64,000 bases of DNA from a bacterium (GTDB lineage Bacteria; Babelota; Babeliae; Babelales; Babelaceae): contig JAEYYR010000002.1 in assembly GCA_023428375.1 (NCBI GenBank), positions 302,077 through 366,076 of the forward strand, written 5' to 3'. Positions 1-64,000 of the stretch are shown piece after piece. The translations under genes were made by a program, and so were the position numbers. The notes beneath the pieces were generated by a model, which did not search any database, had not been told where the DNA came from, and was given only the letters and a program-made list of their open reading frames with translations. Positions within the stretch are counted from its first letter, which is position 1, and each line of letters opens with the position of its first letter.

Positions 1-11
1 ATAATCAAGGA

Positions 12-500
12 TTGAATTGCAACCAAAAGACCACTCTTAAAACTACATTTGAATGCGGTAGATGCAGTAATGGCAAGGAATTTCAATACCGAGCGGTGTG
101 CCACCATATGCACACTCTTGATTTGCCCTGTTTTCCTAAGAATGGTTTGGCATGTGGAATGTGTATTAATGATGCTCCCAGATCTTTCAATGCGTTGGAA
201 ATGTTTAAACATAATAAAGAATATCATGCAAATGATTATTATTGGCCCTGTCGTTTTTGTAATTCTCGTTCTTCACAAGATAACTGGATTAAGCATTTGG
301 GTTATTACACTAAAATTAGGGATGCGCTCACTGTCTTTGAAGGCTGGCCTGATAGGGAATTGAAAGTTTTTAAGAATTCCAAAAGTTTGGCTCACATTGA
401 TGCACAGATAAAAGCTACCGCTTTGACATCTTCGAGGCATACTGTTGATCAAGAAGCTATAGCAATTATGGTATTGTATAATTTAAGTAATAATAAATAG
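12..500 (+). CDS. Cys/His-rich triple CxxC-His (zinc-finger-like) protein, paralog 1. Probably 5'-truncated by the window edge: the frame is open to nt 1 and there is no signal peptide.
   Basis: Three CxxC...H modules (CGRCSNGKEFQYRAVCHHMH; CGMC..x15..HNKEYH; CRFCNSRSSQDNWIKH) align with the four downstream paralogs. The annotated start is a TTG. Confidence 0.55.
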   Translation: MNCNQKTTLKTTFECGRCSNGKEFQYRAVCHHMHTLDLPCFPKNGLACGMCINDAPRSFNALEMFKHNKEYHANDYYWPCRFCNSRSSQDNWIKHLGYYTKIRDALTVFEGWPDRELKVFKNSKSLAHIDAQIKATALTSSRHTVDQEAIAIMVLYNLSNNK

Positions 501-543
501 GTTTTTTAAATGTTGGTTAAGCGATGTTAGAGGCAAGGATTTT

Positions 544-1221
544 ATGAAACTAGTTTTGATTGGGCTAGTAATGATAGCAAACGTACATATGTATAGCAGT
601 GATGATGATAGTGATTTTGTAGTGGATGAGAAACCCTACTCAAATCCACTATCAGATGTTGAGTATGATCAGTCAAAATTAATCGATAAAAATAAATGTC
701 GTCGATATCATTGCCCACGATGTGATCACGAAAATTATTATACGGGGCGAGCCAAGCATATGCATAACGATTGTTTTAAAACAGCATTACCATGCCGTGA
801 TTGTAAGTCTCTAGTTGCGCCAAAAATGGAAAAGGTGGGACAAATTTACATGCACAATCGTTTTTACCATTTTAAAAAATCTAAATGGACCTGCTTGGCA
901 TGTTATGCAAAAATTGAACAGGACAAATTTATTGAACATTTTGGTACCCATACATTTAAGGAAAATGCGATCGAAAGATTTTCTGATATTAATGATGATA
1001 CTATCAAAATATCACAATATAAGACTCCTCTGACCAAATTACGTCAGCAAGCAAAGATGCCTAAAGAAACAAAATTATCACCAAAAGAACGTGATGAAGG
1101 ATTTTTAGGATTTTTTCAATTCTTGGATACTGTCCATAAAGCTAAAAAGCATAAAGTTGAATTATCTGACAAGCCTCTAACAAATTCAGTTAATGAAATC
1201 GATAATCGAATAAATAATTAG
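544..1221 (+). CDS. Secreted Cys/His-rich triple CxxC-His protein, paralog 2
   Basis: ATG preceded by AAGGA. N-terminus MKLVLIGLVMIANV is signal-like. Modules: CPRC-x11-HMH, CRDC-x16-HNRFYH, CLAC-x11-HFGTH. Basic C-terminal patch KAKKHK. Confidence 0.7.
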   Translation: MKLVLIGLVMIANVHMYSSDDDSDFVVDEKPYSNPLSDVEYDQSKLIDKNKCRRYHCPRCDHENYYTGRAKHMHNDCFKTALPCRDCKSLVAPKMEKVGQIYMHNRFYHFKKSKWTCLACYAKIEQDKFIEHFGTHTFKENAIERFSDINDDTIKISQYKTPLTKLRQQAKMPKETKLSPKERDEGFLGFFQFLDTVHKAKKHKVELSDKPLTNSVNEIDNRINN

Positions 1222-1287
1222 AAGTAGTGAATGTAGTGAAGAATTTATTTGAAGATCAACACATAACCTAATCAGGAATGATATACA

Positions 1288-2178
1288 ATGAAACTAGTTC
1301 TTGCAGGACTAGTAATGATAGCAAGCGTTAATACTTTTGTGACAACTAAAGATTTTGATACTGAATGGATACCTTCAAATTCTGATTACGAAAGCGAAGC
1401 TTCTGAAGCGTCATTCAAATCTGTTGAAAGAATGGCAGAAATTTCTTCTGATTCTGAACCCGTGAATGTCCCAGTTTCTTTTAATAGAACATATGAATCA
1501 AGTCATTTCGCTAAACTAAAGAATGATAATTCCAGTCAACGGGTCAAAATTTTAGTAGGATGCGATAATTCAAAAGAATACAAAACAAACTTATTTATTT
1601 GCGGTGGTTGCAAGCATCCTGAAGGTCATTTTGATACCATAGCAACTCACATGCATAGTGTTAATGGATGTATGCCTAAGAATGGTATTGCCTGTAAGGA
1701 CTGTAAACCTGACATTGCACCGCTCTTTATAAAAGTTATTGATTTGTTGAATCATAACAAACAAAAGCATAATAATCTTAAACAGTGGAAATGCGGTTGG
1801 TGCGGAACTGAAACATCACCAAAAAGATTTATGAAGCATGTTGCTTACTACACCAATGGCAAGAGTGTCAAAAAGACTTTTGAAGATTATCCTGATCGTA
1901 TTGTCGTAAATAAGAGCAGATTTATCTATGATAAAGGTGAAGTTATTCCTAATAATTCAAAAAGGAAAATAGAGTCATCCACTAAAGAAGTCTTCGACGC
2001 GGCTCCAAAAAGAAAACGTAATTCTAAACCTGTAGATAATAAAAATATTAATTGGTTATGGTATAAGCCGACAATAGATTCTGATGGAACTAAAGAATTA
2101 GTTAAATTTGGTGAGTTTACTGTCGATGAAATGGAAGCAATGATTGCGTTAAAAAAAATGCCATCTAAGGTTAACTGA
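1288..2178 (+). CDS. Secreted Cys/His-rich triple CxxC-His protein, paralog 3
   Basis: N-terminus MKLVLAGLVMIASV is nearly identical to paralog 2. Modules: CGGC-x12-HMH, CKDC-x16-HNKQKH, CGWC-x11-H. Basic stretches KRK and PKRKRNSKP near the C-terminus. Conserved C-terminal NW.WYKPT motif shared with paralog 4. Confidence 0.7.
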   Translation: MKLVLAGLVMIASVNTFVTTKDFDTEWIPSNSDYESEASEASFKSVERMAEISSDSEPVNVPVSFNRTYESSHFAKLKNDNSSQRVKILVGCDNSKEYKTNLFICGGCKHPEGHFDTIATHMHSVNGCMPKNGIACKDCKPDIAPLFIKVIDLLNHNKQKHNNLKQWKCGWCGTETSPKRFMKHVAYYTNGKSVKKTFEDYPDRIVVNKSRFIYDKGEVIPNNSKRKIESSTKEVFDAAPKRKRNSKPVDNKNINWLWYKPTIDSDGTKELVKFGEFTVDEMEAMIALKKMPSKVN

Positions 2179-2206
2179 ATATCGATTGTTTATTGATCAC
2201 CCATAA

Positions 2207-2821
2207 TTGATTATGGAATTTTCCGCTATGAATGCAACAGAACTATTATTTTTTCTCATTATTAATTTCATTTTTTGTTTAAATGGAGTTGATAATAATT
2301 TAATGAGTTCAAATAAAAGAAAAGCTGATGAGATTGTATCTTCTCAAAGAAGAGGCAAAATTAGCGTAGCTCGGAAAGATAATAAACCCTATATGTATAA
2401 ATGTTCTTCCTGTGACATAGCGCCACGCAGAGCTGAAAAAATTCAAATGCATATGCACAATGCATGCTACCCTCAAGAGATTACCTGTTTAGATTGTGAT
2501 TCATCGCGCACGATTTTTGCGGGTTTTAATGAGCTCGTGGATCATTACCTACAGCATCACGAAAATATGGTGAGATGGAGGTGTTATGCGTGTGGCGCTA
2601 ATGTGAATTTTGATAAATATTTTCATCATTTTAAAACGTTAACTAGTAAAAGCAGGGCTGAGAAGTACTTAGATGGTTATACTGAAGAAATGTATGCTGA
2701 AAAATTAGCTCATTACACATCTAATCAAAAAGCTAAAGAACCGGTGAACCGGGGACTTAATTGGTACTCTTATACACCCACACTGAATGAACAGGGCGTT
2801 ATTATACTTAATAAAAAGTAG
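2207..2821 (+). CDS. Cys/His-rich triple CxxC-His protein, paralog 4 (start may be the ATG at 2228)
   Basis: Hydrophobic N-terminus LLFFLIINFIFCLNGV. Modules: CSSC-x12-HMH, CLDC-x15-HYLQHH, CYAC-x10-HH. C-terminal LNWYSYTPT motif. Confidence 0.65.
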   Translation: MIMEFSAMNATELLFFLIINFIFCLNGVDNNLMSSNKRKADEIVSSQRRGKISVARKDNKPYMYKCSSCDIAPRRAEKIQMHMHNACYPQEITCLDCDSSRTIFAGFNELVDHYLQHHENMVRWRCYACGANVNFDKYFHHFKTLTSKSRAEKYLDGYTEEMYAEKLAHYTSNQKAKEPVNRGLNWYSYTPTLNEQGVIILNKK

Positions 2822-2831
2822 AACATATATT

Positions 2832-3527
2832 ATGAATTTTTTACTATTTTTTTCTATCACACTTATGACTAATCTGTTTGCGTTGGATATTAATTTACTT
2901 TTAAATATGCCACCAACAAGCCAAAATACTAAGAAGAGACGTTTTTCTGAAGGACATCTTCATGGCAATAATCAGGAATCTTTTGGTAAGGCACATCATA
3001 CAAAAAAAATTGCATCGAGTGGAAAGACTTTTGCGCATTATACGTGTGCTCGGTGTGATTTTGGTCCAAGATGCAGCGGCTCAATATTGCTGCATTGCCA
3101 CAATGAATGTTTCCCTAAAGAAGGTTTGCCGTGCATCGATTGTAGCGTCAGCAATCCTGCGATGAAGGAAATAAAGTTTTTGAATTTTACCAAGATGGTA
3201 AAGCATAATATTCGTTGCCATTCTGATTTACATCGATGGCGATGTTTTGCGTGTGATACAGATGTAAAACAAGTTGATTTTTTCAGGCATTTTAAAAGTA
3301 ATACCCACAAAGTCTCCAGCGCGAATATGTTCGGAAATATTTTAACTCAGAGTGAGTATACCGATTTCTTGGTAAAGTATCGGAATAGAATGAAATCGCA
3401 GCGAGATAAATCTAAGAAATTAACTGTTCCGGCTATTGCGGAGATTTCTCGTTCCCTCAACTCTGATATAGGTGAAAAAAATACACGAAATGTAGCTCCT
3501 CTTGCAAACGATTCTATTAATTCTTGA
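2832..3527 (+). CDS. Cys/His-rich triple CxxC-His protein, paralog 5 (the ORF track starts at 2787; the ATG at 2832 gives a signal-like N-terminus)
   Basis: MNFLLFFSITLMTNLFA is signal-like. Modules: CARC-x12-HCH, CIDC-x20-HNIRCH, CFAC-x10-H. Basic patch KKRRF. Confidence 0.6.
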   Translation: MNFLLFFSITLMTNLFALDINLLLNMPPTSQNTKKRRFSEGHLHGNNQESFGKAHHTKKIASSGKTFAHYTCARCDFGPRCSGSILLHCHNECFPKEGLPCIDCSVSNPAMKEIKFLNFTKMVKHNIRCHSDLHRWRCFACDTDVKQVDFFRHFKSNTHKVSSANMFGNILTQSEYTDFLVKYRNRMKSQRDKSKKLTVPAIAEISRSLNSDIGEKNTRNVAPLANDSINS

Positions 3528-3605
3528 TAAAGTTTTTTGTACATTTAGGTTGCAGCAGGTATAGAATTAGTGCATTCTACATGCATTGAAATATAGAGGA
3601 TTTTT

Positions 3606-5339
3606 ATGGATGTCGCCCGTGTTATTCAAGGTACAAAGTATGTATGGAAAGTTCCGTCTGTTGATATGGAATTGGTACATGCATTTGCATCAAAATACTC
3701 ACTTTCAATTTCTGTGGCGCATGTACTTGTTGCACGCGGATTTTCTGATGCTGCTCAAGCAGAACAATTTTTATTTACGCCAGCGGCGACGATGGTTGGT
3801 AAAACTGATTCGTTAAAAGATGCTAACAAGGCAGTTGAGCGAATTCTGTCTGCCATTGAGAAGGGTGAACGAATATTGATCGCGGGTGATTATGATGTTG
3901 ATGGAGTCACTTCTGCTTCTCTCATGATGATCAGTCTGTTGCATTTGGGTGCCAATGTTAATTTTTTCTTGCCTCATCGCGTGAATGATGGGTATGGACT
4001 ATCAGTAAAAACGATACAAAAGGCGTCAAAAAGTGGCTATTCGGTCGTCATTACGGTAGATAACGGCATCACTGCCTTTGCAGCGGCGCAAGAAGCAAAA
4101 CAACTTGGTATAGATTTAATTATCACCGATCACCATCGTCCTCATGATCACTTACCTGAAGCATTTGCTATCATTGATCCACATCAATCAGATTGTTTAT
4201 ATCCTTATAAATTTTTTGCTGGTGTAGGCATAGGCTTTAAGCTCATGAGTTTGCTCTATGAGCGTTTGGGTAAAGAATTGCCGATGGAAGTGTATGATTT
4301 GTTGTTACTTGGTACGGTAGCAGACGTGGTGCCATTAACCGGTGAAAATCGTTATTGGGTTCGCTATGGATTGAGCAGGCTTCATACGCAAGAGAGTTTG
4401 CCTATAAAAGTATTGAAAGCAAATTCACGGGTCACTAAGCAACAGATTACTTCTACTGATATTGGTTTTTTCTTAACACCACAAATTAATGCGCTGGGTC
4501 GTCTTGATGACGCACGTGAAGGCGTTAAGTTTCTGATTGGTGGAGATCCATTAGAAACGGAACGAATTGGTCAGATTCTCAAGCAACTCAATGAAGCGCG
4601 GAAAATGATAGAAAAGTCTGTCCTTTCTTCCGTTGAAACAGAAATTAAAAGTGGTGCGATTGATGTTGAAAAAGATCGTTTAATTATTGCTTCTAGCACG
4701 GAGTGGCAACCAGGTGTGATTGGGTTAGTGGCATCTCGATTAGTTGGTGCCTATAGTGTGCCTGCGCTTTTGTTTCATATCACTAAAGATGGTAAAGCAA
4801 AAGGTTCATGTCGTTCAATTTCTGCCTTTAATATGTTTGAAGCTCTCCATGAAATGAAAGATTTGTTAGATACGTTTGGTGGACATAAAGTTGCTGCGGG
4901 GTTGTCGTTACCTGCTGAACGGTTGCCGCAATTAAAAGAACGTTTGTCGGCAATGATTAAAGAACGTTTGACTGAAGATGATTTTAAACAAAAATTAGTC
5001 ATTGATGCGCCATTGCTCTTATCTGATATTAGTAAAAAATTTATGCACGATGTGCACTTATTAGAACCGTTTGGTTGCGAGAATCCTGTGCCTACTTTTT
5101 ATATTTCGTATGCCACTTTGATTGAAAAACCAGTATTATTAAAAGAAGCTCACCTTAAGTGTCGCATTTTTGCAGATGGCGTGATTAAGCCCGTAATATT
5201 TTTTAATCGTCCTGAATTGTTTGAATATCTACAAGATATGGATCAAGCATATAGCTTTGTAGTGCAGGTGGTAGAAAATCAATGGCAGGGAGCTTCGACC
5301 TATGAATTTCACGGAATAGATGTAACAAAGGTTTCTTAA
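3606..5339 (+). CDS. recJ: Single-stranded-DNA-specific exonuclease RecJ
   Basis: DHH phosphoesterase motifs (IAGDYDVDGVTS, ITDHHRP, DHH-associated GGH block FGGHKVAAG). GAGGA RBS before the ATG. Length 577 aa. Confidence 0.9.
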   Translation: MDVARVIQGTKYVWKVPSVDMELVHAFASKYSLSISVAHVLVARGFSDAAQAEQFLFTPAATMVGKTDSLKDANKAVERILSAIEKGERILIAGDYDVDGVTSASLMMISLLHLGANVNFFLPHRVNDGYGLSVKTIQKASKSGYSVVITVDNGITAFAAAQEAKQLGIDLIITDHHRPHDHLPEAFAIIDPHQSDCLYPYKFFAGVGIGFKLMSLLYERLGKELPMEVYDLLLLGTVADVVPLTGENRYWVRYGLSRLHTQESLPIKVLKANSRVTKQQITSTDIGFFLTPQINALGRLDDAREGVKFLIGGDPLETERIGQILKQLNEARKMIEKSVLSSVETEIKSGAIDVEKDRLIIASSTEWQPGVIGLVASRLVGAYSVPALLFHITKDGKAKGSCRSISAFNMFEALHEMKDLLDTFGGHKVAAGLSLPAERLPQLKERLSAMIKERLTEDDFKQKLVIDAPLLLSDISKKFMHDVHLLEPFGCENPVPTFYISYATLIEKPVLLKEAHLKCRIFADGVIKPVIFFNRPELFEYLQDMDQAYSFVVQVVENQWQGASTYEFHGIDVTKVS

Positions 5340-5986
5340 TGATAATTACTATCGATGGTCCTTCCGCAAGTGGAAAATCAACCATTGCGCAATTGGTTGC
5401 GCAAAATAATGGCATGTATTATATAAATTCAGGATTTTTGTATCGCGCATATGCCTATGTTATGAATCAAAATCCAGGAACAACATCTGAAGAATTTTTA
5501 AGATTTATATCCTACAAATATCACTCATTTCCCCAAGTATTATGGCATAATGTTGAAATTACACATTATCTTAAAACACCAGAAATTGACCGATTGGCGT
5601 CACAATTAAGTGGGTTGCATGAAGTCCGTCCACTTATAACACAACTGCAACGAAATCTTGCAGACCAATATGATGTAGTTATTGATGGCAGAGATTGTGG
5701 GACCGTTGTTTTTCCTAATGCAGAGGTAAAATTTTATCTCACTGCTTCGTTAGAAGTGCGTGCACAACGATGGCAGCATATGCAATTGCGACATGGACAT
5801 ATTATTACGTATCAAGAAGCAATCAATCTTATTTCAGAACGAGATTTAAGAGATAGTACTCGTAATATTGCACCATTGACCAAACCACAAGATGCAATTG
5901 CTATTGATTCATCAGAATTAACGATAGAAGAAGTTTGTGCTATCATGCAAAAACACATTGACCTAAAATTACAGAGGAAATCATGA
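5339..5986 (+). CDS. cmk: Cytidylate kinase
   Basis: MIITIDGPSASGKST P-loop N-terminus typical of Cmk. ATGA overlap with the recJ stop. Confidence 0.9.
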   Translation: MIITIDGPSASGKSTIAQLVAQNNGMYYINSGFLYRAYAYVMNQNPGTTSEEFLRFISYKYHSFPQVLWHNVEITHYLKTPEIDRLASQLSGLHEVRPLITQLQRNLADQYDVVIDGRDCGTVVFPNAEVKFYLTASLEVRAQRWQHMQLRHGHIITYQEAINLISERDLRDSTRNIAPLTKPQDAIAIDSSELTIEEVCAIMQKHIDLKLQRKS

Positions 5987-6756
5987 TTTTATATTTTTTG
6001 ATACTTATGCAAATGATTAGCATCATTGCAGCTGATGAGAACAATTCAGAACTTCATACTGCAGTTCTTGATAACAATTACCTTTTAGTAAAAGAGCTTT
6101 TGGAATGTAATGTTGATCCAAATACTCAAAATAATCTCAATCAAACTCCCCTGCATTATGCATGTCATACGGGAAATGTAGCAATTGCTTCATTGTTAGT
6201 GACTTATGGCGCAGATATTGAAGCAAAAGATATTGAGGAAAGCACTCCATTGCATTATGCGTCCCGTAAAGATTTTATAGCAGTAGCACAATTATTATGT
6301 GAAAAAGGTGCTGATATTGCTGCCGTCAATTGTTACAATGTGACACCGGTATATATAGGCTGCCATTCTGGATCTCTAACAGTAGTGAAATATTTTATAG
6401 CTCGTGGTGCAAACTTGGGTGAGATAGACAGTTACGGCGCATCTCTCATGCTTTGTGCAGCAGAACGTAGCAGCGTGGGAAATGTTTACACTGTTGAACT
6501 GCTGCATACCAATGGCGTTTCATTGACGCAGGGCGATTGTGATGGCAATACTCCCCTTCATGCGGTGGTACAAACGAAGGCATTTGGTGCTCTTCTGGCC
6601 CTCGTTGCGTTAAGAGCAAACCCTGCTATTTGTAATAATAAAGGCCAAACCCCGGCTGATGTAGCATTGGAACTTGGGTATGGTGAAATCGCCGCGGCTT
6701 TAAAGGTCTATGAAAAGAGCTATCAGCGCCAGGAAGCAACTTTAGCTGGACAATAA
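5983..6756 (+). CDS. Ankyrin-repeat protein with hydrophobic N-terminus, translationally coupled to cmk
   Basis: At least five ANK repeats (TPLHYACHTGNVAIASLLVTYGADIEAKD; TPLHYASRKDFIAVAQLL; TPLHAVVQT...). ATGA overlap with the cmk stop. Confidence 0.8.
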   Translation: MILYFLILMQMISIIAADENNSELHTAVLDNNYLLVKELLECNVDPNTQNNLNQTPLHYACHTGNVAIASLLVTYGADIEAKDIEESTPLHYASRKDFIAVAQLLCEKGADIAAVNCYNVTPVYIGCHSGSLTVVKYFIARGANLGEIDSYGASLMLCAAERSSVGNVYTVELLHTNGVSLTQGDCDGNTPLHAVVQTKAFGALLALVALRANPAICNNKGQTPADVALELGYGEIAAALKVYEKSYQRQEATLAGQ

Positions 6757-6783
6757 GGCGGTATTTGGTAAAATAAGGTATAA

Positions 6784-7146
6784 ATGTCTGATTCTTCAAG
6801 GAATTTTCCTGCTATGAACAAAACACAGCCAATATTTGATCGTTATTCAATATTTATTTCTGGCGGTAAACAATATCAAGCTATTGAAGGCCAAACTGTT
6901 GCTTTAGAAAAGATTGCAGCTGAAGAAGGCAAGGAAGTAGTTTTTGAACAAGTTTTATTGCGCAAAACTGACGCTAATTCAATTGAAATTGGTCAGCCAT
7001 TTGTAAACACCCCAATAAAAGCTACGATTGTAAAACATACTAAAGGCCCAAAACTTATTGCATTTAAGTTCAAACGCCGTAAAAAGTATCGTCGCAAAAT
7101 GGGTCATCGTCAACTTATTACCGTTGTACGTATTGAATCTATCTAA
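6784..7146 (+). CDS. rplU: 50S ribosomal protein L21
   Basis: YSIFISGGKQYQAIEGQTVALEKI matches the L21 N-terminal signature. TAAGGT RBS. N-terminal extension, so the true start could be the ATG at 6817. Confidence 0.85.
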   Translation: MSDSSRNFPAMNKTQPIFDRYSIFISGGKQYQAIEGQTVALEKIAAEEGKEVVFEQVLLRKTDANSIEIGQPFVNTPIKATIVKHTKGPKLIAFKFKRRKKYRRKMGHRQLITVVRIESI

Positions 7147-7159
7147 ATAGATACCAAAA

Positions 7160-7195
7160 AATTAAAGCCCCGAATAAATCGGGGCTTTTTTTATA
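7160..7195. terminator. Bidirectional rho-independent terminator
   Basis: AGCCCCG-aataaat-CGGGGCT hairpin flanked by an A-run upstream and a T-run downstream. Sits between convergent rplU and the 7191-8354 gene. Confidence 0.7.
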
Positions 7196-8354
7196 TACTT
7201 ATGATTTCTTTTTTCAATTCAACACCGGTAGATGTTTTTTTCAAGCCATAGATGTTAAAGCTATTTTGATCTTCTTCTGCAAGAGTATAGTAAGCAATCT
7301 CGCTATCTATTATTTTTTTAGTATTTTGTGCCAAATCAAACAAGTATGTTTTTCTTTCTACAGTGCGATAAAGGATAACGTCATCGCTTAATAATAGACT
7401 GCTTAAAACTTGATCGGGCAGATTGAGTTTTGTTATTTTTTCTTTGCCATAATCTATTAAAAACACGTTGCCATTTTGTACAGCAGTCATTTTAGAGTCC
7501 ATTGGAGAAAAAGCAACATGAAACCAAGGGTCATTGCTTTCTTTTGGTAACGGAAGAATGATACGGGTAGTTCTCGGGCCGTGATTATGGAGAATGAGTA
7601 TTTTATCTTTATTTAGTAATGCGCTATCTGCTAACGGACTGTACGCGCTTAAATATACACTTGATATATCAAAGTGCTGAGGAATCAAAAGTTTTAATAA
7701 GTCACTGTTAGTTATACGGAATGTGCCATCGGGAAGTACGTATATAATTTTGTTTTGGTTATCTTGAGTAATAATTATATTTTTAAATTCAAGTGTTTCG
7801 GGAATAAATAGCGACGACAGAATAGAATATTTTACCAATTCTGGATATTTTTCAGAAATTGTATGTAGCATTCTTTCATTTAGATTATATTCTTCTGCAA
7901 AAATAATTTTTCTTAAAGCCAGATCAAAATTGTCATAGGGTAAATGGAAAATATTTCTTAAAGCTTTTTTTACCGCTAATTTTTTAGCTTGAACTGAACT
8001 CATTGTGGATGGCAACTGCTTTAACTGATCGTATATTTGTTTTAATAATTGATTTTGTATGTTATTAAATATAAGCGCGTTTGCTACTACAAAATAGTCA
8101 GTTAGTTTTTCAAGTGGTATATCCTCAAACTTGCTTTTTGATTGTTCAAAAAATTCTTTGAATCGATAATTTGAAATTCCTGATGGGAGCAAAAAGGGTT
8201 GTTTATATGATGGATTTTCCATCATACCGTTAAAATAATCACTTTGTTCAATAAATTCCATAGGAAATGATTCAATTGTATCTTGGTCATCCCTAATTTG
8301 TATGGCTTGAGCGATTGTGCACACAATACTTAAAAAAAATACTAAATGCTTCAT
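7191..8354 (-). CDS. Secreted paralog (family member 3): BTB-like N-terminal region plus repeat-rich beta-propeller-like C-terminus
   Basis: Signal peptide MKHLVFFLSIVCTIAQA. The N-terminal FPMEFIEQSDYFNGMM..LLP..IS and C-terminal HVAFSP..FLIDYGKEKITKLNLP..LLSDDVILYRT blocks align with the two upstream paralogs. ATGA overlap with the upstream gene. Confidence 0.7.
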   Translation of the reverse strand: MKHLVFFLSIVCTIAQAIQIRDDQDTIESFPMEFIEQSDYFNGMMENPSYKQPFLLPSGISNYRFKEFFEQSKSKFEDIPLEKLTDYFVVANALIFNNIQNQLLKQIYDQLKQLPSTMSSVQAKKLAVKKALRNIFHLPYDNFDLALRKIIFAEEYNLNERMLHTISEKYPELVKYSILSSLFIPETLEFKNIIITQDNQNKIIYVLPDGTFRITNSDLLKLLIPQHFDISSVYLSAYSPLADSALLNKDKILILHNHGPRTTRIILPLPKESNDPWFHVAFSPMDSKMTAVQNGNVFLIDYGKEKITKLNLPDQVLSSLLLSDDVILYRTVERKTYLFDLAQNTKKIIDSEIAYYTLAEEDQNSFNIYGLKKTSTGVELKKEIISI

Positions 8355-9658
8355 AATATACCTTTATTTTTTATATTAATTTTTTCTATAGTAGGGCGTA
8401 TTTGATTGGTAGCGGAATTTTCATAAAATCCATGAATTTCTACATCACCATTGGTTTTTAAAAATGCGTATGAAAAATAATCTATATTCACGTTTGGGAT
8501 ATGGGATATTTTATGTGTTTTTATGTTATAAGCGTAGGTATTACCATGTAAGGTTCTTATTAATAAAGTGTCATCGATGAGTACGCTACTAAATATTTTT
8601 GCTGGTAAATCTATTGGTTTGATTTCTCCATCTTCAATCGAGACTATAAAGCACTTACCGTTTTTAATGTAGGTGAGATAATTGTTGTCGGTTGAAAATG
8701 CTACATGCGTGCATGGATAATCTGAATTATCAAGGGACAATAATTTTCCTGTCGGCATACTAGACCCCGAATATGAAGACATTATCGCTTGCCTCATTCT
8801 CGCCAATAAATTGTTGGTAACGTTTGAAGGAATGGGACAAATAATAATAAATGATGCATTAGCAAATGCGGCTATTTTGCCATAATTATTGAATGCGATG
8901 GTATTTATTGTTTTCCAGTTAAATTTTTTAAGGGGAATTTTAAAATACGTAACAAATTGTTGAGTATTTAATTGCAAGAGATTCTCGGGATCATCAATAT
9001 TCCAAAATGAAATACGCAACATATTTCGTATAGTATCACTGAAGACCGCAATATATTGAGTAGTTTCAAAACTCTCGTTGTGATTTTTATTATAAATCAT
9101 AGCTGCAATATATGAGATATTAGAAGGCACCAGATCATCTTGGATTGATTCTGATTTAAAGTATTCATTAAACGTTGTTATATTCAATGTTTTATTTTTT
9201 TTGTCGGTCGCAAGAAGAGTAACTTTTGTATCAACATCATTTTTCTGTATGCCAAAGAGGTGAGACAACACCGCATATGCTTCTTGCTTGTCAGATGGAC
9301 TCGGGTTATTACTTGCTAATCGTTTAAATAGTAATTTAATCAATTGTTCTTGTAATGAATGATTCAGTATTTTATTTGCATTCGTTACATACTCAAATAA
9401 TTGTTTTAAAGAGCTTGTAGAAAAATCCGTTAATGAATCCATATACAAATTATGCATTTCGCTTAACGAAATATTAGTAGGTATTAATAGGGGTGGTTGA
9501 AAATTAGTTTCGATCACCCCTTTAAAATATTCACTCTTTTCTAAAAATTCTTGAGGATAAAAGTCTTTATTTCCTTTTTCATCCATTATTTCAATATCAT
9601 TGGTATTTCCCCAAAAGCACTGCATTGCAAGATATATCAAAGCCAATCTTTTTTTCAT
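8351..9658 (-). CDS. Secreted paralog (family member 2)
   Basis: Signal-like N-terminus. FYPQEFLEKSEYFKGVIE..PLLIPTNISLSEM...LKQLFEYV (BTB-like pattern) and C-terminal THVAFS..CFIVSIEDGEIKPIDLP..LLIRTLHGNTYAYNIKT. Confidence 0.7.
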   Translation of the reverse strand: MKKRLALIYLAMQCFWGNTNDIEIMDEKGNKDFYPQEFLEKSEYFKGVIETNFQPPLLIPTNISLSEMHNLYMDSLTDFSTSSLKQLFEYVTNANKILNHSLQEQLIKLLFKRLASNNPSPSDKQEAYAVLSHLFGIQKNDVDTKVTLLATDKKNKTLNITTFNEYFKSESIQDDLVPSNISYIAAMIYNKNHNESFETTQYIAVFSDTIRNMLRISFWNIDDPENLLQLNTQQFVTYFKIPLKKFNWKTINTIAFNNYGKIAAFANASFIIICPIPSNVTNNLLARMRQAIMSSYSGSSMPTGKLLSLDNSDYPCTHVAFSTDNNYLTYIKNGKCFIVSIEDGEIKPIDLPAKIFSSVLIDDTLLIRTLHGNTYAYNIKTHKISHIPNVNIDYFSYAFLKTNGDVEIHGFYENSATNQIRPTIEKINIKNKGIL

Positions 9659-9663
9659 GGATG

Positions 9664-11043
9664 TTAATCCTGATTAATCGTAGTTAAATCGATAGATTGT
9701 GAAACGACTTCAAATTGTGACTGGTTTTTATCATCCGTACTTTGTTGAATACCGACCACAAGAACTGTATCATCTTTAGCGTAACAATTCAGGTACCAAT
9801 CAATTGTGCTATCAGTGAGTGGATTTAATTGTTTTGTAGCAAGATCATAGGTGAATGTATTGCCATTCAATGTTCTAATAAGCAAGATTCTATTTGACAC
9901 GAGTATGCTACTGAATGCATGAGGAATATGTGTTGGAGTGATCGTTTTAGTTGCTAGGTCAATTATATATGGTTCATTATTAACGATGCAGCTCACTTTA
10001 GTTCGATCACACGAGAACGCTATATGTGAACACAATGCATTTGATTGTATTGATTTTAGATTTATCACATACGATTGTGGTTCAGCATGTACAGGACGTG
10101 CTGTTATTGCTAGGGAGCCTGGTGCTGCAAAGGCAAGAATTGAGTTGTTATTTGAAGCAGCAAGCATATAAACTTTATCCCAATCAAAGGATTTAGATTT
10201 GAATAAGCCTTTTTTATTAACCTTCCAATAATTTTCATCAAGATAGGTAAAATTTTTGCTACGTTGACGTTGGGTTAGCTTGTTTGACCATACCAATCGA
10301 ATATCGGGATCTCTAATAAGAGTATACTCAACTAATGGAGTATTTTCAGGTAAATCAACTGTTGATGCATCAGGCAATGAATAAATAATTTCGGTTGAAG
10401 GGTCCTGGCGCATTAAATGCTGAATCCAATTATTTTTTCTTTTAACTTGATCGATAAATTGTTGTTGGAATGAAACAGGATTTAATTGTTTTTTTGGTTG
10501 ATTGGATTGAAGCATTTTTTCTTGAGCTCGCTGAATTGCTAAATTAAGAGAAAAATTTTTCTTAGATAATCCAAGATAATGCGATAAATGTTTTTCAGCA
10601 TACTCAATATCGTTTTTCCACTCTTTAGTAATTTTAGATGGTGGGTTGTTTAGTTTTTTTTGTATCAAACTTTCTAATGTTTGCTGTGCTTCTGCGTTTC
10701 CAAGCTTATCAGCATAAATGATATAATCGGTTAATGCGTGTAATGAATCAGTATTTTGAAAGCCATCGAGTGCATTTGTATAAAACTGTGTAAATTGTTG
10801 CATAGAAATACGTTCAGGAAGCTGATAGATGTTTTGGCCAGGAAAGTCTTCGATCAAATCATGCAATACGCTGTTTTGATGAATGAATTTTGCGTTAAAA
10901 TCAGCTTGATTGTCTTTTTCGTCTTTAAATGTGATTGAAGGTGGTGTCCCAGCGTTTGAGGTATTATTATTCAAATCACTGGATGAAATAAACCAGTTTG
11001 TAAACAATAGTAAAGCAATTAACGTTTTTTGAATGGCTTTCAT
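9664..11043 (-). CDS. Secreted paralog (family member 1)
   Basis: Signal peptide MKAIQKTLIALLLFTNWFISS. FIHQNSVLHDLIEDF...LPERISMQQFTQFY and SHIAFSCD..YIIDLATKTITPTHIP..LLIRTLNGNTFTYDLATK. Confidence 0.7.
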   Translation of the reverse strand: MKAIQKTLIALLLFTNWFISSSDLNNNTSNAGTPPSITFKDEKDNQADFNAKFIHQNSVLHDLIEDFPGQNIYQLPERISMQQFTQFYTNALDGFQNTDSLHALTDYIIYADKLGNAEAQQTLESLIQKKLNNPPSKITKEWKNDIEYAEKHLSHYLGLSKKNFSLNLAIQRAQEKMLQSNQPKKQLNPVSFQQQFIDQVKRKNNWIQHLMRQDPSTEIIYSLPDASTVDLPENTPLVEYTLIRDPDIRLVWSNKLTQRQRSKNFTYLDENYWKVNKKGLFKSKSFDWDKVYMLAASNNNSILAFAAPGSLAITARPVHAEPQSYVINLKSIQSNALCSHIAFSCDRTKVSCIVNNEPYIIDLATKTITPTHIPHAFSSILVSNRILLIRTLNGNTFTYDLATKQLNPLTDSTIDWYLNCYAKDDTVLVVGIQQSTDDKNQSQFEVVSQSIDLTTINQD

Positions 11044-11210
11044 TACTACACCTATAATTCTTATTTTTCCTATTAATATTATAGGTAATCAATTATCCAT
11101 TATTCAATGAATTAAAAATGGTTTATTTATAAATCGAATGTTTACAAATAATTCATTTTTTCATAATTATTTGCTCAATGGTAGAGATCTCTTTATAATG
11201 AAGCAATATT

Positions 11211-12476
11211 TTGAAAGATATTATGCTAGATATATTATTACTTTTGCTTGCTTTGTGTGTAACTGCTGAAAATTCTGCACTTGATTTTAAGTTGAATGAT
11301 CAAGATGTTTATGAGTGTTTTTTTATAGATGAAATCGAGCCACAAAAATTACTTACCTATGAACCACTGAAACCATGTTACAGTCAAATCTACAAAGCCA
11401 CTGATTGTACGGGTGAAGTTCTAAATCGTTTAAATTTACCATTAAAGCAGTACCATTATGATCCATCTATTGAGCGAATTGATGGTTTTATCTTTGATTA
11501 TGTAACAAGCTTTAGATCTAGTGGTAGCAGAACTCCCGATGTAATATATCTTGATTACATAGATACCGCCCATTCACGCTTAACCCGTTTCTATAGTCTT
11601 CTTGGACATGAAATACACGAGCACTGTAAGACGGTTGGGTTCTATACATATAATTTAGCTCCCTTTAATAGTAAATTAGAATCAATGATTGATGCTGCAA
11701 AATGGGAATGTGGATCATACTCATGCTTAAAGATAATGATGGATGCATTTCTCGATGATCCAAAAAATATTATTTTTGCTGGAATGTTAAAAAATGCGTC
11801 GTTATATGCACAAATCCCATTTATTGAGGGTGCGCATATTCCACAAAAGCCCAAAAAAGATCAAAAACACGATATTGAATCTAATGTATATGCTAAGATT
11901 GCGCTCGTTCAACTAGGCAAAGCTTTCTATACTCTAGATCTTGTGAAAGTTCATCAGAAACTTACCTTTGCAAAGAAAACGCAGCGAATGCTTTTACCAA
12001 GGGATGATAGTTGGTTAGCTTTATCTCCCGATGCGTCTGAATTAATTACGTATGATCGTCAGAATTGCTCGTTAATTAGAATGAAGCAGTGGCGCGATAA
12101 TAAGAATAAAACCGATGAAGTTTTGTTTGTTGTTCCTATCGAAGCACACATACAACATGGTATATATATTAATAACGAGTTATTGTTGCTGGCTTTTTTA
12201 ACAAAAAATAGTATATGCAATATTGTTTATGATATTAATCAAAATAAGTTTTATTTACTTCCTGATACAATCCGCTTTCAACGTTTTCTTATAGCAGGTG
12301 AAGCAAAATTCAACGATCGCTATGTTGTTGGCGGCTTTACGTCAGAAGATGTGCGTTATTCGCGATGGCTTTCTCACAAAAAACTTAGTATAAACGATTC
12401 TTTTTCATGCGCTGCAGATGCATTCAGTTTGCGTCATTTTTCAATGAATGATGCCGTTTCAATAGATTTTAAATAG
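11211..12476 (+). CDS. Hypothetical secreted protein, possibly a divergent relative of the 7191-11043 family
   Basis: Hydrophobic N-terminus LDILLLLLALCVTA. The C-terminal third (LALSPDASELITYDRQN..VLFVVPIEA..LLLLAFLTKNSICNIVYDINQNK) has the same pattern of alternating hydrophobic strands as the propeller-like regions. Confidence 0.45.
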   Translation: MKDIMLDILLLLLALCVTAENSALDFKLNDQDVYECFFIDEIEPQKLLTYEPLKPCYSQIYKATDCTGEVLNRLNLPLKQYHYDPSIERIDGFIFDYVTSFRSSGSRTPDVIYLDYIDTAHSRLTRFYSLLGHEIHEHCKTVGFYTYNLAPFNSKLESMIDAAKWECGSYSCLKIMMDAFLDDPKNIIFAGMLKNASLYAQIPFIEGAHIPQKPKKDQKHDIESNVYAKIALVQLGKAFYTLDLVKVHQKLTFAKKTQRMLLPRDDSWLALSPDASELITYDRQNCSLIRMKQWRDNKNKTDEVLFVVPIEAHIQHGIYINNELLLLAFLTKNSICNIVYDINQNKFYLLPDTIRFQRFLIAGEAKFNDRYVVGGFTSEDVRYSRWLSHKKLSINDSFSCAADAFSLRHFSMNDAVSIDFK

Positions 12477-12518
12477 CACATATCATTATAATGAAGAATA
12501 AGTTGTAAATTTAAAAAT

Positions 12519-13160
12519 TTACAACTTAGCTATTTTTTCTAAATCTTTATTACCACCAGCAAAGAGCATGCTATCATTTGCTTGAACGACATAATCAGCT
12601 TCAAGATGTTCGATTTCTTCGCCAACTTTGCGGCCAATGCATGTTACATGATATATATCGCGTAATTTTAAATCATGTAATGATTTGCCAACGAATTTGC
12701 GAGGTGCCTTAAACTGGCTAATAGAAAATTGTCCAGTAATACGGAACAATGTGCGGAACGGAAGACTTAAATTGTCAGCTAAGCGTATACCCATTTCACG
12801 TTCGGGTAAGATAATTTGATCAGCACCAATCAAAGTTAATATATCTTTGTGGATATCACTGATTGCACGTGCAATAACATTAGGAATTTTTAATTTTTGT
12901 TTTAAAAGAGCGGTAACTAAAATCGATTGAGCAAAGTTTTCACCCATGGCGACAATAACGGTATCCATATCCTCAACACCAATCATACGCAATGATTCTT
13001 CGTCTGTGACACGCAACGTAATTGCTTGAGTAACTTTATCACGTATTGAAGCAATAATAGTTTCGTTACTATCAACGGCTAATACATCCATACCATGATC
13101 TGCAAGCGTCGTTGCAACATGATAGCCAAATCGTCCAACACCAATAACACAAAATTTCAT
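12519..13160 (-). CDS. trkA: K+ uptake regulatory protein TrkA/KtrA (RCK domain)
   Basis: MKFCVIGVGRFGYHVATTLADHGMDVLAVD is a Rossmann RCK_N signature. C-terminal RCK_C. Confidence 0.8.
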   Translation of the reverse strand: MKFCVIGVGRFGYHVATTLADHGMDVLAVDSNETIIASIRDKVTQAITLRVTDEESLRMIGVEDMDTVIVAMGENFAQSILVTALLKQKLKIPNVIARAISDIHKDILTLIGADQIILPEREMGIRLADNLSLPFRTLFRITGQFSISQFKAPRKFVGKSLHDLKLRDIYHVTCIGRKVGEEIEHLEADYVVQANDSMLFAGGNKDLEKIAKL

Positions 13161-13168
13161 ATCTTCCT

Positions 13169-14497
13169 TTAACTGAGCATCACGCGTTCTTCTGGATAGT
13201 GGAATTCAGTTTTTTCTTGTCTCTTTTTCAATGCTAATAAAATAGTCAATAATCCTACTCGACCAAAAATCATACTTATCATGATTATCCATTTGCCAAG
13301 CGGTGTTAGATAAGGAGTAACACCCGATGATAAACCAAGATTTGCAAACGCCGAAAACGCTTCAAGCATAATATCAACGAATCGCCATGATTCTTGGGTC
13401 ACCAATAATAAGAATGTCGTTAATGCAACCCATCCTAAACTCAATGATAGAATTGCCAATGCTTTAAATACTTGATCATTAGGAATGCGTCGTTTCTTTA
13501 TATCTACCTCAGTGCGACCACTTAAAACAGAACGAATAGCTGCTAATGATAAACTAAATGTAGTTGTACGAATACCACTGCCCGTTGATCCTGGTGCAGA
13601 ACCAATGAATGAAATAATCATAATGATAAGAAATGTTGCAAGATGAAGCGACGTTATATCGAGGGTGGCAAATCCTGCGCTACGCCAAGAAATCGCAGAA
13701 AACAAACTATTTATAATGGTATCTTTCCACGATAAATTTGCAAAACCTTGATTGAATTCTAATAGAAATACGGTAGCTGCCGTAAGCATAATAAGTGCAA
13801 AGCTCATCGAAAGAACAATTTTTGTATGCAAGCTAATGTGTGGATGTTTTCCAAGCCACCATGCTTTAGCAGCAGCAAATAGATCAAATAACGTGAAGAA
13901 TCCGATGCCGCCCATAAACATGAGCACCATAAATAATACTAAAATCGAACTATACTCGTTTAAATACAATAAACTTTCTGGTAATAAAGAAATTCCAGCA
14001 CTACAAAATGCAGATACTGAATGAAATAAAGCAAAAAAGAATCTATGGGGAAGTTGATGTGGTAAAAGAAAGTAAAGAATTCCTGTACCGATTGCTTCAC
14101 ATCCAAATGTTAAGAGCATAATAAATGCGATAATGCGTCTACTATTACTCCAACTTTCAATTTCTAACAAACGACCAGCTATAATTTGAGTTCCTAATCC
14201 CATTTCAACAAAGAATGACATAAAGAATATAGTTAACGTCACTAATCCCAATCCACCGATTTGAATCAAGCATAAAATTATTGCATGACCATACCAATTA
14301 AAGGCATCAATAGGAACTGTTAATAAGCCAGTAACACATGTTGCAGAAGTAGCAGTAAATAGTGCATCTAAAAATGAAATTGGATAACGTTGACAGATTG
14401 GCAGACTCAATAATACGGCTCCCACCGCAATTAAAATCAAAAGCGAGCCGATCAATAATCTTCCAGGAGATTTGAGTAATGCATTATTTGGAGACAT
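13169..14497 (-). CDS. trkH: K+ transporter TrkH/KtrB
   Basis: Polytopic membrane protein with repeated selectivity-filter-like segments (GFATLDIT, GSGIRTTTF) typical of the TrkH/KtrB family. Adjacent to trkA. Confidence 0.85.
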   Translation of the reverse strand: MSPNNALLKSPGRLLIGSLLILIAVGAVLLSLPICQRYPISFLDALFTATSATCVTGLLTVPIDAFNWYGHAIILCLIQIGGLGLVTLTIFFMSFFVEMGLGTQIIAGRLLEIESWSNSRRIIAFIMLLTFGCEAIGTGILYFLLPHQLPHRFFFALFHSVSAFCSAGISLLPESLLYLNEYSSILVLFMVLMFMGGIGFFTLFDLFAAAKAWWLGKHPHISLHTKIVLSMSFALIMLTAATVFLLEFNQGFANLSWKDTIINSLFSAISWRSAGFATLDITSLHLATFLIIMIISFIGSAPGSTGSGIRTTTFSLSLAAIRSVLSGRTEVDIKKRRIPNDQVFKALAILSLSLGWVALTTFLLLVTQESWRFVDIMLEAFSAFANLGLSSGVTPYLTPLGKWIIMISMIFGRVGLLTILLALKKRQEKTEFHYPEERVMLS

Positions 14498-14510
14498 AGA
14501 ATTCCTGTTG

Positions 14511-15077
14511 TTATTGAATTATCCACCAACTACCAAAAAGCAAAAGTATACCTAAGACTACAAAGTAATAAAAATAGCGGTCAATAATTTGCTGTAATGA
14601 ATCACCATAGAGCCATGTAATAGTGGCAACTGTATAAAATCTTACAGCGCGCCCAGCTATAGTGGCTAAGACGAATGGAATTAATGAAACGGAGCAAAAA
14701 CCAGCACTCATAGTAAGCGCTTGGAATGGTAACGGTATTAAGCTATATAAAAATGCGATACTCGAGTGGTGTTGCTTATATACTTGCACACAACGATAAA
14801 AACTTTCTGGTGCAATTACATAACTAAATATAAAACCATTGAGTAATTCCCACATGCATGCACCAACATAATAACCTAGTAAAGCGGCAAAGCCTGTTGC
14901 AATAGTTGCTACGGTTGCATACCACCAACTATTTTTTTGTCGTTCAAGACAAAAAATAGTAAGCATAGTGGTCGTCGGCACAATAATAATACCCTCGATA
15001 GTAACCAACCCTGCAAACAACCACGTTGCTGCAGGGTAATGGACTAATTTACATGCAAATTTATATAAAAATTTCAT
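14511..15077 (-). CDS. YqaA/DedA-superfamily membrane protein
   Basis: Four to five TM segments. The IPLPFQALTMSAGFCSVSLIPFVLATIAGRAVRFY block resembles the YqaA signature (P..G...AG......G..RY). Confidence 0.55.
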   Translation of the reverse strand: MKFLYKFACKLVHYPAATWLFAGLVTIEGIIIVPTTTMLTIFCLERQKNSWWYATVATIATGFAALLGYYVGACMWELLNGFIFSYVIAPESFYRCVQVYKQHHSSIAFLYSLIPLPFQALTMSAGFCSVSLIPFVLATIAGRAVRFYTVATITWLYGDSLQQIIDRYFYYFVVLGILLLFGSWWIIQ

Positions 15078-16399
15078 GATTTATGATTCAAAAGATTTTG
15101 TAAATACGTGCTTACTGAATCCAATGGAATACGTTCTTGTTTCATCGTATCTCTATCACGAACCGTTACACAATTATCTGTTGCCGTATCAAAATCAACG
15201 GTAAAACATACGGGGGTACCGATCTCATCTTGACGACGATAACGTTTACCAATAGAACCAGAAACATCAAAATCAATATGTAAGCCTTGCTTTTTGAGCG
15301 ACTTGTATAATGCTTCAGCAGGTTCAATTTGTTGTTTAGTGAGTGGAAATATTGCGGCGGTAATTGGTGCAATATGAGGCGCAAAACGTAATACTACGCG
15401 TTGTTCACCATCAGCGGTATCTTCGTCATACGCTTCGCATAACAGTGCCAAGAATAAACGATCAACGCCAACGGAACATTCCACAACATGAGGAACGTAT
15501 GATGATTTGGTAGCCTCATCAAAAACACTAAGATCTTTACCTGAGAATTTCATATGCTGGCTCAAATCAAAGTCACCACGATATGCAATACCTTCAAGTT
15601 CTTTGCGACCAAATGGGAAATCAAATTCAACGTCCGAGGTACCTTTTGAATAGTGGGACAATTCAGTGCCTTCATGATCACGCATATGAACATGTGCAGG
15701 ATTTACGCCAATGCTTTCATAAAAAGCAAAGCGATGTTTGCGCCATTCATCAAAAAATTTCATAGCAGAATCAGGGGTGCAGAACCACTCAATTTCCATT
15801 TGCTCAAATTCACGCATACGGAACAAGAACTGTTTTGGTGTGATCTCATTACGGAATGCTTTACCAATTTGCGCAACACCAAATGGTATTTTCACACGGC
15901 TACTGGTATAAATATTTTTAAAATTAATAAAGATAGATTGCGCAGTTTCTGGACGCAAATAAGCGATTGATGAACCGTCGGCTGCAGCACCAACTTGTGT
16001 GCTAAACATCATGTTAAATTCACGTACATCGGTCCAGGAGGTATTGCCACAATGTGGGCAAGGACGGTTCAAATCAATATCATCAGCGCGATAACGATGT
16101 TTGCAAACTTTACAATCAACCATTGGATCATGAAAGTTTGAAATATGTCCAGAAGCTTCCCACATAGCTTTTGTACCAAGCAATGCACCTTCAAGATACA
16201 CAATTTCATCGCTAAATTGTTCGATATTTTTTTTCCAAGCGTTACGAATATTATTTTTCAATAAAGAGCCGAGTGGGCCGGTATCGTAAATACCATTGAG
16301 CCCACCATAAATTTCATTTGATTGATATACAAATCCACGACGTTTACAAAGTGATACTAAAGTATCGAGAGAAAACGTTTTTTTTGCATTGGTTGTCAT
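15074..16399 (-). CDS. glyQS: Glycyl-tRNA synthetase, single-chain alpha2 type
   Basis: The N-terminus LCKRRGFVYQSNEIYGGLNGIYDTGPLG is diagnostic of class II dimeric GlyRS. 441 aa. 4-nt overlap with the downstream gene. Confidence 0.9.
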   Translation of the reverse strand: MTTNAKKTFSLDTLVSLCKRRGFVYQSNEIYGGLNGIYDTGPLGSLLKNNIRNAWKKNIEQFSDEIVYLEGALLGTKAMWEASGHISNFHDPMVDCKVCKHRYRADDIDLNRPCPHCGNTSWTDVREFNMMFSTQVGAAADGSSIAYLRPETAQSIFINFKNIYTSSRVKIPFGVAQIGKAFRNEITPKQFLFRMREFEQMEIEWFCTPDSAMKFFDEWRKHRFAFYESIGVNPAHVHMRDHEGTELSHYSKGTSDVEFDFPFGRKELEGIAYRGDFDLSQHMKFSGKDLSVFDEATKSSYVPHVVECSVGVDRLFLALLCEAYDEDTADGEQRVVLRFAPHIAPITAAIFPLTKQQIEPAEALYKSLKKQGLHIDFDVSGSIGKRYRRQDEIGTPVCFTVDFDTATDNCVTVRDRDTMKQERIPLDSVSTYLQNLLNHKS

Positions 16400-16442
16400 A
16401 TAAATGCCTTAGTTTCTAACATTCTTGTAGTATATCTCGGCC

Positions 16443-19373
16443 TTACGGTCTCAGCAACTTAATTACTGCATAACAGCGATTATCAAGATTATCCGGATTA
16501 TTGCTTGCTTCCCATTTCCAGCAACGTGGACACTTGTGTCCATCGGCATGATGTGCAATAGCCGTAATACTTGGAAGTTGAGTTTCTTCAAGTCCTTCAA
16601 AAGAATCAACAACTTTAACCTGAGAAACAATCATATATTCAGTTAAAAAGTGTTCTAACGATGAATTCTTTTGCTTGAGAAGTTCTTGAAATTTTTGCAA
16701 CAAGCCATATTGCTTCATTTCTGATGAAATATGCACAACCAGTTTTGCTTCTAAAGAATGGTGAATAATGCCTTTTTCTCGCAATTCTTCAAGCTTTTTA
16801 AGCAAGGCACGACGAATTTCGCGTAACAAGGTCCATGTAGCATCTTGTTCAGCAGTGTACATAGAAGTATTAAGTGCTCGCATGGTATCTGGCAAATTAC
16901 CACTATATGCTCTTGGCATAAAATCCAACGGCATACTACGTGCAGTTTGATTATGTAGGAATTCAGCTACTTCAGGTAGCACTGCAAAATGTTGTAAGTG
17001 AATTGATTCATGATTTTTGCCTTGATATTCATCAGCTAACAATTCTGCTGTAAATGACATCACTGGCGCAATTAAACGCACTAATGTATCCAACAAATAG
17101 TAAATGGTCGTTTGTGCACTGCGACGCGCATGGCCATCAGCTTGATCGCAATATAAACGATCCTTTGCAATATCAAGATAATAAGAGCTTATATCATTTG
17201 AACAATAATCTGCCAATTCATGGAATACGCGGGTAGGTTGGTATTCAGAATAATAATTAATAAGTTCTTCGTTGAATGCATATAATTCACGCAATATGGA
17301 TTGATCCAAAGCAGGTAAATCTTCAACCGCTACTTTATCTTTTTCATGATCATAGTCATACAAATTCATTAAAAGCCCACGGCAGGTATTACGAATCTTG
17401 CGATATACTTCTGCTACGGTGGTTAATACACGTTCAGAAACTACGGCATCACCATCGTTACCAATACTTGCTACCCAGAGACGAAGTCCATCGGTGCCTA
17501 ATTTATCGATGATTTCTTGTGGAGCAATAACGTTACCCAAGGATTTAGACATTTTTTGTCCTTTACCATCAACGGTAAATCCATGAGTCATGATACCCTT
17601 CATTGCAGGTTGTTCTTCAAGAATCATGCTCGTGAGCAATGAGCTTTGGAACCATCCGCGATGCTGATCGATGCCTTCTAGGTATAAATCTGCGGGAAAA
17701 TGATGTTCTGGTAACAACACTGCATAATGTGAAACACCAGAATCAAACCAAACATCTAAAATATCTGTTTCTTTATAAAAGTTACTGGTTTTGCAGCGTG
17801 GGCAGTTGAGTTCTTTTGGCAAAACGTTTTCAAGTGGCACGCGGGTCCAGTATTCGATACCTTCTTTTGCTACTTGTTCAGCAACTTTATTGATAAATTC
17901 TTCGGATGTATACGCAAAATCGCAATCATGGCAGAGTAATGCCGGTATTGGCGTACCCCATGCACGTTGACGAGACAAACACCATTCCCAACGATTTTCA
18001 ACGGTCGCTTTTAAGAAATTTCTCCCTTGCTCAGGATGAAATTCAATGGAATTTATAGCTTGCACCGAACGTTCTTTTACCTGATCTTTGTTAAGGTTGA
18101 AGAACCATTGTGGGGTGGCGCGGAAAATCAAACCGCTATGACAGCGCCAACAGTGCGGATAGCTATGAGTAATGGATGCTTTATGAAATAAGCGGCCAAG
18201 TTCATGCAATTTTTTAATGACCCAAATTTGGCCGTCTGCCACGGGCATATCTTTTAATTCTTTGGGATTTATTTCTGCTGTGTATTTGCCATCAGGACTG
18301 ATCGGTGAATAGATTTCAAGATTATTTTTAACACCGATTTCATAGTCGATCGGGCCACAACCAGGTGCGCAATGTACGCAAGCAGTACCATCAGACAATC
18401 CCACTTCATCATCAAGGATGATCGGTACGTGAAGATCTGCAATAAATGGATGATGAACTTGAGCTCCTGCTAATTGCTCTGATTTTGCGGCAGCCTTAAT
18501 GTTCAATGGAACATTTTTAAGTGCCGCAATTGCCTCTGCGCGTTCTTTGGCCACTAAATAATAATTACCTTCGATTTCTAGAACGACATAATCTGTTTTT
18601 GGACGCAACATGACTGCGCGGTTAAGCGGCAAGGTCCATGGGGTGGTGGTCCAAACGATAAGATCGATCATGCCATCAATTTCAGGAAAAACTGAAGCTG
18701 CGGTTTTTGAGTTTAATCTAAAAAGTGCATAAACCGATGGGTCTTTGCGATCTTTGTATTCAATTTCTGCTGAAGCAAGTACCGTTTGATCGGAAGGACA
18801 CCAAGGAACGGTCTTATTTTTGCGTTCAATGCATTTTTGTGCAACAAATTGACCAAAAGCTTTGATGGTTGATGCCTCATAGCCATAATCCATGGTTATA
18901 TAAGGATTTTGCCAATCCATGATGATGCCAAGGCGCTTAAATTCTTCGCGCTGTACATTTATCCATTTGCCTGCATATTCGCGGCATAATTGTTGTAAAT
19001 GCGCACGAGACACTCCAGGATTTTCACCCGAAACTTTGTGTTCAATAGGCAATCCGTGGCAATCCCAACCCGGTTTTATAGGGGTATGGCATCCCATCAT
19101 GCGGTGGGATTTGGTTACGATATCTTTTAAAATTTTATTATACGCATGTCCGAGATGAATGTGGCCATTAGCATAGGGTGGACCATCATGCAAAATATAA
19201 GGGGTATTGCCCTCGTTTGCTTCCATCGCTTTTTCATAAAGCTTTGATTGTTCCCAGCGTACAATTAAAGCAGGGTCATCTTGAGCTGATTTTGGGCGGA
19301 TAGGAAAGTCTGTGTGGGGTAAATTTAATGTATCTTTGAAAGAAACAACAGCATCATTGTTGGTTGGTTCCAT
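16443..19373 (-). CDS. ileS: Isoleucyl-tRNA synthetase
   Basis: HIGH motif (PYANGHIHLGHAYNKI), KMSKS motif (KMSKSLGNVI), and a C-terminal Zn-binding CPRCWKW..C. The track start (19403) is a TTG; the ATG at 19373 gives the canonical MEPTNNDAVVSFKDTLNLP start. Confidence 0.92.
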   Translation of the reverse strand: MEPTNNDAVVSFKDTLNLPHTDFPIRPKSAQDDPALIVRWEQSKLYEKAMEANEGNTPYILHDGPPYANGHIHLGHAYNKILKDIVTKSHRMMGCHTPIKPGWDCHGLPIEHKVSGENPGVSRAHLQQLCREYAGKWINVQREEFKRLGIIMDWQNPYITMDYGYEASTIKAFGQFVAQKCIERKNKTVPWCPSDQTVLASAEIEYKDRKDPSVYALFRLNSKTAASVFPEIDGMIDLIVWTTTPWTLPLNRAVMLRPKTDYVVLEIEGNYYLVAKERAEAIAALKNVPLNIKAAAKSEQLAGAQVHHPFIADLHVPIILDDEVGLSDGTACVHCAPGCGPIDYEIGVKNNLEIYSPISPDGKYTAEINPKELKDMPVADGQIWVIKKLHELGRLFHKASITHSYPHCWRCHSGLIFRATPQWFFNLNKDQVKERSVQAINSIEFHPEQGRNFLKATVENRWEWCLSRQRAWGTPIPALLCHDCDFAYTSEEFINKVAEQVAKEGIEYWTRVPLENVLPKELNCPRCKTSNFYKETDILDVWFDSGVSHYAVLLPEHHFPADLYLEGIDQHRGWFQSSLLTSMILEEQPAMKGIMTHGFTVDGKGQKMSKSLGNVIAPQEIIDKLGTDGLRLWVASIGNDGDAVVSERVLTTVAEVYRKIRNTCRGLLMNLYDYDHEKDKVAVEDLPALDQSILRELYAFNEELINYYSEYQPTRVFHELADYCSNDISSYYLDIAKDRLYCDQADGHARRSAQTTIYYLLDTLVRLIAPVMSFTAELLADEYQGKNHESIHLQHFAVLPEVAEFLHNQTARSMPLDFMPRAYSGNLPDTMRALNTSMYTAEQDATWTLLREIRRALLKKLEELREKGIIHHSLEAKLVVHISSEMKQYGLLQKFQELLKQKNSSLEHFLTEYMIVSQVKVVDSFEGLEETQLPSITAIAHHADGHKCPRCWKWEASNNPDNLDNRCYAVIKLLRP

Positions 19374-19611
19374 GCATATCCTTAAAAGGGGCAAAATGTG
19401 CAAAATTAATGGAATAACGTATTGAATGTTACACTACCAGAGGTAGCTTATTGAGTAAATGGGTGGTTGCTTAAAATGATATGTCCCTGAAAGGGACAAT
19501 TTCACGCATGGACTGTTTCATATAATGCCTTAATAATAAACTCTAGAATATCATAAGCACTATCTTATGAAAAGTTGTGCGCCATTAAATTAATGTTTAC
19601 TGAAAGAATGG

Positions 19612-19923
19612 ATGAAAATATTAATTATTTTTTTTGTGGTGAGTAGGTGTTTTATATATTCAGCTGAAAAAATTTTTATTGAATGTCAAAATACCCGAAA
19701 TCAAATAATTTGGACCTTAATTGATTGTCAAAGAAGAAAAGCGTATGTAATTGAAGCCTCAAATGAAAAAATGACATATAGATTCATACGTTCTCATTCC
19801 GCTTGGCAATACAAAGGCAGGGATATTAATGCTCTGATTGATCAAATAGCTAAAGGCACGGATATGATCAATAATAGAAAACATAAACTTAATTTTTTTT
19901 GTCATATAGTAAAGTGTTCATAA
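19612..19923 (+). CDS. Small secreted protein, family A member 1
   Basis: Signal peptide MKILIIFFVVSRCFIYSA. Shares the RRKAYVIEASNEKMTYRF motif with four downstream paralogs. Confidence 0.5.
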   Translation: MKILIIFFVVSRCFIYSAEKIFIECQNTRNQIIWTLIDCQRRKAYVIEASNEKMTYRFIRSHSAWQYKGRDINALIDQIAKGTDMINNRKHKLNFFCHIVKCS

Positions 19924-20075
19924 TCTAATCCTGACGTGCCTTCTGCATAGGCTATTACATCCAAAGAAGTTTTGGGAATCTCTCTATCAAATAATGTTAT
20001 AGTGCCCTTTAGTTTTTTATAACAATTTACTATTTTAAAAGACAAAAAATCTGAATAAGTGTGAATGGAGTAACT

Positions 20076-20435
20076 ATGAAATATTTATGGTTAACGGCTA
20101 TTACGACCCATGTAGTGCTTTGTACTCAATTAGAACAAGAGATCACTATTGAGAAAATTAATAAGCAGTCGTGCACGCAATTCATTGTGACCGATCGCCA
20201 AGGCAGAAAGGCTTATATTGAAGGAGCTTCAACCCTATCGTCTTATGGCTATTATGGAGATCAATCATGGTATTATTTTGATCAATCTCTCGAGGAGCTA
20301 CGCAAACAATTTTGTTGCAATCAAGAATTTTATTCATTTTTTGATCGATTGCATGAGCATCAAAACCAAAATAATCCTTCGTTAAGGCAACAAGTAACGG
20401 GATATTTGAATTTGCTATGGCCAACACAAAAGTGA
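20076..20435 (+). CDS. Small secreted protein, family A member 2 (the track starts at a GTG at 20061)
   Basis: GGAG RBS. Signal peptide MKYLWLTAITTHVVLC. GRKAYIEGAST motif. Confidence 0.5.
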   Translation: MKYLWLTAITTHVVLCTQLEQEITIEKINKQSCTQFIVTDRQGRKAYIEGASTLSSYGYYGDQSWYYFDQSLEELRKQFCCNQEFYSFFDRLHEHQNQNNPSLRQQVTGYLNLLWPTQK

Positions 20436-20475
20436 AGTCGTTATCTGAAAAATTCCGTCTATAATCGGAGATATA

Positions 20476-20763
20476 ATGAAGTTATATTTCATATTCGCTA
20501 TACCCGTTTTATCAATCCAATGCACTGGCATGATACAATATTCAAAGCGTGATAACGCCTATTTACTTGATGACCAGGATCGGAGTATCGCTATTATCGA
20601 AAAAATAAAATCAAAAAAGGGCGAAAGAAAATATGTATTAGCCGCACATGAAACATGGCGCTATCAAAATAAAACAATGCGAGAATGGCGTACTGAATTT
20701 TCTTCAGATAAAGAATTAGTATCATTTTTCAAAAAATCATCAGTGTTGAGAATATTGAAGTAA
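20476..20763 (+). CDS. Small secreted protein, family A member 3
   Basis: GGAG RBS. Signal peptide MKLYFIFAIPVLSIQC. GERKYVLAAHETWRY motif. Confidence 0.5.
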   Translation: MKLYFIFAIPVLSIQCTGMIQYSKRDNAYLLDDQDRSIAIIEKIKSKKGERKYVLAAHETWRYQNKTMREWRTEFSSDKELVSFFKKSSVLRILK

Positions 20764-20833
20764 TTGTTTTTAAAAATATTTAATTTATCGATATAATTTT
20801 AATAATTATTATTTATATTCCTCTAAGGTTGTT

Positions 20834-21154
20834 ATGAAATATCTTTTTGCGTTCTTTTTTGCATTTGTAATTTTTAGTTCTGAAAATGATTCTTTTAAAG
20901 TTGATAAAATTCCTGCAGGCTGGATTACTTCTGCAAAGCCTCCACTTTTTTATAGTGGTGGATTCCGATTTATTGATAATAAGGGCCATAGAGCGCGAAT
21001 TGTTCAATTTACTACCAATGAATACTTGGTTTCATTTAATCCAAAGGCACAGTTTGAAATATTTGGAAAAAAAATTTCTGCATTCAGGCATCATGAATTG
21101 CCTTATTTGTATGATTTTGCAGAAAATATGTCGAAGCTCCAAAGTGAACTTTAA
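20834..21154 (+). CDS. Small secreted protein, family A member 4
   Basis: AAGGT RBS. Signal peptide MKYLFAFFFAFVIFSS. KGHRARIVQFTTNEY motif. Confidence 0.5.
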   Translation: MKYLFAFFFAFVIFSSENDSFKVDKIPAGWITSAKPPLFYSGGFRFIDNKGHRARIVQFTTNEYLVSFNPKAQFEIFGKKISAFRHHELPYLYDFAENMSKLQSEL

Positions 21155-21238
21155 TCATTTTTTATTGAAACATCGATTGACTTAAATAAGCGCTTGATTA
21201 TTCTTATCAGCTGTTATTTCGGTCAAAGGATAGTTGTT

Positions 21239-21559
21239 ATGAAAAATTTTCTTATAGTTAGTTTGATATCTTTAGTTGCATATGCATCTGAAAAGAATGA
21301 AAAATTTGATAATGGAAATCCTTATTTTGACATCGTGACTTATGTTAATACGGATACAAAGGGACATCGTGCGTTTGCTTGTGTAACCACCAGCAAGGAA
21401 GATGGGACTATTCTTAATACAACGATAAAAAAAAATAATCTTCTTTGGACCAGTTTTGATGGACAATCCCAGGAGCAAATTTCAAGCAATATTCCATTAA
21501 TCATGTGGACATGGCTGGAAAAACGTTATAAAGATACGCATCTAGAAGAAAAGCAATAA
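21239..21559 (+). CDS. Small secreted protein, family A member 5 (the track starts at a TTG at 21194)
   Basis: AAGGA RBS. Signal peptide MKNFLIVSLISLVAYAS. KGHRAFACVTTSKEDG motif. Confidence 0.5.
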   Translation: MKNFLIVSLISLVAYASEKNEKFDNGNPYFDIVTYVNTDTKGHRAFACVTTSKEDGTILNTTIKKNNLLWTSFDGQSQEQISSNIPLIMWTWLEKRYKDTHLEEKQ

Positions 21560-21570
21560 AATAGTATTTT

Positions 21571-21600
21571 AAGCGGAATACATCTTCCGCTTTTTTCTTT
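21571..21600 (+). terminator. Rho-independent terminator after the family A array
   Basis: AAGCGGAA-tacatc-TTCCGCTT hairpin followed by TTTTTTCTTT. Confidence 0.6.
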
Positions 21601-21645
21601 TTAAACCATACTTATTACCATGATTAATGTTATGTGGGATATTCG

Positions 21646-22989
21646 ATGATTGGTATTTGGGGTTTTGGTGTTGTTGGCAAATCATTTGCGCGTTATTTTA
21701 TTGCGCAAAATCAAGAAATTATGGTTTTTGATAAAAAGACTTTATCTGAAGCTGATCAACAATGGTTGCGTGAAAATACTATTGCATACGACCCCGAAGT
21801 TTCATTGGAATCATTTTTACAACGATGCACGAGCATCGTCCCGAGTCCCGGTATAGATTTACGACCATACAAAGAATACTTTCACAAGTTTATTCATGAA
21901 CTTGATCTATTTTATTTAAAATGGCGTGCTGACAATTGCAAAACACCTATTATTGCAATAACCGGCACCATGGGAAAAACATCCACAACCCATCTATTAT
22001 CCGAATGTCTTCGCGCTGCGGGAAAACGAGTAGTGACTGGTGGTAATATTGGTACGGCGCTTATTGATTTATTACCGAACAGATTTGACGTCGATTATTA
22101 TGTCATTGAACTATCAAGCTTTCAGCTTGAATATGCTCAACAATTTGCTCCTGATATTGCTTTGTGGACCAATTTATATCCTAAGCATCTGGATCGTCAC
22201 GAGAACATGCACAATTATTTTGCAGCAAAATATAATATTATGGCGCATCAAAGCCCCGAGCACATTTCGATCATTCCTTTGGATTTATTGGAAAAAATTG
22301 AGAATAATAAAAATTCTCAATCAAGAAAGATATATTGGTCTGAGAATCTTCTGCCGCAAGATGTTCATGGATATGAAGTTGTTAATCGTACTATTATACG
22401 AAAAGCAGATGATCTTATGCCAATGGTGCATCAGTCCGAATTGCCCTCAACTACATTCTTTTCAAATTGGGTTCTCATCATTGCCACTCTCGATACCATC
22501 GGTATCGATTTTAAACCCTTGTTTTTGAATCACGCGTTTGCTATTCCTGAGCATCGAGGTGAATGCATTGCTGAGGTTAATGGAGTGAAATATTTTGATG
22601 ATTCAAAAGCAACGTTGTTTGAGGCAACTTTAAAAGCAATTGAACGATTAGAGCAAATGCCTTTGATTGTTTTGATTGGTGGTATAAGTGAAAATAACGA
22701 TCGATTGTCACAAATTCCGCTGTTTAAAAACAAAGTCGTCGCACTGGTATGTTTTGGTGCAGAAGCTGATGAACTGGCGCATGCGGCGCAGCAAGCACAA
22801 ATTACTGCTACATCTCATAAGACGCTCGAAGAGGCAGTCTTATACGCACGCAGTATAGCGCGCCAGGGATTTGGTATTTTATTATCTCCCGGTGGTCCAA
22901 GCTATGATTTATTCAATAATTATCAAGAGCGCGCTCAACGGTTTCGCTCACTAGTTCTTGACGCTCCGCGTGCAAGTCAAGTAGGGTGA
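21646..22989 (+). CDS. murD: UDP-N-acetylmuramoylalanine--D-glutamate ligase
   Basis: MIGIWGFGVVGKS N-terminal Rossmann motif and IAITGTMGKTSTTHLL Mur-ligase ATP motif. A GTG alternative start lies at 21634. Followed by ftsW as in dcw clusters. Confidence 0.85.
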   Translation: MIGIWGFGVVGKSFARYFIAQNQEIMVFDKKTLSEADQQWLRENTIAYDPEVSLESFLQRCTSIVPSPGIDLRPYKEYFHKFIHELDLFYLKWRADNCKTPIIAITGTMGKTSTTHLLSECLRAAGKRVVTGGNIGTALIDLLPNRFDVDYYVIELSSFQLEYAQQFAPDIALWTNLYPKHLDRHENMHNYFAAKYNIMAHQSPEHISIIPLDLLEKIENNKNSQSRKIYWSENLLPQDVHGYEVVNRTIIRKADDLMPMVHQSELPSTTFFSNWVLIIATLDTIGIDFKPLFLNHAFAIPEHRGECIAEVNGVKYFDDSKATLFEATLKAIERLEQMPLIVLIGGISENNDRLSQIPLFKNKVVALVCFGAEADELAHAAQQAQITATSHKTLEEAVLYARSIARQGFGILLSPGGPSYDLFNNYQERAQRFRSLVLDAPRASQVG

Positions 22990-23034
22990 TTGCAGGGTTT
23001 GTTAATCCCGCACATCATTTTTTTGGAGCGTTGC

Positions 23035-24117
23035 ATGCGACGATTATCAAATGCAATTTCATTATTAATAATTATCGCTGCATTACTCACCTGTATTGGG
23101 CTTATTGGAATTTATTCTTCAAGCTCCGTATTTGCCATGGAGCGTTTTGGTTCTGCCGATTTTTTTCTAAAGAAACAGTTGGTTGGATTGGTTTTAGGAT
23201 TGCTCGCAGCATTATTTTGTGCATATATTCCTTCGCACATGATTCAAAAATTAACACCCATTTTTTATGTAGGGTCATTGTTTTTGACTATTGCCACGCT
23301 AATACCTGGCGTTGGTATGCATATTCATGGATCGCAACGATGGCTACGATTGGGATTTTTTGCTTTTCAGCCCAGTGAATTACTCAAAGTTGCTACTATT
23401 TTGTACGGGGCATTTTTGTTATCTAAACACCACTTAGAACTTAATACATTTCGCAAAGGTTTGTTGCCAGTACTGTGTATTACGGGGATAACATGCATTA
23501 CATTGCTCTTGCAACCAGACTTTGGGCAAGCCGTTGCCATTGGAAGCACTATGCTCATTATGGCTTTTATCGCTGGGGTGCAAATGAAGGCGTTAGCATA
23601 CATAGCATTACCTACGATACCAATGGTGTGTATGTTGGTGTATTTAAAAGCCTATCGTTTTAAACGTATTTTAATTTTCTTGAATCCATGGGCGGATCCG
23701 CAAGGCTCAGGATTTCAAATCATTCAGAGTTTAATAGCTATTGGTTCTGGGGGATGGTTTGGGCTTGGAATTGCCCAATCTAAACAGAAGTTTTTTTATT
23801 TGCCGATGCAGCATACTGATTTTATTTTTTCCATCATTGCGGAAGAAACAGGAATTGTAGGATCGTTGTTTATAGTATTTCTGTATTGTGCGTTGTTATA
23901 TGCGGGAATCCGCGTTGCAAGACATGCAAAAAGTACGTTTGCGTATTTAGTGATTGTGGGATGTATTACGTTATTGAGTTTGCAAGCTGTGTTGAATATT
24001 TGTGTAGTGACAGGCCTACTCCCAACTAAGGGAATAGGCCTGCCATTTATAAGCTATGGTAAGTCAGCACTCATTGTCGATTGGCTTATGATCGGCTTGA
24101 TCGCTGGTCTTTTTTGA
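23035..24117 (+). CDS. ftsW: SEDS-family cell division protein FtsW
   Basis: Ten-TM SEDS protein (GSQRWLRLGFFAFQPSELLK; FIFSIIAEETG). Lies downstream of murD. The track start at 22990 is a TTG; the first ATG is at 23035. Confidence 0.8.
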   Translation: MRRLSNAISLLIIIAALLTCIGLIGIYSSSSVFAMERFGSADFFLKKQLVGLVLGLLAALFCAYIPSHMIQKLTPIFYVGSLFLTIATLIPGVGMHIHGSQRWLRLGFFAFQPSELLKVATILYGAFLLSKHHLELNTFRKGLLPVLCITGITCITLLLQPDFGQAVAIGSTMLIMAFIAGVQMKALAYIALPTIPMVCMLVYLKAYRFKRILIFLNPWADPQGSGFQIIQSLIAIGSGGWFGLGIAQSKQKFFYLPMQHTDFIFSIIAEETGIVGSLFIVFLYCALLYAGIRVARHAKSTFAYLVIVGCITLLSLQAVLNICVVTGLLPTKGIGLPFISYGKSALIVDWLMIGLIAGLF

Positions 24118-25027
24118 AATCATTAGCCATTTTAAATAAATCTTTCTGAGTTTTGTTAAGAGTAGATTTATTATATGCTGGTGTTGTTAGCAATTTTTTA
24201 GCAAGTAAGTTTGATATATGGACTGATGATGTCGATTCTATTTCTTGCTTTTTAAAGAGGTTATATACTATGTCTGCAAAGACGCCCATGCTCGTTTGAT
24301 GCTGAGGTTTATAGCCTTGAGCCATTATTTTTTGAACCAGGCTAGATTGTTGAAATTCTTTAATCGATTTTGACTGACGCTCTGTATAAACATTATTTGC
24401 AATTGCCGTAACAGCTTCTTCATCTAAAGACTTAGATCTATCGATATTGAACATTATTTCGCGTTTAGCAGTTTCGCATGCTATCAATAATTTTTCAGTT
24501 CTATCTTCTTTCAACGCTAATGTTTCAGCGAACGAATAAATTTCAGAATTTTTTGCATTCACTTTTTCTAAGATAATATTTTGCGCTTTTAATTGATCAT
24601 TGCAGTCTTGTTGCCAATCACTTAATCCGGAGTTGATCTTGTATATTTCGCCTTCGACTCTTTCTTTGGTGCTTTGATCAATATGTGTTTTTATTTTTTG
24701 ATCGCAATCTTTTGCCCAATTACTAAAATCACTTTCGAATTGAACATAAGTAGAATTGAATTTTTCTTCAAGAGATGCGACCTTTTCTTGTGTTGCTGTA
24801 ATTTTTGTTTCACAACTACAGGTATTTGTTGAAGTTTGTTTTTGGTTGTTCTTTTTGATCATATACCAACAACCAGTCCAAGAAGCAGCTATTGTGCCAA
24901 GTCCAATTGATAAATTTGTAGCATTTTGTCCAATCCATGATTGTACTGATGCTATGAAATTTTCATCAGCATGCATCAATGGCTGAATGCTTAATAATAA
25001 GAATACTAAATAATGTAATGTTTTCAT
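24086..25027 (-). CDS. Membrane-anchored coiled-coil protein (paralog trio member)
   Basis: Signal peptide MKTLHYLVFLLLSIQPLMHA, then a S.WI motif, a TM segment and a long heptad-rich region. Its 3' end overlaps the ftsW 3' end by 32 nt. Confidence 0.5.
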   Translation of the reverse strand: MKTLHYLVFLLLSIQPLMHADENFIASVQSWIGQNATNLSIGLGTIAASWTGCWYMIKKNNQKQTSTNTCSCETKITATQEKVASLEEKFNSTYVQFESDFSNWAKDCDQKIKTHIDQSTKERVEGEIYKINSGLSDWQQDCNDQLKAQNIILEKVNAKNSEIYSFAETLALKEDRTEKLLIACETAKREIMFNIDRSKSLDEEAVTAIANNVYTERQSKSIKEFQQSSLVQKIMAQGYKPQHQTSMGVFADIVYNLFKKQEIESTSSVHISNLLAKKLLTTPAYNKSTLNKTQKDLFKMANDFKKDQRSSRS

Positions 25028-25830
25028 TATTTTTTCCCCATTATTGTAAAAAATTTGTCTAATTTATGATCTAATAGTTCAAGATCTATTGCGTTAAAAG
25101 TGTTATCATAATGTTTGCTAATTGTATCAGTTACTGATTTCTTAAATGCAAACATTTGTTTGTTGTTATCTTTTACAAATGACTCATACTCATCAATTAT
25201 TCTGTTCATTCCATCTATTTGTGATTGCTCTAATGAATCAATTCTTTTTTGTAATTTCGAATTAGTCCTTTTTAGTGATATAAATTCAGATACAAGTATC
25301 TGATTCTGTGCCATTTTATTAAGAGTGAATGAAGAATTACTAATCTGATTTTGTAAGTTGAGCGTTGATCTATTTATTCTATTATTTAAATTAGTTACTT
25401 TTTTTTGGGTTTTCCATGATTGAGATTCAAAAGCGTTTATGCGAGAATTTTGCTTGAGTGTCGCAGCTTCGAGATCTCTTATCTTAAAATTATTTGAAAC
25501 ATGATATAGTTGGAGCATGGCATTTGTATCTTCAAGCTCACATTTTTGCTCGGTATGCGAGGCTTTTAATTCTTTAAGATCTGTTTTATATTTTTCTAAT
25601 TTTTGTCGTTGAATTCTTGATTGTTTCTTTAATTTTTTTACTTGCGAATTTAATGTGTTTAAATCCGTAACTTCATCTGAGTCATCAGATATAAGATAAA
25701 GCAGGGATGTAAATGTCACAAAACCTAATGCTGGTTTTATCCAGCCACTAATCGTATTAAAGAGATTGTTTTCTGCCGATATATGATTAAATGGCAAAGC
25801 TACAGCAAGAATTAATATAAACTTTTTCAT
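25027..25830 (-). CDS. Membrane-anchored coiled-coil protein (paralog trio member)
   Basis: Signal peptide MKKFILILAVALPFNHISA and NTISGWIKPALGFVTFTSLLYLI, then coiled coil. 1-nt overlap with the downstream gene. Confidence 0.5.
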   Translation of the reverse strand: MKKFILILAVALPFNHISAENNLFNTISGWIKPALGFVTFTSLLYLISDDSDEVTDLNTLNSQVKKLKKQSRIQRQKLEKYKTDLKELKASHTEQKCELEDTNAMLQLYHVSNNFKIRDLEAATLKQNSRINAFESQSWKTQKKVTNLNNRINRSTLNLQNQISNSSFTLNKMAQNQILVSEFISLKRTNSKLQKRIDSLEQSQIDGMNRIIDEYESFVKDNNKQMFAFKKSVTDTISKHYDNTFNAIDLELLDHKLDKFFTIMGKK

Positions 25831-25973
25831 ATTTCACCTACAATCTATTACTTGAATTTATTTTATCATAATAGAAATATTTCACAATGTTTATACTGTA
25901 AATATAGGCTTTTTTCAGATAAAGAGGGATTTTGCATTGAAATATTATTAGTTTTTTATGTTTACTAATAGAT

Positions 25974-26007
25974 GGATGATTGTGAGATAACTAAATCACA
26001 ATCATCC
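25974..26007. promoter_or_regulatory. Perfect 12-bp inverted repeat (GGATGATTGTGA-n10-TCACAATCATCC) in an intergenic region
   Basis: Read directly. Lies upstream of the 25830 start and downstream of the 26028 stop. No T-run follows, so this is more operator-like than terminator-like. Confidence 0.4.
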
Positions 26008-26027
26008 CAAGGATGTAAGATTAGCTG

Positions 26028-26507
26028 TTATATATTTTTATTTTGTTTCTCAAAAATATGTACTACATAATCGCCAATTGAAGCATTATGGTCATTGCCA
26101 TATTTAGTATTAAGATGTTTAGCAAGATATTGTTGGCTCAATACATAAGATTTTATGGCAAAAACTTCTTCTTGCATTTGACTCAATGAATTAATCTCAT
26201 TTTCGCACCATGTGAAAAAGATTGGATGCGCCAATGATAAAGCCTTGCTTTTCTGAAATAATGTCCATTTAGGCAAAGTATTTTTTTCGTTTTTGTTTTT
26301 GAGAGATATAACTTCATTTTTTAAGTTTTGTATTTCTTTGCTTTTTTGGTAATCATGATAAAAAAGATAGCTGAACCCCAATCCTATAGCGCCACCATAT
26401 AGTGTTTGGGGTGTTGCACATTCAAGCAATTTGGTGCAGTAATCAAAAAAATTAGCTTGAAGTGATGAGATGAAAACTAATGAAATAATACAATATTTGT
26501 TTAACAT
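26028..26507 (-). CDS. Membrane-anchored coiled-coil protein (third trio member)
   Basis: Signal-like MLNKYCIISLVFISSLQA, then GGAIGLGFSYLFY and a coiled-coil segment EIQNLKNEVISLKNKNEKN. Confidence 0.45.
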   Translation of the reverse strand: MLNKYCIISLVFISSLQANFFDYCTKLLECATPQTLYGGAIGLGFSYLFYHDYQKSKEIQNLKNEVISLKNKNEKNTLPKWTLFQKSKALSLAHPIFFTWCENEINSLSQMQEEVFAIKSYVLSQQYLAKHLNTKYGNDHNASIGDYVVHIFEKQNKNI

Positions 26508-26540
26508 AATGATTTACTTATATGGTTAAAATTGTGGTAT

Positions 26541-26570
26541 AAAAAAAGGGGAGCATATGCTCCCCTTTAA
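26541..26570 (-). terminator. Rho-independent terminator of pepA
   Basis: GGGGAGCATATGCTCCCC perfect palindrome with a TTTTTTT run on the minus strand. Confidence 0.65.
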
Positions 26571-26593
26571 TCATTTATTGTGTTTGCTTTGAA

Positions 26594-28108
26594 TTATTTC
26601 CAATTAAGAAGTAGTTCAGCAAATAATCGTACACCAAATCCGGTTGCGCCAGGACGGTAGTAGCTAATATCTGGTACGTTGAAAGAGGTTCCTGCAACAT
26701 CAAGGTGAACAAATGGAACATCATCAACAAAATGTTTGAGGAAGAATCCTGCAGTAATTGCGCCCGCTCTGTATTTTTCGTTGCCAATGTTACATATGTC
26801 GGCAACATCAGATAATACGGCTTTTTTATAATCATCATGGAATGGTAGTTCCCACAAACGATCGCCCGATTCTCTGCCTGCTTTTAATAATTTTTCAGCA
26901 AGATCTTCATGCTGGCTCATTAAGCCTGCAAAGAAGGGTCCAAGTGCATACGCACATGAGCCGGTAAGCGTTGCAATACTAATAATGCCATCAAGTTTGT
27001 AATGTTTTACCGCGTATGATAATGCATCCGCTAAAATCAAGCGACCTTCAGCATCAGTATTTTTAATTTCTGCTGTCAAACCGTTGTAAAAGGTTATGAT
27101 ATCGCCTGGTTTTGTAGCATGGCCACTGATCAAGTTTTCGGTAATTGGTGCAATGCCAACCACATTCACTTGAGGTTTCAAATGTGAGATCATTTCCATG
27201 GTTGAAATAACTGCTGCAGCGCCAGCCATATCATCTTTCATGGTTTCCATACCAGATGCTGGTTTGATGCTCAAACCGCCTGAGTCGAAGGTGATGCCTT
27301 TGCCAACAATCGCAATCGTTGGTGCATTTTTATTGCCGCAATCATACTCCAATGCAACCATACACGCTTCTTGTTCTGAGCCTTTGGCAACTGCTTCAAT
27401 GCCGCCCATGCCCATGGCAATAATATCTGCTTCGCTGAAATAGCGAGCTTTGAGTTGATGGACTTTTGCAATACGTGTTGCATGTTTGCCAAGCTCTGTT
27501 GGTGTTAAATTCACTGCTGGTAGATCGCACCATAAGCGTGATTGATTGACGGCAAAGCCAATGCGTTCACCGATGTCCATACCAGCTTTTAATTCATCAT
27601 GCCAAATGCCTGGTACACAATAGGTAATAGTATAATCGCGAGTCATGCGGCGAGCAGCGTCGGTAATAAATTGATCAAAATGGTAGGTTGCCAAATATGC
27701 AGTAATTACCGCTTCTTTACCAAGGTTAAATAAATTGGTATCGATAATTTCGGGTTTTGGTAATGCAATAGCGAGGTTAGTGATTTTTAATCCCTCTGCA
27801 ATACGCATAACTTGGCCGATGGCGCGACGATAATTTTCTAATTTATCGCTTGGTTTTCTTTTTAAGTTTCCAAGTCCTGCAAGAATAATATACACCGGTT
27901 TATTATCTTTAACTGCAGCAACCGTAAGTGTGCTATTAGGAGCACCAGTAAAAGATCGTTCTTTTATTAATTGATCAAGTGGCGCGTATAACGAAGTTAA
28001 ATCGGAGACTTGAGAATCAGAAAAATTAAATTGTTGTTCGCACAAGACAACATAGCCTTGCACATTTTCTTGCGTCAAAGGTTTTGACGATATATGCGTT
28101 GTAATCAT
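26594..28108 (-). CDS. pepA: Leucyl aminopeptidase (M17)
   Basis: NTDAEGRLILADALSY and the other M17 metal-binding blocks (VGKGITFDSGG, DMAGAAAV). Confidence 0.9.
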   Translation of the reverse strand: MITTHISSKPLTQENVQGYVVLCEQQFNFSDSQVSDLTSLYAPLDQLIKERSFTGAPNSTLTVAAVKDNKPVYIILAGLGNLKRKPSDKLENYRRAIGQVMRIAEGLKITNLAIALPKPEIIDTNLFNLGKEAVITAYLATYHFDQFITDAARRMTRDYTITYCVPGIWHDELKAGMDIGERIGFAVNQSRLWCDLPAVNLTPTELGKHATRIAKVHQLKARYFSEADIIAMGMGGIEAVAKGSEQEACMVALEYDCGNKNAPTIAIVGKGITFDSGGLSIKPASGMETMKDDMAGAAAVISTMEMISHLKPQVNVVGIAPITENLISGHATKPGDIITFYNGLTAEIKNTDAEGRLILADALSYAVKHYKLDGIISIATLTGSCAYALGPFFAGLMSQHEDLAEKLLKAGRESGDRLWELPFHDDYKKAVLSDVADICNIGNEKYRAGAITAGFFLKHFVDDVPFVHLDVAGTSFNVPDISYYRPGATGFGVRLFAELLLNWK

Positions 28109-28283
28109 AGGATCACATAAGGGTAAAAGGATTTTTTACTAACGATATCATAATACGACTAAAAAGTATTCCTCTATTAATTGCTATTTTATCAATCATA
28201 TAAATGACTTTTAATTCAATTGTGCAAAAATATAGTAATTATGTTGTGTTTGCGCTAAATTTAAAAATAAAATTGGAGTTGTA

Positions 28284-28637
28284 ATGGTATTGTATCTAAT
28301 CTTTTTCGTAACGTGCTTTGCTGGTTGTTCTGATGGAATTGTAAGGCGTCCAGAAGACGATGGCGTGAGGGTAATGTATGAAAATGACAAGTATAGAGCT
28401 TTAAGGAATAGTGGCTTAGGCACCTACATGGTAGCTGAAAAGTATGTCGATGCTGATAATGTATTGCAGTTCAGAAGAATTGCAAACAGAGATAAGGCTC
28501 GCGCTATTTTTGATGAACTAGAAAATGAATTTAATTCTTATGGTCCCAGCGAGATGTACGCCAAAGAAAAAGATGCGTATGGGGAGCATGATTTGCCCTC
28601 TGGAATAGATTATCCAAAAAATGAAAATAATTCTTAA
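28284..28637 (+). CDS. Small secreted protein or lipoprotein, family B member 1
   Basis: GGAG RBS. Signal/lipobox-like FFVTCFAGCS. C-terminal IFDELENEFNSYGP motif plus an acidic tail. Confidence 0.5.
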   Translation: MVLYLIFFVTCFAGCSDGIVRRPEDDGVRVMYENDKYRALRNSGLGTYMVAEKYVDADNVLQFRRIANRDKARAIFDELENEFNSYGPSEMYAKEKDAYGEHDLPSGIDYPKNENNS

Positions 28638-28759
28638 TTAAGAAACAAGAGTCTTTTTTTTTGATTGTTTACATTCTCAATCTGAATATATATAGCGTTA
28701 TGAGCTTTATTTAGAGTATTCTATTTTATGAATAACTTTAAATTGTGTGTGGTATTCCT

Positions 28760-29134
28760 ATGAATAGATCGATATTTTTTTTAACATTTCTAATGATTAT
28801 GACTTTTACTAGTTATACACAGGATAAACCGACCGTAATATTTAAACATAATAATGGATGGGATATTCTGATTAAGGGACCGATAACCGCTTCATATAAC
28901 TTGAAAACTGGCGAAATTAATGCTTCAGAAATGAAAGTCTTAATGGTCAATAATAGAAGATCGCTTTTTTATCCTCAGCAATTAAATAATGCTTATGAAA
29001 TTTATAATCAACTATTAGATGAATATGAACTAAGAGATCATGGCCCTATTGAACGTTTTGCGGATGAAAGAGAGCCTAATGCTTTTTCTTATCGAGATGA
29101 TGAACCGCAAGAATATCAAAACGTTAATAATTAA
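28760..29134 (+). CDS. Small secreted protein, family B member 2 (the track starts at a GTG at 28745)
   Basis: Signal peptide MNRSIFFLTFLMIMTFTSYT. ITASYNLKTGEINAS core and C-terminal IYNQLLDEYELRDHGP motif. Confidence 0.5.
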   Translation: MNRSIFFLTFLMIMTFTSYTQDKPTVIFKHNNGWDILIKGPITASYNLKTGEINASEMKVLMVNNRRSLFYPQQLNNAYEIYNQLLDEYELRDHGPIERFADEREPNAFSYRDDEPQEYQNVNN

Positions 29135-29141
29135 TGAGTAT

Positions 29142-29495
29142 ATGATGAATAAATATCTAATTATTGCTCTAAGTTTTTCTATAACCATTGCTTCTTATGC
29201 ATCAGAAGAAATTACCTATAAAAAAAATAATTGTGTTAATACATTCAAAAAAGGTTCTTTGATTGTGCAGCATGACGAATGCAATAATTTATTCCAAGCG
29301 TTTATGGAAAAAATAACAAAGATTATTGATGATAATGGCATGTTACATTTTAAGCGCGAAATAATCAAACAAGAACAATTAAATGCACAAAAGATTTATT
29401 GGGATCTCTACGACGCTTATTTGATAAATCAAGCAAGAGAACCTAACGAAATTGAAACAAATATAACAGAGGTATCATATGATGAAAATTATTAA
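29142..29495 (+). CDS. Small secreted protein, family B member 3 (the track ORF 29040 extends upstream without support)
   Basis: ATG at 29142 follows the stop of member 2. Signal peptide MMNKYLIIALSFSITIASYA. IYWDLYDAYLINQAREPNE motif. Confidence 0.45.
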   Translation: MMNKYLIIALSFSITIASYASEEITYKKNNCVNTFKKGSLIVQHDECNNLFQAFMEKITKIIDDNGMLHFKREIIKQEQLNAQKIYWDLYDAYLINQAREPNEIETNITEVSYDENY

Positions 29496-29805
29496 AAATA
29501 TTCTAGTCTGTGCGGCAATACTATCTCTCAATGCTGCAGATAATGACAATGATAATAATATGGTTCAAGGAACATATAATCCAACTAATAGGGAAACAAC
29601 ATATACGTTTAATAATATCAAGGCCAGCCATATACCGCCAAATATTTATGAAGCATTTGAAATACAACCTTCAAACAGGAATTTTCAAAGATTGATGGCT
29701 TTAGAGGATCCAGAGAAGCGTTATCGCTTTTTAGAACAAATGTTTCAAGCGCAGAATGAACCAAATGAACAAAAAGAAAATTTAGAGCCGGATGAACTTG
29801 AATAA
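29479..29805 (+). CDS. Small secreted protein, family B member 4
   Basis: GAGGT RBS. Signal peptide MMKIIKNILVCAAILSLNA. RYRFLEQMFQAQNEPNE motif and an acidic tail. Confidence 0.5.
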   Translation: MMKIIKNILVCAAILSLNAADNDNDNNMVQGTYNPTNRETTYTFNNIKASHIPPNIYEAFEIQPSNRNFQRLMALEDPEKRYRFLEQMFQAQNEPNEQKENLEPDELE

Positions 29806-29819
29806 ATTTAGGAAATATT

Positions 29820-30164
29820 ATGAAGCTATTTAAAATGTATATCATTGTCTTTTTACTTGCTGCGCATATATATGCAGCAGATGACTCAGCTGAATGGGGA
29901 GAGCCTGGAATTTATCGTATTAAACAAAACTCAAAAATTACTTATACCAAAATACAGCCAAAAGGGCTCAAGATTGTTGCTAAATATGACGATCTATTAA
30001 AGAAATACTCTGCATATGAAGTTACTTTATATCGTGGCGAAGAAGTAGAAGATCGTTTAAAGAATCCTGAGAAAATATATCATAATTTAGAGCAAGAATT
30101 TATTAATTCTCAAGATCCATTAGAAATTGAGCATGATATTAAACAGCCCGACGAATTTATGTAA
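29820..30164 (+). CDS. Small secreted protein, family B member 5
   Basis: Signal peptide MKLFKMYIIVFLLAAHIYA. IYHNLEQEFINSQDPLEIE motif. Confidence 0.5.
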   Translation: MKLFKMYIIVFLLAAHIYAADDSAEWGEPGIYRIKQNSKITYTKIQPKGLKIVAKYDDLLKKYSAYEVTLYRGEEVEDRLKNPEKIYHNLEQEFINSQDPLEIEHDIKQPDEFM

Positions 30165-30188
30165 AATATTTTAACGCTAAGGTAAAAT

Positions 30189-30554
30189 ATGATTAAATTT
30201 TCTATTTTAAGAAGATTAAGGTTTGTTTTTATCAGTTATTTTTTGGTATCTTCTGTAATTTGTTTTGATGCTGGTGTAAGAAAGTATGAAGACTCTCAAA
30301 GCATTACCTTTGAAAATGAATTTATTGTTGCATCATACGATAAATCAAATGGCACTTATAAAGTATCACTCAAACCACGTGCGCGATCAATAGGTGGATT
30401 TGAAAAATGGCATTTGGATGATCCAATGGATCATTATTTGCGCTTGAAAGACCAATACGAATTGCAGTTGGATAGTGAAGAAATGGAACCAAAGGATCCT
30501 GAAGAGACTGAAGAATTTAAAATATATCGACACCTTGGTCAAAACGAAAATTGA
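30189..30554 (+). CDS. Small secreted protein, family B member 6
   Basis: Hydrophobic N-terminus. IVASYDKSNGTYKVS core aligns with member 2. HYLRLKDQYELQLD motif plus an acidic tail. Confidence 0.5.
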   Translation: MIKFSILRRLRFVFISYFLVSSVICFDAGVRKYEDSQSITFENEFIVASYDKSNGTYKVSLKPRARSIGGFEKWHLDDPMDHYLRLKDQYELQLDSEEMEPKDPEETEEFKIYRHLGQNEN

Positions 30555-30749
30555 ACTAATTAAAAAATTAGTATGAAAATATTCTTTTAAGTAACATACT
30601 AGTTGTCTTTTTTTTATTAATCCTATACAATATTTAAAATAGTATTTCTATTTAGTACTTCTCATTTAATTTCTTATCTCTGCGGTGTAGATAAGCTTCA
30701 GTAGTTAATTTTCTTAGTTTTCCCATTTTCTACACCAGGGGGATGCACC

Positions 30750-31337
30750 ATGCTCTTTGCATCCATTAATTCATATTATTTAACGAATCTGTATTGGATA
30801 CTCGCTGTCATCGGTACGACATTATTTGGTTTACGTATGTCGCTTATGCTCCTTGGTGGGTTTATCGATTTTCATCATGATGATGGACATCATGGTCATA
30901 CGCATGATACTTCATCTTCTTTGAAGATCATTACGCTTCATTCACTTTCCGGATTTTGCATGATGTTTGGTTGGGCGGGTCTTGCAGCATCTGAGCAACT
31001 CGGATTATCAAATGGTTATTCATTATTAATAGCCTGTATCAGTGGTTTTGTTGTCATGATCTGTGCTGCATTTTTATTTAAATGTGCGCAAAAGTTGGAA
31101 GCTTCGGGGGCGCACTTTGCAATACAACAAACGCTTGGGAAGACCGGGATGGTGTATCATGCTATTCCTGCACATGGTTTAGGAAAAATTCATATAAATG
31201 TGCATGGTATTACTCGTGAACTTCTGGCGCAATCGTTAACGAATGAATCTATTGAGTCGTTTGAAGCAATTAAAGTTATTAACATTATCGATCAAGAAAC
31301 GGTGCTAGTCGTTTTATTGAGAAAGGAACAACCATGA
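30750..31337 (+). CDS. NfeD-like (YuaF-type) membrane protein, partner of flotillin
   Basis: N-terminal TM helices, a His-rich loop (HHDDGHHGHTHD) and a C-terminal beta-rich soluble domain. 4-nt overlap with the downstream SPFH gene, as in the yuaF-floT operon. Confidence 0.6.
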   Translation: MLFASINSYYLTNLYWILAVIGTTLFGLRMSLMLLGGFIDFHHDDGHHGHTHDTSSSLKIITLHSLSGFCMMFGWAGLAASEQLGLSNGYSLLIACISGFVVMICAAFLFKCAQKLEASGAHFAIQQTLGKTGMVYHAIPAHGLGKIHINVHGITRELLAQSLTNESIESFEAIKVINIIDQETVLVVLLRKEQP

Positions 31338-32668
31338 TTAACTTCATTGCAGTCGGCGCTTTCTGTGCCGCATTATTTATTTTTTTCACACTTTTTTTCT
31401 TGGCAAGTTGTTACAAGCGTTGTCCGTCAAATAAAGTGTTAGTTGTGTATGGTAATCTAATCGGAAACAAATCCGCCCATTGTTATCACGGTGGCGGTAA
31501 ATTTGTATGGCCACTTATTCAAGATTATGAATATTTAGATTTGACACCCATGGCTATTCATGTGCCCCTCAAATCAGCATTATCTCAGCAGAATATTCGT
31601 ATTAACGTACCAAGCACTTTTACCGTTGCGCTTGATACTACGCCAGAAGCTATGAACAATGCAGCGATTCGTTTGCTTGGGCTTTCATTGCGTGATATTG
31701 AAATGATGGCAACAGAAATCATTATTGGTCAGTTACGTTTGACTGTTGCATCATTGCGCATTGAAGAAATTAACCAAGATCGCGAAAGATTCTTGTCGGA
31801 AATTAGAAAACATATCGAACCAGAACTGAAAAAAATTGGTTTGATGCTTTTAAACGTTAATATTACCGATATCACGGATGAATCAAATTATATAGAAAGT
31901 ATTGGCCGTAAATCAGTAGCAACCGCAGTTAACCAAGCAAAAATTGATGTTTCTGAACAAGAAAAACTTGGTGAGATCGGTAGAGCATTTGCTGATCGTG
32001 AAAAGCGTATTCAGGTAGCAGCACAAAACGCTGAAGCAGTGCAAGGTGAAAATGAAGCAAAAGCACGCATTGCACAAGTAAATGCGCAATTATCCGAGCA
32101 AGAAGCCGAAGCAGAACGTAGAAGTTTGATTGCCTTGCAGAATGCCTATGCTGAAATTAATACCTCAAAAGCTCATGTTGAATTGAAGCGTTTAGAAGCA
32201 GAAGAAATTGTACCGAAAGAAATTGAAAAACGAAAAATCGAAATCGATGCGATGGCCCAAGCTGAAAAGCAAAAGATTGATGCATATGCACAAGCAGCAT
32301 CGATTCTTGCAATCAAAGAAGCGGAAGCTGAAGGTATTTTAAAGGTGTTGAATGCAAAAGCGCAGGGTTATAAAATGCTTGTTGATGCATGCGCGGGCAA
32401 TACGCAAGATGCTGCAACCATGCTCATGGTTGAAAAACTTGAAGAGATTGTAAAACTCCAAACGGAAGCAATCAAAAATATTAAGATTGATAAAGTTACC
32501 GTATGGGATAGCGCCAATGGAGACTCAAGTTCAACCGCTAATTTCTTAAGTAATTTGGTTAAATCGTTACCACCATTACATGAAATTACTGAAATGTCCG
32601 GTGTTAAATTACCAGAATATTTAGGTAATCTCACCAAAAATAATAAAGAAATAATAAAAGAATCATAG
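31334..32668 (+). CDS. floT: Flotillin-like SPFH/band-7 protein
   Basis: N-terminal TM, then an SPFH domain and a long Ala/Glu-rich coiled-coil region (EAEAERRSLIALQNAYAEI; AEAEGILKVLNAKAQGYK) typical of FloT/YuaG. Confidence 0.85.
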   Translation: MINFIAVGAFCAALFIFFTLFFLASCYKRCPSNKVLVVYGNLIGNKSAHCYHGGGKFVWPLIQDYEYLDLTPMAIHVPLKSALSQQNIRINVPSTFTVALDTTPEAMNNAAIRLLGLSLRDIEMMATEIIIGQLRLTVASLRIEEINQDRERFLSEIRKHIEPELKKIGLMLLNVNITDITDESNYIESIGRKSVATAVNQAKIDVSEQEKLGEIGRAFADREKRIQVAAQNAEAVQGENEAKARIAQVNAQLSEQEAEAERRSLIALQNAYAEINTSKAHVELKRLEAEEIVPKEIEKRKIEIDAMAQAEKQKIDAYAQAASILAIKEAEAEGILKVLNAKAQGYKMLVDACAGNTQDAATMLMVEKLEEIVKLQTEAIKNIKIDKVTVWDSANGDSSSTANFLSNLVKSLPPLHEITEMSGVKLPEYLGNLTKNNKEIIKES

Positions 32669-32687
32669 TTTAACATTGCGATCATTC

Positions 32688-32716
32688 AAAAGCGGCTTTT
32701 TAGCCGCTTTTTTTTA
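32688..32716 (+). terminator. Rho-independent terminator of the nfeD-floT operon
   Basis: AGCGGCT-tttt-AGCCGCT hairpin plus a T9 run. Confidence 0.65.
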
Positions 32717-32827
32717 TTGTTTTAAGTCGCGATATTTCAGTATAGTTATAATGAAAATAGAAATATTATAACGCTGTGTTTTCTATGTTTACTAATAAAA
32801 AAATTTGATAATAGAAATAGGAATTAT

Positions 32828-33115
32828 ATGAATACCTTTAATATTTTTTTATCGATACTTGCAATGATATCTCTGTATATCTCTGCCAATGATTTAGATG
32901 ATATCGTATTTAAAGTTTCAAGTGCTGGTATTGTAATTTATTGTGACAGTCGTATTTGTGCCGCCTATGATAGTACCGATAATTCTTATCAAGCAATGGA
33001 CATACGAGATTCTGGTATGCCCCGTCTCGAGAATGCGAAAATGTTTTTTGATAATCTCAAAGAACGTTTTTATAATCAAGGTCCTTTAATATTTGAACAG
33101 TCTCAAAAAGAATAA
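32828..33115 (+). CDS. Small secreted protein, family B member 7
   Basis: Signal peptide MNTFNIFLSILAMISLYISA. FFDNLKERFYNQGPL motif matching member 1. Confidence 0.45.
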   Translation: MNTFNIFLSILAMISLYISANDLDDIVFKVSSAGIVIYCDSRICAAYDSTDNSYQAMDIRDSGMPRLENAKMFFDNLKERFYNQGPLIFEQSQKE

Positions 33116-33120
33116 AAACG

Positions 33121-34476
33121 TTATCTCATATAAGTGAATAAAGTCTTTAAACAGTGATCACTCGTTGGTTTTTGACCCATAAGATATTCATTTCTTTTAG
33201 GTTTGATTGAACAATGTTCTTTATAAACATTTTTATACAAGCACCAGAGGGCCATTTTATTTACATCATTCATAAAGGTATATGAATAATTTTTAAATAT
33301 TCTGCGTTCTGATTTTTCTTTTGGATGTATTGACAGCACTATCGCATCTCGCTTTGCCTTTTTGTAACCCCATTCGGCTTCCATATCCTGATTTTGAGCC
33401 ACAAGCATAGCGCCAGAAGGAGTTGTAGCACCTTTTTCAAAAAGACCATACAAAACAGAATTATCTTTTTCGGTATCTAGTACATTATAACATTCTCGAT
33501 ATAAGTTGAATTTTTCAATAGTATATAAGTGAGCATTTTGTAAAAAATGCTGTAAAAATAATTGTTTATTTTCAGTTATAGGTCGTGATTCATATTCTGG
33601 ATAGTTTTGGTTTGGATGTTTTAAAAACTCTCGTAAAGCAATTTTTTCATCCGCAGATTCTTTTGATAAGTATTTAAATAGGCCTAGAAACTTTTGCTGC
33701 TGATAAACATTAAAAGTAACATAATTAATTTCGCTTTCTTCATTTATGTTTGTTTTTAAATCACACGTTAATTCGTACATGAGTGGATTATTATAACTTT
33801 GTAAAAGTTGCACATGTCGACGCAGCGTTTCTTTCGTCTTTTTAATTACCTGGTCTTTATACACATCTTTCAATGTAGGATTTAAATAAATAGAAACAAC
33901 AGGAACACTTGGGTGATTAATGCTGGAATAACAGCCACCTCTATAATTTTGTAATAAAGGTGTCCATGAAACATAGGCGAATATCTCCATGCCATTATGA
34001 ACAAAACATTGATCATAGATACAGGTTACTGCTTTAACACCTTGTGGGTAACTATACGTTTTAAGCTCTTCTTTAAGATAAAAGACATTCTTTTCGTCTC
34101 TTACTTTTGTCAGTTCGCTTTCCCACCCTCCTTGGGAGGCGCAGCCATGAATACAGCAATCGTAGCAAAGATAGTCGTCAAATTTTATAGTTGGTTGGTA
34201 GTATTGTAACCAAGGACGGACTTCTGTGTGCCATTTTTGTGTGCGTTCATCCAACGTAATACGTCGTGTATGTCCCATATGTGTTGGTTCCATCTTGATA
34301 ACAGAGCGATCAAAAAGAAGATAGGGAATATGTTTATTTGATGAGCCAAAGTTGCAAATAGAGCGTTTGAAATTTCCAAATGTTTCTAATATCGATAGGT
34401 ATCGACCACTCAAGGCAGCATCATGAGAAAGTGTGTTATTAGCTATAAGGAACAATAAAAAATATATATAAATCAT
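33121..34476 (-). CDS. Hypothetical Cys-rich secreted protein (451 aa), no domain recognised
   Basis: Signal-like MIYIYFLLFLIANNTLS. Numerous Cys (YLCYDCCIHGCASQGGWE; CIYDQCF). No motif I can assign. Confidence 0.5.
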   Translation of the reverse strand: MIYIYFLLFLIANNTLSHDAALSGRYLSILETFGNFKRSICNFGSSNKHIPYLLFDRSVIKMEPTHMGHTRRITLDERTQKWHTEVRPWLQYYQPTIKFDDYLCYDCCIHGCASQGGWESELTKVRDEKNVFYLKEELKTYSYPQGVKAVTCIYDQCFVHNGMEIFAYVSWTPLLQNYRGGCYSSINHPSVPVVSIYLNPTLKDVYKDQVIKKTKETLRRHVQLLQSYNNPLMYELTCDLKTNINEESEINYVTFNVYQQQKFLGLFKYLSKESADEKIALREFLKHPNQNYPEYESRPITENKQLFLQHFLQNAHLYTIEKFNLYRECYNVLDTEKDNSVLYGLFEKGATTPSGAMLVAQNQDMEAEWGYKKAKRDAIVLSIHPKEKSERRIFKNYSYTFMNDVNKMALWCLYKNVYKEHCSIKPKRNEYLMGQKPTSDHCLKTLFTYMR

Positions 34477-34554
34477 AATCTCTATTACGAAAAAAATTTT
34501 ATATTTCTACGTTAACAGAGATATTTTAAATTGTACATGTATGTATTTTAATAA

Positions 34555-34866
34555 TTATAGTCCGAATCCAAACCCAAAACCAAATCCTGGACGACCATAA
34601 TAACCCCCGTAATAACCATACGGATACCCATAGCCATAACCGCCATAAAATCCACCATAAGGATAGCCGTATCCATAGGGATAACCATAGGTTACATAGG
34701 GAGCATAGCGAGGATATGAAACGTAGCGACGTTCATAGACTGGTCGTTCAACAACGCGTCGACGTACTACGCGCTTGGTTGGCTGCGTTCTCCGCACAAC
34801 GCGCGTGTCGGCATGGAGTTGAGTAATACATACGAGAATCGTTAGTAATTGTAAGAGAAATTTCAT
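34555..34866 (-). CDS. Secreted Gly/Tyr-rich low-complexity protein
   Basis: Signal peptide MKFLLQLLTILVCITQLHA, then an RVVRR basic repeat region, then YGYPYGYGYPYGGFYGGYGYGYPYGYYGGYYGRPGFGFGFGFGL. ATGA overlap with the upstream hydrolase gene. Confidence 0.5.
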   Translation of the reverse strand: MKFLLQLLTILVCITQLHADTRVVRRTQPTKRVVRRRVVERPVYERRYVSYPRYAPYVTYGYPYGYGYPYGGFYGGYGYGYPYGYYGGYYGRPGFGFGFGFGL

Positions 34867-35834
34867 GAAGTAATTTCCTTATCAGTAATTATTTTTGCTT
34901 GTTCTTTTGATCCAATATTATTTTCTAAAACGCTTTCAATAAAATGACATACTTTGTGCATGTATTTTTCTGGTTGTGAGAAGAATGAATCAAAGTGTCT
35001 GCGTCCTTCGGTGATCCATAATCGTTTAAATCCTGCAGCACCTTCATAGACTGATTTCACCGCTTCGACCGGTGCTTTTTCATCTCTTTTACAAACAATA
35101 AAATAGCTTGGTATGGTTACTCGTTTTATTGCTTGTTCCGGATTGACGCAAGCGATACGGGTGTTGATCGAACAGCTGTCAATTTTTGCAATTGCTTTGA
35201 GTGATGCTTTTAATAACGATTGCACATACGGATTAAATGCATATTGATGCATAATTGATTTGCCCGGCATTGGTATTTCATAACCAAAAAGTGAAAGTTT
35301 TAATTGATCAATATTTCTCGCTACTAATTTTTCTGTTGAATCAAATGGGCAATCCCAGATTGCTGCAGTGAATAAGTGCGGCTGCATTGATTGCGCTAAA
35401 ATAGATGATACGGCGCCCATAGAAAATCCATAGACAATAAGTGGTGTATCTTTTAGATCTGGTTGAGATTTGATGTATTCAGCAGCGCCAATCACATCGT
35501 ATGCTTCATCTTGACCTAAGGTGCAATACTGATTCTCTTTTAATTCACCATGAGCTCTAAAATCAAAAGTGAAAGTATTATAATCGGCAAACATGGTACG
35601 TATGAATTGAACGTCATTTTTATCGCACATGAATCCATGACAAATAAGAACGGTTGCTTTTGAGCCAGGCTTTCTTACCAGAACGCCTTTTCTTGCTAGT
35701 TGTTGGTTGCTGGTTTCATTTGCTTTTGAGAAAAAGGTAACATTCTCGACGTTGCCTTCAATATAATTTTTTTCGGCAAGGCAAAGCGCAGGTATGAGGA
35801 GGCAAAGAAAATATAACACAGGGGCGCTTTTCAT
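34863..35834 (-). CDS. Secreted alpha/beta-hydrolase fold protein
   Basis: Signal peptide, then a GFSMG nucleophile elbow (GxSxG) and later conserved Asp/His regions. Confidence 0.7.
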   Translation of the reverse strand: MKSAPVLYFLCLLIPALCLAEKNYIEGNVENVTFFSKANETSNQQLARKGVLVRKPGSKATVLICHGFMCDKNDVQFIRTMFADYNTFTFDFRAHGELKENQYCTLGQDEAYDVIGAAEYIKSQPDLKDTPLIVYGFSMGAVSSILAQSMQPHLFTAAIWDCPFDSTEKLVARNIDQLKLSLFGYEIPMPGKSIMHQYAFNPYVQSLLKASLKAIAKIDSCSINTRIACVNPEQAIKRVTIPSYFIVCKRDEKAPVEAVKSVYEGAAGFKRLWITEGRRHFDSFFSQPEKYMHKVCHFIESVLENNIGSKEQAKIITDKEITS

Positions 35835-35897
35835 TATAAGATCCTATTATTTTTAATCTTTATTAGTTTAAACCCCAATGTTTTCTATTTGCAATAT

Positions 35898-36437
35898 TTA
35901 TCTCAATATGCGTCTATAATGCGCTAATCTTGAGCGAAAAAAGGTTGTTAGCTCATTAAGCTTTTTAGTGGGTTGTCCATAGGGTGATCCTGGAAAAGAG
36001 GCCCACATTCTATTCAATTTCATAATCGCTTTTTCGGGATTATTGTTGAGAATATCGCCTAAAGCACCTTTGGTTTTAATAACTTCTAAAGCAGCGCGAT
36101 CCTGGTTTTTTGGGGTAAAATCCCGTGCATCGATGCTTAACGCCAAATCATCCCATGTACGTTCTAAAAAGTGATATCTTCCAGCAGCAGATGAACAAAG
36201 CTGCCTTCCGCGCGAAGGGGCTGCAATGACGATACGAGGATGGTCCTCAAAGCTATCAAACAAGTCGCCGCCAAAATGCATGCGATAGCCATCAGGTCCA
36301 TAAGTTCCCTCGGCATAGGCTATTACATCCAAAAATGCGCGCACAGCAGGATGATTAAGATAATATGAGGCGGTATCGCGTGTTAAAAGAGTGGTGCAGA
36401 ATAGAAGGGATATGCACCCGATGTGTCTCACTGTCAT
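35898..36437 (-). CDS. Hypothetical secreted protein; weak lysozyme-like (GH108-type EG..D..GG) resemblance
   Basis: Hydrophobic N-terminus. AYAEGTYGPDGYRMHFGG is reminiscent of the EGGY..D..GG block of GH108 muramidases. Weak, from memory only. Confidence 0.3.
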   Translation of the reverse strand: MTVRHIGCISLLFCTTLLTRDTASYYLNHPAVRAFLDVIAYAEGTYGPDGYRMHFGGDLFDSFEDHPRIVIAAPSRGRQLCSSAAGRYHFLERTWDDLALSIDARDFTPKNQDRAALEVIKTKGALGDILNNNPEKAIMKLNRMWASFPGSPYGQPTKKLNELTTFFRSRLAHYRRILR

Positions 36438-36508
36438 TATTTTTTCCTAGTGTGAGATGGTATTACATACACTAGTTTACTTAAAATAATTACAATAAGA
36501 AAAGAAAA

Positions 36509-37774
36509 TCACGAGACAAGCATCAATTCTTGCCACTTGGTCGTGAAGTTTGGACTTTTTTTAGCGCACTTGGGTTGCCACGATCGCGTGGTGCCGGCTG
36601 CGGCAAAGGTTACGGTGTGTCGACCCCAGGTTTTATTTACGGTATCTATGGTATGCATGACTACAGCTTGTTTAGGGTCGAGGGTATAGAGCAATGATTG
36701 TTGTTGTTCAACGTCCGGTAACAGCCCGCCTATGATAACTCCGGCATTGCGATATAAAACGCCGCTTTGAGCGATGAGTTTGAAGGCTTGATGCGCCTGG
36801 TGAATAAGGTCAGGCGTATAGGATGTTGGTTTGTTAAGCGCTATGCACGTACTGAGAGTGGATAATTTATATTCGGTAGGTGGGGTGACTTTGGTAAAGA
36901 CCACCATATATGAGGCAATCATGCCTTGCTTGCGTAATTTCTCACCAGCAACGCTGCTATGCCACGCTAATGCTTCTCGTACTTCTTGGAGGCTAGAAAT
37001 CGGTCTTCCAAACATACGAGAAACGGTGATTGATTGCTTGGGATCTGCTTCTGCTTGGAGCGTGATGCACGGAATGCCGCGTAATTCTTGTGCCGTTTTC
37101 AATCCGTTGATGGTACATAACTTTCTAATAATTGTGTCATCGCTTGTCTGAAAATCAAACGCGCTTTTAATGCCGTACGAATATAGTTTTTTACTATACC
37201 GATATCCAATGCCCCACACATCTTGTATAGGAGTATTTTTTAGCAAGGTAGCAAGATCTTGATACGTGGTGCTATCAAACACTCCGTTACATGACGCATG
37301 TTTCTTTGCATACTTGTTTGCGATTTTAGCTAATGTTTTTGTGTGCCCGATACCGATTGATATAGGAATTCCTACATTTTTTTTAACGAGTGCTTTCAAA
37401 AAATGCGCGTAGGCTTCATAGGAATTTGATTGTAATGGTTGTACTTGTAAAAACATTTCATCGATAGAATATACTTCATAATCAATAGCGTACGGTTTTA
37501 TTGTCGCCATTACGCGAGCAGACATATCTGCATATAAGGTAAAATTTGAAGAAAGTGTGATGACGTTATTATCTTTAATTAAATCCTTATATTCAAACAC
37601 TGCAGCACCCATGGGAATGCCGAGAGCTTTTGCTTCTTGAGAGCGTGCAATAACACAGCCATCGTTGCTTGATAAAACGACGACCGGCTTGTTATGAAGG
37701 TGAGGATTAAATACTCGCTCACACGACACATAAAAATTATTGCAATCGATAAGAAGTATAGGATTTTTGTTCAT
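36509..37774 (-). CDS. umuC: Y-family DNA polymerase V catalytic subunit UmuC
   Basis: The N-terminus [41 protein letters not shown] closely parallels the E. coli UmuC N-terminus. Confidence 0.85.
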
Positions 37775-37852
37775 TATAAGCGTACAATAGCGATAGAATT
37801 CATTGGTAGTTATTTTTAACTATATAACAAATAGAAAAATGGAGAAGAATTC

Positions 37853-38527
37853 ATGGTGTTATTTTTATGTATTATGCAGTTTAGTATGGTATATGGCGCT
37901 CGTGATCCAATCCTTTATTTTCCGGTCGACAAACAGCATGGACTTTCTGAGCATCATGTCCCAGGTGATTTACGCACCTTGCGTGATTACGATATTCCTA
38001 CCACGCGTGACACGATACAAGCACACGCTATCATCGTGCAGGATTTATCGGATATGTTTGATGCTGCATTAAATGATGGTATTTCACTGGCGGTAACCTC
38101 AGGCTATCGTTCATATGAAAGACAAAAAGAATTGTTTTCGTATTGGAAGCAAAAATGTAAAAAGCGCGGATTGTCTGACGCGGAAGCTGAATTAAAAACT
38201 AATGAATACTGTGCGTATCCTGGTCACAGTGAACATCAGTTAGGTACTGCATTAGATATTGTTGCAGCAGGACAAACATCGTTAAAAAGTTCTGACGAAA
38301 ATAATAAAGCTTGGCAATGGCTGCATGATAATTGTGAAAAGTATGGTTTTGTTTTGTCATATCCTGAAGGAAAAATAGAATTAACTGGCTATATGTACGA
38401 ACCGTGGCACTTTCGTTGGCTTGGCAAAAAATATGCGCGAAATCTGAAAAAGCAGAAATATAAAGCAAAAGATACTGCGATGACATCTACGCGTTATTTG
38501 CAAAAACTCTATGATCAGTGTCATTAG
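37853..38527 (+). CDS. vanY: D-alanyl-D-alanine carboxypeptidase (VanY / peptidase M15B)
   Basis: SGYRSYERQ, GHSEHQLGTALDI and EPWHFRW Zn-binding motifs. GGAG RBS. Convergent 4-nt overlap with the umuD stop. Confidence 0.85.
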   Translation: MVLFLCIMQFSMVYGARDPILYFPVDKQHGLSEHHVPGDLRTLRDYDIPTTRDTIQAHAIIVQDLSDMFDAALNDGISLAVTSGYRSYERQKELFSYWKQKCKKRGLSDAEAELKTNEYCAYPGHSEHQLGTALDIVAAGQTSLKSSDENNKAWQWLHDNCEKYGFVLSYPEGKIELTGYMYEPWHFRWLGKKYARNLKKQKYKAKDTAMTSTRYLQKLYDQCH

Positions 38528-38988
38528 ACTTTGTGCACAATATAGGTCACCACGCCCCATACTTCAAAATCCATATCTTGCGTGATCACGCGTGATTCGT
38601 ATGCAGGATTTTCTGGTGCAAGAATTATAGTATTTTTTTCAAATAATAAACGCTTGATCGTCATTTCATTTTCAATACGCGCAATGACAATACTGTTATG
38701 TATTGCAGTGCGTGAACGATCTACGACAGCTATATCATTATCATGAATACCGGCACCAATCATAGAATCACCTTTGACGCGTACAAAAAATGTAGCAGCT
38801 GGGTGTTCCACTACTAAATCATGCAAATTGAGTGATTGAGAAATATAATTTTCTGCGGGTGATGGAAATCCTGCCGCCACTCGTGCATCGATAAATGGCA
38901 CAACGGAAGCGTGTTCTGATGCGCAACTAAAAATTGATTTAATGGTGGAATAAGTATGACAAGTGCATACGATATGTGTGTAATTCAT
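38524..38988 (-). CDS. umuD: UmuD (LexA-like S24 self-cleaving peptidase)
   Basis: AAGFPSPAENY (Ala-Gly cleavage site), GDSMIGAGI (catalytic Ser) and VIARIENEMTIKRL (Lys) closely parallel E. coli UmuD. Confidence 0.85.
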   Translation of the reverse strand: MNYTHIVCTCHTYSTIKSIFSCASEHASVVPFIDARVAAGFPSPAENYISQSLNLHDLVVEHPAATFFVRVKGDSMIGAGIHDNDIAVVDRSRTAIHNSIVIARIENEMTIKRLLFEKNTIILAPENPAYESRVITQDMDFEVWGVVTYIVHKV

Positions 38989-39053
38989 ATTTTTACTATA
39001 ACACTATATAAAAAAATGTAACCGATTCTAGGAATGTTTAACTACGAAGACAT

Positions 39054-40190
39054 TTATTCTAGCGGTAATTTTAGTATTTTAATTTGAGTGGTGTCATTGA
39101 ATGCATCGCCATTTTTTTTCAATTCGCGTACTTCTTTATTGCAAAAATAACGATTCACTAATTGATTGAATGTTGAGATGCCTTGGAAATATTTGCCAAG
39201 TTCTGATCGATAAACACATCCATAGCCACTCTCGTAGCCGCGTGCTTGGATAATTTCATTGCGTTCAATATCGGCTATGAGAATAACATGTCCTGGTCGC
39301 CAAATTATATCTCCGATTTCAAGCGTATCTTTTTTTGATAATGGCTTGAGTGTTTTTTCCATCATCATCGAAGTTTTTGCGCATAGGGGAATGCCTATAA
39401 TTTGCGCAGCACGAATAATAAGTGATGAACAGTCAAAACCAATTAATGGTTTTTTGTTTGGTTCTGTTAATGCAAAGCTTGAACCACCCCAAACATAAGG
39501 AATACAGGTTTGCTGTTCTTCTGCATAATCTATCCAACTTTTAATAAGATCGATCATCGCGCGTCGTTGTAAATTTTTTGGAATGCTGCCCTCAATCAAT
39601 GCATGAGCTTTTGGAACATGTTCAATCTGCGCATGTTTATGATGCGGATGTCTCATGATAATACCGTAGGAATTTTCCGTATCGTGTTCTGGTTGCCGAA
39701 CAAAACGAGTGCCCACTGAATACATGCAATGTCCAACAGATGGTATCCATGGAAGTGTTAAAACTACGACATTCGAATCATACCAATGCGCTGTGCTTCT
39801 TGATAATGGTTGTGGAAATGATTGCTTTGTGTGTGGATTAACATGGTCTAGAAATAATAATGATTTCTTAGGAATCCAAAAATGATTTTTGTAAAAATCA
39901 TTCGGTTCAATATCATAAAATAGGTGTTCTACTTCTATCATCGCTTCTTGCGTTGTTTCATGTAAGGTATTTACGACCGTATTAAAAAGCAGTTGACATG
40001 CCCGTGGTGTTGGGCGTGATTTGCTTGGTATATAATCTAATTTTTGATGGACGCTTTGTACGGAAGGACCGTACTTCAATGCGCTTATGGTGAACCCTTC
40101 AACGACGGGTTCGGTAATAACCGCGAGTCGTGCATGGAGTGAATGCACCACAAATAAAAATGCAATAATTAGCTTCACTACTCTCTGCAT
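39054..40190 (-). CDS. Secreted NlpC/P60 (C40) cell-wall peptidase
   Basis: Signal peptide. IPYVWGGSSF..GFDCSSLI (catalytic Cys) with a downstream His (RPGHVILIAD). Confidence 0.7.
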   Translation of the reverse strand: MQRVVKLIIAFLFVVHSLHARLAVITEPVVEGFTISALKYGPSVQSVHQKLDYIPSKSRPTPRACQLLFNTVVNTLHETTQEAMIEVEHLFYDIEPNDFYKNHFWIPKKSLLFLDHVNPHTKQSFPQPLSRSTAHWYDSNVVVLTLPWIPSVGHCMYSVGTRFVRQPEHDTENSYGIIMRHPHHKHAQIEHVPKAHALIEGSIPKNLQRRAMIDLIKSWIDYAEEQQTCIPYVWGGSSFALTEPNKKPLIGFDCSSLIIRAAQIIGIPLCAKTSMMMEKTLKPLSKKDTLEIGDIIWRPGHVILIADIERNEIIQARGYESGYGCVYRSELGKYFQGISTFNQLVNRYFCNKEVRELKKNGDAFNDTTQIKILKLPLE

Positions 40191-40334
40191 GATTTATGAT
40201 CCTACATTACTTTTTATTATTCTTTATACCTTTAGAATATCGATTTGATAAGCCTAAAAACAAGTGGTTCTTGCCAATACTCTAGAAAAGTACGTCTTGG
40301 TCGCGTTATTTTTTTATTAATGAGTGGAGTGCGT

Positions 40335-40853
40335 ATGATTCACATAGTTTTATTATTAGGAGTAAGCATGGCTTTGCATACCAAGGATTTTATTTTAGAC
40401 TCTGAAGATTTCAAAGTGGGAGAGTCTATTGATGTACGATTTACGTGTGATGGACAAAATGTACCACCCCGTTTGAACTGGTATTATAATGTTCCAACCA
40501 ATGCTGAAACATTTGCGTTAATATGTGAGGATCCCGATGCGCCTGCAGGCACATGGGTTCATTGGGTCGTGTATAACATTCCGTTTGAACGAAGCACGCT
40601 TGATCATATTGGAGATAGGTCAGAGAAATTATTGGATGGTACCATGCAAGGAAAAAATTCATCATCAAATATCGGTTATGATGGACCTTGTCCACCACAA
40701 GGTCATGGACAACATCGTTATTATTTTAAATTATATGCACTTGATACTACGTTGAAATTAAAGCCTGGAGCAACTAAAGAAGAATTAGAGCAAGCAATGA
40801 AGGGACGTGTATTAGCAGTAGCAGAATTGATTGGTGTTTATGAAAGAAAATAA
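40335..40853 (+). CDS. PEBP-family protein (YbhB/YbcL-like), likely periplasmic
   Basis: FALICEDPDAPAG..WVHWVVYNIP and GYDGPCPPQGHGQHRYYFKLYALD are PEBP signatures. GGAG RBS and a signal-like MIHIVLLLGVSMA at the ATG at 40335 (the track ORF begins at 40245). Confidence 0.8.
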   Translation: MIHIVLLLGVSMALHTKDFILDSEDFKVGESIDVRFTCDGQNVPPRLNWYYNVPTNAETFALICEDPDAPAGTWVHWVVYNIPFERSTLDHIGDRSEKLLDGTMQGKNSSSNIGYDGPCPPQGHGQHRYYFKLYALDTTLKLKPGATKEELEQAMKGRVLAVAELIGVYERK

Positions 40854-40871
40854 GAAATTATTTCTATGAAT

Positions 40872-40907
40872 GAGAAAAGGGGCATTTTACATGCCCCTTT
40901 ATTTTTT
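40872..40907. terminator. Bidirectional rho-independent terminator
   Basis: GGGGCAT-tttac-ATGCCCC hairpin with an A-run upstream and a T-run downstream. Sits between the convergent PEBP and EEP genes. Confidence 0.7.
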
Positions 40908-41850
40908 AGTTAACTTTGAAGTCGATCATTACTGGTAAATGATCACTAATAATTTTGCCTTTTTTTGGAGACAAAATACATTGGGTTAATACTTGAATTT
41001 TCGATGGATCATGTACGGTAATGAAATCAATTTTTTTGTGACCGGCTGTCCACTCTTTTGTTAAAGCAGTATACGTTGGCCCATATTTCTTTTCCGCAAG
41101 CTCTGCAGTATCTACCACTGGGTAGGCTGGATTTCTAATAACTTTTCCTAATGATGATTCAGGATCTAATGAAAGATCATTAAAGTCTCCTGTTAAGAAT
41201 GCGATTTCGTTATCTTTCACTTTTTTCATCATTTCTGCAAGAATTAATGCCAATCCTTTTTCTCGAGCTTCTTTTGATTTAACGGCTAAATGAGTGTTAA
41301 ACATCCAAAAAATTTGTTTTGTATTTTTATCTTGCAATTTGATCCATGAACATATGCGGTTATAAGGCTCTCCCCATCCTTGTTTATTTTCTTTTTTATC
41401 TTTATTGAGCCAAAAGGTACCATGATCTAATTTTTTAAACTTATCTTTTCGATAAAAAATTGAGCTATGTTCACCTTCAACATTTATTACATCGCTGAGA
41501 GGAATATTAACTTTAATTTTGCCGATTTTTACTTTTTGATCCTTCACGCCTTCTTTTCTGCCGCGACCGATCCATGAATAATTATTTTTAATGAATGGAC
41601 TATCGAGCAAGCTGTCAATTTGTTTTCTATAAGCTTCTTGTACGCCAAAAAAATCTGGTTCTGTGTCTTCAAGTAGCGAACGGATGTTGTTAACACGTGC
41701 TGGCCAGAGACGTGCGCTTGCATCTTCTTTTCCCATACGTCGAAGATTAAAGGTCATAATGCGGTATGCGCCTTCGATACGCGGGCAATTTTCATTATAA
41801 ACGTCTGCAAGAAGTTGTAGGCAGCTTAAGAATACTATTAATCGTTTCAT
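40906..41850 (-). CDS. Secreted endonuclease/exonuclease/phosphatase (EEP) family protein
   Basis: Signal peptide MKRLIVFLSCLQLLADVYN. The C-terminal SDHLPVMIDF and internal FNTH/GDFN blocks are characteristic of the EEP fold. Confidence 0.7.
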   Translation of the reverse strand: MKRLIVFLSCLQLLADVYNENCPRIEGAYRIMTFNLRRMGKEDASARLWPARVNNIRSLLEDTEPDFFGVQEAYRKQIDSLLDSPFIKNNYSWIGRGRKEGVKDQKVKIGKIKVNIPLSDVINVEGEHSSIFYRKDKFKKLDHGTFWLNKDKKENKQGWGEPYNRICSWIKLQDKNTKQIFWMFNTHLAVKSKEAREKGLALILAEMMKKVKDNEIAFLTGDFNDLSLDPESSLGKVIRNPAYPVVDTAELAEKKYGPTYTALTKEWTAGHKKIDFITVHDPSKIQVLTQCILSPKKGKIISDHLPVMIDFKVN

Positions 41851-42090
41851 AAATATGTCCCCTTTTTTATCAAGATAGCGGTTTGTTTACTAGATAAACA
41901 ATATTTGTTTGCTAATCGTATATTGTCGCATCGAGTCTGATGTTAGCGATTGCGCTATCGGGATTGTAAATTTACTAATAGCTATAAATAGTGATGTTTA
42001 TGTAGTTTTCAAGTTTGACAAATAGAAACATTTAAAATACTTTTAATCTAATAATAAATGTAGTTGTAAATATAAATTTAGGGGCGAGTC

Positions 42091-45000
42091 ATGGCTTATA
42101 AAAGCTTTACTCTTACGTATTTTATGGCATTTTTTTTGCTCGCCAATGCTTTTGGACACATGGATCCAAATTGGTGCGGTAATAAACATGCAAATCTTGT
42201 TAAGCTTCAAACAATTGTTCAATCTACATCAGATGTAGAAGTACCACCATTTATTGGTATTTCAACGGGACGAGTGGAAGCATTTTTACGTAAACATAGC
42301 CCACAAATATTTAAAAAATATGCTTTTGTAGTAAACAGACTTACTGGTAAAAAAACGTCATTAAGTAAGATCATGAACGCCATGACTGGTTTGAATAATC
42401 TTTCTAATGAAGATATTTTACAGCAAATACAAGGTGAGATAAGAAGTTGTTTTTATAACCATATGTTTGATTTTACTGATGAAGAATCTTCGACCTATGC
42501 AAAATGGACAGCAGAAAATCAATTTTGCATGGTGCGAAGTACCGGTGTTGAAGATAGTCAGACCGTAGCCAATGCCGGCGGTAATCTGAGCTTAGCGTAT
42601 GTTAAACCAGATTATTACTTCATTAATAATGCTATGGGGGAAGTTATTGCCTCATATTTTGGCATGCAATCCTTAAAAAATCGCATAGCTGGCGGCGAAG
42701 AGCTCTCTGCAACTGATCTTTGTTTGCCAGTATTAATTCAGCTGTTAATTGGTGAAAATATTGGTGGTAGCTCAAATCCACAAGAAATTCCAGTATCGGG
42801 TGTGGCATTTACAACCAATCAAGGATTAAGTGCACCTAATTTTTCAATAGCAGAAATAAATGCTTCATATGGTCATGGTGAAGGTATCGTAGCCAATAAA
42901 GTTATTGCTGATCGATATTACGTAACCACATCAAAAATTGATAATTCGCTTTCAATATATCCCATGGTTTATCAAAAAGCATTTCGTTTAGTCCCTGGGC
43001 GATACAATGATCATGGGCTTATATCAATAAAAAATCCTCATGCATTAATGAACAAAAGTGCGTTATCTGAATCCCAGATTACATCGTTGTACAAAGCACT
43101 GAAAACTATTGAGAATTCATACGGGCAACCAATGGATGTCGAATTCGTTGTGGTTGGTCCTAAGATTTATATTGTACAAGCACGTCCTGCTATGCGTCAT
43201 GTTGCTACACCGTCATACTTGAATTTTGAAAAACTTTCTGAACAAGATATTTCAACTCCATTACAAGTTATGACATTAGTACCTGGTAATGCCCAATTAC
43301 AAGTCATTACCAATCCACAAGATATTATTGTTGCTAATACGTTAGATGATGCTGATCAAATGCCTAATAATGCAAAGGCTAAAGCAGTTATTGTTCATGC
43401 ATGGGCATCATCATTATCTCATGCCGCCGTGAATTTCATTAGTCATGGTATTCCCTGCTTATATGCGCAAAATAAAACAGAATTATCACAATTAATCGCG
43501 GGTATTTCACCTCAAACGCCGTTAATTATAGATTCTCAACGGCGCCTTATTACTTTGTGGCAAGGTTCTAAAAACATTGAACAATGTACTATCAGTGGAT
43601 GGTTTGAGCATCCTATAGATCGAGCGTATTCATGTATAGCGCAGGAACAATTAACTACAACAAATACAACTATTTCATTGCCTGTGGATGCACGGTTATT
43701 AACATTACTTGATAGATTTAAAAAGACGCAAAATGTCGTTGAACAAAAGAATATCATTGGTGAAATTGCTGAACGTGTGAATGGTCGACTTGCATTAACG
43801 AATCATCGTATAAAGCACTTACACTTAATAAACTCTGATATTCACAAAGCGCTACAAAAATTTAATATTACTTTTGATGGAATTATTGCTGAGCTATTAT
43901 TTGCAGTCGATCACACAGCAGATCATTTTGAAGTATTATTTTATCATAAAATGTTAGAAGCATTATTATTCCAAGAATCAAATAATCAATTGCTTGGTGC
44001 GTATACGTATTCCTATTTTTTGAATGATTTGTTTAGTTCTCAAACGTTATTTGCCATGATGAGGCAAGCCCATGCAAACAAAGAATTAAATACCTTAATT
44101 TCTTATGCAAAGAGTGCGCCAAATACAGGCATTGCCCAAAAATGGACATCATTTTTGCAGATGATTGAGCAATGCAAATTAACTGATGATCCTGCTCTTG
44201 AATCAGAAATTGCGCAGTTAAAAACCTTATTGGCTCAATATGAATCAAATAATTGTTTATCTCTTTGGTTTGCAACTGAATTTTATCAAGTAAGTAATTC
44301 GTTCAATCTTTCTTCTCAGGAAGAAGTACGTAAGGGGTTAAGTCAATTAGTTAAAGTATTTACGAAAGATTCATTGCAGTTTATGGCAATGTTGCAACAC
44401 CTTGCTCATACTATGCATACAATTTCGATGCAGCGTGGAAATAATTTTACTAAAGTAACAGCAATCGACGATGTGTGGAAGCAAATAAAAAACGAAATTG
44501 TTGCACCACTTCAATCTGCAGAATTCATTAATAGTTTTATGAATGCTCCATTAACCCTAAAAATTAACGCATGCCAAATAATGCATTCTGCTATTGATAT
44601 GATTGATACGACTATCAAAACAGTTAAAAGCAGTCATGGAATAGGGTGGAATGATCGTATTCATTATTTTAAAATTATGTTGATTGATTTTAATTTCCTA
44701 TGCTCATCATTCTTGATGCACATAATGCCTAGAGAAGCTTTACGTTATCATTTTGATTGGCCTTTATCGTCATATTTGACGCGAAAGAAATCACATCTCG
44801 ATACTATTCTTTTCAATAGTAATGATGAGAGTATGTTTCAACGATCATCAAATTTTTCAGTTAATGCTGCTATGTTAGGCAGTGCGACAGCGTTTGAAAG
44901 ACATTACCCTGAAACCGCAGAAGATATCTTTATGCTTATCCATCAAAATAGTTTGATGGCCGTAGCTGGTACCTATGCATCTTTGTTTACGCAGAGACCC

Positions 45001-45594
45001 CTAGATGAGCAAATTGTATTACCCGAATTGCTGAGGTCTGTTATGCGTTATTGTGAAACAGAGGAATGTATCAATATATTACAGGAACGAAATATACAGG
45101 CACCAGTGCGTATGGGGTTAAATTATACCCCCGAAATGATAGTATTGGCTTATAATATGTCTTTACGTAATCATAGTTCAACATTCCAAATAAAATATAA
45201 TCAAGCAACACAACAAGCCTCAATCGCGGTTCAATTTCTTGGCGAATCACGTGGTCGATGGGAGCAAATAGCATTGCTTGCAAACTTAAGCAAAGATATA
45301 AGTAACTTAGAGCTTTTAAATGAGGTTGTTCTTGATAAAAAAGCAGGTATCACTTCATGGGAATGGATTATTCATAATCAAAAAGAATTTGAACTGATTA
45401 TGAAATATCTTGGAGTATGTGGCACCTTATCATTTGAACGAAATATTAATATAGATGAACTGGCATCATTAGCTACTATTAAAAACTTTAAAAACGAAAT
45501 AAAGCGCATCATTGCAACATATCGTGACAACTATTCGCATCAATTAATTAATTACTTAATGATTGAATGTGATAATTTAGAATATTTAAATTAA
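42091..45594 (+). CDS. Large secreted protein: PEP-synthase/PPDK-like ATP-grasp and phosphohistidine domains fused to a ~700-aa uncharacterised C-terminal region
   Basis: Signal-like N-terminus. GNKHANLVKL (like GGKxAxLGE), MVRSTGVEDSQTVANAGGNLS (like VRSSATAEDLPxASFAGQ), KIYIVQARP (like LYILQxRP), and AWASSLSHAAVNFISHGIPC (like GGRTSHAAIIARELGIP swivel His). No PEP/pyruvate TIM-barrel motifs seen afterwards. Confidence 0.7.
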   Translation: MAYKSFTLTYFMAFFLLANAFGHMDPNWCGNKHANLVKLQTIVQSTSDVEVPPFIGISTGRVEAFLRKHSPQIFKKYAFVVNRLTGKKTSLSKIMNAMTGLNNLSNEDILQQIQGEIRSCFYNHMFDFTDEESSTYAKWTAENQFCMVRSTGVEDSQTVANAGGNLSLAYVKPDYYFINNAMGEVIASYFGMQSLKNRIAGGEELSATDLCLPVLIQLLIGENIGGSSNPQEIPVSGVAFTTNQGLSAPNFSIAEINASYGHGEGIVANKVIADRYYVTTSKIDNSLSIYPMVYQKAFRLVPGRYNDHGLISIKNPHALMNKSALSESQITSLYKALKTIENSYGQPMDVEFVVVGPKIYIVQARPAMRHVATPSYLNFEKLSEQDISTPLQVMTLVPGNAQLQVITNPQDIIVANTLDDADQMPNNAKAKAVIVHAWASSLSHAAVNFISHGIPCLYAQNKTELSQLIAGISPQTPLIIDSQRRLITLWQGSKNIEQCTISGWFEHPIDRAYSCIAQEQLTTTNTTISLPVDARLLTLLDRFKKTQNVVEQKNIIGEIAERVNGRLALTNHRIKHLHLINSDIHKALQKFNITFDGIIAELLFAVDHTADHFEVLFYHKMLEALLFQESNNQLLGAYTYSYFLNDLFSSQTLFAMMRQAHANKELNTLISYAKSAPNTGIAQKWTSFLQMIEQCKLTDDPALESEIAQLKTLLAQYESNNCLSLWFATEFYQVSNSFNLSSQEEVRKGLSQLVKVFTKDSLQFMAMLQHLAHTMHTISMQRGNNFTKVTAIDDVWKQIKNEIVAPLQSAEFINSFMNAPLTLKINACQIMHSAIDMIDTTIKTVKSSHGIGWNDRIHYFKIMLIDFNFLCSSFLMHIMPREALRYHFDWPLSSYLTRKKSHLDTILFNSNDESMFQRSSNFSVNAAMLGSATAFERHYPETAEDIFMLIHQNSLMAVAGTYASLFTQRPLDEQIVLPELLRSVMRYCETEECINILQERNIQAPVRMGLNYTPEMIVLAYNMSLRNHSSTFQIKYNQATQQASIAVQFLGESRGRWEQIALLANLSKDISNLELLNEVVLDKKAGITSWEWIIHNQKEFELIMKYLGVCGTLSFERNINIDELASLATIKNFKNEIKRIIATYRDNYSHQLINYLMIECDNLEYLN

Positions 45595-45608
45595 GTGAAT
45601 AAGAATTG

Positions 45609-45638
45609 AAAAGGGATCCGATCGGATCCCTTTTTTTA
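45609..45638 (+). terminator. Rho-independent terminator
   Basis: AAGGGATCC-gatc-GGATCCCTT hairpin plus a T7 run. Confidence 0.7.
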
Positions 45639-45700
45639 TTGCAACGTTTGTATATTTTAATAGTATCTTAGTTGAAGCCATTGTATGTGAAAAGGATGAT

Positions 45701-46144
45701 TTGAAGAAGATTTACGCAATACTATTTTTTTTTCTGATGTATGGTGAATTATTTTCTATGCATCCTACAGTAAGAATGGGCTTGGCTTCATCTTCGGTGA
45801 TTGTGCCAGGCATGTATTATTATCATAAGAATTATGCCAATGACAATGCGGAATATAATACAGGCAAAAACAATATGTATAAAGGTTACGTCAGTGGTGC
45901 TTGCTGGGGATTAATTCCCTATGTTAATTTTGCGATTCTTACTGGTCTAAGTCTCGGCACAATAGCAATTGATATCAATGATTGGTTTCGAGATGAGAAA
46001 ACAAAGTTGTTTAGAGACAACTATGATTCCAGTGCCGAAAGAAAAAAGGCTAAATTGACCGGTTTTATTTGTGGGTGTATTTCTTCAGGAATTACCTTTT
46101 TTGGTAATAGACCAGGATTTATTAGTCGTCTACGAAAAATTTAA
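45701..46144 (+). CDS. Hypothetical small membrane protein
   Basis: ORF with hydrophobic N-terminal and central segments. No recognisable domain. Confidence 0.4.
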   Translation: MKKIYAILFFFLMYGELFSMHPTVRMGLASSSVIVPGMYYYHKNYANDNAEYNTGKNNMYKGYVSGACWGLIPYVNFAILTGLSLGTIAIDINDWFRDEKTKLFRDNYDSSAERKKAKLTGFICGCISSGITFFGNRPGFISRLRKI

Positions 46145-46872
46145 TTTGTGCGTTCAAAATATGCTAAAAATTCTTTATTTCCTGATCCACCTAAAATAGG
46201 TGATTCGATCAATCCCAGACATTTATAGCCATATGCTTCAATTCCGGCGATAACGTTTTGCGTTACTTCTTCGTGAACTTTTGGATCTTTAATGATTCCC
46301 TTTTTACCTACTTGATGGCGTTCAGCTTCAAATTGTGGCTTAATGAGCGTTACAAGTTTGCCAGTGAGCTTTAATACCTTATTAATAGCTTCCATGACTT
46401 TTAATATTGAAATAAATGAAAGATCCAAGGTCACCATATCAACCAATTCACCAAGGTCTTCAAGATGGCGCAAATTTGTGCGTTCCATCACAATAACACG
46501 TGCATCAGACCGAATCTTTTCATGCACTTGTCCATACCCAACATCAACACCAAAAACTTTGGTGGCGCCTTGCTGCAATAAACAATCGGTGAATCCGCCA
46601 GTGGATAATCCTGCATCAAGTATTGTTAATCCTTTTACAGAGATATTAAAATATTCGAGTGCTCGTTCGAGTTTAAAGCCCGCGCGACAGACAAATTTTG
46701 GCTCTTCAATTTCTAGAATAATAGGCAATTCTTCGGATACGGCTACACCTGGTTTGGTTATTACTTTACCATCAACTAATACCTTGCCCTGCATAATATA
46801 ACTTTGGATGAGAGTCTTAGTTAAAGTAGGAAAATGTTCTTGTACAAGAGAATCGAGTCGTTTTTTTGCCAT
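46141..46872 (-). CDS. tlyA: TlyA-family rRNA 2'-O-methyltransferase (hemolysin A-like)
   Basis: N-terminal S4-like RLDSLV..KVLVDGKVITKPG, then FtsJ-like MTase motifs ILDAGLSTGGFTDCLLQQGA and VFGVDVGYGQ. Confidence 0.85.
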   Translation of the reverse strand: MAKKRLDSLVQEHFPTLTKTLIQSYIMQGKVLVDGKVITKPGVAVSEELPIILEIEEPKFVCRAGFKLERALEYFNISVKGLTILDAGLSTGGFTDCLLQQGATKVFGVDVGYGQVHEKIRSDARVIVMERTNLRHLEDLGELVDMVTLDLSFISILKVMEAINKVLKLTGKLVTLIKPQFEAERHQVGKKGIIKDPKVHEEVTQNVIAGIEAYGYKCLGLIESPILGGSGNKEFLAYFERTN

Positions 46873-46935
46873 TTTTGTGTATTCTTTGGTTGATTATTCA
46901 TTAGTTTCACACACAAAATCAAAAAAGGAAAGAAT

Positions 46936-47298
46936 ATGACCCACCTCTTATTAGTACTCTCTGTAATAGGTAGCTTCAATCAAGCGGGAGATTTGGAAGC
47001 ACATATTTGTCATACTGATGAACCCAGAAGAGAACCCAAGTATTTAAATGAAACTTCAGTATGTTTTGGTTTGCGCAAAGTTATTGATGAAACATTTGAA
47101 GAAAATAAAATATCTCCTGCAGAAGAAGAAACAACAAAGCCTAATGCAAGAAATATATTAAAGTCTCAATTCAAAATACGTTCACCGTATGTGACGGATC
47201 CCTATAATGATAGTTTCACCGATGAAGAAATGAAGACGCAATTAGCTATTCAAGCAGCACTGAAAAATCCATTAATACTAAATAAAAAGGTCCAATAA
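46936..47298 (+). CDS. Hypothetical small secreted protein
   Basis: ORF with signal-like MTHLLLVLSVIGSFNQA. No domain. Confidence 0.4.
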   Translation: MTHLLLVLSVIGSFNQAGDLEAHICHTDEPRREPKYLNETSVCFGLRKVIDETFEENKISPAEEETTKPNARNILKSQFKIRSPYVTDPYNDSFTDEEMKTQLAIQAALKNPLILNKKVQ

Positions 47299-47313
47299 TT
47301 TGGACCTTTTTTA
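47284..47313. terminator. Bidirectional rho-independent terminator
   Basis: AAGGTCCAA-taat-TTGGACCTT hairpin with flanking A- and T-runs. The stop codon is embedded in it. Confidence 0.65.
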
Positions 47314-47320
47314 TATCATG

Positions 47321-48949
47321 TTATTTGGTTGTTAAAAATTCTCTCATAAACGGTGTTATCGAGTAGAGATAATTTTTAGCAAGTTTTGATTCATCAGATA
47401 ATACTCTTTGCCATGGTAATACGGTAAAGAGATTTTCAGAAGTTTTCAGGGTTAAGAAATCATCTTTGCCACTCAATGCTACAGCATTTCTAAAATCTGA
47501 CAATGTTTTAACTTCTTTACCATTAACTTCTTTTAATATGGTACCTGGTCCAAAGGTGCGTGATTTGAATACCATTGAATCAGGGAAAATGTGGGTAACA
47601 ACAAGTCGTGGTTCCATTTGATTTCTAAAATCCATGAATTTAGATAATTCTGGTGCAACTTGCAGAAGTATTGGTAAGTGATTGAGCGCTAATTGCATTA
47701 CCACCATACCACCAACAATTTCATAATCAATATGTTCAAGCATTGGATTCATAGCACGAATGGCCGCAACTTCACATTGGTTAAAGGTGAATGAAATATT
47801 CTTTTTTACACCCTTGCGATAGATAACCATGTTAACTTTTTCACCGATGGTGAGTCGCGCTACAAAATCAACTACATTAATTCTATCTTCTTTGTTCCAG
47901 CCTTCCATTTCACCAAAGTTATCGATTTTACGTCCATTAATTTCGTAAATCATATCACCTGGCAAAACACCAGCTTTTTGCAATGGGCCACCTTTGTAAG
48001 TCTCAACAACATACAGACCACCTGGTTGTGGATTGCCTAAATATTCCACTAATGCAGGTGTTGCATTGCAATAGAATACGCCAATGAATGGTTTGCGTAA
48101 TAGTTTTACCCCATTAATTGCTGGAGCGGCTTCAAGTTGTTTTAAGAAAAGTGATACTTCATTACTTGGAATTATATAGCCAACATTTTGTGCGCCACCA
48201 TAGATACCTGCACGACTTACGCCAACTACTTCACCTTTCATATTGAGGCATGGGCCACCAGAGCTACCGGGATTAATTGGTGCTGATATTTGCAGCATGA
48301 AGTGTCCTTCAATGTGCTCTTGACCGCTCACAACGCCTGTTGTGCTTTTTAAAGATTGTTGGCTCAATGGATAACCGAGTGCCATGATTTCTTCGGCGCG
48401 ATGTACTTGATCAGAATTTGAAAGTGGTAAATATCGTATCGTTCCTAATGATGATTCTAACGCTTTTTTATCTTCATCAGTTAACTTGAGAAGTGCAAGA
48501 TCGCGATCAGGACTTACACCAATTATATTAACTTCAAAGCGTCGTTTACCAAAGGATGGTATTTGAATTGTTAATGAACGAGCTTGATCAACAACGTGCG
48601 CATTAGTAATAATGTGCCCTTGATCATCAATAAAAAATCCACTACCGGTAGCAAGAAGTTGATTTGGACTTTTGTAAGGTTCAAGCCAATTAAATTGTGC
48701 AATGTTAGGAAAAATTTGTACTACCGTATCCTGAAGTTTTGGCTGTAATTCATTCCATCGATAAATAATTGGATTTATTGCAGGACCTTGAGGAACGTCA
48801 GTCCGATACGTGCTTCCGATTGAGTTTTTTAACTGTTCCACTACCATTTGTTGTTCTTGCACGGTCCAATACAAAGTGTAGGTAATATATCCGAGTGCTC
48901 CAATACCAACAAGAAACAATGTTGCTAAAAATTGTCTACGCATATGCAT
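47321..48949 (-). CDS. htrA: HtrA/DegP-family periplasmic serine protease with two PDZ domains
   Basis: GSGFFIDDQGHIITNAHVV (His), DLALLKL (Asp), PGSSGGPCLN (GNSGGP-type Ser), and a C-terminal PDZ-like region. Confidence 0.9.
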   Translation of the reverse strand: MHMRRQFLATLFLVGIGALGYITYTLYWTVQEQQMVVEQLKNSIGSTYRTDVPQGPAINPIIYRWNELQPKLQDTVVQIFPNIAQFNWLEPYKSPNQLLATGSGFFIDDQGHIITNAHVVDQARSLTIQIPSFGKRRFEVNIIGVSPDRDLALLKLTDEDKKALESSLGTIRYLPLSNSDQVHRAEEIMALGYPLSQQSLKSTTGVVSGQEHIEGHFMLQISAPINPGSSGGPCLNMKGEVVGVSRAGIYGGAQNVGYIIPSNEVSLFLKQLEAAPAINGVKLLRKPFIGVFYCNATPALVEYLGNPQPGGLYVVETYKGGPLQKAGVLPGDMIYEINGRKIDNFGEMEGWNKEDRINVVDFVARLTIGEKVNMVIYRKGVKKNISFTFNQCEVAAIRAMNPMLEHIDYEIVGGMVVMQLALNHLPILLQVAPELSKFMDFRNQMEPRLVVTHIFPDSMVFKSRTFGPGTILKEVNGKEVKTLSDFRNAVALSGKDDFLTLKTSENLFTVLPWQRVLSDESKLAKNYLYSITPFMREFLTTK

Positions 48950-49002
48950 TCCTTTTTATATGAGTTAGCGTGTTGCTAGTCTACTGCAAAGCATCCGGTG
49001 TG

Positions 49003-50112
49003 TCATGTTTTAAGGGTGTTGATACTTGACCGACGCGCAATCAATCCTTGGAGTGCGCCAAGACTTATAAAGGTGATCCATAAATTGGTGACGCCATAAC
49101 TTAAGAGTGGTAATGGTATGCCAACGATGGGAAGTAAACCAATAACCATGCCCATATTAATAATGGTTGAAAAAATTAAATGGATTGATAAACCGACCGC
49201 TAGTAATTGATATATGGGATGATGTATTAAAGCTATCGTATATAAAATGCGAAGATACATAACAATATATATTATAATGATGAGCATTGCTCCTAAAAAA
49301 CCCATTTCCTCTCCTATGACAGAGAAAATAAAATCGGTGCGTGATTCAGGTAAAAACTGTAATTTGTTTTGTGTGCCTTTTAGAAATCCTTTTCCGAGAA
49401 AACAACCGGAGCCAACGGCAATTTTTGATTGTTCAAGATGATAGCGTTCTTTTCTTGTGTCTCCATAGCCTAAAAAAACCAGAATGCGTTGTTTTTGATA
49501 GTTTTTTAAAAGATGCCACGAGATCGGGGCAGAGAGACTTAAGAAGATTAAAGTTGCATAAAAAAATTTCTTTGGAAGTCCTGCAAGCCATAACATCACT
49601 GCACTGGAAAATAAAATAATTAAAGCGGTTCCTAAGTCGGGTTGTTTTAAAATTAATAATGTACTAAAACCCAAGATGAGAATTATGGGAATGAAATCTA
49701 TAATACTGCGGAGAGGTTTTTCTTCCGTTAACATGTAGTAGGTAAAAAATCCAGGAAAAAATATTTTTGATAATTCGGATGGTTGAAATTTAATAAATCC
49801 CAAATTTATCCATCTTCCTGCTCCCATAGCAATTTTACCTTTTAACAAAGTAAAAATAAGCAAGCATATCGTGATGATAAAGAGAAAATAAGACCAACGT
49901 TGTAATGTGCGATAATCGATAATGAGGATTAAAAAATATAATGCTAATCCACTAATAATCCCATAACACTGTTTATAAAAATACAATGAATATGGTTTGT
50001 TGACTTGATAGGTAGCACTCATAACAAATAAGAGGCCAATAGCAGACAGTACCATCATGCAACCAAAAGTGATCCAATCAAAGGTACGTATGGATCGAAT
50101 ATCAATTTTCAT
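49003..50112 (-). CDS. rodA: SEDS-family rod-shape protein RodA
   Basis: Second SEDS paralog (GAGRWINLGFIKFQPSELSK; FIFSVIGEEMG), distinct from the dcw-linked ftsW. Confidence 0.8.
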   Translation of the reverse strand: MKIDIRSIRTFDWITFGCMMVLSAIGLLFVMSATYQVNKPYSLYFYKQCYGIISGLALYFLILIIDYRTLQRWSYFLFIITICLLIFTLLKGKIAMGAGRWINLGFIKFQPSELSKIFFPGFFTYYMLTEEKPLRSIIDFIPIILILGFSTLLILKQPDLGTALIILFSSAVMLWLAGLPKKFFYATLIFLSLSAPISWHLLKNYQKQRILVFLGYGDTRKERYHLEQSKIAVGSGCFLGKGFLKGTQNKLQFLPESRTDFIFSVIGEEMGFLGAMLIIIIYIVMYLRILYTIALIHHPIYQLLAVGLSIHLIFSTIINMGMVIGLLPIVGIPLPLLSYGVTNLWITFISLGALQGLIARRSSINTLKT

Positions 50113-50884
50113 GCATAGTATCTTTCGGATATTTTTTTAATTGTTTGGTAAGTGCCTCATAATAATGCTTATAAATATCTAATCGCGCTTCTTCGATGAC
50201 ACGCCAAATTGAGTTGCTCAAGGCTTGCTGCTTGATCATTAATTCCCATGACTGGTTATTTATAATCGTCAGTTGATCATTGCATTGTTTAAATGGCATC
50301 ACCAATAACGATGCAAACCATTGGGTGATGTTATCAACCATGGAGCGTTTGCCCATCAGACTTTGCAATAATTGAACGCTGTTGAATGCTTTTTGGCTGT
50401 AGTCAGCAAGGGATGTTAAGCAATCTTTAAGCCGATATGATTCATATGCCGTAGCTTTTAAAACTGCTGCGCGGGCTTCATGGCGTACATAGTTAAAAGC
50501 TTCTAACAATCTAGAATCTGAATCAACGAGAGATACAGTGTGATCATAATACAAACAGGTGTTTATATATAATTCTTTTTGGAGAGCCCAATTTTTAGCT
50601 ATCTCGCTATGGGTAATTTTTGCATCAGTACATTTTGCTGGTTGTAATCGTGTCTCAGAAATAAAATCAGTTTCTTCTTGGACAAATTCAACTAATGTTG
50701 CAGCAAGGTCTTGGGTTTTAAGCATTGCTTGGATTCGTTTGATTGCTGCATCCAAGGTTGTTAACATCAATTCTTGTTCATCATAGGATAAAGGTTTTAT
50801 ATGATGCGAAATCCAAAAATCTATGGTATGGATATGGGAACAGAGTAATAGAATGGTATAAAAAATTTTTTTTGGGTCCGACAT
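50102..50884 (-). CDS. Hypothetical secreted protein
   Basis: Signal-like MSDPKKIFYTILLLCSHIHT. 11-nt overlap with rodA. No domain. Confidence 0.45.
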   Translation of the reverse strand: MSDPKKIFYTILLLCSHIHTIDFWISHHIKPLSYDEQELMLTTLDAAIKRIQAMLKTQDLAATLVEFVQEETDFISETRLQPAKCTDAKITHSEIAKNWALQKELYINTCLYYDHTVSLVDSDSRLLEAFNYVRHEARAAVLKATAYESYRLKDCLTSLADYSQKAFNSVQLLQSLMGKRSMVDNITQWFASLLVMPFKQCNDQLTIINNQSWELMIKQQALSNSIWRVIEEARLDIYKHYYEALTKQLKKYPKDTMHEN

Positions 50885-51086
50885 TTAAACTCCTTCATAC
50901 ATAACTCATGAAAAAGTATAGCATCCCGGGACTTGTTCGTCGAAGCTTTAGCGAATCGTCAATAATTGTTTTAATCAGACGATTTAATCGCGGCTTCAAG
51001 TTGAAAAATAGGTTAGCTATGATTAATTCTTTATTTATAAAATGAATTTTTTCTATACTGAAAAATATAATATAAAGAGGATAACC

Positions 51087-51497
51087 ATGTTTACAATTAG
51101 CTTTTTCAATTTTAAGAAATATATTGTATTTTTTAGTATTATTTTCTTTCAACAATTTAACTTTGCAGCCGAACAACCGGATATTTTTAAGTATTATATT
51201 GATACGGAAATAGTCGGACGACCAGGGATTGAAAGGAGGATCGAATTCTTTATTTATCCTGATACTGTGGGTTATTTGGCACAAATTGCAATGCAATTTA
51301 ATAAAGCACGTCGGACAATGATGGAAGAAGGATTTGATTATTTTCCAGGTCTAGAAATTATGAGAAAAGTATATCTTAAGGATTCAATGGAAAAAGTACT
51401 TAAATCAGAAAAAATGAATGAACAAATGTTTTATCAATTAAGAAAACTTCTTGATGAGACAGTATTTAAGGATGAGAAAGTAGCGCGTTCTGCATAA
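51087..51497 (+). CDS. Hypothetical small secreted protein (preferred over the antisense ORF 50895-51296)
   Basis: Signal-like MFTISFFNFKKYIVFFSIIFFQQFNFAA. A perfect terminator follows. Confidence 0.4.
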   Translation: MFTISFFNFKKYIVFFSIIFFQQFNFAAEQPDIFKYYIDTEIVGRPGIERRIEFFIYPDTVGYLAQIAMQFNKARRTMMEEGFDYFPGLEIMRKVYLKDSMEKVLKSEKMNEQMFYQLRKLLDETVFKDEKVARSA

Positions 51498-51545
51498 TAT
51501 TATTCTCGATTATTCGTAATTCTTGTAGAATATTCAGTCATAAAA

Positions 51546-51582
51546 AAGGTTCGAGATATTTAAATATCTCGAACCTTTTTTA
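51546..51582. terminator. Bidirectional rho-independent terminator
   Basis: AAGGTTCGAGATATTTAAATATCTCGAACCTT perfect 14-bp stem with flanking A- and T-runs. Confidence 0.65.
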
Positions 51583-51595
51583 TAAATTATTTTAT

Positions 51596-52270
51596 TTAGT
51601 TTAATATTTTTTCGTATTGAATTGCTTCAAGTGCTTTCATAGGTGCTGGCTGAATTTCAGACTTAACAAATCCTTCAGATTCATATAATTGAATCGCGGC
51701 TTCATTAGTCATATTAACATTCAGACGAAATTCTTTGATTTCGGGATACATTTCTTTTGCTACTTCTATTGCATACTCAAGAAGCATTCTACCATAACCT
51801 TGGTGTCTAAATTCTTGGGAAACCGCTAAGCATTCAAGTTCAATATAATAAGCGCATTCTTCGAGCGTTTTTTTAACTTGGGGCGCGATTTGAAGAATTT
51901 GCTCTTCTGAAAAATCAGGAAGTCCCATCAGTGCAAATTGCTCTTGCATGTCTTTGACGCAAATTTCACGCGCTTTATGAAATTCTATAAAGCCAATAAC
52001 TTTGTCGTTAAGTAAAAGTACTTTAGTATAATTTTCTTCTTTATCAAAAAGTGCTGCGATTTCTAATCTTGCTTGAGCAATAAAAGCACCTTCAGGCATA
52101 CCACTACGAGTTACTACAGAATAACCAGCCAAAAATTTTTCTGGATTTTCAAATGCGATAGAAATGATTGCATTTTTATGATCTGGTTGATAATCAATGA
52201 TGATGGGTTGAGGTTTTTCGTGGGCGAATAGTAAAGATGTGCATAATAAACTTAATAAGAATTTATTCAT
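51596..52270 (-). CDS. GNAT-family N-acetyltransferase with N-terminal signal peptide
   Basis: MNKFLLSLLCTSLLFAHE signal. FRHQGYGRMLLEYAIEVAKE is an acetyl-CoA-binding motif A-like block (Q/RxxGxG/A). Confidence 0.7.
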   Translation of the reverse strand: MNKFLLSLLCTSLLFAHEKPQPIIIDYQPDHKNAIISIAFENPEKFLAGYSVVTRSGMPEGAFIAQARLEIAALFDKEENYTKVLLLNDKVIGFIEFHKAREICVKDMQEQFALMGLPDFSEEQILQIAPQVKKTLEECAYYIELECLAVSQEFRHQGYGRMLLEYAIEVAKEMYPEIKEFRLNVNMTNEAAIQLYESEGFVKSEIQPAPMKALEAIQYEKILN

Positions 52271-52374
52271 GAAGAACTCCTAATACCTGGTTATGCTTCG
52301 CTAATCGGTATGAGATTTGATGTGGATTACTACTCAGAATTAAAGACGTATTAAAAGATAGGATTTATAAAGTA

Positions 52375-52452
52375 TGGTCGGGGTGGCCAGACTCGAACCG
52401 ACAACCCCTCGCTCCCAAAGCGAGTGCGCTACCAATTGCGCCACACCCCGAC
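52375..52452 (-). tRNA. tRNA-Pro (anticodon UGG), CCA encoded
   Basis: Reverse complement GTCGGGGTGTGGCGCAATTGGTAGCGCACTCGCTTTGGGAGCGAGGGGTTGTCGGTTCGAGTCTGGCCACCCCGACCA folds into a cloverleaf. Anticodon loop TTTGGGA. Confidence 0.85.
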
Positions 52453-52519
52453 AAAATTTATTTCAAAAGATAGATGTACAAGTAATTTATACCTTTTTTT
52501 ATAACCTTGCAAGCAAAAT

Positions 52520-53029
52520 TTAGATATTTTTTATCTTAATTTCACTTAAAGTTCCTTTAATGTATACATGAACCTGAGGCTGTTCCTCAAATCCAGGAGT
52601 ACGATAGGTATAGGTGCCTAGCGTGATCATTGTTTCGTCAGGAAAGCGCACGCTTGCCAAACTTGAGTCAGCAGTAATTTTTATAGGTTTTGCGGGATCC
52701 AATAAAATTTTTATCGAGCTGCATACGCCTTCAATGACGATGTCATGTTGTTTGCTGCAATCGATTGATGCGAGATTAATTTTCTTTGATGCAAAAAAAA
52801 GTGAATAACGATCTTTTAATACACCATCGCTTGATAATGATTCTTTTTCTGAACTTAAGAAATAAAATGATTGACCGTGATGGCTTTTTGCAAGAAGCCA
52901 AAATCCGGTAAACATAATAATGATACCCGTCATAATACGCAAAATCATCGGCAAATCACGCGTAATGAGAGACAATCCAAAGAGAATGAAAAGCAAGCCA
53001 AGGGTTGCAGGAGAGTTATTTGAGAACAT
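52520..53029 (-). CDS. Hypothetical membrane protein (2 TM helices plus a beta-rich C-terminal domain)
   Basis: ORF with hydrophobic segments LGLLFILFGLSLI and IIIMFTGFWLLA. No domain. Confidence 0.45.
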   Translation of the reverse strand: MFSNNSPATLGLLFILFGLSLITRDLPMILRIMTGIIIMFTGFWLLAKSHHGQSFYFLSSEKESLSSDGVLKDRYSLFFASKKINLASIDCSKQHDIVIEGVCSSIKILLDPAKPIKITADSSLASVRFPDETMITLGTYTYRTPGFEEQPQVHVYIKGTLSEIKIKNI

Positions 53030-53038
53030 AGTAAAGAT

Positions 53039-53684
53039 TTATTCGAATAGGTAAGAATATAAATTTTTTGAGTATGTAATTAGAACGCCATTAACGGTAC
53101 CAAATATAAATGCGGCTAAGAGACTTGGTGCCTTTACAGTAAATAAATACACGGAAGATGCATATCCTAGTAAAAGAAAAATGCTTATTAAACAACCAAT
53201 TATAAATTTATAATTCATAATTAACCTACTAAAATTTGTATAAGTGAATAAATTGACCAACCTGAAAGAATAATGAGTAATTGATATCTTAGAAAATTTT
53301 TACGGTTTTTATAAAAGCGAGGAATTCGATCTTCTAAAAGGGGCTTAAATAAAGTCATTATGCTTGCGAATGCCATGTTTAACCAAAACATGACAAGAAA
53401 AAACTGCGTATCGGTAATCATAGATAATTAAAGAATTTGAGCAATAAATATGCCGCTATGGCACATCCTGTAAAAAATCCCAAAATACTATCTGTGTATT
53501 TGTTTTTAGGAAAATAATATTCAAGAATTGGTTTTAAGATTAGAAAAAATAGCACTACAAAAAAGGTACTATAGAGAGTTGTAAACAAGATAAATTCATA
53601 AAATGTAAGCATGTAGAAATACCAGATAAATGTATTTTGAGGTTTTTGAGTTTGTTTTTTGAAGAGAAATACGGAATTGTTCAC
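53039..53684 (-). other. Three short overlapping hydrophobic ORFs in three frames; possibly one disrupted membrane-protein gene
   Basis: ORFs 53418-53684, 53221-53421 and 53039-53260 are all strongly hydrophobic and overlap end-to-start in shifted frames. Confidence 0.25.
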
Positions 53685-53694
53685 TAAGACTTTT

Positions 53695-53771
53695 TGGGGT
53701 GAACGGTGGGGATCGAACCCACGACCCTCAGAGCCACAACCTGATGCTCTACCAACTGAGCTACGTTCACC
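53695..53771 (-). tRNA. tRNA-His (anticodon GUG) with genomically encoded G-1 and CCA
   Basis: Reverse complement G-GTGAACGTAGCTCAGTTGGTAGAGCATCAGGTTGTGGCTCTGAGGGTCGTGGGTTCGATCCCCACCGTTCAC-C-CCA. Anticodon loop TTGTGGC. The extra 5' G pairs with discriminator C73. Confidence 0.85.
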
Positions 53772-53822
53772 ACATATGCACTATAGTATAGGTTTTTCCT
53801 CACAAAATGCAAAATATTTTTG

Positions 53823-54644
53823 TTATTTAGTCAGTGGAATCAACGGTAGGGTGCTACCACCAGCCACTTGAGGCAATCTGCCATCCCATTTTTCAATCGC
53901 TTTAATCTGAGCTTCAATTTCTTGAAGTTTAATCAATTCTTGCGTCACGGCAGCTTTTCGAGCATTTAATGAATATGCTTCAGCGTCTGCGCGTGTCTTG
54001 GTTTGTACCGCTTCTTCTTTGATCTTTTCGGTCAAATTTTTAGCTTGTTTTGCATGTTGTTCAGCAATCTGTTTTTCTTCAACTGCTTTGATAAACTCTT
54101 TAGAAAAATCTAAATGAGTAAAGTTGAAGTCAACAAGCTCGATGTAGCGGGTAGCAAATCGTTCTGCAAGTTCTTTGATTACCATGTCTTTTGCTTCATG
54201 ACGACGTTGGATCAAATCTTCTGCCGTAAATTTTGCAACAACTGACTTCAAAGTTTCTTGGGTGAATGGATCAATAATAATCGTCTCATATTGTGTGCCA
54301 ATTTCTTGGTACAGTAATAATGGATTTTTTATGCGATAATTGACCACCATTCCTACCGATACTGGTTGTAAGTCTTTAGACATTGCCAGCGTTTCAATAT
54401 CAGGAAATGCTTTACGAATTCTGAGGTCCATAGGCACAACGGAATCTACAAACGGAATTTTGGAGTAAAATCCAGGATTAGTTTCAGCTTTTAGAATGCG
54501 ACCAAGTCGAATTTGTAAGGCACATTGCCCGGGATTAACCGTATAAAATGCTTCGTTCCACAGGAGCGCAATGCTCAATGCAGCAAGTACAAAAGTAATG
54601 AGAAAAAATGGTACGTATGAACGTTCATTGTGTGTGTTGTACAT
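53823..54644 (-). CDS. SPFH/band-7 protein (prohibitin/HflC-like)
   Basis: N-terminal TM (FFLITFVLAALSIALLW), an SPFH core, and a C-terminal coiled coil (EQHAKQAKNLTEKIKEEAVQTKTRADAEAY). Confidence 0.75.
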   Translation of the reverse strand: MYNTHNERSYVPFFLITFVLAALSIALLWNEAFYTVNPGQCALQIRLGRILKAETNPGFYSKIPFVDSVVPMDLRIRKAFPDIETLAMSKDLQPVSVGMVVNYRIKNPLLLYQEIGTQYETIIIDPFTQETLKSVVAKFTAEDLIQRRHEAKDMVIKELAERFATRYIELVDFNFTHLDFSKEFIKAVEEKQIAEQHAKQAKNLTEKIKEEAVQTKTRADAEAYSLNARKAAVTQELIKLQEIEAQIKAIEKWDGRLPQVAGGSTLPLIPLTK

Positions 54645-54669
54645 AATGCGTTCCTTCCAGAATAGTGAA

Positions 54670-55033
54670 TTAAATGTCTTTAGGGCTTTTTTCTTTAGGA
54701 ATACAACTTTTTTGGTAAAGTTCTTTTAGTTGATTGTATCTGTTTTTTGGGTCAACGAGTGATAACCAAGATGCTCGTCCATTATGACGTGCAATATAAT
54801 AAGACGATGCTGTATAGAGCTGTGTAGCAGAATCGTAAGATGCTTTATTGGTTGTGGTTTCGTATCTTGTAACAGAGCCTTCAACATACATGTGAATGCC
54901 GGGATCTCTCTGTTTCTTAGCTAATGCTGTAGGGTTAACAGGATTTAAGCCGGGGAGTTCTCAAGTTTCTGTCTGAAGTTACAATGCTCATAGGAAGCAT
55001 TAAAACGAGGAGTGATGTATTCAGATTAAACAT
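54670..55033 (-). pseudogene. Small secreted-protein gene split by a frameshift at a CCCC run (authentic pseudogene, phase-variable, or sequencing error)
   Basis: ORF a (55033-54935) encodes the signal peptide MFNLNTSLLVLMLPMSIVTSDRNL. ORF b (frame offset by 1, open 54960-54670) continues ..LNPVNPTALAKK..YVEGSVTRYETTT. The frames overlap across GGGG/CCCC at 54952-54955. Confidence 0.35.

Positions 55034-64000: not shown

Follow-up and report, generated by a model that had tools for sequence, protein, structure and literature searches.

BTB-BACK-Kelch proteins of the KLHL and KBTBD types (for example KBTBD2, KBTBD4, KEAP1 and KLHL3) are substrate adaptors of eukaryotic Cul3-RING ubiquitin ligases. 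The BTB fold is also used simply for oligomerization, by Kv channels in their T1 domains and by KCTDs, and the fold alone therefore does not imply cullin binding. Skp1 is a stand-alone protein of ~160 residues that needs an F-box partner, and the C-terminal helices following its core (H5–H8) form the F-box-binding groove. TolB, a periplasmic component of the Tol-Pal system, is composed of a signal peptide, an N-terminal α/β domain and a C-terminal β-propeller, with a total size of ~430 residues. In SHKBP1 and KCTD3, a BTB domain that binds CUL3 is followed by a WD domain that binds the substrate (bioRxiv 10.1101/2025.01.21.634088). The amoeba-associated Protochlamydia encodes BTB-LRR type III effector families termed PEX1, and such families, joining an adaptor domain to repeats, are expanded, tandemly duplicated and subject to fast birth and death; in 2014, the Chlamydiae were reported to be the sole bacterial lineage with BTB domains (PMC4209131). 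[quoted passage not shown]

Here we describe three tandem genes, A, B and C, within a 64,000-nucleotide stretch of DNA (the window), for the products of which BTB/POZ and WD40-like folds are predicted, with the fold as a whole well supported. The window comes from a bacterium of the Babeliales (Dependentiae), an obligate intracellular parasite of protists. The features of the locus are given below; domain limits for genes A and C were transferred from the model of the gene B protein through the family alignment.

9664–11043, minus strand: gene C, open reading frame of 459 residues; signal-peptide-like N terminus (residues 1 to ~22), then a low-complexity N-rich spacer
10642–10944, minus strand: gene C, predicted BTB/POZ-like core (residues ~34–134)
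10417–10641, minus strand: gene C, predicted helical linker (residues 135–209)
9682–10416, minus strand: gene C, predicted WD40-like β region (residues 210–454)
8351–9658, minus strand: gene B, 435 residues, the protein used for modelling; signal-peptide-like segment at residues 1–17
9308–9604, minus strand: gene B, predicted BTB/POZ core (residues 19–117)
9119–9307, minus strand: gene B, predicted helical extension (residues 118–180)
8369–9118, minus strand: gene B, predicted WD40-like β region (residues 181–430)
7191–8354, minus strand: gene A, open reading frame of 387 residues; putative signal peptide at residues 1–17, ending in AQA
8013–8312, minus strand: gene A, predicted BTB/POZ core (residues ~15–114)
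7830–8012, minus strand: gene A, predicted helical linker (residues 115–175)
7194–7829, minus strand: gene A, predicted WD40-like β region (residues 176–387)
11223–12476, plus strand: gene D, 417 residues from the ATG at 11223, or 421 from the TTG at 11211
11078–11107, minus strand: promoter-like site, TTGAAT-18 nt-TATAAT, 35 nt upstream of gene C
7164–7188, no strand assigned: GC-rich hairpin of 10 bp, flanked on either side by T-runs

The first-pass annotation had called four open reading frames here, and an ORF check recovered all four at exactly those positions. For gene D, the ATG, which gives the 417-residue public gene call, is a more likely start than the TTG. ATGA overlaps had been proposed throughout the array: at the B/A junction the ATG of gene A does overlap the TGA of gene B, but a 5-nt spacer (TAA-CATCC-ATG) lies between genes C and B. 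The promoter-like site lies in a 179-nt AT-rich divergent intergenic region common to genes C and D. It was recognized solely by its match to the consensus, and the region has no more sites of this type than shuffled sequence would lead one to expect; it is a weak candidate for the promoter of a C–B–A operon. The hairpin separates the 3′ end of gene A from rplU (6784–7146), which runs convergently, and looks like a bidirectional intrinsic terminator.

Genes A, B and C encode full-length paralogs, as had been suggested; by BLASTP, identity is 23–25%, close to the 25–30% estimated by eye (B versus C, E = 3e-23, 25%; A versus B, E = 2e-20, 23%; A versus C, E = 4e-18, 24%). The proposed two-part architecture is also borne out: in the family alignment, the N-terminal block and the last ~130 residues are conserved (mean pairwise identity 33.8% and 36.6%, respectively), and between them come a helical linker and a middle part with many gaps (~23%). 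The motifs [ST]H[IV]AFS and LLIRTL.GNT[FY].Y[DN][IL], picked out in the three paralogs, are kept across the whole family. Gene D, the divergently transcribed neighbour of gene C, also has a signal-peptide-like N terminus and had been put forward as a possible fourth member. Its membership is marginal: BLASTP similarity is not significant, and a profile–profile comparison of 13 sequences from the family with 3 of the D type gave a score of 31.2 (P = 0.0035, probability 9%; maximum in 30 column shuffles 21.7), in register over the last ~100 residues only. No similarity to the BTB block is seen at the N terminus of gene D, and the last ~100 residues may form a β module common to gene D and the family. 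Homologs of gene D are L39_410, which one relative carries at the corresponding position (36% identity), and P0022 (47%).

The N-terminal domain, modelled with a pLDDT of 80.7 and a pTM of 0.70 (five models spanning 75–81), displays the order β-β-α-α-β-α-α-α, that of the canonical BTB/POZ core B1-B2-A1-A2-B3-A3-A4-A5, in which a three-stranded sheet is flanked by five helices. The core reaches a pLDDT of ~90 in two independent runs, one on the domain alone and one on the full-length protein. In Foldseek searches with the N-terminal domain, Skp1 chains make up the majority of the top 50 matches and rank above Cul3-type BTBs; the best PDB matches of the full-length model are the BTB-BACK-Kelch proteins KBTBD4 and KBTBD2, followed by WD40 propellers. 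The BTB/POZ-like N terminus of the first-pass annotation is found in the predicted fold but not in the sequence: the full-length proteins match neither Pfam BTB (PF00651) nor Skp1_POZ (PF03931) at E ≤ 10, only 1 of 14 N-terminal domains matched PF00651 (E = 0.14) and none matched Skp1_POZ, and the family profile found nothing relevant among PDB sequences. An hhalign comparison of the family domain with an approximate human SKP1 sequence was weak and in register (P = 0.013). As BTB is not matched at the sequence level, common descent with the BTB proteins of eukaryotes is unproven, and the fold may have arisen by convergence.

The N-terminal extension (β1/α1) of the domain-swapped BTB homodimer is absent from family members, in all of which strand B1 starts 2–5 residues past the predicted signal-peptide cleavage site. 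On the model, the domain appears to be a short-form BTB of the Skp1/Elongin C kind, with a core that opens directly with strand 1. A likeness to Skp1 can also be seen by eye in the patterns I.[IL].D..G..F.....[IV].Q[SN]......[IM]E[DN], LP..I and L..L...A.KL. Helices follow the core at residues 103–117, 121–132 and 142–154 of the model, and three to four helices may extend it in the manner of the start of the 3-box/BACK region of Cul3 adaptors or of Skp1 H6–H8. The N-terminal 160 residues resemble Skp1 in length and helix count, with an r.m.s.d. that climbs to 8–10 Å when the C-terminal helices are included (155–180 aligned columns). A conserved F-x-[DN] in the loop after A3 was likened, by eye only, to the Cul3-binding φ-x-E motif of the A3–A4 loop.

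The C-terminal region had been described as propeller-like and compared with Kelch; it appears closer to WD40 than to Kelch. In Foldseek, the C-terminal ~250 residues match WDR5 and other WD40 propellers (E ~1e-7 over ~195 columns). Using hhalign, the C-terminal profile aligns with genuine WD40 propellers at a probability of 78–82% (E ~1e-5) in several blade registers, over 150–200 columns spanning ~220 residues. Remote HMMER matches of the family are limited to WD40, BNR or Kelch repeat proteins; one of them, P0019, is weak and looks like a propeller fragment, with sub-threshold Pfam matches to THOC3 β-propeller and NHL. Pfam WD40 is unmatched by the full-length proteins, and internal-repeat detection is weak (P = 0.06). 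About four blades are modelled at a pLDDT of 80–90 (gene B residues 253–428), against the 6–8 four-stranded blades with which such rings usually close, and the domain is probably WD40-like and of the β-propeller type.

Both models were built from shallow alignments, of 12 sequences for the N-terminal domain and 3 for the full-length protein, and the latter model has a mean pLDDT of 66, with long low-confidence stretches (residues 170–244 and 277–302 below 50). Together with a BTB domain that sequence-profile methods do not recognize, this could mean that both fold assignments are modelling artefacts and that the real fold is another. We regard this as highly improbable, given the agreement of the five models and of the two independent runs on a core with the canonical order of elements, and a WD40 relation seen independently at the sequence-profile level.

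The combination differs from each of the systems described above. Compared with the BTB-BACK-Kelch proteins, to which sequence homology is not detectable, the family has a short-form BTB lacking the N-terminal dimerization strand and helix, a helical region of ~60 residues rather than a BACK domain of ~130, a shorter predicted propeller (~210–250 residues) that is WD40-like and not Kelch, and a putative bacterial signal peptide. Skp1 stands alone, whereas the family domain is joined to a propeller of its own, and Pfam Skp1_POZ and Skp1 are unmatched. [quoted passage not shown] With PEX1, and with bacterial F-box and U-box effectors such as Legionella AnkB, the family shares expansion by tandem duplication with rapid birth and death, and the joining of an adaptor-type domain to a repeat domain, in protist-associated intracellular bacteria. 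PEX1, however, belongs to a phylum other than Dependentiae and has a Pfam-recognizable BTB, LRRs and type III export, whereas the family has a BTB seen in predicted structure only, a WD40-like propeller and a putative Sec signal peptide. Viral BTB proteins, for their part, lack a signal peptide, being made directly in the host cytoplasm, and their BTB is recognizable from sequence.

Every family member has a signal-peptide-like N terminus and no other hydrophobic or TM-like segment, as had been expected of secreted proteins; this was assessed with a hydrophobicity heuristic, not SignalP. In all 15 family and D-type proteins, a 10-residue Kyte–Doolittle window reaches 1.9–3.6 within the first 25 residues, except in L39_431, probably a truncated gene call. 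These segments are mostly preceded by K or R, and motifs of the type AQA| and AQD| can be seen. A Sec signal peptide, made up of a basic n-region, a hydrophobic h-region and small residues at −3/−1, alone delivers a protein to the periplasm only, and we assume passage from there to the host cytosol. Sec and type II secretion have been reported for the phylum, and in C. destructans 44% of coding sequences have signal peptides, presumed effectors included (PMC4776705, PMC6561590).

As the Sec-type signal peptide is the sole targeting signal seen, the proteins could instead belong to the bacterium's own envelope or periplasm, with a propeller that binds a ligand, a BTB-like domain that oligomerizes or anchors, and no link to host ubiquitination. 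The ligand might be, for instance, a component of the cell wall or outer membrane, a molecule on the host surface, or a nutrient. In size and domain order the proteins are similar to periplasmic propeller proteins such as TolB, the propeller-like look of P0019 is in line with such a role, BTB folds are often plain oligomerization modules, and host-facing surface proteins likewise diverge quickly and differ in copy number. We nevertheless find this reading rather unlikely: the 50–60 fold matches listed for the N-terminal domain and the full-length protein consist of WD40 proteins and of proteins with the BTB/POZ fold, the latter including many cullin-RING adaptors, and contain neither TolB nor any other periplasmic protein. 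Identity with TolB was itself rejected, as TolB_N and PD40 are unmatched in Pfam and the N-terminal domain has a BTB fold.

Rarity, too, would be unexpected of envelope housekeeping. The family comprises 11 clusters (E < 1e-10) among 1.84 billion representatives and was not found in 37 other Babeliales genomes at the corresponding locus, anchored on recJ. Widespread periplasmic homologs, which the first-pass annotation had named as evidence against its proposal, were not found, nor did the other such evidence, a prediction of non-BTB and non-propeller folds, turn up; homologs occur in only a few Babeliales genomes, all close relatives. One locus, from trkA to rplU, carries 3, 4 and 5 copies in three related genomes, and of five orthogroups in the family three are present here. 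Orthologs share 31–45% identity (71% in one pair); those of gene C are L39_440 and L40_421a (41–43%) and P0003 (54%), and those of gene A are L39_397 (43%) and L40_413 (40%). For the flanking RecJ, L21, TrkA and TrkH, identity is 82–95%, for Cmk 64–75% and for the ankyrin protein 47–79%. Genes A, B and C form an operon-like array of an orphan, lineage-restricted, fast-evolving family of variable copy number, a pattern of divergence and copy number that looks effector-like.

We hypothesize, as a proposition about evenly balanced between right and wrong, that the family proteins are exported mimics of cullin-RING substrate adaptors. After Sec-dependent export, they would be released, probably by the type II secretion system or the outer-membrane vesicles described for the phylum, and reach the host cytoplasm. 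There, the BTB/POZ module would dock on the N-terminal domain of a host cullin, either Cul3-type or Skp1-like on Cul1, and the propeller would recruit host target proteins, which would be ubiquitinated or sequestered; different paralogs (orthogroups) may handle different targets. Alternatively, the proteins could titrate cullin, as does vaccinia A55. Cullin or Skp1 binding, the ubiquitination outcome and secretion beyond the periplasm are steps that we infer. The proposal had been linked to an F-box-like ankyrin array in the same window, in which Pfam shows ankyrin repeats only, with no F-box detected even at E ≤ 10 on the N termini. A motif LPxEIxNII is visible by eye in the array.

The same evidence on fold, export and evolution would fit host-directed effectors acting outside the ubiquitin system, in which the BTB-like domain self-associates or binds another host partner and the propeller is a generic interaction platform. 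Examples would be a Skp1 decoy sequestering host F-box proteins, or a scaffolding role on an organelle of the host. The ranking of Skp1 above Cul3-type BTBs makes a decoy conceivable, and the dimerization extension typical of Cul3 adaptors is missing. However, the order of BTB, helical extension and propeller is a hallmark of CRL3 adaptors and is that of the top full-length structural matches, and the data indicate no specific alternative partner; we consider such effectors unlikely.

Returning to cullin-adaptor mimicry, a more specific version would be that these are one-piece SCF-type adaptors, a Skp1-like module fused to a WD40 receptor that bypasses the F-box and plugs into host Cul1 or Cul3. 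Alternatively, the family may represent an old bacterial BTB/POZ lineage with no detectable eukaryotic donor. We view these readings as a long shot. If the old bacterial lineage were true, it would bear on the origin of a hallmark eukaryotic fold, or on the ease with which that fold converges in protist parasites. On the strength of the predicted folds, the members of this unannotated, apparently exported family are good candidates for tools with which the bacterium hijacks host protein degradation.

Three genes of one family, A, B and C, lie in tandem on the minus strand of the window, next to a divergently transcribed neighbour, D. The genes and their associated signals are as follows:

7191–8354, minus strand: gene A, an ORF of 387 aa
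8351–9658, minus strand: gene B, an ORF of 435 aa
9664–11043, minus strand: gene C, an ORF of 459 aa
11211–12476, plus strand: gene D, 421 aa from a TTG start; the public gene call begins at ATG 11223, for 417 aa
35 nt upstream of C: promoter-like TTGAAT-18-TATAAT, a consensus match only
Intergenic region separating the 3′ end of A from rplU, which is convergent: GC-rich hairpin of 10 bp flanked on either side by T-runs, a consensus match only

These ORFs coincide exactly with those of the first-pass annotation. Of the ATGA overlaps described there, that at the B/A junction is present, whereas C and B are separated by a 5-nt gap. Because of this overlap, the short C/B gap, the promoter-like site and the hairpin, C-B-A looks like a single transcription unit. 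The G+C content of the array region (8001–12000) is 31–33%, below most of the window (34–41%), although other stretches are equally low.

The three proteins match each other over their full length at 23–25% identity (BLASTP E values of 2e-20 for A/B, 3e-23 for B/C and 4e-18 for A/C), and are thus paralogs, as had been proposed. Conservation is concentrated in two blocks, the N-terminal block (mean pairwise identity 33.8%) and the last ~130 residues (36.6%); the helical linker and the gap-rich middle region each average about 23%. By a hydrophobicity heuristic, all family members begin with a segment resembling a signal peptide, a hydrophobic stretch mostly preceded by K/R and often ending in AQA or AQD, and none contains a further hydrophobic segment.

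The N-terminal block had been likened to the BTB/POZ fold. Membership by sequence was not borne out: Pfam and NCBIfam gave no significant match for the four proteins or for 14 isolated N-domains, and profile searches of all PDB sequences, run with alignments of the full-length proteins and of the N-domains, produced no relevant match. The fold, however, was recovered by modelling, so at this level the BTB proposal withstands the refuting outcome named for it, a non-BTB fold. A full-length model of B, built on the three-paralog alignment, has a mean pLDDT of 66, rising to 80–89 in the N-terminal domain, which has the order β-β-α-α-β-α-α-α, and to 80–90 in residues 305–430, which are all-β. In Foldseek, the PDB entries that match it best are KBTBD4 and KBTBD2, both BTB-BACK-Kelch proteins (E 4e-8 to 3e-7, over the whole chain); many WD40 propellers come next. 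When residues 19–180 of B were modelled alone using 12 family sequences (pLDDT 80.7, pTM 0.70, core about 90), almost all Foldseek matches were Skp1 chains (E 5e-3 to 0.1, target TM 0.5–0.69). In hhalign, the N-domain profile aligned in register with human SKP1, at a non-significant P of 0.013. Likeness to Skp1 also bears on one of the two main rivals to adaptor mimicry, in which the proteins would act on the host independently of ubiquitin, for example as a Skp1 decoy.

The C-terminal half reads as a WD40-like, propeller-type domain, probably of five to six blades, as judged from profiles and the model. Remote matches of the family profile are exclusively WD40, BNR/sortilin and Kelch repeat proteins, and the blade motif AFS.D...L.....G..[FY]I[IV]D is matched by many short stretches. 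Against segments of genuine WD40 propellers, the C-terminal profile scored a probability of 78–82% (E about 1e-5, 150–200 columns). The alignments fall in several registers that differ by a whole number of blades, which a repeat domain should produce, and together cover nearly all of 180–430. Self-comparison for internal repeats was weak (hhalign P 0.06), and in the B model about four blades are confident, the 170–244 stretch being poorly resolved. The propeller-like C terminus of the first-pass annotation is thus retained as WD40-like by both profile and Foldseek, with a blade count that is confident only to about four. The second main rival, a role in the bacterial envelope or periplasm with the BTB domain acting as an oligomerization module, is addressed by the fold searches: with neither TolB nor another periplasmic protein among the 50–60 matches listed, TolB-like and other periplasmic readings were set aside as the primary explanation.

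The terminal blades also occur outside the array. P0017, a 277-aa signal-peptide protein encoded outside the window in the same 1.12-Mb genome, shares its last ~107 residues with the family (hhalign probability 96.5%, E 7e-10), whereas its N terminus is unrelated and lacks the BTB domain. The terminal blades therefore constitute a reusable module, recurring in other predicted exported proteins of this genome. Gene D, suggested as a divergent fourth member, may share this module in the same way. One relative encodes an ortholog of D at the equivalent position (36% identity, E 1e-87), and P0022 is a third homolog. BLASTP between D and the family was not significant, and the N terminus of D is unrelated to the BTB block. 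In hhalign, the similarity is confined to the C terminus and is in register, with a score of 31.2, where none of 30 column shuffles exceeded 21.7; as sequences were added stepwise, P went from 0.016 to 0.012 to 0.0035, with a probability of at most 9%, which is marginal. In L040, the corresponding locus of another related genome, the D position is taken by a 514-aa exported ORF (L40_514), which we rejected as a counterpart since it is unrelated to D and to the family.

The family is nearly orphan. Among 5.8 billion proteins, a word-indexed search retrieved nothing beyond self or near-self matches, and a scan of GTDB genomes with family patterns found no relative, the closest genomes evidently not being species representatives there. 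RecJ, encoded beside the array, is at most 59% identical to that of any GTDB species representative; most of its 37 matches are labelled as MAGs of Babeliales or Dependentiae (Vermiphilus and Chromulinivoraceae among them), the others carrying uninformative or other metagenome labels. On this basis the window is assigned to that phylum, whose members live as obligate intracellular parasites of protists. It took an exhaustive HMMER search across 1.84 billion representatives to reveal the family (11 clusters below 1e-10). No homolog emerged when the recJ-anchored loci in 37 other Babeliales were searched in six frames by HMM, and the family is therefore not a general feature of the order. The array recurs in the same interval, from trkA to rplU-ank-cmk-recJ, in two related metagenomic genomes, which have four and five copies. 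All-against-all comparison resolved five orthogroups in the collinear order X-C-B-A-Y, of which C, B and A are retained in the window:

L039 7368–12737: array of one related genome; B orthogroup missing
L040 3375–9922: array of the other related genome
Orthogroup X (L39_431 / L40_442): adjoins the D position; absent from the window
Orthogroup Y (L39_449 / L40_421b): adjoins rplU; absent from the window
P0010/P0023 and P0011/P0024: family fragments, both pairs on one 392-kb contig

The duplications thus predate the split of these genomes, in agreement with the earlier reading of old duplications kept side by side. Family orthologs are 31–45% identical (71% for one pair, L39_397 and L40_413), whereas the flanking RecJ, L21, TrkA and TrkH are 82–95% identical across the same genomes, so that family genes diverge several (four to five) times faster than these neighbours. 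Cmk (64–75%) and the neighbouring ankyrin protein (47–79%) are less conserved flanks. The latter has 257 aa, ankyrin repeats and a hydrophobic N terminus; its gene (5983–6756) precedes rplU and overlaps the end of cmk. Its position is kept in the relatives, with uneven identity (79% to L039 versus 47% to L040). The locus, with three, four and five family copies in the three genomes, is a hotspot where genes are gained and lost. P0003, 54% identical to C, and the fragments P0010 and P0011 indicate that at least two further genomes carry the family. The 392-kb contig, from another genome, encodes an N-terminal piece (213–216 aa, comprising BTB and linker) together with a C-terminal piece (160–176 aa, terminal blades; JGI name 'WD40 repeat protein'); the P0010/P0023 and P0011/P0024 pairs could be a split or frameshifted (pseudogenized) copy.

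The first-pass annotation had also counted an F-box-like ankyrin array as part of a common ubiquitin-ligase toolkit. It comprises three tandem paralogs:

59081–60364: ankyrin ORF
60364–61551: ankyrin ORF
62324–63574: ankyrin ORF

This part is not supported by Pfam, which shows ankyrin repeats only and gives no F-box match for the isolated N termini even at E ≤ 10. The shared ~170-aa N-terminal region, without a Pfam match, consists of a hydrophobic, signal-peptide-like leader followed by LPxEIxNII....SY, whose resemblance to the start of an F-box is a lead only. Otherwise, the original observation is largely confirmed, and its structural interpretation is supported by the models.

The predicted order of parts is signal peptide, BTB/POZ, helical extension and propeller. 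Apart from the signal peptide, this architecture is that of cullin-RING substrate adaptors, namely KLHL/KBTBD and, with WD40, SHKBP1/KCTD3 (bioRxiv 10.1101/2025.01.21.634088). By analogy, the most likely model is one in which the BTB/POZ module would dock on a host cullin (a Cul3-type one, or Cul1 in the manner of Skp1) and targets would be picked out by the propeller; ubiquitin-ligase-adaptor mimicry is thereby a plausible function. We read the family as probably exported and host-directed because the phylum is parasitic and relies, for its presumed effectors, on Sec signal peptides and type II secretion (PMC6561590, PMC4776705), because copy number varies at this locus and divergence is rapid, and because BTB-LRR effector families provide a precedent in amoeba-associated Protochlamydia (PMC4209131). 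The repeat module is LRR in Protochlamydia but WD40-like here.

The family is small, confined to one syntenic locus and divided into clear orthogroups, and is therefore a tractable test case. The phylum Dependentiae (TM6) consists of protist parasites that are widespread and almost uncultured and, to our knowledge, essentially nothing is known of their host-manipulation proteins beyond ankyrin-repeat counts. Our literature search found no report of such adaptor mimics in Dependentiae. On the basis of the models, the family is plausibly a structurally cryptic form of pathogen-encoded mimics of eukaryotic ubiquitin-ligase adaptors. Its eukaryote-like BTB domain was revealed by structure prediction and missed by Pfam, NCBIfam and PDB-sequence profiles, so the inventory of mimics in intracellular bacteria may be underestimated. 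Domman et al., in their Pfam survey of 2014, reported BTB domains recognizable by sequence from a single bacterial phylum, Chlamydiae (PMC4209131). If our interpretation is true, ubiquitin-ligase adaptor mimicry would extend to a second, unrelated phylum, with a different delivery signal (Sec, with type II secretion or vesicles as a possible next step).

Follow-up and report, generated by a model that had tools for sequence, protein, structure and literature searches.

A putative Sec-exported dikinase of the PEP-synthase class with an unrelated C-terminal domain in intracellular bacteria

The locus and its features

The window, that is, the whole stretch of 64,000 nucleotides analysed here, contains a complete ORF with an ATG start that encodes a protein of 1167 amino acids. 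This ORF is real and lies exactly where the preliminary description had placed it, and a protein identical to its product (P0001) was called on a 1.12-Mb contig. The features of the gene and its surroundings are as follows:

40906..41850, - strand: divergent neighbouring gene of the EEP family (PF03372, E=6.3e-9), with a hydrophobic N-terminus
41851..42090, + strand: AT-rich intergenic spacer upstream of the gene (240 bp, 28.7% GC; sequence read directly)
42091..45594, + strand: complete ORF of 1167 aa, stop codon included (ORF list)
42091..42150, + strand: Sec-type signal peptide, residues 1-20, MAYKSFTLTYFMAFFLLANA followed by FGH (sequence pattern and homologues)
42175..43200, + strand: ATP-grasp nucleotide-binding domain (PPDK_N), residues 29-370 (Pfam PF01326, E=3.6e-32)
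43201..43314, + strand: linker 1 between ATP-grasp and swivel domains, residues 371-408 (conservation 0.32, below both flanking domains)
43315..43626, + strand: phosphohistidine swivel domain, residues ~409-512 (PF00391, alignment to PEP synthases, predicted model)
43627..43689, + strand: variable linker 2, residues ~513-533 (low conservation and alignment occupancy)
43690..44514, + strand: weakly conserved all-helical region of stacked helical bundles, residues 534-808
44515..45591, + strand: conserved C-terminal core (C-core), residues 809-1167, proposed acceptor site
45609..45641, + strand: intrinsic terminator (hairpin from the terminator scan; sequence and T-tail read directly)

The ORF has a GC content of 34.5%, and its codon usage correlates with that of six housekeeping genes of the window (r=0.87); neither measure of composition gives a sign of recent horizontal acquisition. 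No paralogues of the protein were found within the window. A Shine-Dalgarno-like AGGGG, read directly from the sequence, is located at 42080-42084, 6 nt upstream of the ATG. The spacer had been regarded as an AT-rich promoter region of 240 bp. Its length and base composition agree with that view, but promoter-like hexamers were not more frequent in it than in shuffled sequence, and no promoter was therefore assigned. The terminator starts 15 nt past the stop codon and consists of a perfect palindrome, AAAAGGGATCC GATC GGATCCCTTTT, followed by a T-run.

The ATP-grasp and phosphohistidine module

All motifs quoted in the preliminary description are present in the protein, including GNKHANLVKL (residues 30-39), VRSTGVEDSQTVANAGGN (residues 148-165) and IYIVQARP (residues 359-366), and the domain matches lie far beyond chance. 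Residues 25-457 could be aligned to positions 17-432 of the NCBIfam PEP-synthase model (E=5.5e-24), whereas the scores remained well below the equivalog cutoffs (84.2 versus 598 bits for NF005057 and 73.6 versus 739.75 for TIGR01418). A profile built from the family matched PEP synthase and RPH structures with E values around 1e-29; with the PEP synthase 8a8e, positions 34-462 were aligned (E=3.6e-29). We then considered the key residues of the PPDK_N domain, namely K32, R149, S150, E154, D155, N161, G163, K296, D349, E351, Q363 and R365. Apart from K32, which is present in 96 homologues and falls in a gap in the remaining 6, all of them were invariant in the 102 full-length homologues used for the conservation count, which are only 23-69% identical overall.

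The swivel domain follows directly. As a single sequence the protein gave a weak PF00391 match over residues 409-459 (E=0.0027, under the gathering score), and its phosphohistidine motif region, SLSHAAVNFISHGIPC (residues 441-456), contains His444 (codon 43420-43422), which aligns with the catalytic His of the PEP synthases 8a8e and 2ols. In the 8a8e profile alignment, lSHpAv is set over TSHAAI. H444 was found in all 102 homologues and S443 in 100 of them, and Q483 was invariant. The last strands of the domain (478-481 and 486-489) are visible in the predicted model, and the least confident stretch of that model (residues 520-529, pLDDT 56) falls within linker 2. Pfam, profile alignment and conservation all support the initial assignment of an ATP-grasp and swivel module with intact catalytic residues and, judged by the conservation of these residues, the protein is predicted to be catalytically competent.

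The C-terminal region

No Pfam, NCBIfam or PDB-sequence match was found past about residue 460, and the PEP-utilizers_C TIM barrel (PF02896) had no match in the protein. The C-terminal ~630 aa were predicted with high confidence in two models (pLDDT 91.2 and 95.4) as about 20 consecutive helices and one small antiparallel sheet. Such an arrangement does not allow a beta/alpha barrel, and the secondary structure of the two confident models thus rules out a diverged TIM barrel, which the preliminary description had named as the outcome that would make the protein an ordinary PEP synthase. Its statements that the region is mostly helical and that an unrelated large domain has replaced the barrel are both borne out by the model, and the latter also by the lack of a PDB relative.

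Searches for relatives of this fold gave no convincing candidate in the PDB or Pfam. A Foldseek search of the PDB with the C-terminal region returned nothing at E<=0.001; the best matches, Vps34 (E=0.017, TM 0.12) and scattered kinase-like folds, were treated as noise. Sequence search of the PDB revealed no relative, and no recurrent family emerged from Pfam when the single sequence and 22 family members were examined, a DUF5129 match (E=0.056) not being reproduced across family members. Homology to the rifampin-binding domain of RPH was also considered, and neither a fold nor a sequence relation was found.

It had been suggested that this part of the protein is a target-binding module. This appears to be incomplete, since a conserved core lies inside it, whose conserved portion spans roughly 300 aa and carries invariant polar residues. 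The predicted C-core fold comprises helices, a four-stranded antiparallel sheet (1006-1050) and packing helices; D839, K843, E944, D945, H951, Q952, N1022, H1028, S1029 and R1056 are invariant or nearly so. These polar residues probably form a second (acceptor) active site, the location of which we infer from their conservation. We did not find the C-core joined to other partner domains; it was always joined to, or encoded beside, the ATP-grasp-swivel module. Apparent stand-alone matches were truncated gene calls or second halves of split genes, and the 14 short proteins among the matches listed in the C-core profile search were all second halves or fragments.

Signal peptide and split genes

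The signal-like hydrophobic segment noted at the N-terminus is indeed present. Read from the sequence, it consists of K4, a hydrophobic stretch (residues 5-17) and A18-N19-A20, after which cleavage would be expected. With signal peptides called by simple heuristic rules rather than by a trained predictor, a hydrophobic signal-like N-terminus was kept in 29 of the 35 closest homologues and absent in 48 of 80 distant ones; the latter are assumed to be exported by type III or IV systems. A Sec signal peptide is found in the Dependentiae members of the family. Several genomes carry the gene as two separate halves, with breaks at two different positions, and 9 of 11 second-half proteins have a signal peptide of their own; in Ca. 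Dependentiae bacterium Noda2021 the two proteins of the pair measure 782 aa and 434 aa. A separate signal peptide on each half is a strong argument for export, which had been proposed from the N-terminus and is plausible, the split homologues giving it better support. A Sec signal peptide indicates passage across the inner membrane only; delivery past the periplasm would be a further step.

Distribution of the family

The family comprises 476 clusters at 50% identity and was found in Dependentiae, Chlamydiota, Legionellales and Coxiellaceae, often with several paralogues per genome. It is almost confined to intracellular bacteria of protists. Some loci occur in MAGs labelled free-living (Myxococcaceae, Planctomycetes and Oligoflexia), and no viral homologues were detected. 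The bacterium studied here belongs to the Dependentiae, and the IleRS of the window groups with Babeliaceae/Dependentiae. Bacteria of this phylum have been described as energy parasites; signal peptides occur on 44% of their proteins, and their putative effectors are exported through Sec (PMC6561590). Our literature search on the family, biochemical data for any member included, returned nothing.

The divergent neighbour of the gene had been recognized as an EEP-family member with a hydrophobic N-terminus, which our analysis confirmed. The kinase/phosphatase pair proposed for the two genes was not supported, as an EEP homologue was found within about 4 kb at 0 of 78 other family loci. Together with the lack of shared synteny among three inspected family neighbourhoods, this rules out a conserved EEP pairing.

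Proposed activity and alternative explanations

On the basis of these results, we lean, by a modest degree, towards reading the protein as a Sec-exported, catalytically competent dikinase of the PEP-synthase/PPDK class with a new acceptor domain, an 'X, water dikinase'. ATP would be bound by the N-terminal ATP-grasp domain, and its beta-phosphate would be attacked by the swivel His444, yielding AMP, while the gamma-phosphate would go to water or Pi; this beta-phosphate chemistry is what the conserved residues suggest. The phospho-His domain, lying between two flexible linkers, could then move to a pocket of the C-core formed by D839, K843, E944, D945, H951, Q952, N1022, H1028 and R1056, where the phosphoryl group would pass to the acceptor. 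Target recognition is probably carried out by the poorly conserved helical region 534-808. Given that an ATP-requiring enzyme is exported and that the family hardly occurs outside intracellular bacteria of protists, the acceptor is most likely a host-derived molecule that is met in an ATP-containing compartment; a target in the host is thus suggested by context.

A more far-reaching version of this reading can be offered only tentatively. The family might represent the first host-directed effectors with an ATP-driven dikinase mechanism based on the PEP-synthase-type phosphohistidine swivel, delivered to protist hosts by Dependentiae, Chlamydiota and Legionellales. Their target would be a host macromolecule (protein, lipid or glycan), phosphorylated by means of an undescribed catalytic domain, and in some lineages two halves secreted separately would come together outside the bacterium.

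Among the alternatives, the one that survives best, although we consider it unlikely, places the enzyme in the periplasm or envelope of the bacterium. In an energy parasite, host ATP could enter the periplasm via porins, and the dikinase would use it there to phosphorylate a host metabolite that has been imported, or part of the envelope, rather than a target within the host cell. The signal peptide proves no more than inner-membrane passage, the genes nearby in the window are envelope or periplasm related (NlpC/P60, VanY, PEBP, DegP and FtsW), and the window showed no secretion system dedicated to effectors, all of which would fit such an enzyme. However, roughly one in two Chlamydiota and Legionellales homologues has no signal peptide, and some members carry fused ankyrin, HEAT or UCH domains, whose usual targets are eukaryotic proteins. 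In addition, the gene neighbourhood is not conserved, and effector families typically show the combination of several copies and rapid divergence that is seen here.

A PigC/RedH-type role as an ATP-dependent ligase or activating enzyme seems improbable. In that case the phospho-His would serve only for the transient activation of a substrate group, which would then undergo condensation, elimination or transfer, and the reaction would end in a product other than a phosphate ester. Chemistry of this kind is known from the dikinase scaffold (PMC13534948), and the C-core contains two invariant His and several acid/base residues. Weak partial NCBIfam matches to PigC (E=3.1e-16) and RedH were also observed over the ATP-grasp, but they are confined to this shared domain and reach 58 bits against a cutoff of 1300. 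Moreover, PigC-type enzymes have an RPH-like domain order and, unlike them, neither this gene nor its homologues are surrounded by a biosynthetic gene cluster.

The idea of a pseudo-enzyme or scaffold with its fold retained and its chemistry lost, which the preliminary description had linked to poor conservation of the catalytic residues, draws on nothing specific beyond the below-threshold Pfam match of the swivel domain. It is very improbable and was dismissed because the expected ATP/Mg-binding residues and the phospho-carrier His444 are invariant in all 102 divergent homologues. Finally, an ordinary divergent PEP synthase/PPDK of central metabolism is effectively refuted already: although PEP-synthase models and structures rank first among the named matches and the Legionella dresdenensis homologue is named 'phosphoenolpyruvate synthase' by NCBI and UniRef, the equivalog cutoff is missed by far, PEP-utilizers_C is not matched, the C-terminal model is incompatible with a beta/alpha barrel and a gluconeogenic enzyme of the cytoplasm could not carry a signal peptide.

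Significance

To our knowledge, the known dikinases of the PEP-synthase mechanistic class are all cytoplasmic. Their roles include central metabolism (PEP synthase and PPDK), starch turnover (GWD), antibiotic resistance (RPH), aromatic catabolism (HpeHI) and pigment synthesis (PigC). If the favoured reading is true, an exported dikinase whose acceptor domain is unrelated and strongly conserved would bring this chemistry into host-parasite interaction, in a family of hundreds of sequence clusters in three unrelated intracellular lineages, and the poorly understood Dependentiae would gain an effector activity that is concrete and can be tested. The invariant residues offer clear targets for mutagenesis, and the split forms, with each half separately exported, are a natural two-component system for biochemistry. 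It should also be noted that 'phosphoenolpyruvate synthase' labels on family members mislead metabolic reconstructions of reduced genomes.

Comparison with known dikinases and their relatives

The closest comparison is with PEP synthase (pyruvate, water dikinase, EC 2.7.9.2) and PPDK, which likewise possess an ATP-grasp with the same catalytic residues, a swivel domain with an S/T-H motif and an acceptor domain. Their domains come in the same order, and the alignment continues through the catalytic His. On the other hand, the TIM barrel of these enzymes is absent and a ~630-aa helical fold with a small sheet is found instead; our protein also differs in having a signal peptide and in scoring far under the equivalog cutoff.

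Glucan, water dikinases (GWD/PWD) of plants and algae phosphorylate a macromolecule by the same ATP-grasp and phospho-His mechanism. In GWD, N-terminal carbohydrate-binding modules are followed by the His domain and a C-terminal ATP-grasp, so that the order is reversed with respect to the 1167-aa protein, and no carbohydrate-binding module turned up in the latter. A precedent for a protein substrate is provided by Enzyme I of the PTS, whose homologous swivel His domain passes phosphate to the protein acceptor HPr. Enzyme I takes its phosphate from PEP, on a TIM barrel, and has no ATP-grasp; outside the swivel domain no likeness to our protein was seen. A link between the PTS and RPH is discussed in PMC13099321.

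RPH and the small-molecule dikinases (two-component HpeHI and PigC/RedH/HapC) perform the same chemistry on a non-pyruvate acceptor. The domain logic of our protein had been called rifampin-phosphotransferase-like, and this is correct for the combination of ATP-grasp and swivel domains but not for their order, which is that of PEP synthase/PPDK. RPH has an ATP-grasp, a rifampin-binding domain and a C-terminal swivel domain (PMC4844700), whereas here the swivel domain (409-512) comes directly after the ATP-grasp. The acceptor domain of RPH-type enzymes is lineage-specific and largely helical, with a site lined by Arg, Lys, Glu and Gln. In the rifampin domain of RPH the phosphate-binding site is made up of Arg666, Glu667, Lys670 and Gln336/337 (PMC4844700), and the residue inventory of the C-core (Arg, Lys, Glu/Asp, Gln and His) resembles it. 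Two-component versions also exist among RPH-type dikinases, as they do in the split genes of the present family.

ATP-grasp and phosphohistidine domains

The dikinase ORF (42091-45594, plus strand) was found as first described: intact, with an ATG start and 1167 aa. Pfam placed the ATP-grasp domain PPDK_N at residues 29-370 (E=3.6e-32) and gave a weak, below-threshold match to the mobile PEP-utilizers domain at residues 409-459 (E=0.0027). Residues 25-457 could be aligned to positions 17-432 of the NCBIfam PEP-synthase model, with a score (84 bits) far below the 598-bit cutoff. In a phmmer search of PDB sequences, residues 235-461 aligned to the PEP synthase 8a8e, with LSH(444)AAV falling over TSHAAI. 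A 70-member family profile aligned to 8a8e over positions 34-462 (E=3.6e-29); its alignment to Listeria rifampin phosphotransferase (RPH) chains was limited to the ATP-grasp.

When 102 full-length homologues (23-69% identity to the query) were aligned with MAFFT, R149, S150, E154, D155, N161, G163, K296, D349, E351, Q363, R365 and H444 were invariant, and K32 was kept in all 96 homologues covering that position. K32 is part of the GNK motif, which pairs with PEP synthase's GgK motif in the 8a8e alignment. By this route, rather than by direct alignment with RPH or PPDK, K32 would match the motif position of Lys22, which mutagenesis showed to be essential in both enzymes (PMC4844700). The preliminary description had considered a pseudo-enzyme; since the ATP-grasp residues and H444 are invariant in the 102 homologues, this possibility was rejected.

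The C-terminal half

Past approximately residue 460, searches of Pfam, NCBIfam and PDB sequences gave no match. A model of residues 470-1167, built from a 70-sequence alignment (pLDDT 91.2, pTM 0.86), begins with the final two swivel-domain strands and, after a low-confidence linker (520-529, pLDDT 56), contains about 20 consecutive helices (534-1000) followed by an antiparallel sheet of four strands and its packing helices (1006-1167). A separate model of residues 809-1167, the conserved C-terminal core, had a pLDDT of 95.4. The other doubt raised at the outset, that this half might be a diverged beta/alpha TIM barrel, was ruled out by the modelled helical and antiparallel-sheet topology, which is incompatible with such a fold. 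Foldseek returned no structural relatives of the C-terminal models at E<=0.001, and the RPH rifampin-binding domain, present in the library searched, was not among the matches. Among the non-significant matches of the 470-1167 model, kinase-like folds were conspicuous (Vps34, mTOR, Pan3, aminoglycoside phosphotransferases and CK2); because their TM-scores were about 0.1 and E>=0.017, they were taken as noise.

Conservation was low (0.27) in the helical region 534-808. Within residues 809-1060, the invariant or near-invariant polar residues were D839, K843, E944, D945, H951, Q952, N1022, H1028, S1029 and R1056. They are of the kind expected at a phosphoryl-transfer site and resemble the Arg, Glu, Lys and Gln residues that surround the phosphate in RPH (PMC4844700). 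We infer that they probably form the second active site.

Distribution of the family

A word-indexed search identified 255 relatives, and exhaustive phmmer with the C-terminal region as query gave 476 clusters at 50% identity (330 at E<=1e-10). The C-terminal domain lay downstream of the ATP-grasp-swivel module in every full-length match; apparent stand-alone copies were either truncated gene calls starting inside conserved motifs or split forms. One genome of each GTDB species was scanned, which gave 75 loci.

Taxonomic distribution of the 75 family loci
Chlamydiota/Parachlamydiaceae: ~25
Dependentiae/Babeliales: ~12
Unclassified Gammaproteobacteria/Pseudomonadota: ~11
Legionellales/Coxiellaceae: 4
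Other or unlabelled MAGs: a few

Several copies often occurred in one genome, and no viral homologues were found. Some members, the largest of 2,657 aa, carry fusions: an N-terminal ubiquitin C-terminal hydrolase domain (P0089), C-terminal ankyrin repeats (P0101 and P0115) or C-terminal HEAT repeats. Such extra domains were noted in these three proteins, in P0081 and in 7 of the 20 giant members aligned. None of the papers in the literature collection searched describes the family, whose members are publicly named 'PEP/pyruvate-binding domain-containing protein' or 'phosphoenolpyruvate synthase'. UniRef gives the latter name to a Legionella dresdenensis member (P0110, WP_382344563.1), even though no PEP/pyruvate-binding domain is present in the family, and this could misguide metabolic reconstructions.

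Probable export and split genes

The N-terminus of the query, MAYKSFTLTYFMAFFLLANA followed by FGH, shows the n/h/c organisation typical of Sec signal peptides, and this segment stops some 10 residues short of the first ATP-grasp motif. An equivalent hydrophobic N-terminus was present in 29 of the 35 closest homologues and in 32 of 80 more distant, largely Chlamydiota-like members. Three Dependentiae genomes carry the gene as two neighbouring ORFs that lie in different frames.

Split genes in Dependentiae
L026, 2549-6222: 782+434 aa (complete genome of Ca. Dependentiae bacterium Noda2021)
L008, 2462-6195: 817+428 aa
L007, 2474-6156: 711+511 aa

There are two distinct split positions, close to residues 735-800 and residue 664 of the query, and every second ORF begins with a signal-peptide-like leader of its own; so do 9 of 11 stand-alone second-half proteins known from the databases. 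The two kinds of half are encoded together on the same contigs, with further pairs in the protein database, and one type of first half terminates at a conserved sequence, evidence against assembly errors. Judged from sequence, these separate leaders are the strongest, and an unexpected, support for export: both halves appear to need it, and the C-terminal core is an autonomous unit. Signal peptides occur on 44% of the proteins of Chromulinavorax, a Dependentiae member in culture, whose putative effectors are believed to exit via Sec (PMC6561590).

Genomic context

Features around the dikinase gene
33121-34476, minus: 451-aa ORF without Pfam match
36509-37774, minus: Y-family DNA polymerase (IMS domains and DUF4113)
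37853-38527, plus: VanY-type D-Ala-D-Ala carboxypeptidase gene
38524-38988, minus: Peptidase_S24 (LexA/UmuD-like) protein
40245-40853, plus: PEBP-family (PF01161) protein, signal-like N-terminus, ~1.2 kb upstream of the dikinase gene
40906-41850, minus: EEP-family (Exo_endo_phos) protein, hydrophobic N-terminus, divergent from the dikinase gene
45609-45634: perfect GC-rich palindrome AAAAGGGATCCGATCGGATCCCTTTT, separating the dikinase gene from the ORF that follows
45701-46144, plus: 147-aa ORF, hydrophobic N-terminus and further hydrophobic segments
62324-63574, plus: 416-aa ankyrin-repeat protein, typical of effector-rich Dependentiae

A Shine-Dalgarno-like AGGGG lies 6 nt 5' of the ATG. The palindrome, 15 nt 3' of the stop codon, is followed by a T-run; thus, the dikinase gene looks like a single-gene transcription unit. 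The palindrome could terminate transcription from both sides. A similar hairpin follows the PEBP gene (40876-40900). GC content (34.5% versus 35.4% in the window) and codon usage (r=0.87 against six housekeeping genes) gave no hint that the gene was acquired recently from elsewhere. In public assemblies an identical protein, which carries no name, has been called on a 1.12-Mb contig. The window's isoleucyl-tRNA synthetase was closest to named Babeliaceae/Dependentiae sequences (56-58% identity); together with the ankyrin-repeat protein, this makes a Dependentiae bacterium the most likely origin of the DNA.

The proposed kinase/phosphatase pairing with the EEP gene was not supported: tblastn found no EEP homologue at 78 other family loci (~4-5 kb flank each), and the neighbourhoods of three homologues were unrelated housekeeping genes. 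The EEP protein weakly matched MnuA membrane nucleases. In a Parachlamydia MAG, a PEBP gene with 40% identity (L055, 2168-2608) precedes a 1351-aa homologue by 16 nt on the same strand; as a PEBP gene was seen at only 2 of 80 loci, it may be coincidence. The 147-aa ORF beyond the terminator had no family match and was absent from other family loci. The polymerase and Peptidase_S24 genes, which flank the VanY-type gene, resemble an SOS-mutagenesis-type pair; the genome is ~1.1 Mb in size.

Proposed function and comparison with known systems

The best-supported reading of the query protein is an exported dikinase. ATP would be held by the ATP-grasp, His444 would take up a phosphate, presumably the beta one, as is the case for PEP synthase, PPDK and RPH, and the swivel domain would bring the phosphate to the conserved C-terminal core, where some acceptor would be phosphorylated. 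An exported, ATP-dependent enzyme is sensible only where ATP exists outside the bacterial cytoplasm; an energy parasite living inside cells would find it either in the host cytosol or in a periplasm supplied with ATP from the host. The latter site would suit a rival periplasmic or envelope role; a putative host-directed one is favoured by the restricted taxonomic range, the paralogues, the divergent helical region and the fusions to eukaryote-type domains. PigC-like activation chemistry is a further rival for the reaction itself.

The exported dikinase would work like PEP-synthase-class dikinases and shares their domain order, but the third defining feature of PEP synthase, the TIM barrel, is missing and the query is below all equivalog cutoffs; an ordinary PEP synthase was therefore rejected. 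Nor is it an RPH, because both domain order and acceptor domain differ. The enzymology is predictable, whereas the novelty, open to direct testing, lies in the acceptor domain, the spread among intracellular bacteria and the separate export of the two halves. Compared with these systems, the query combines a known phosphocarrier engine with an undescribed acceptor domain in an exported, probably host-directed setting.
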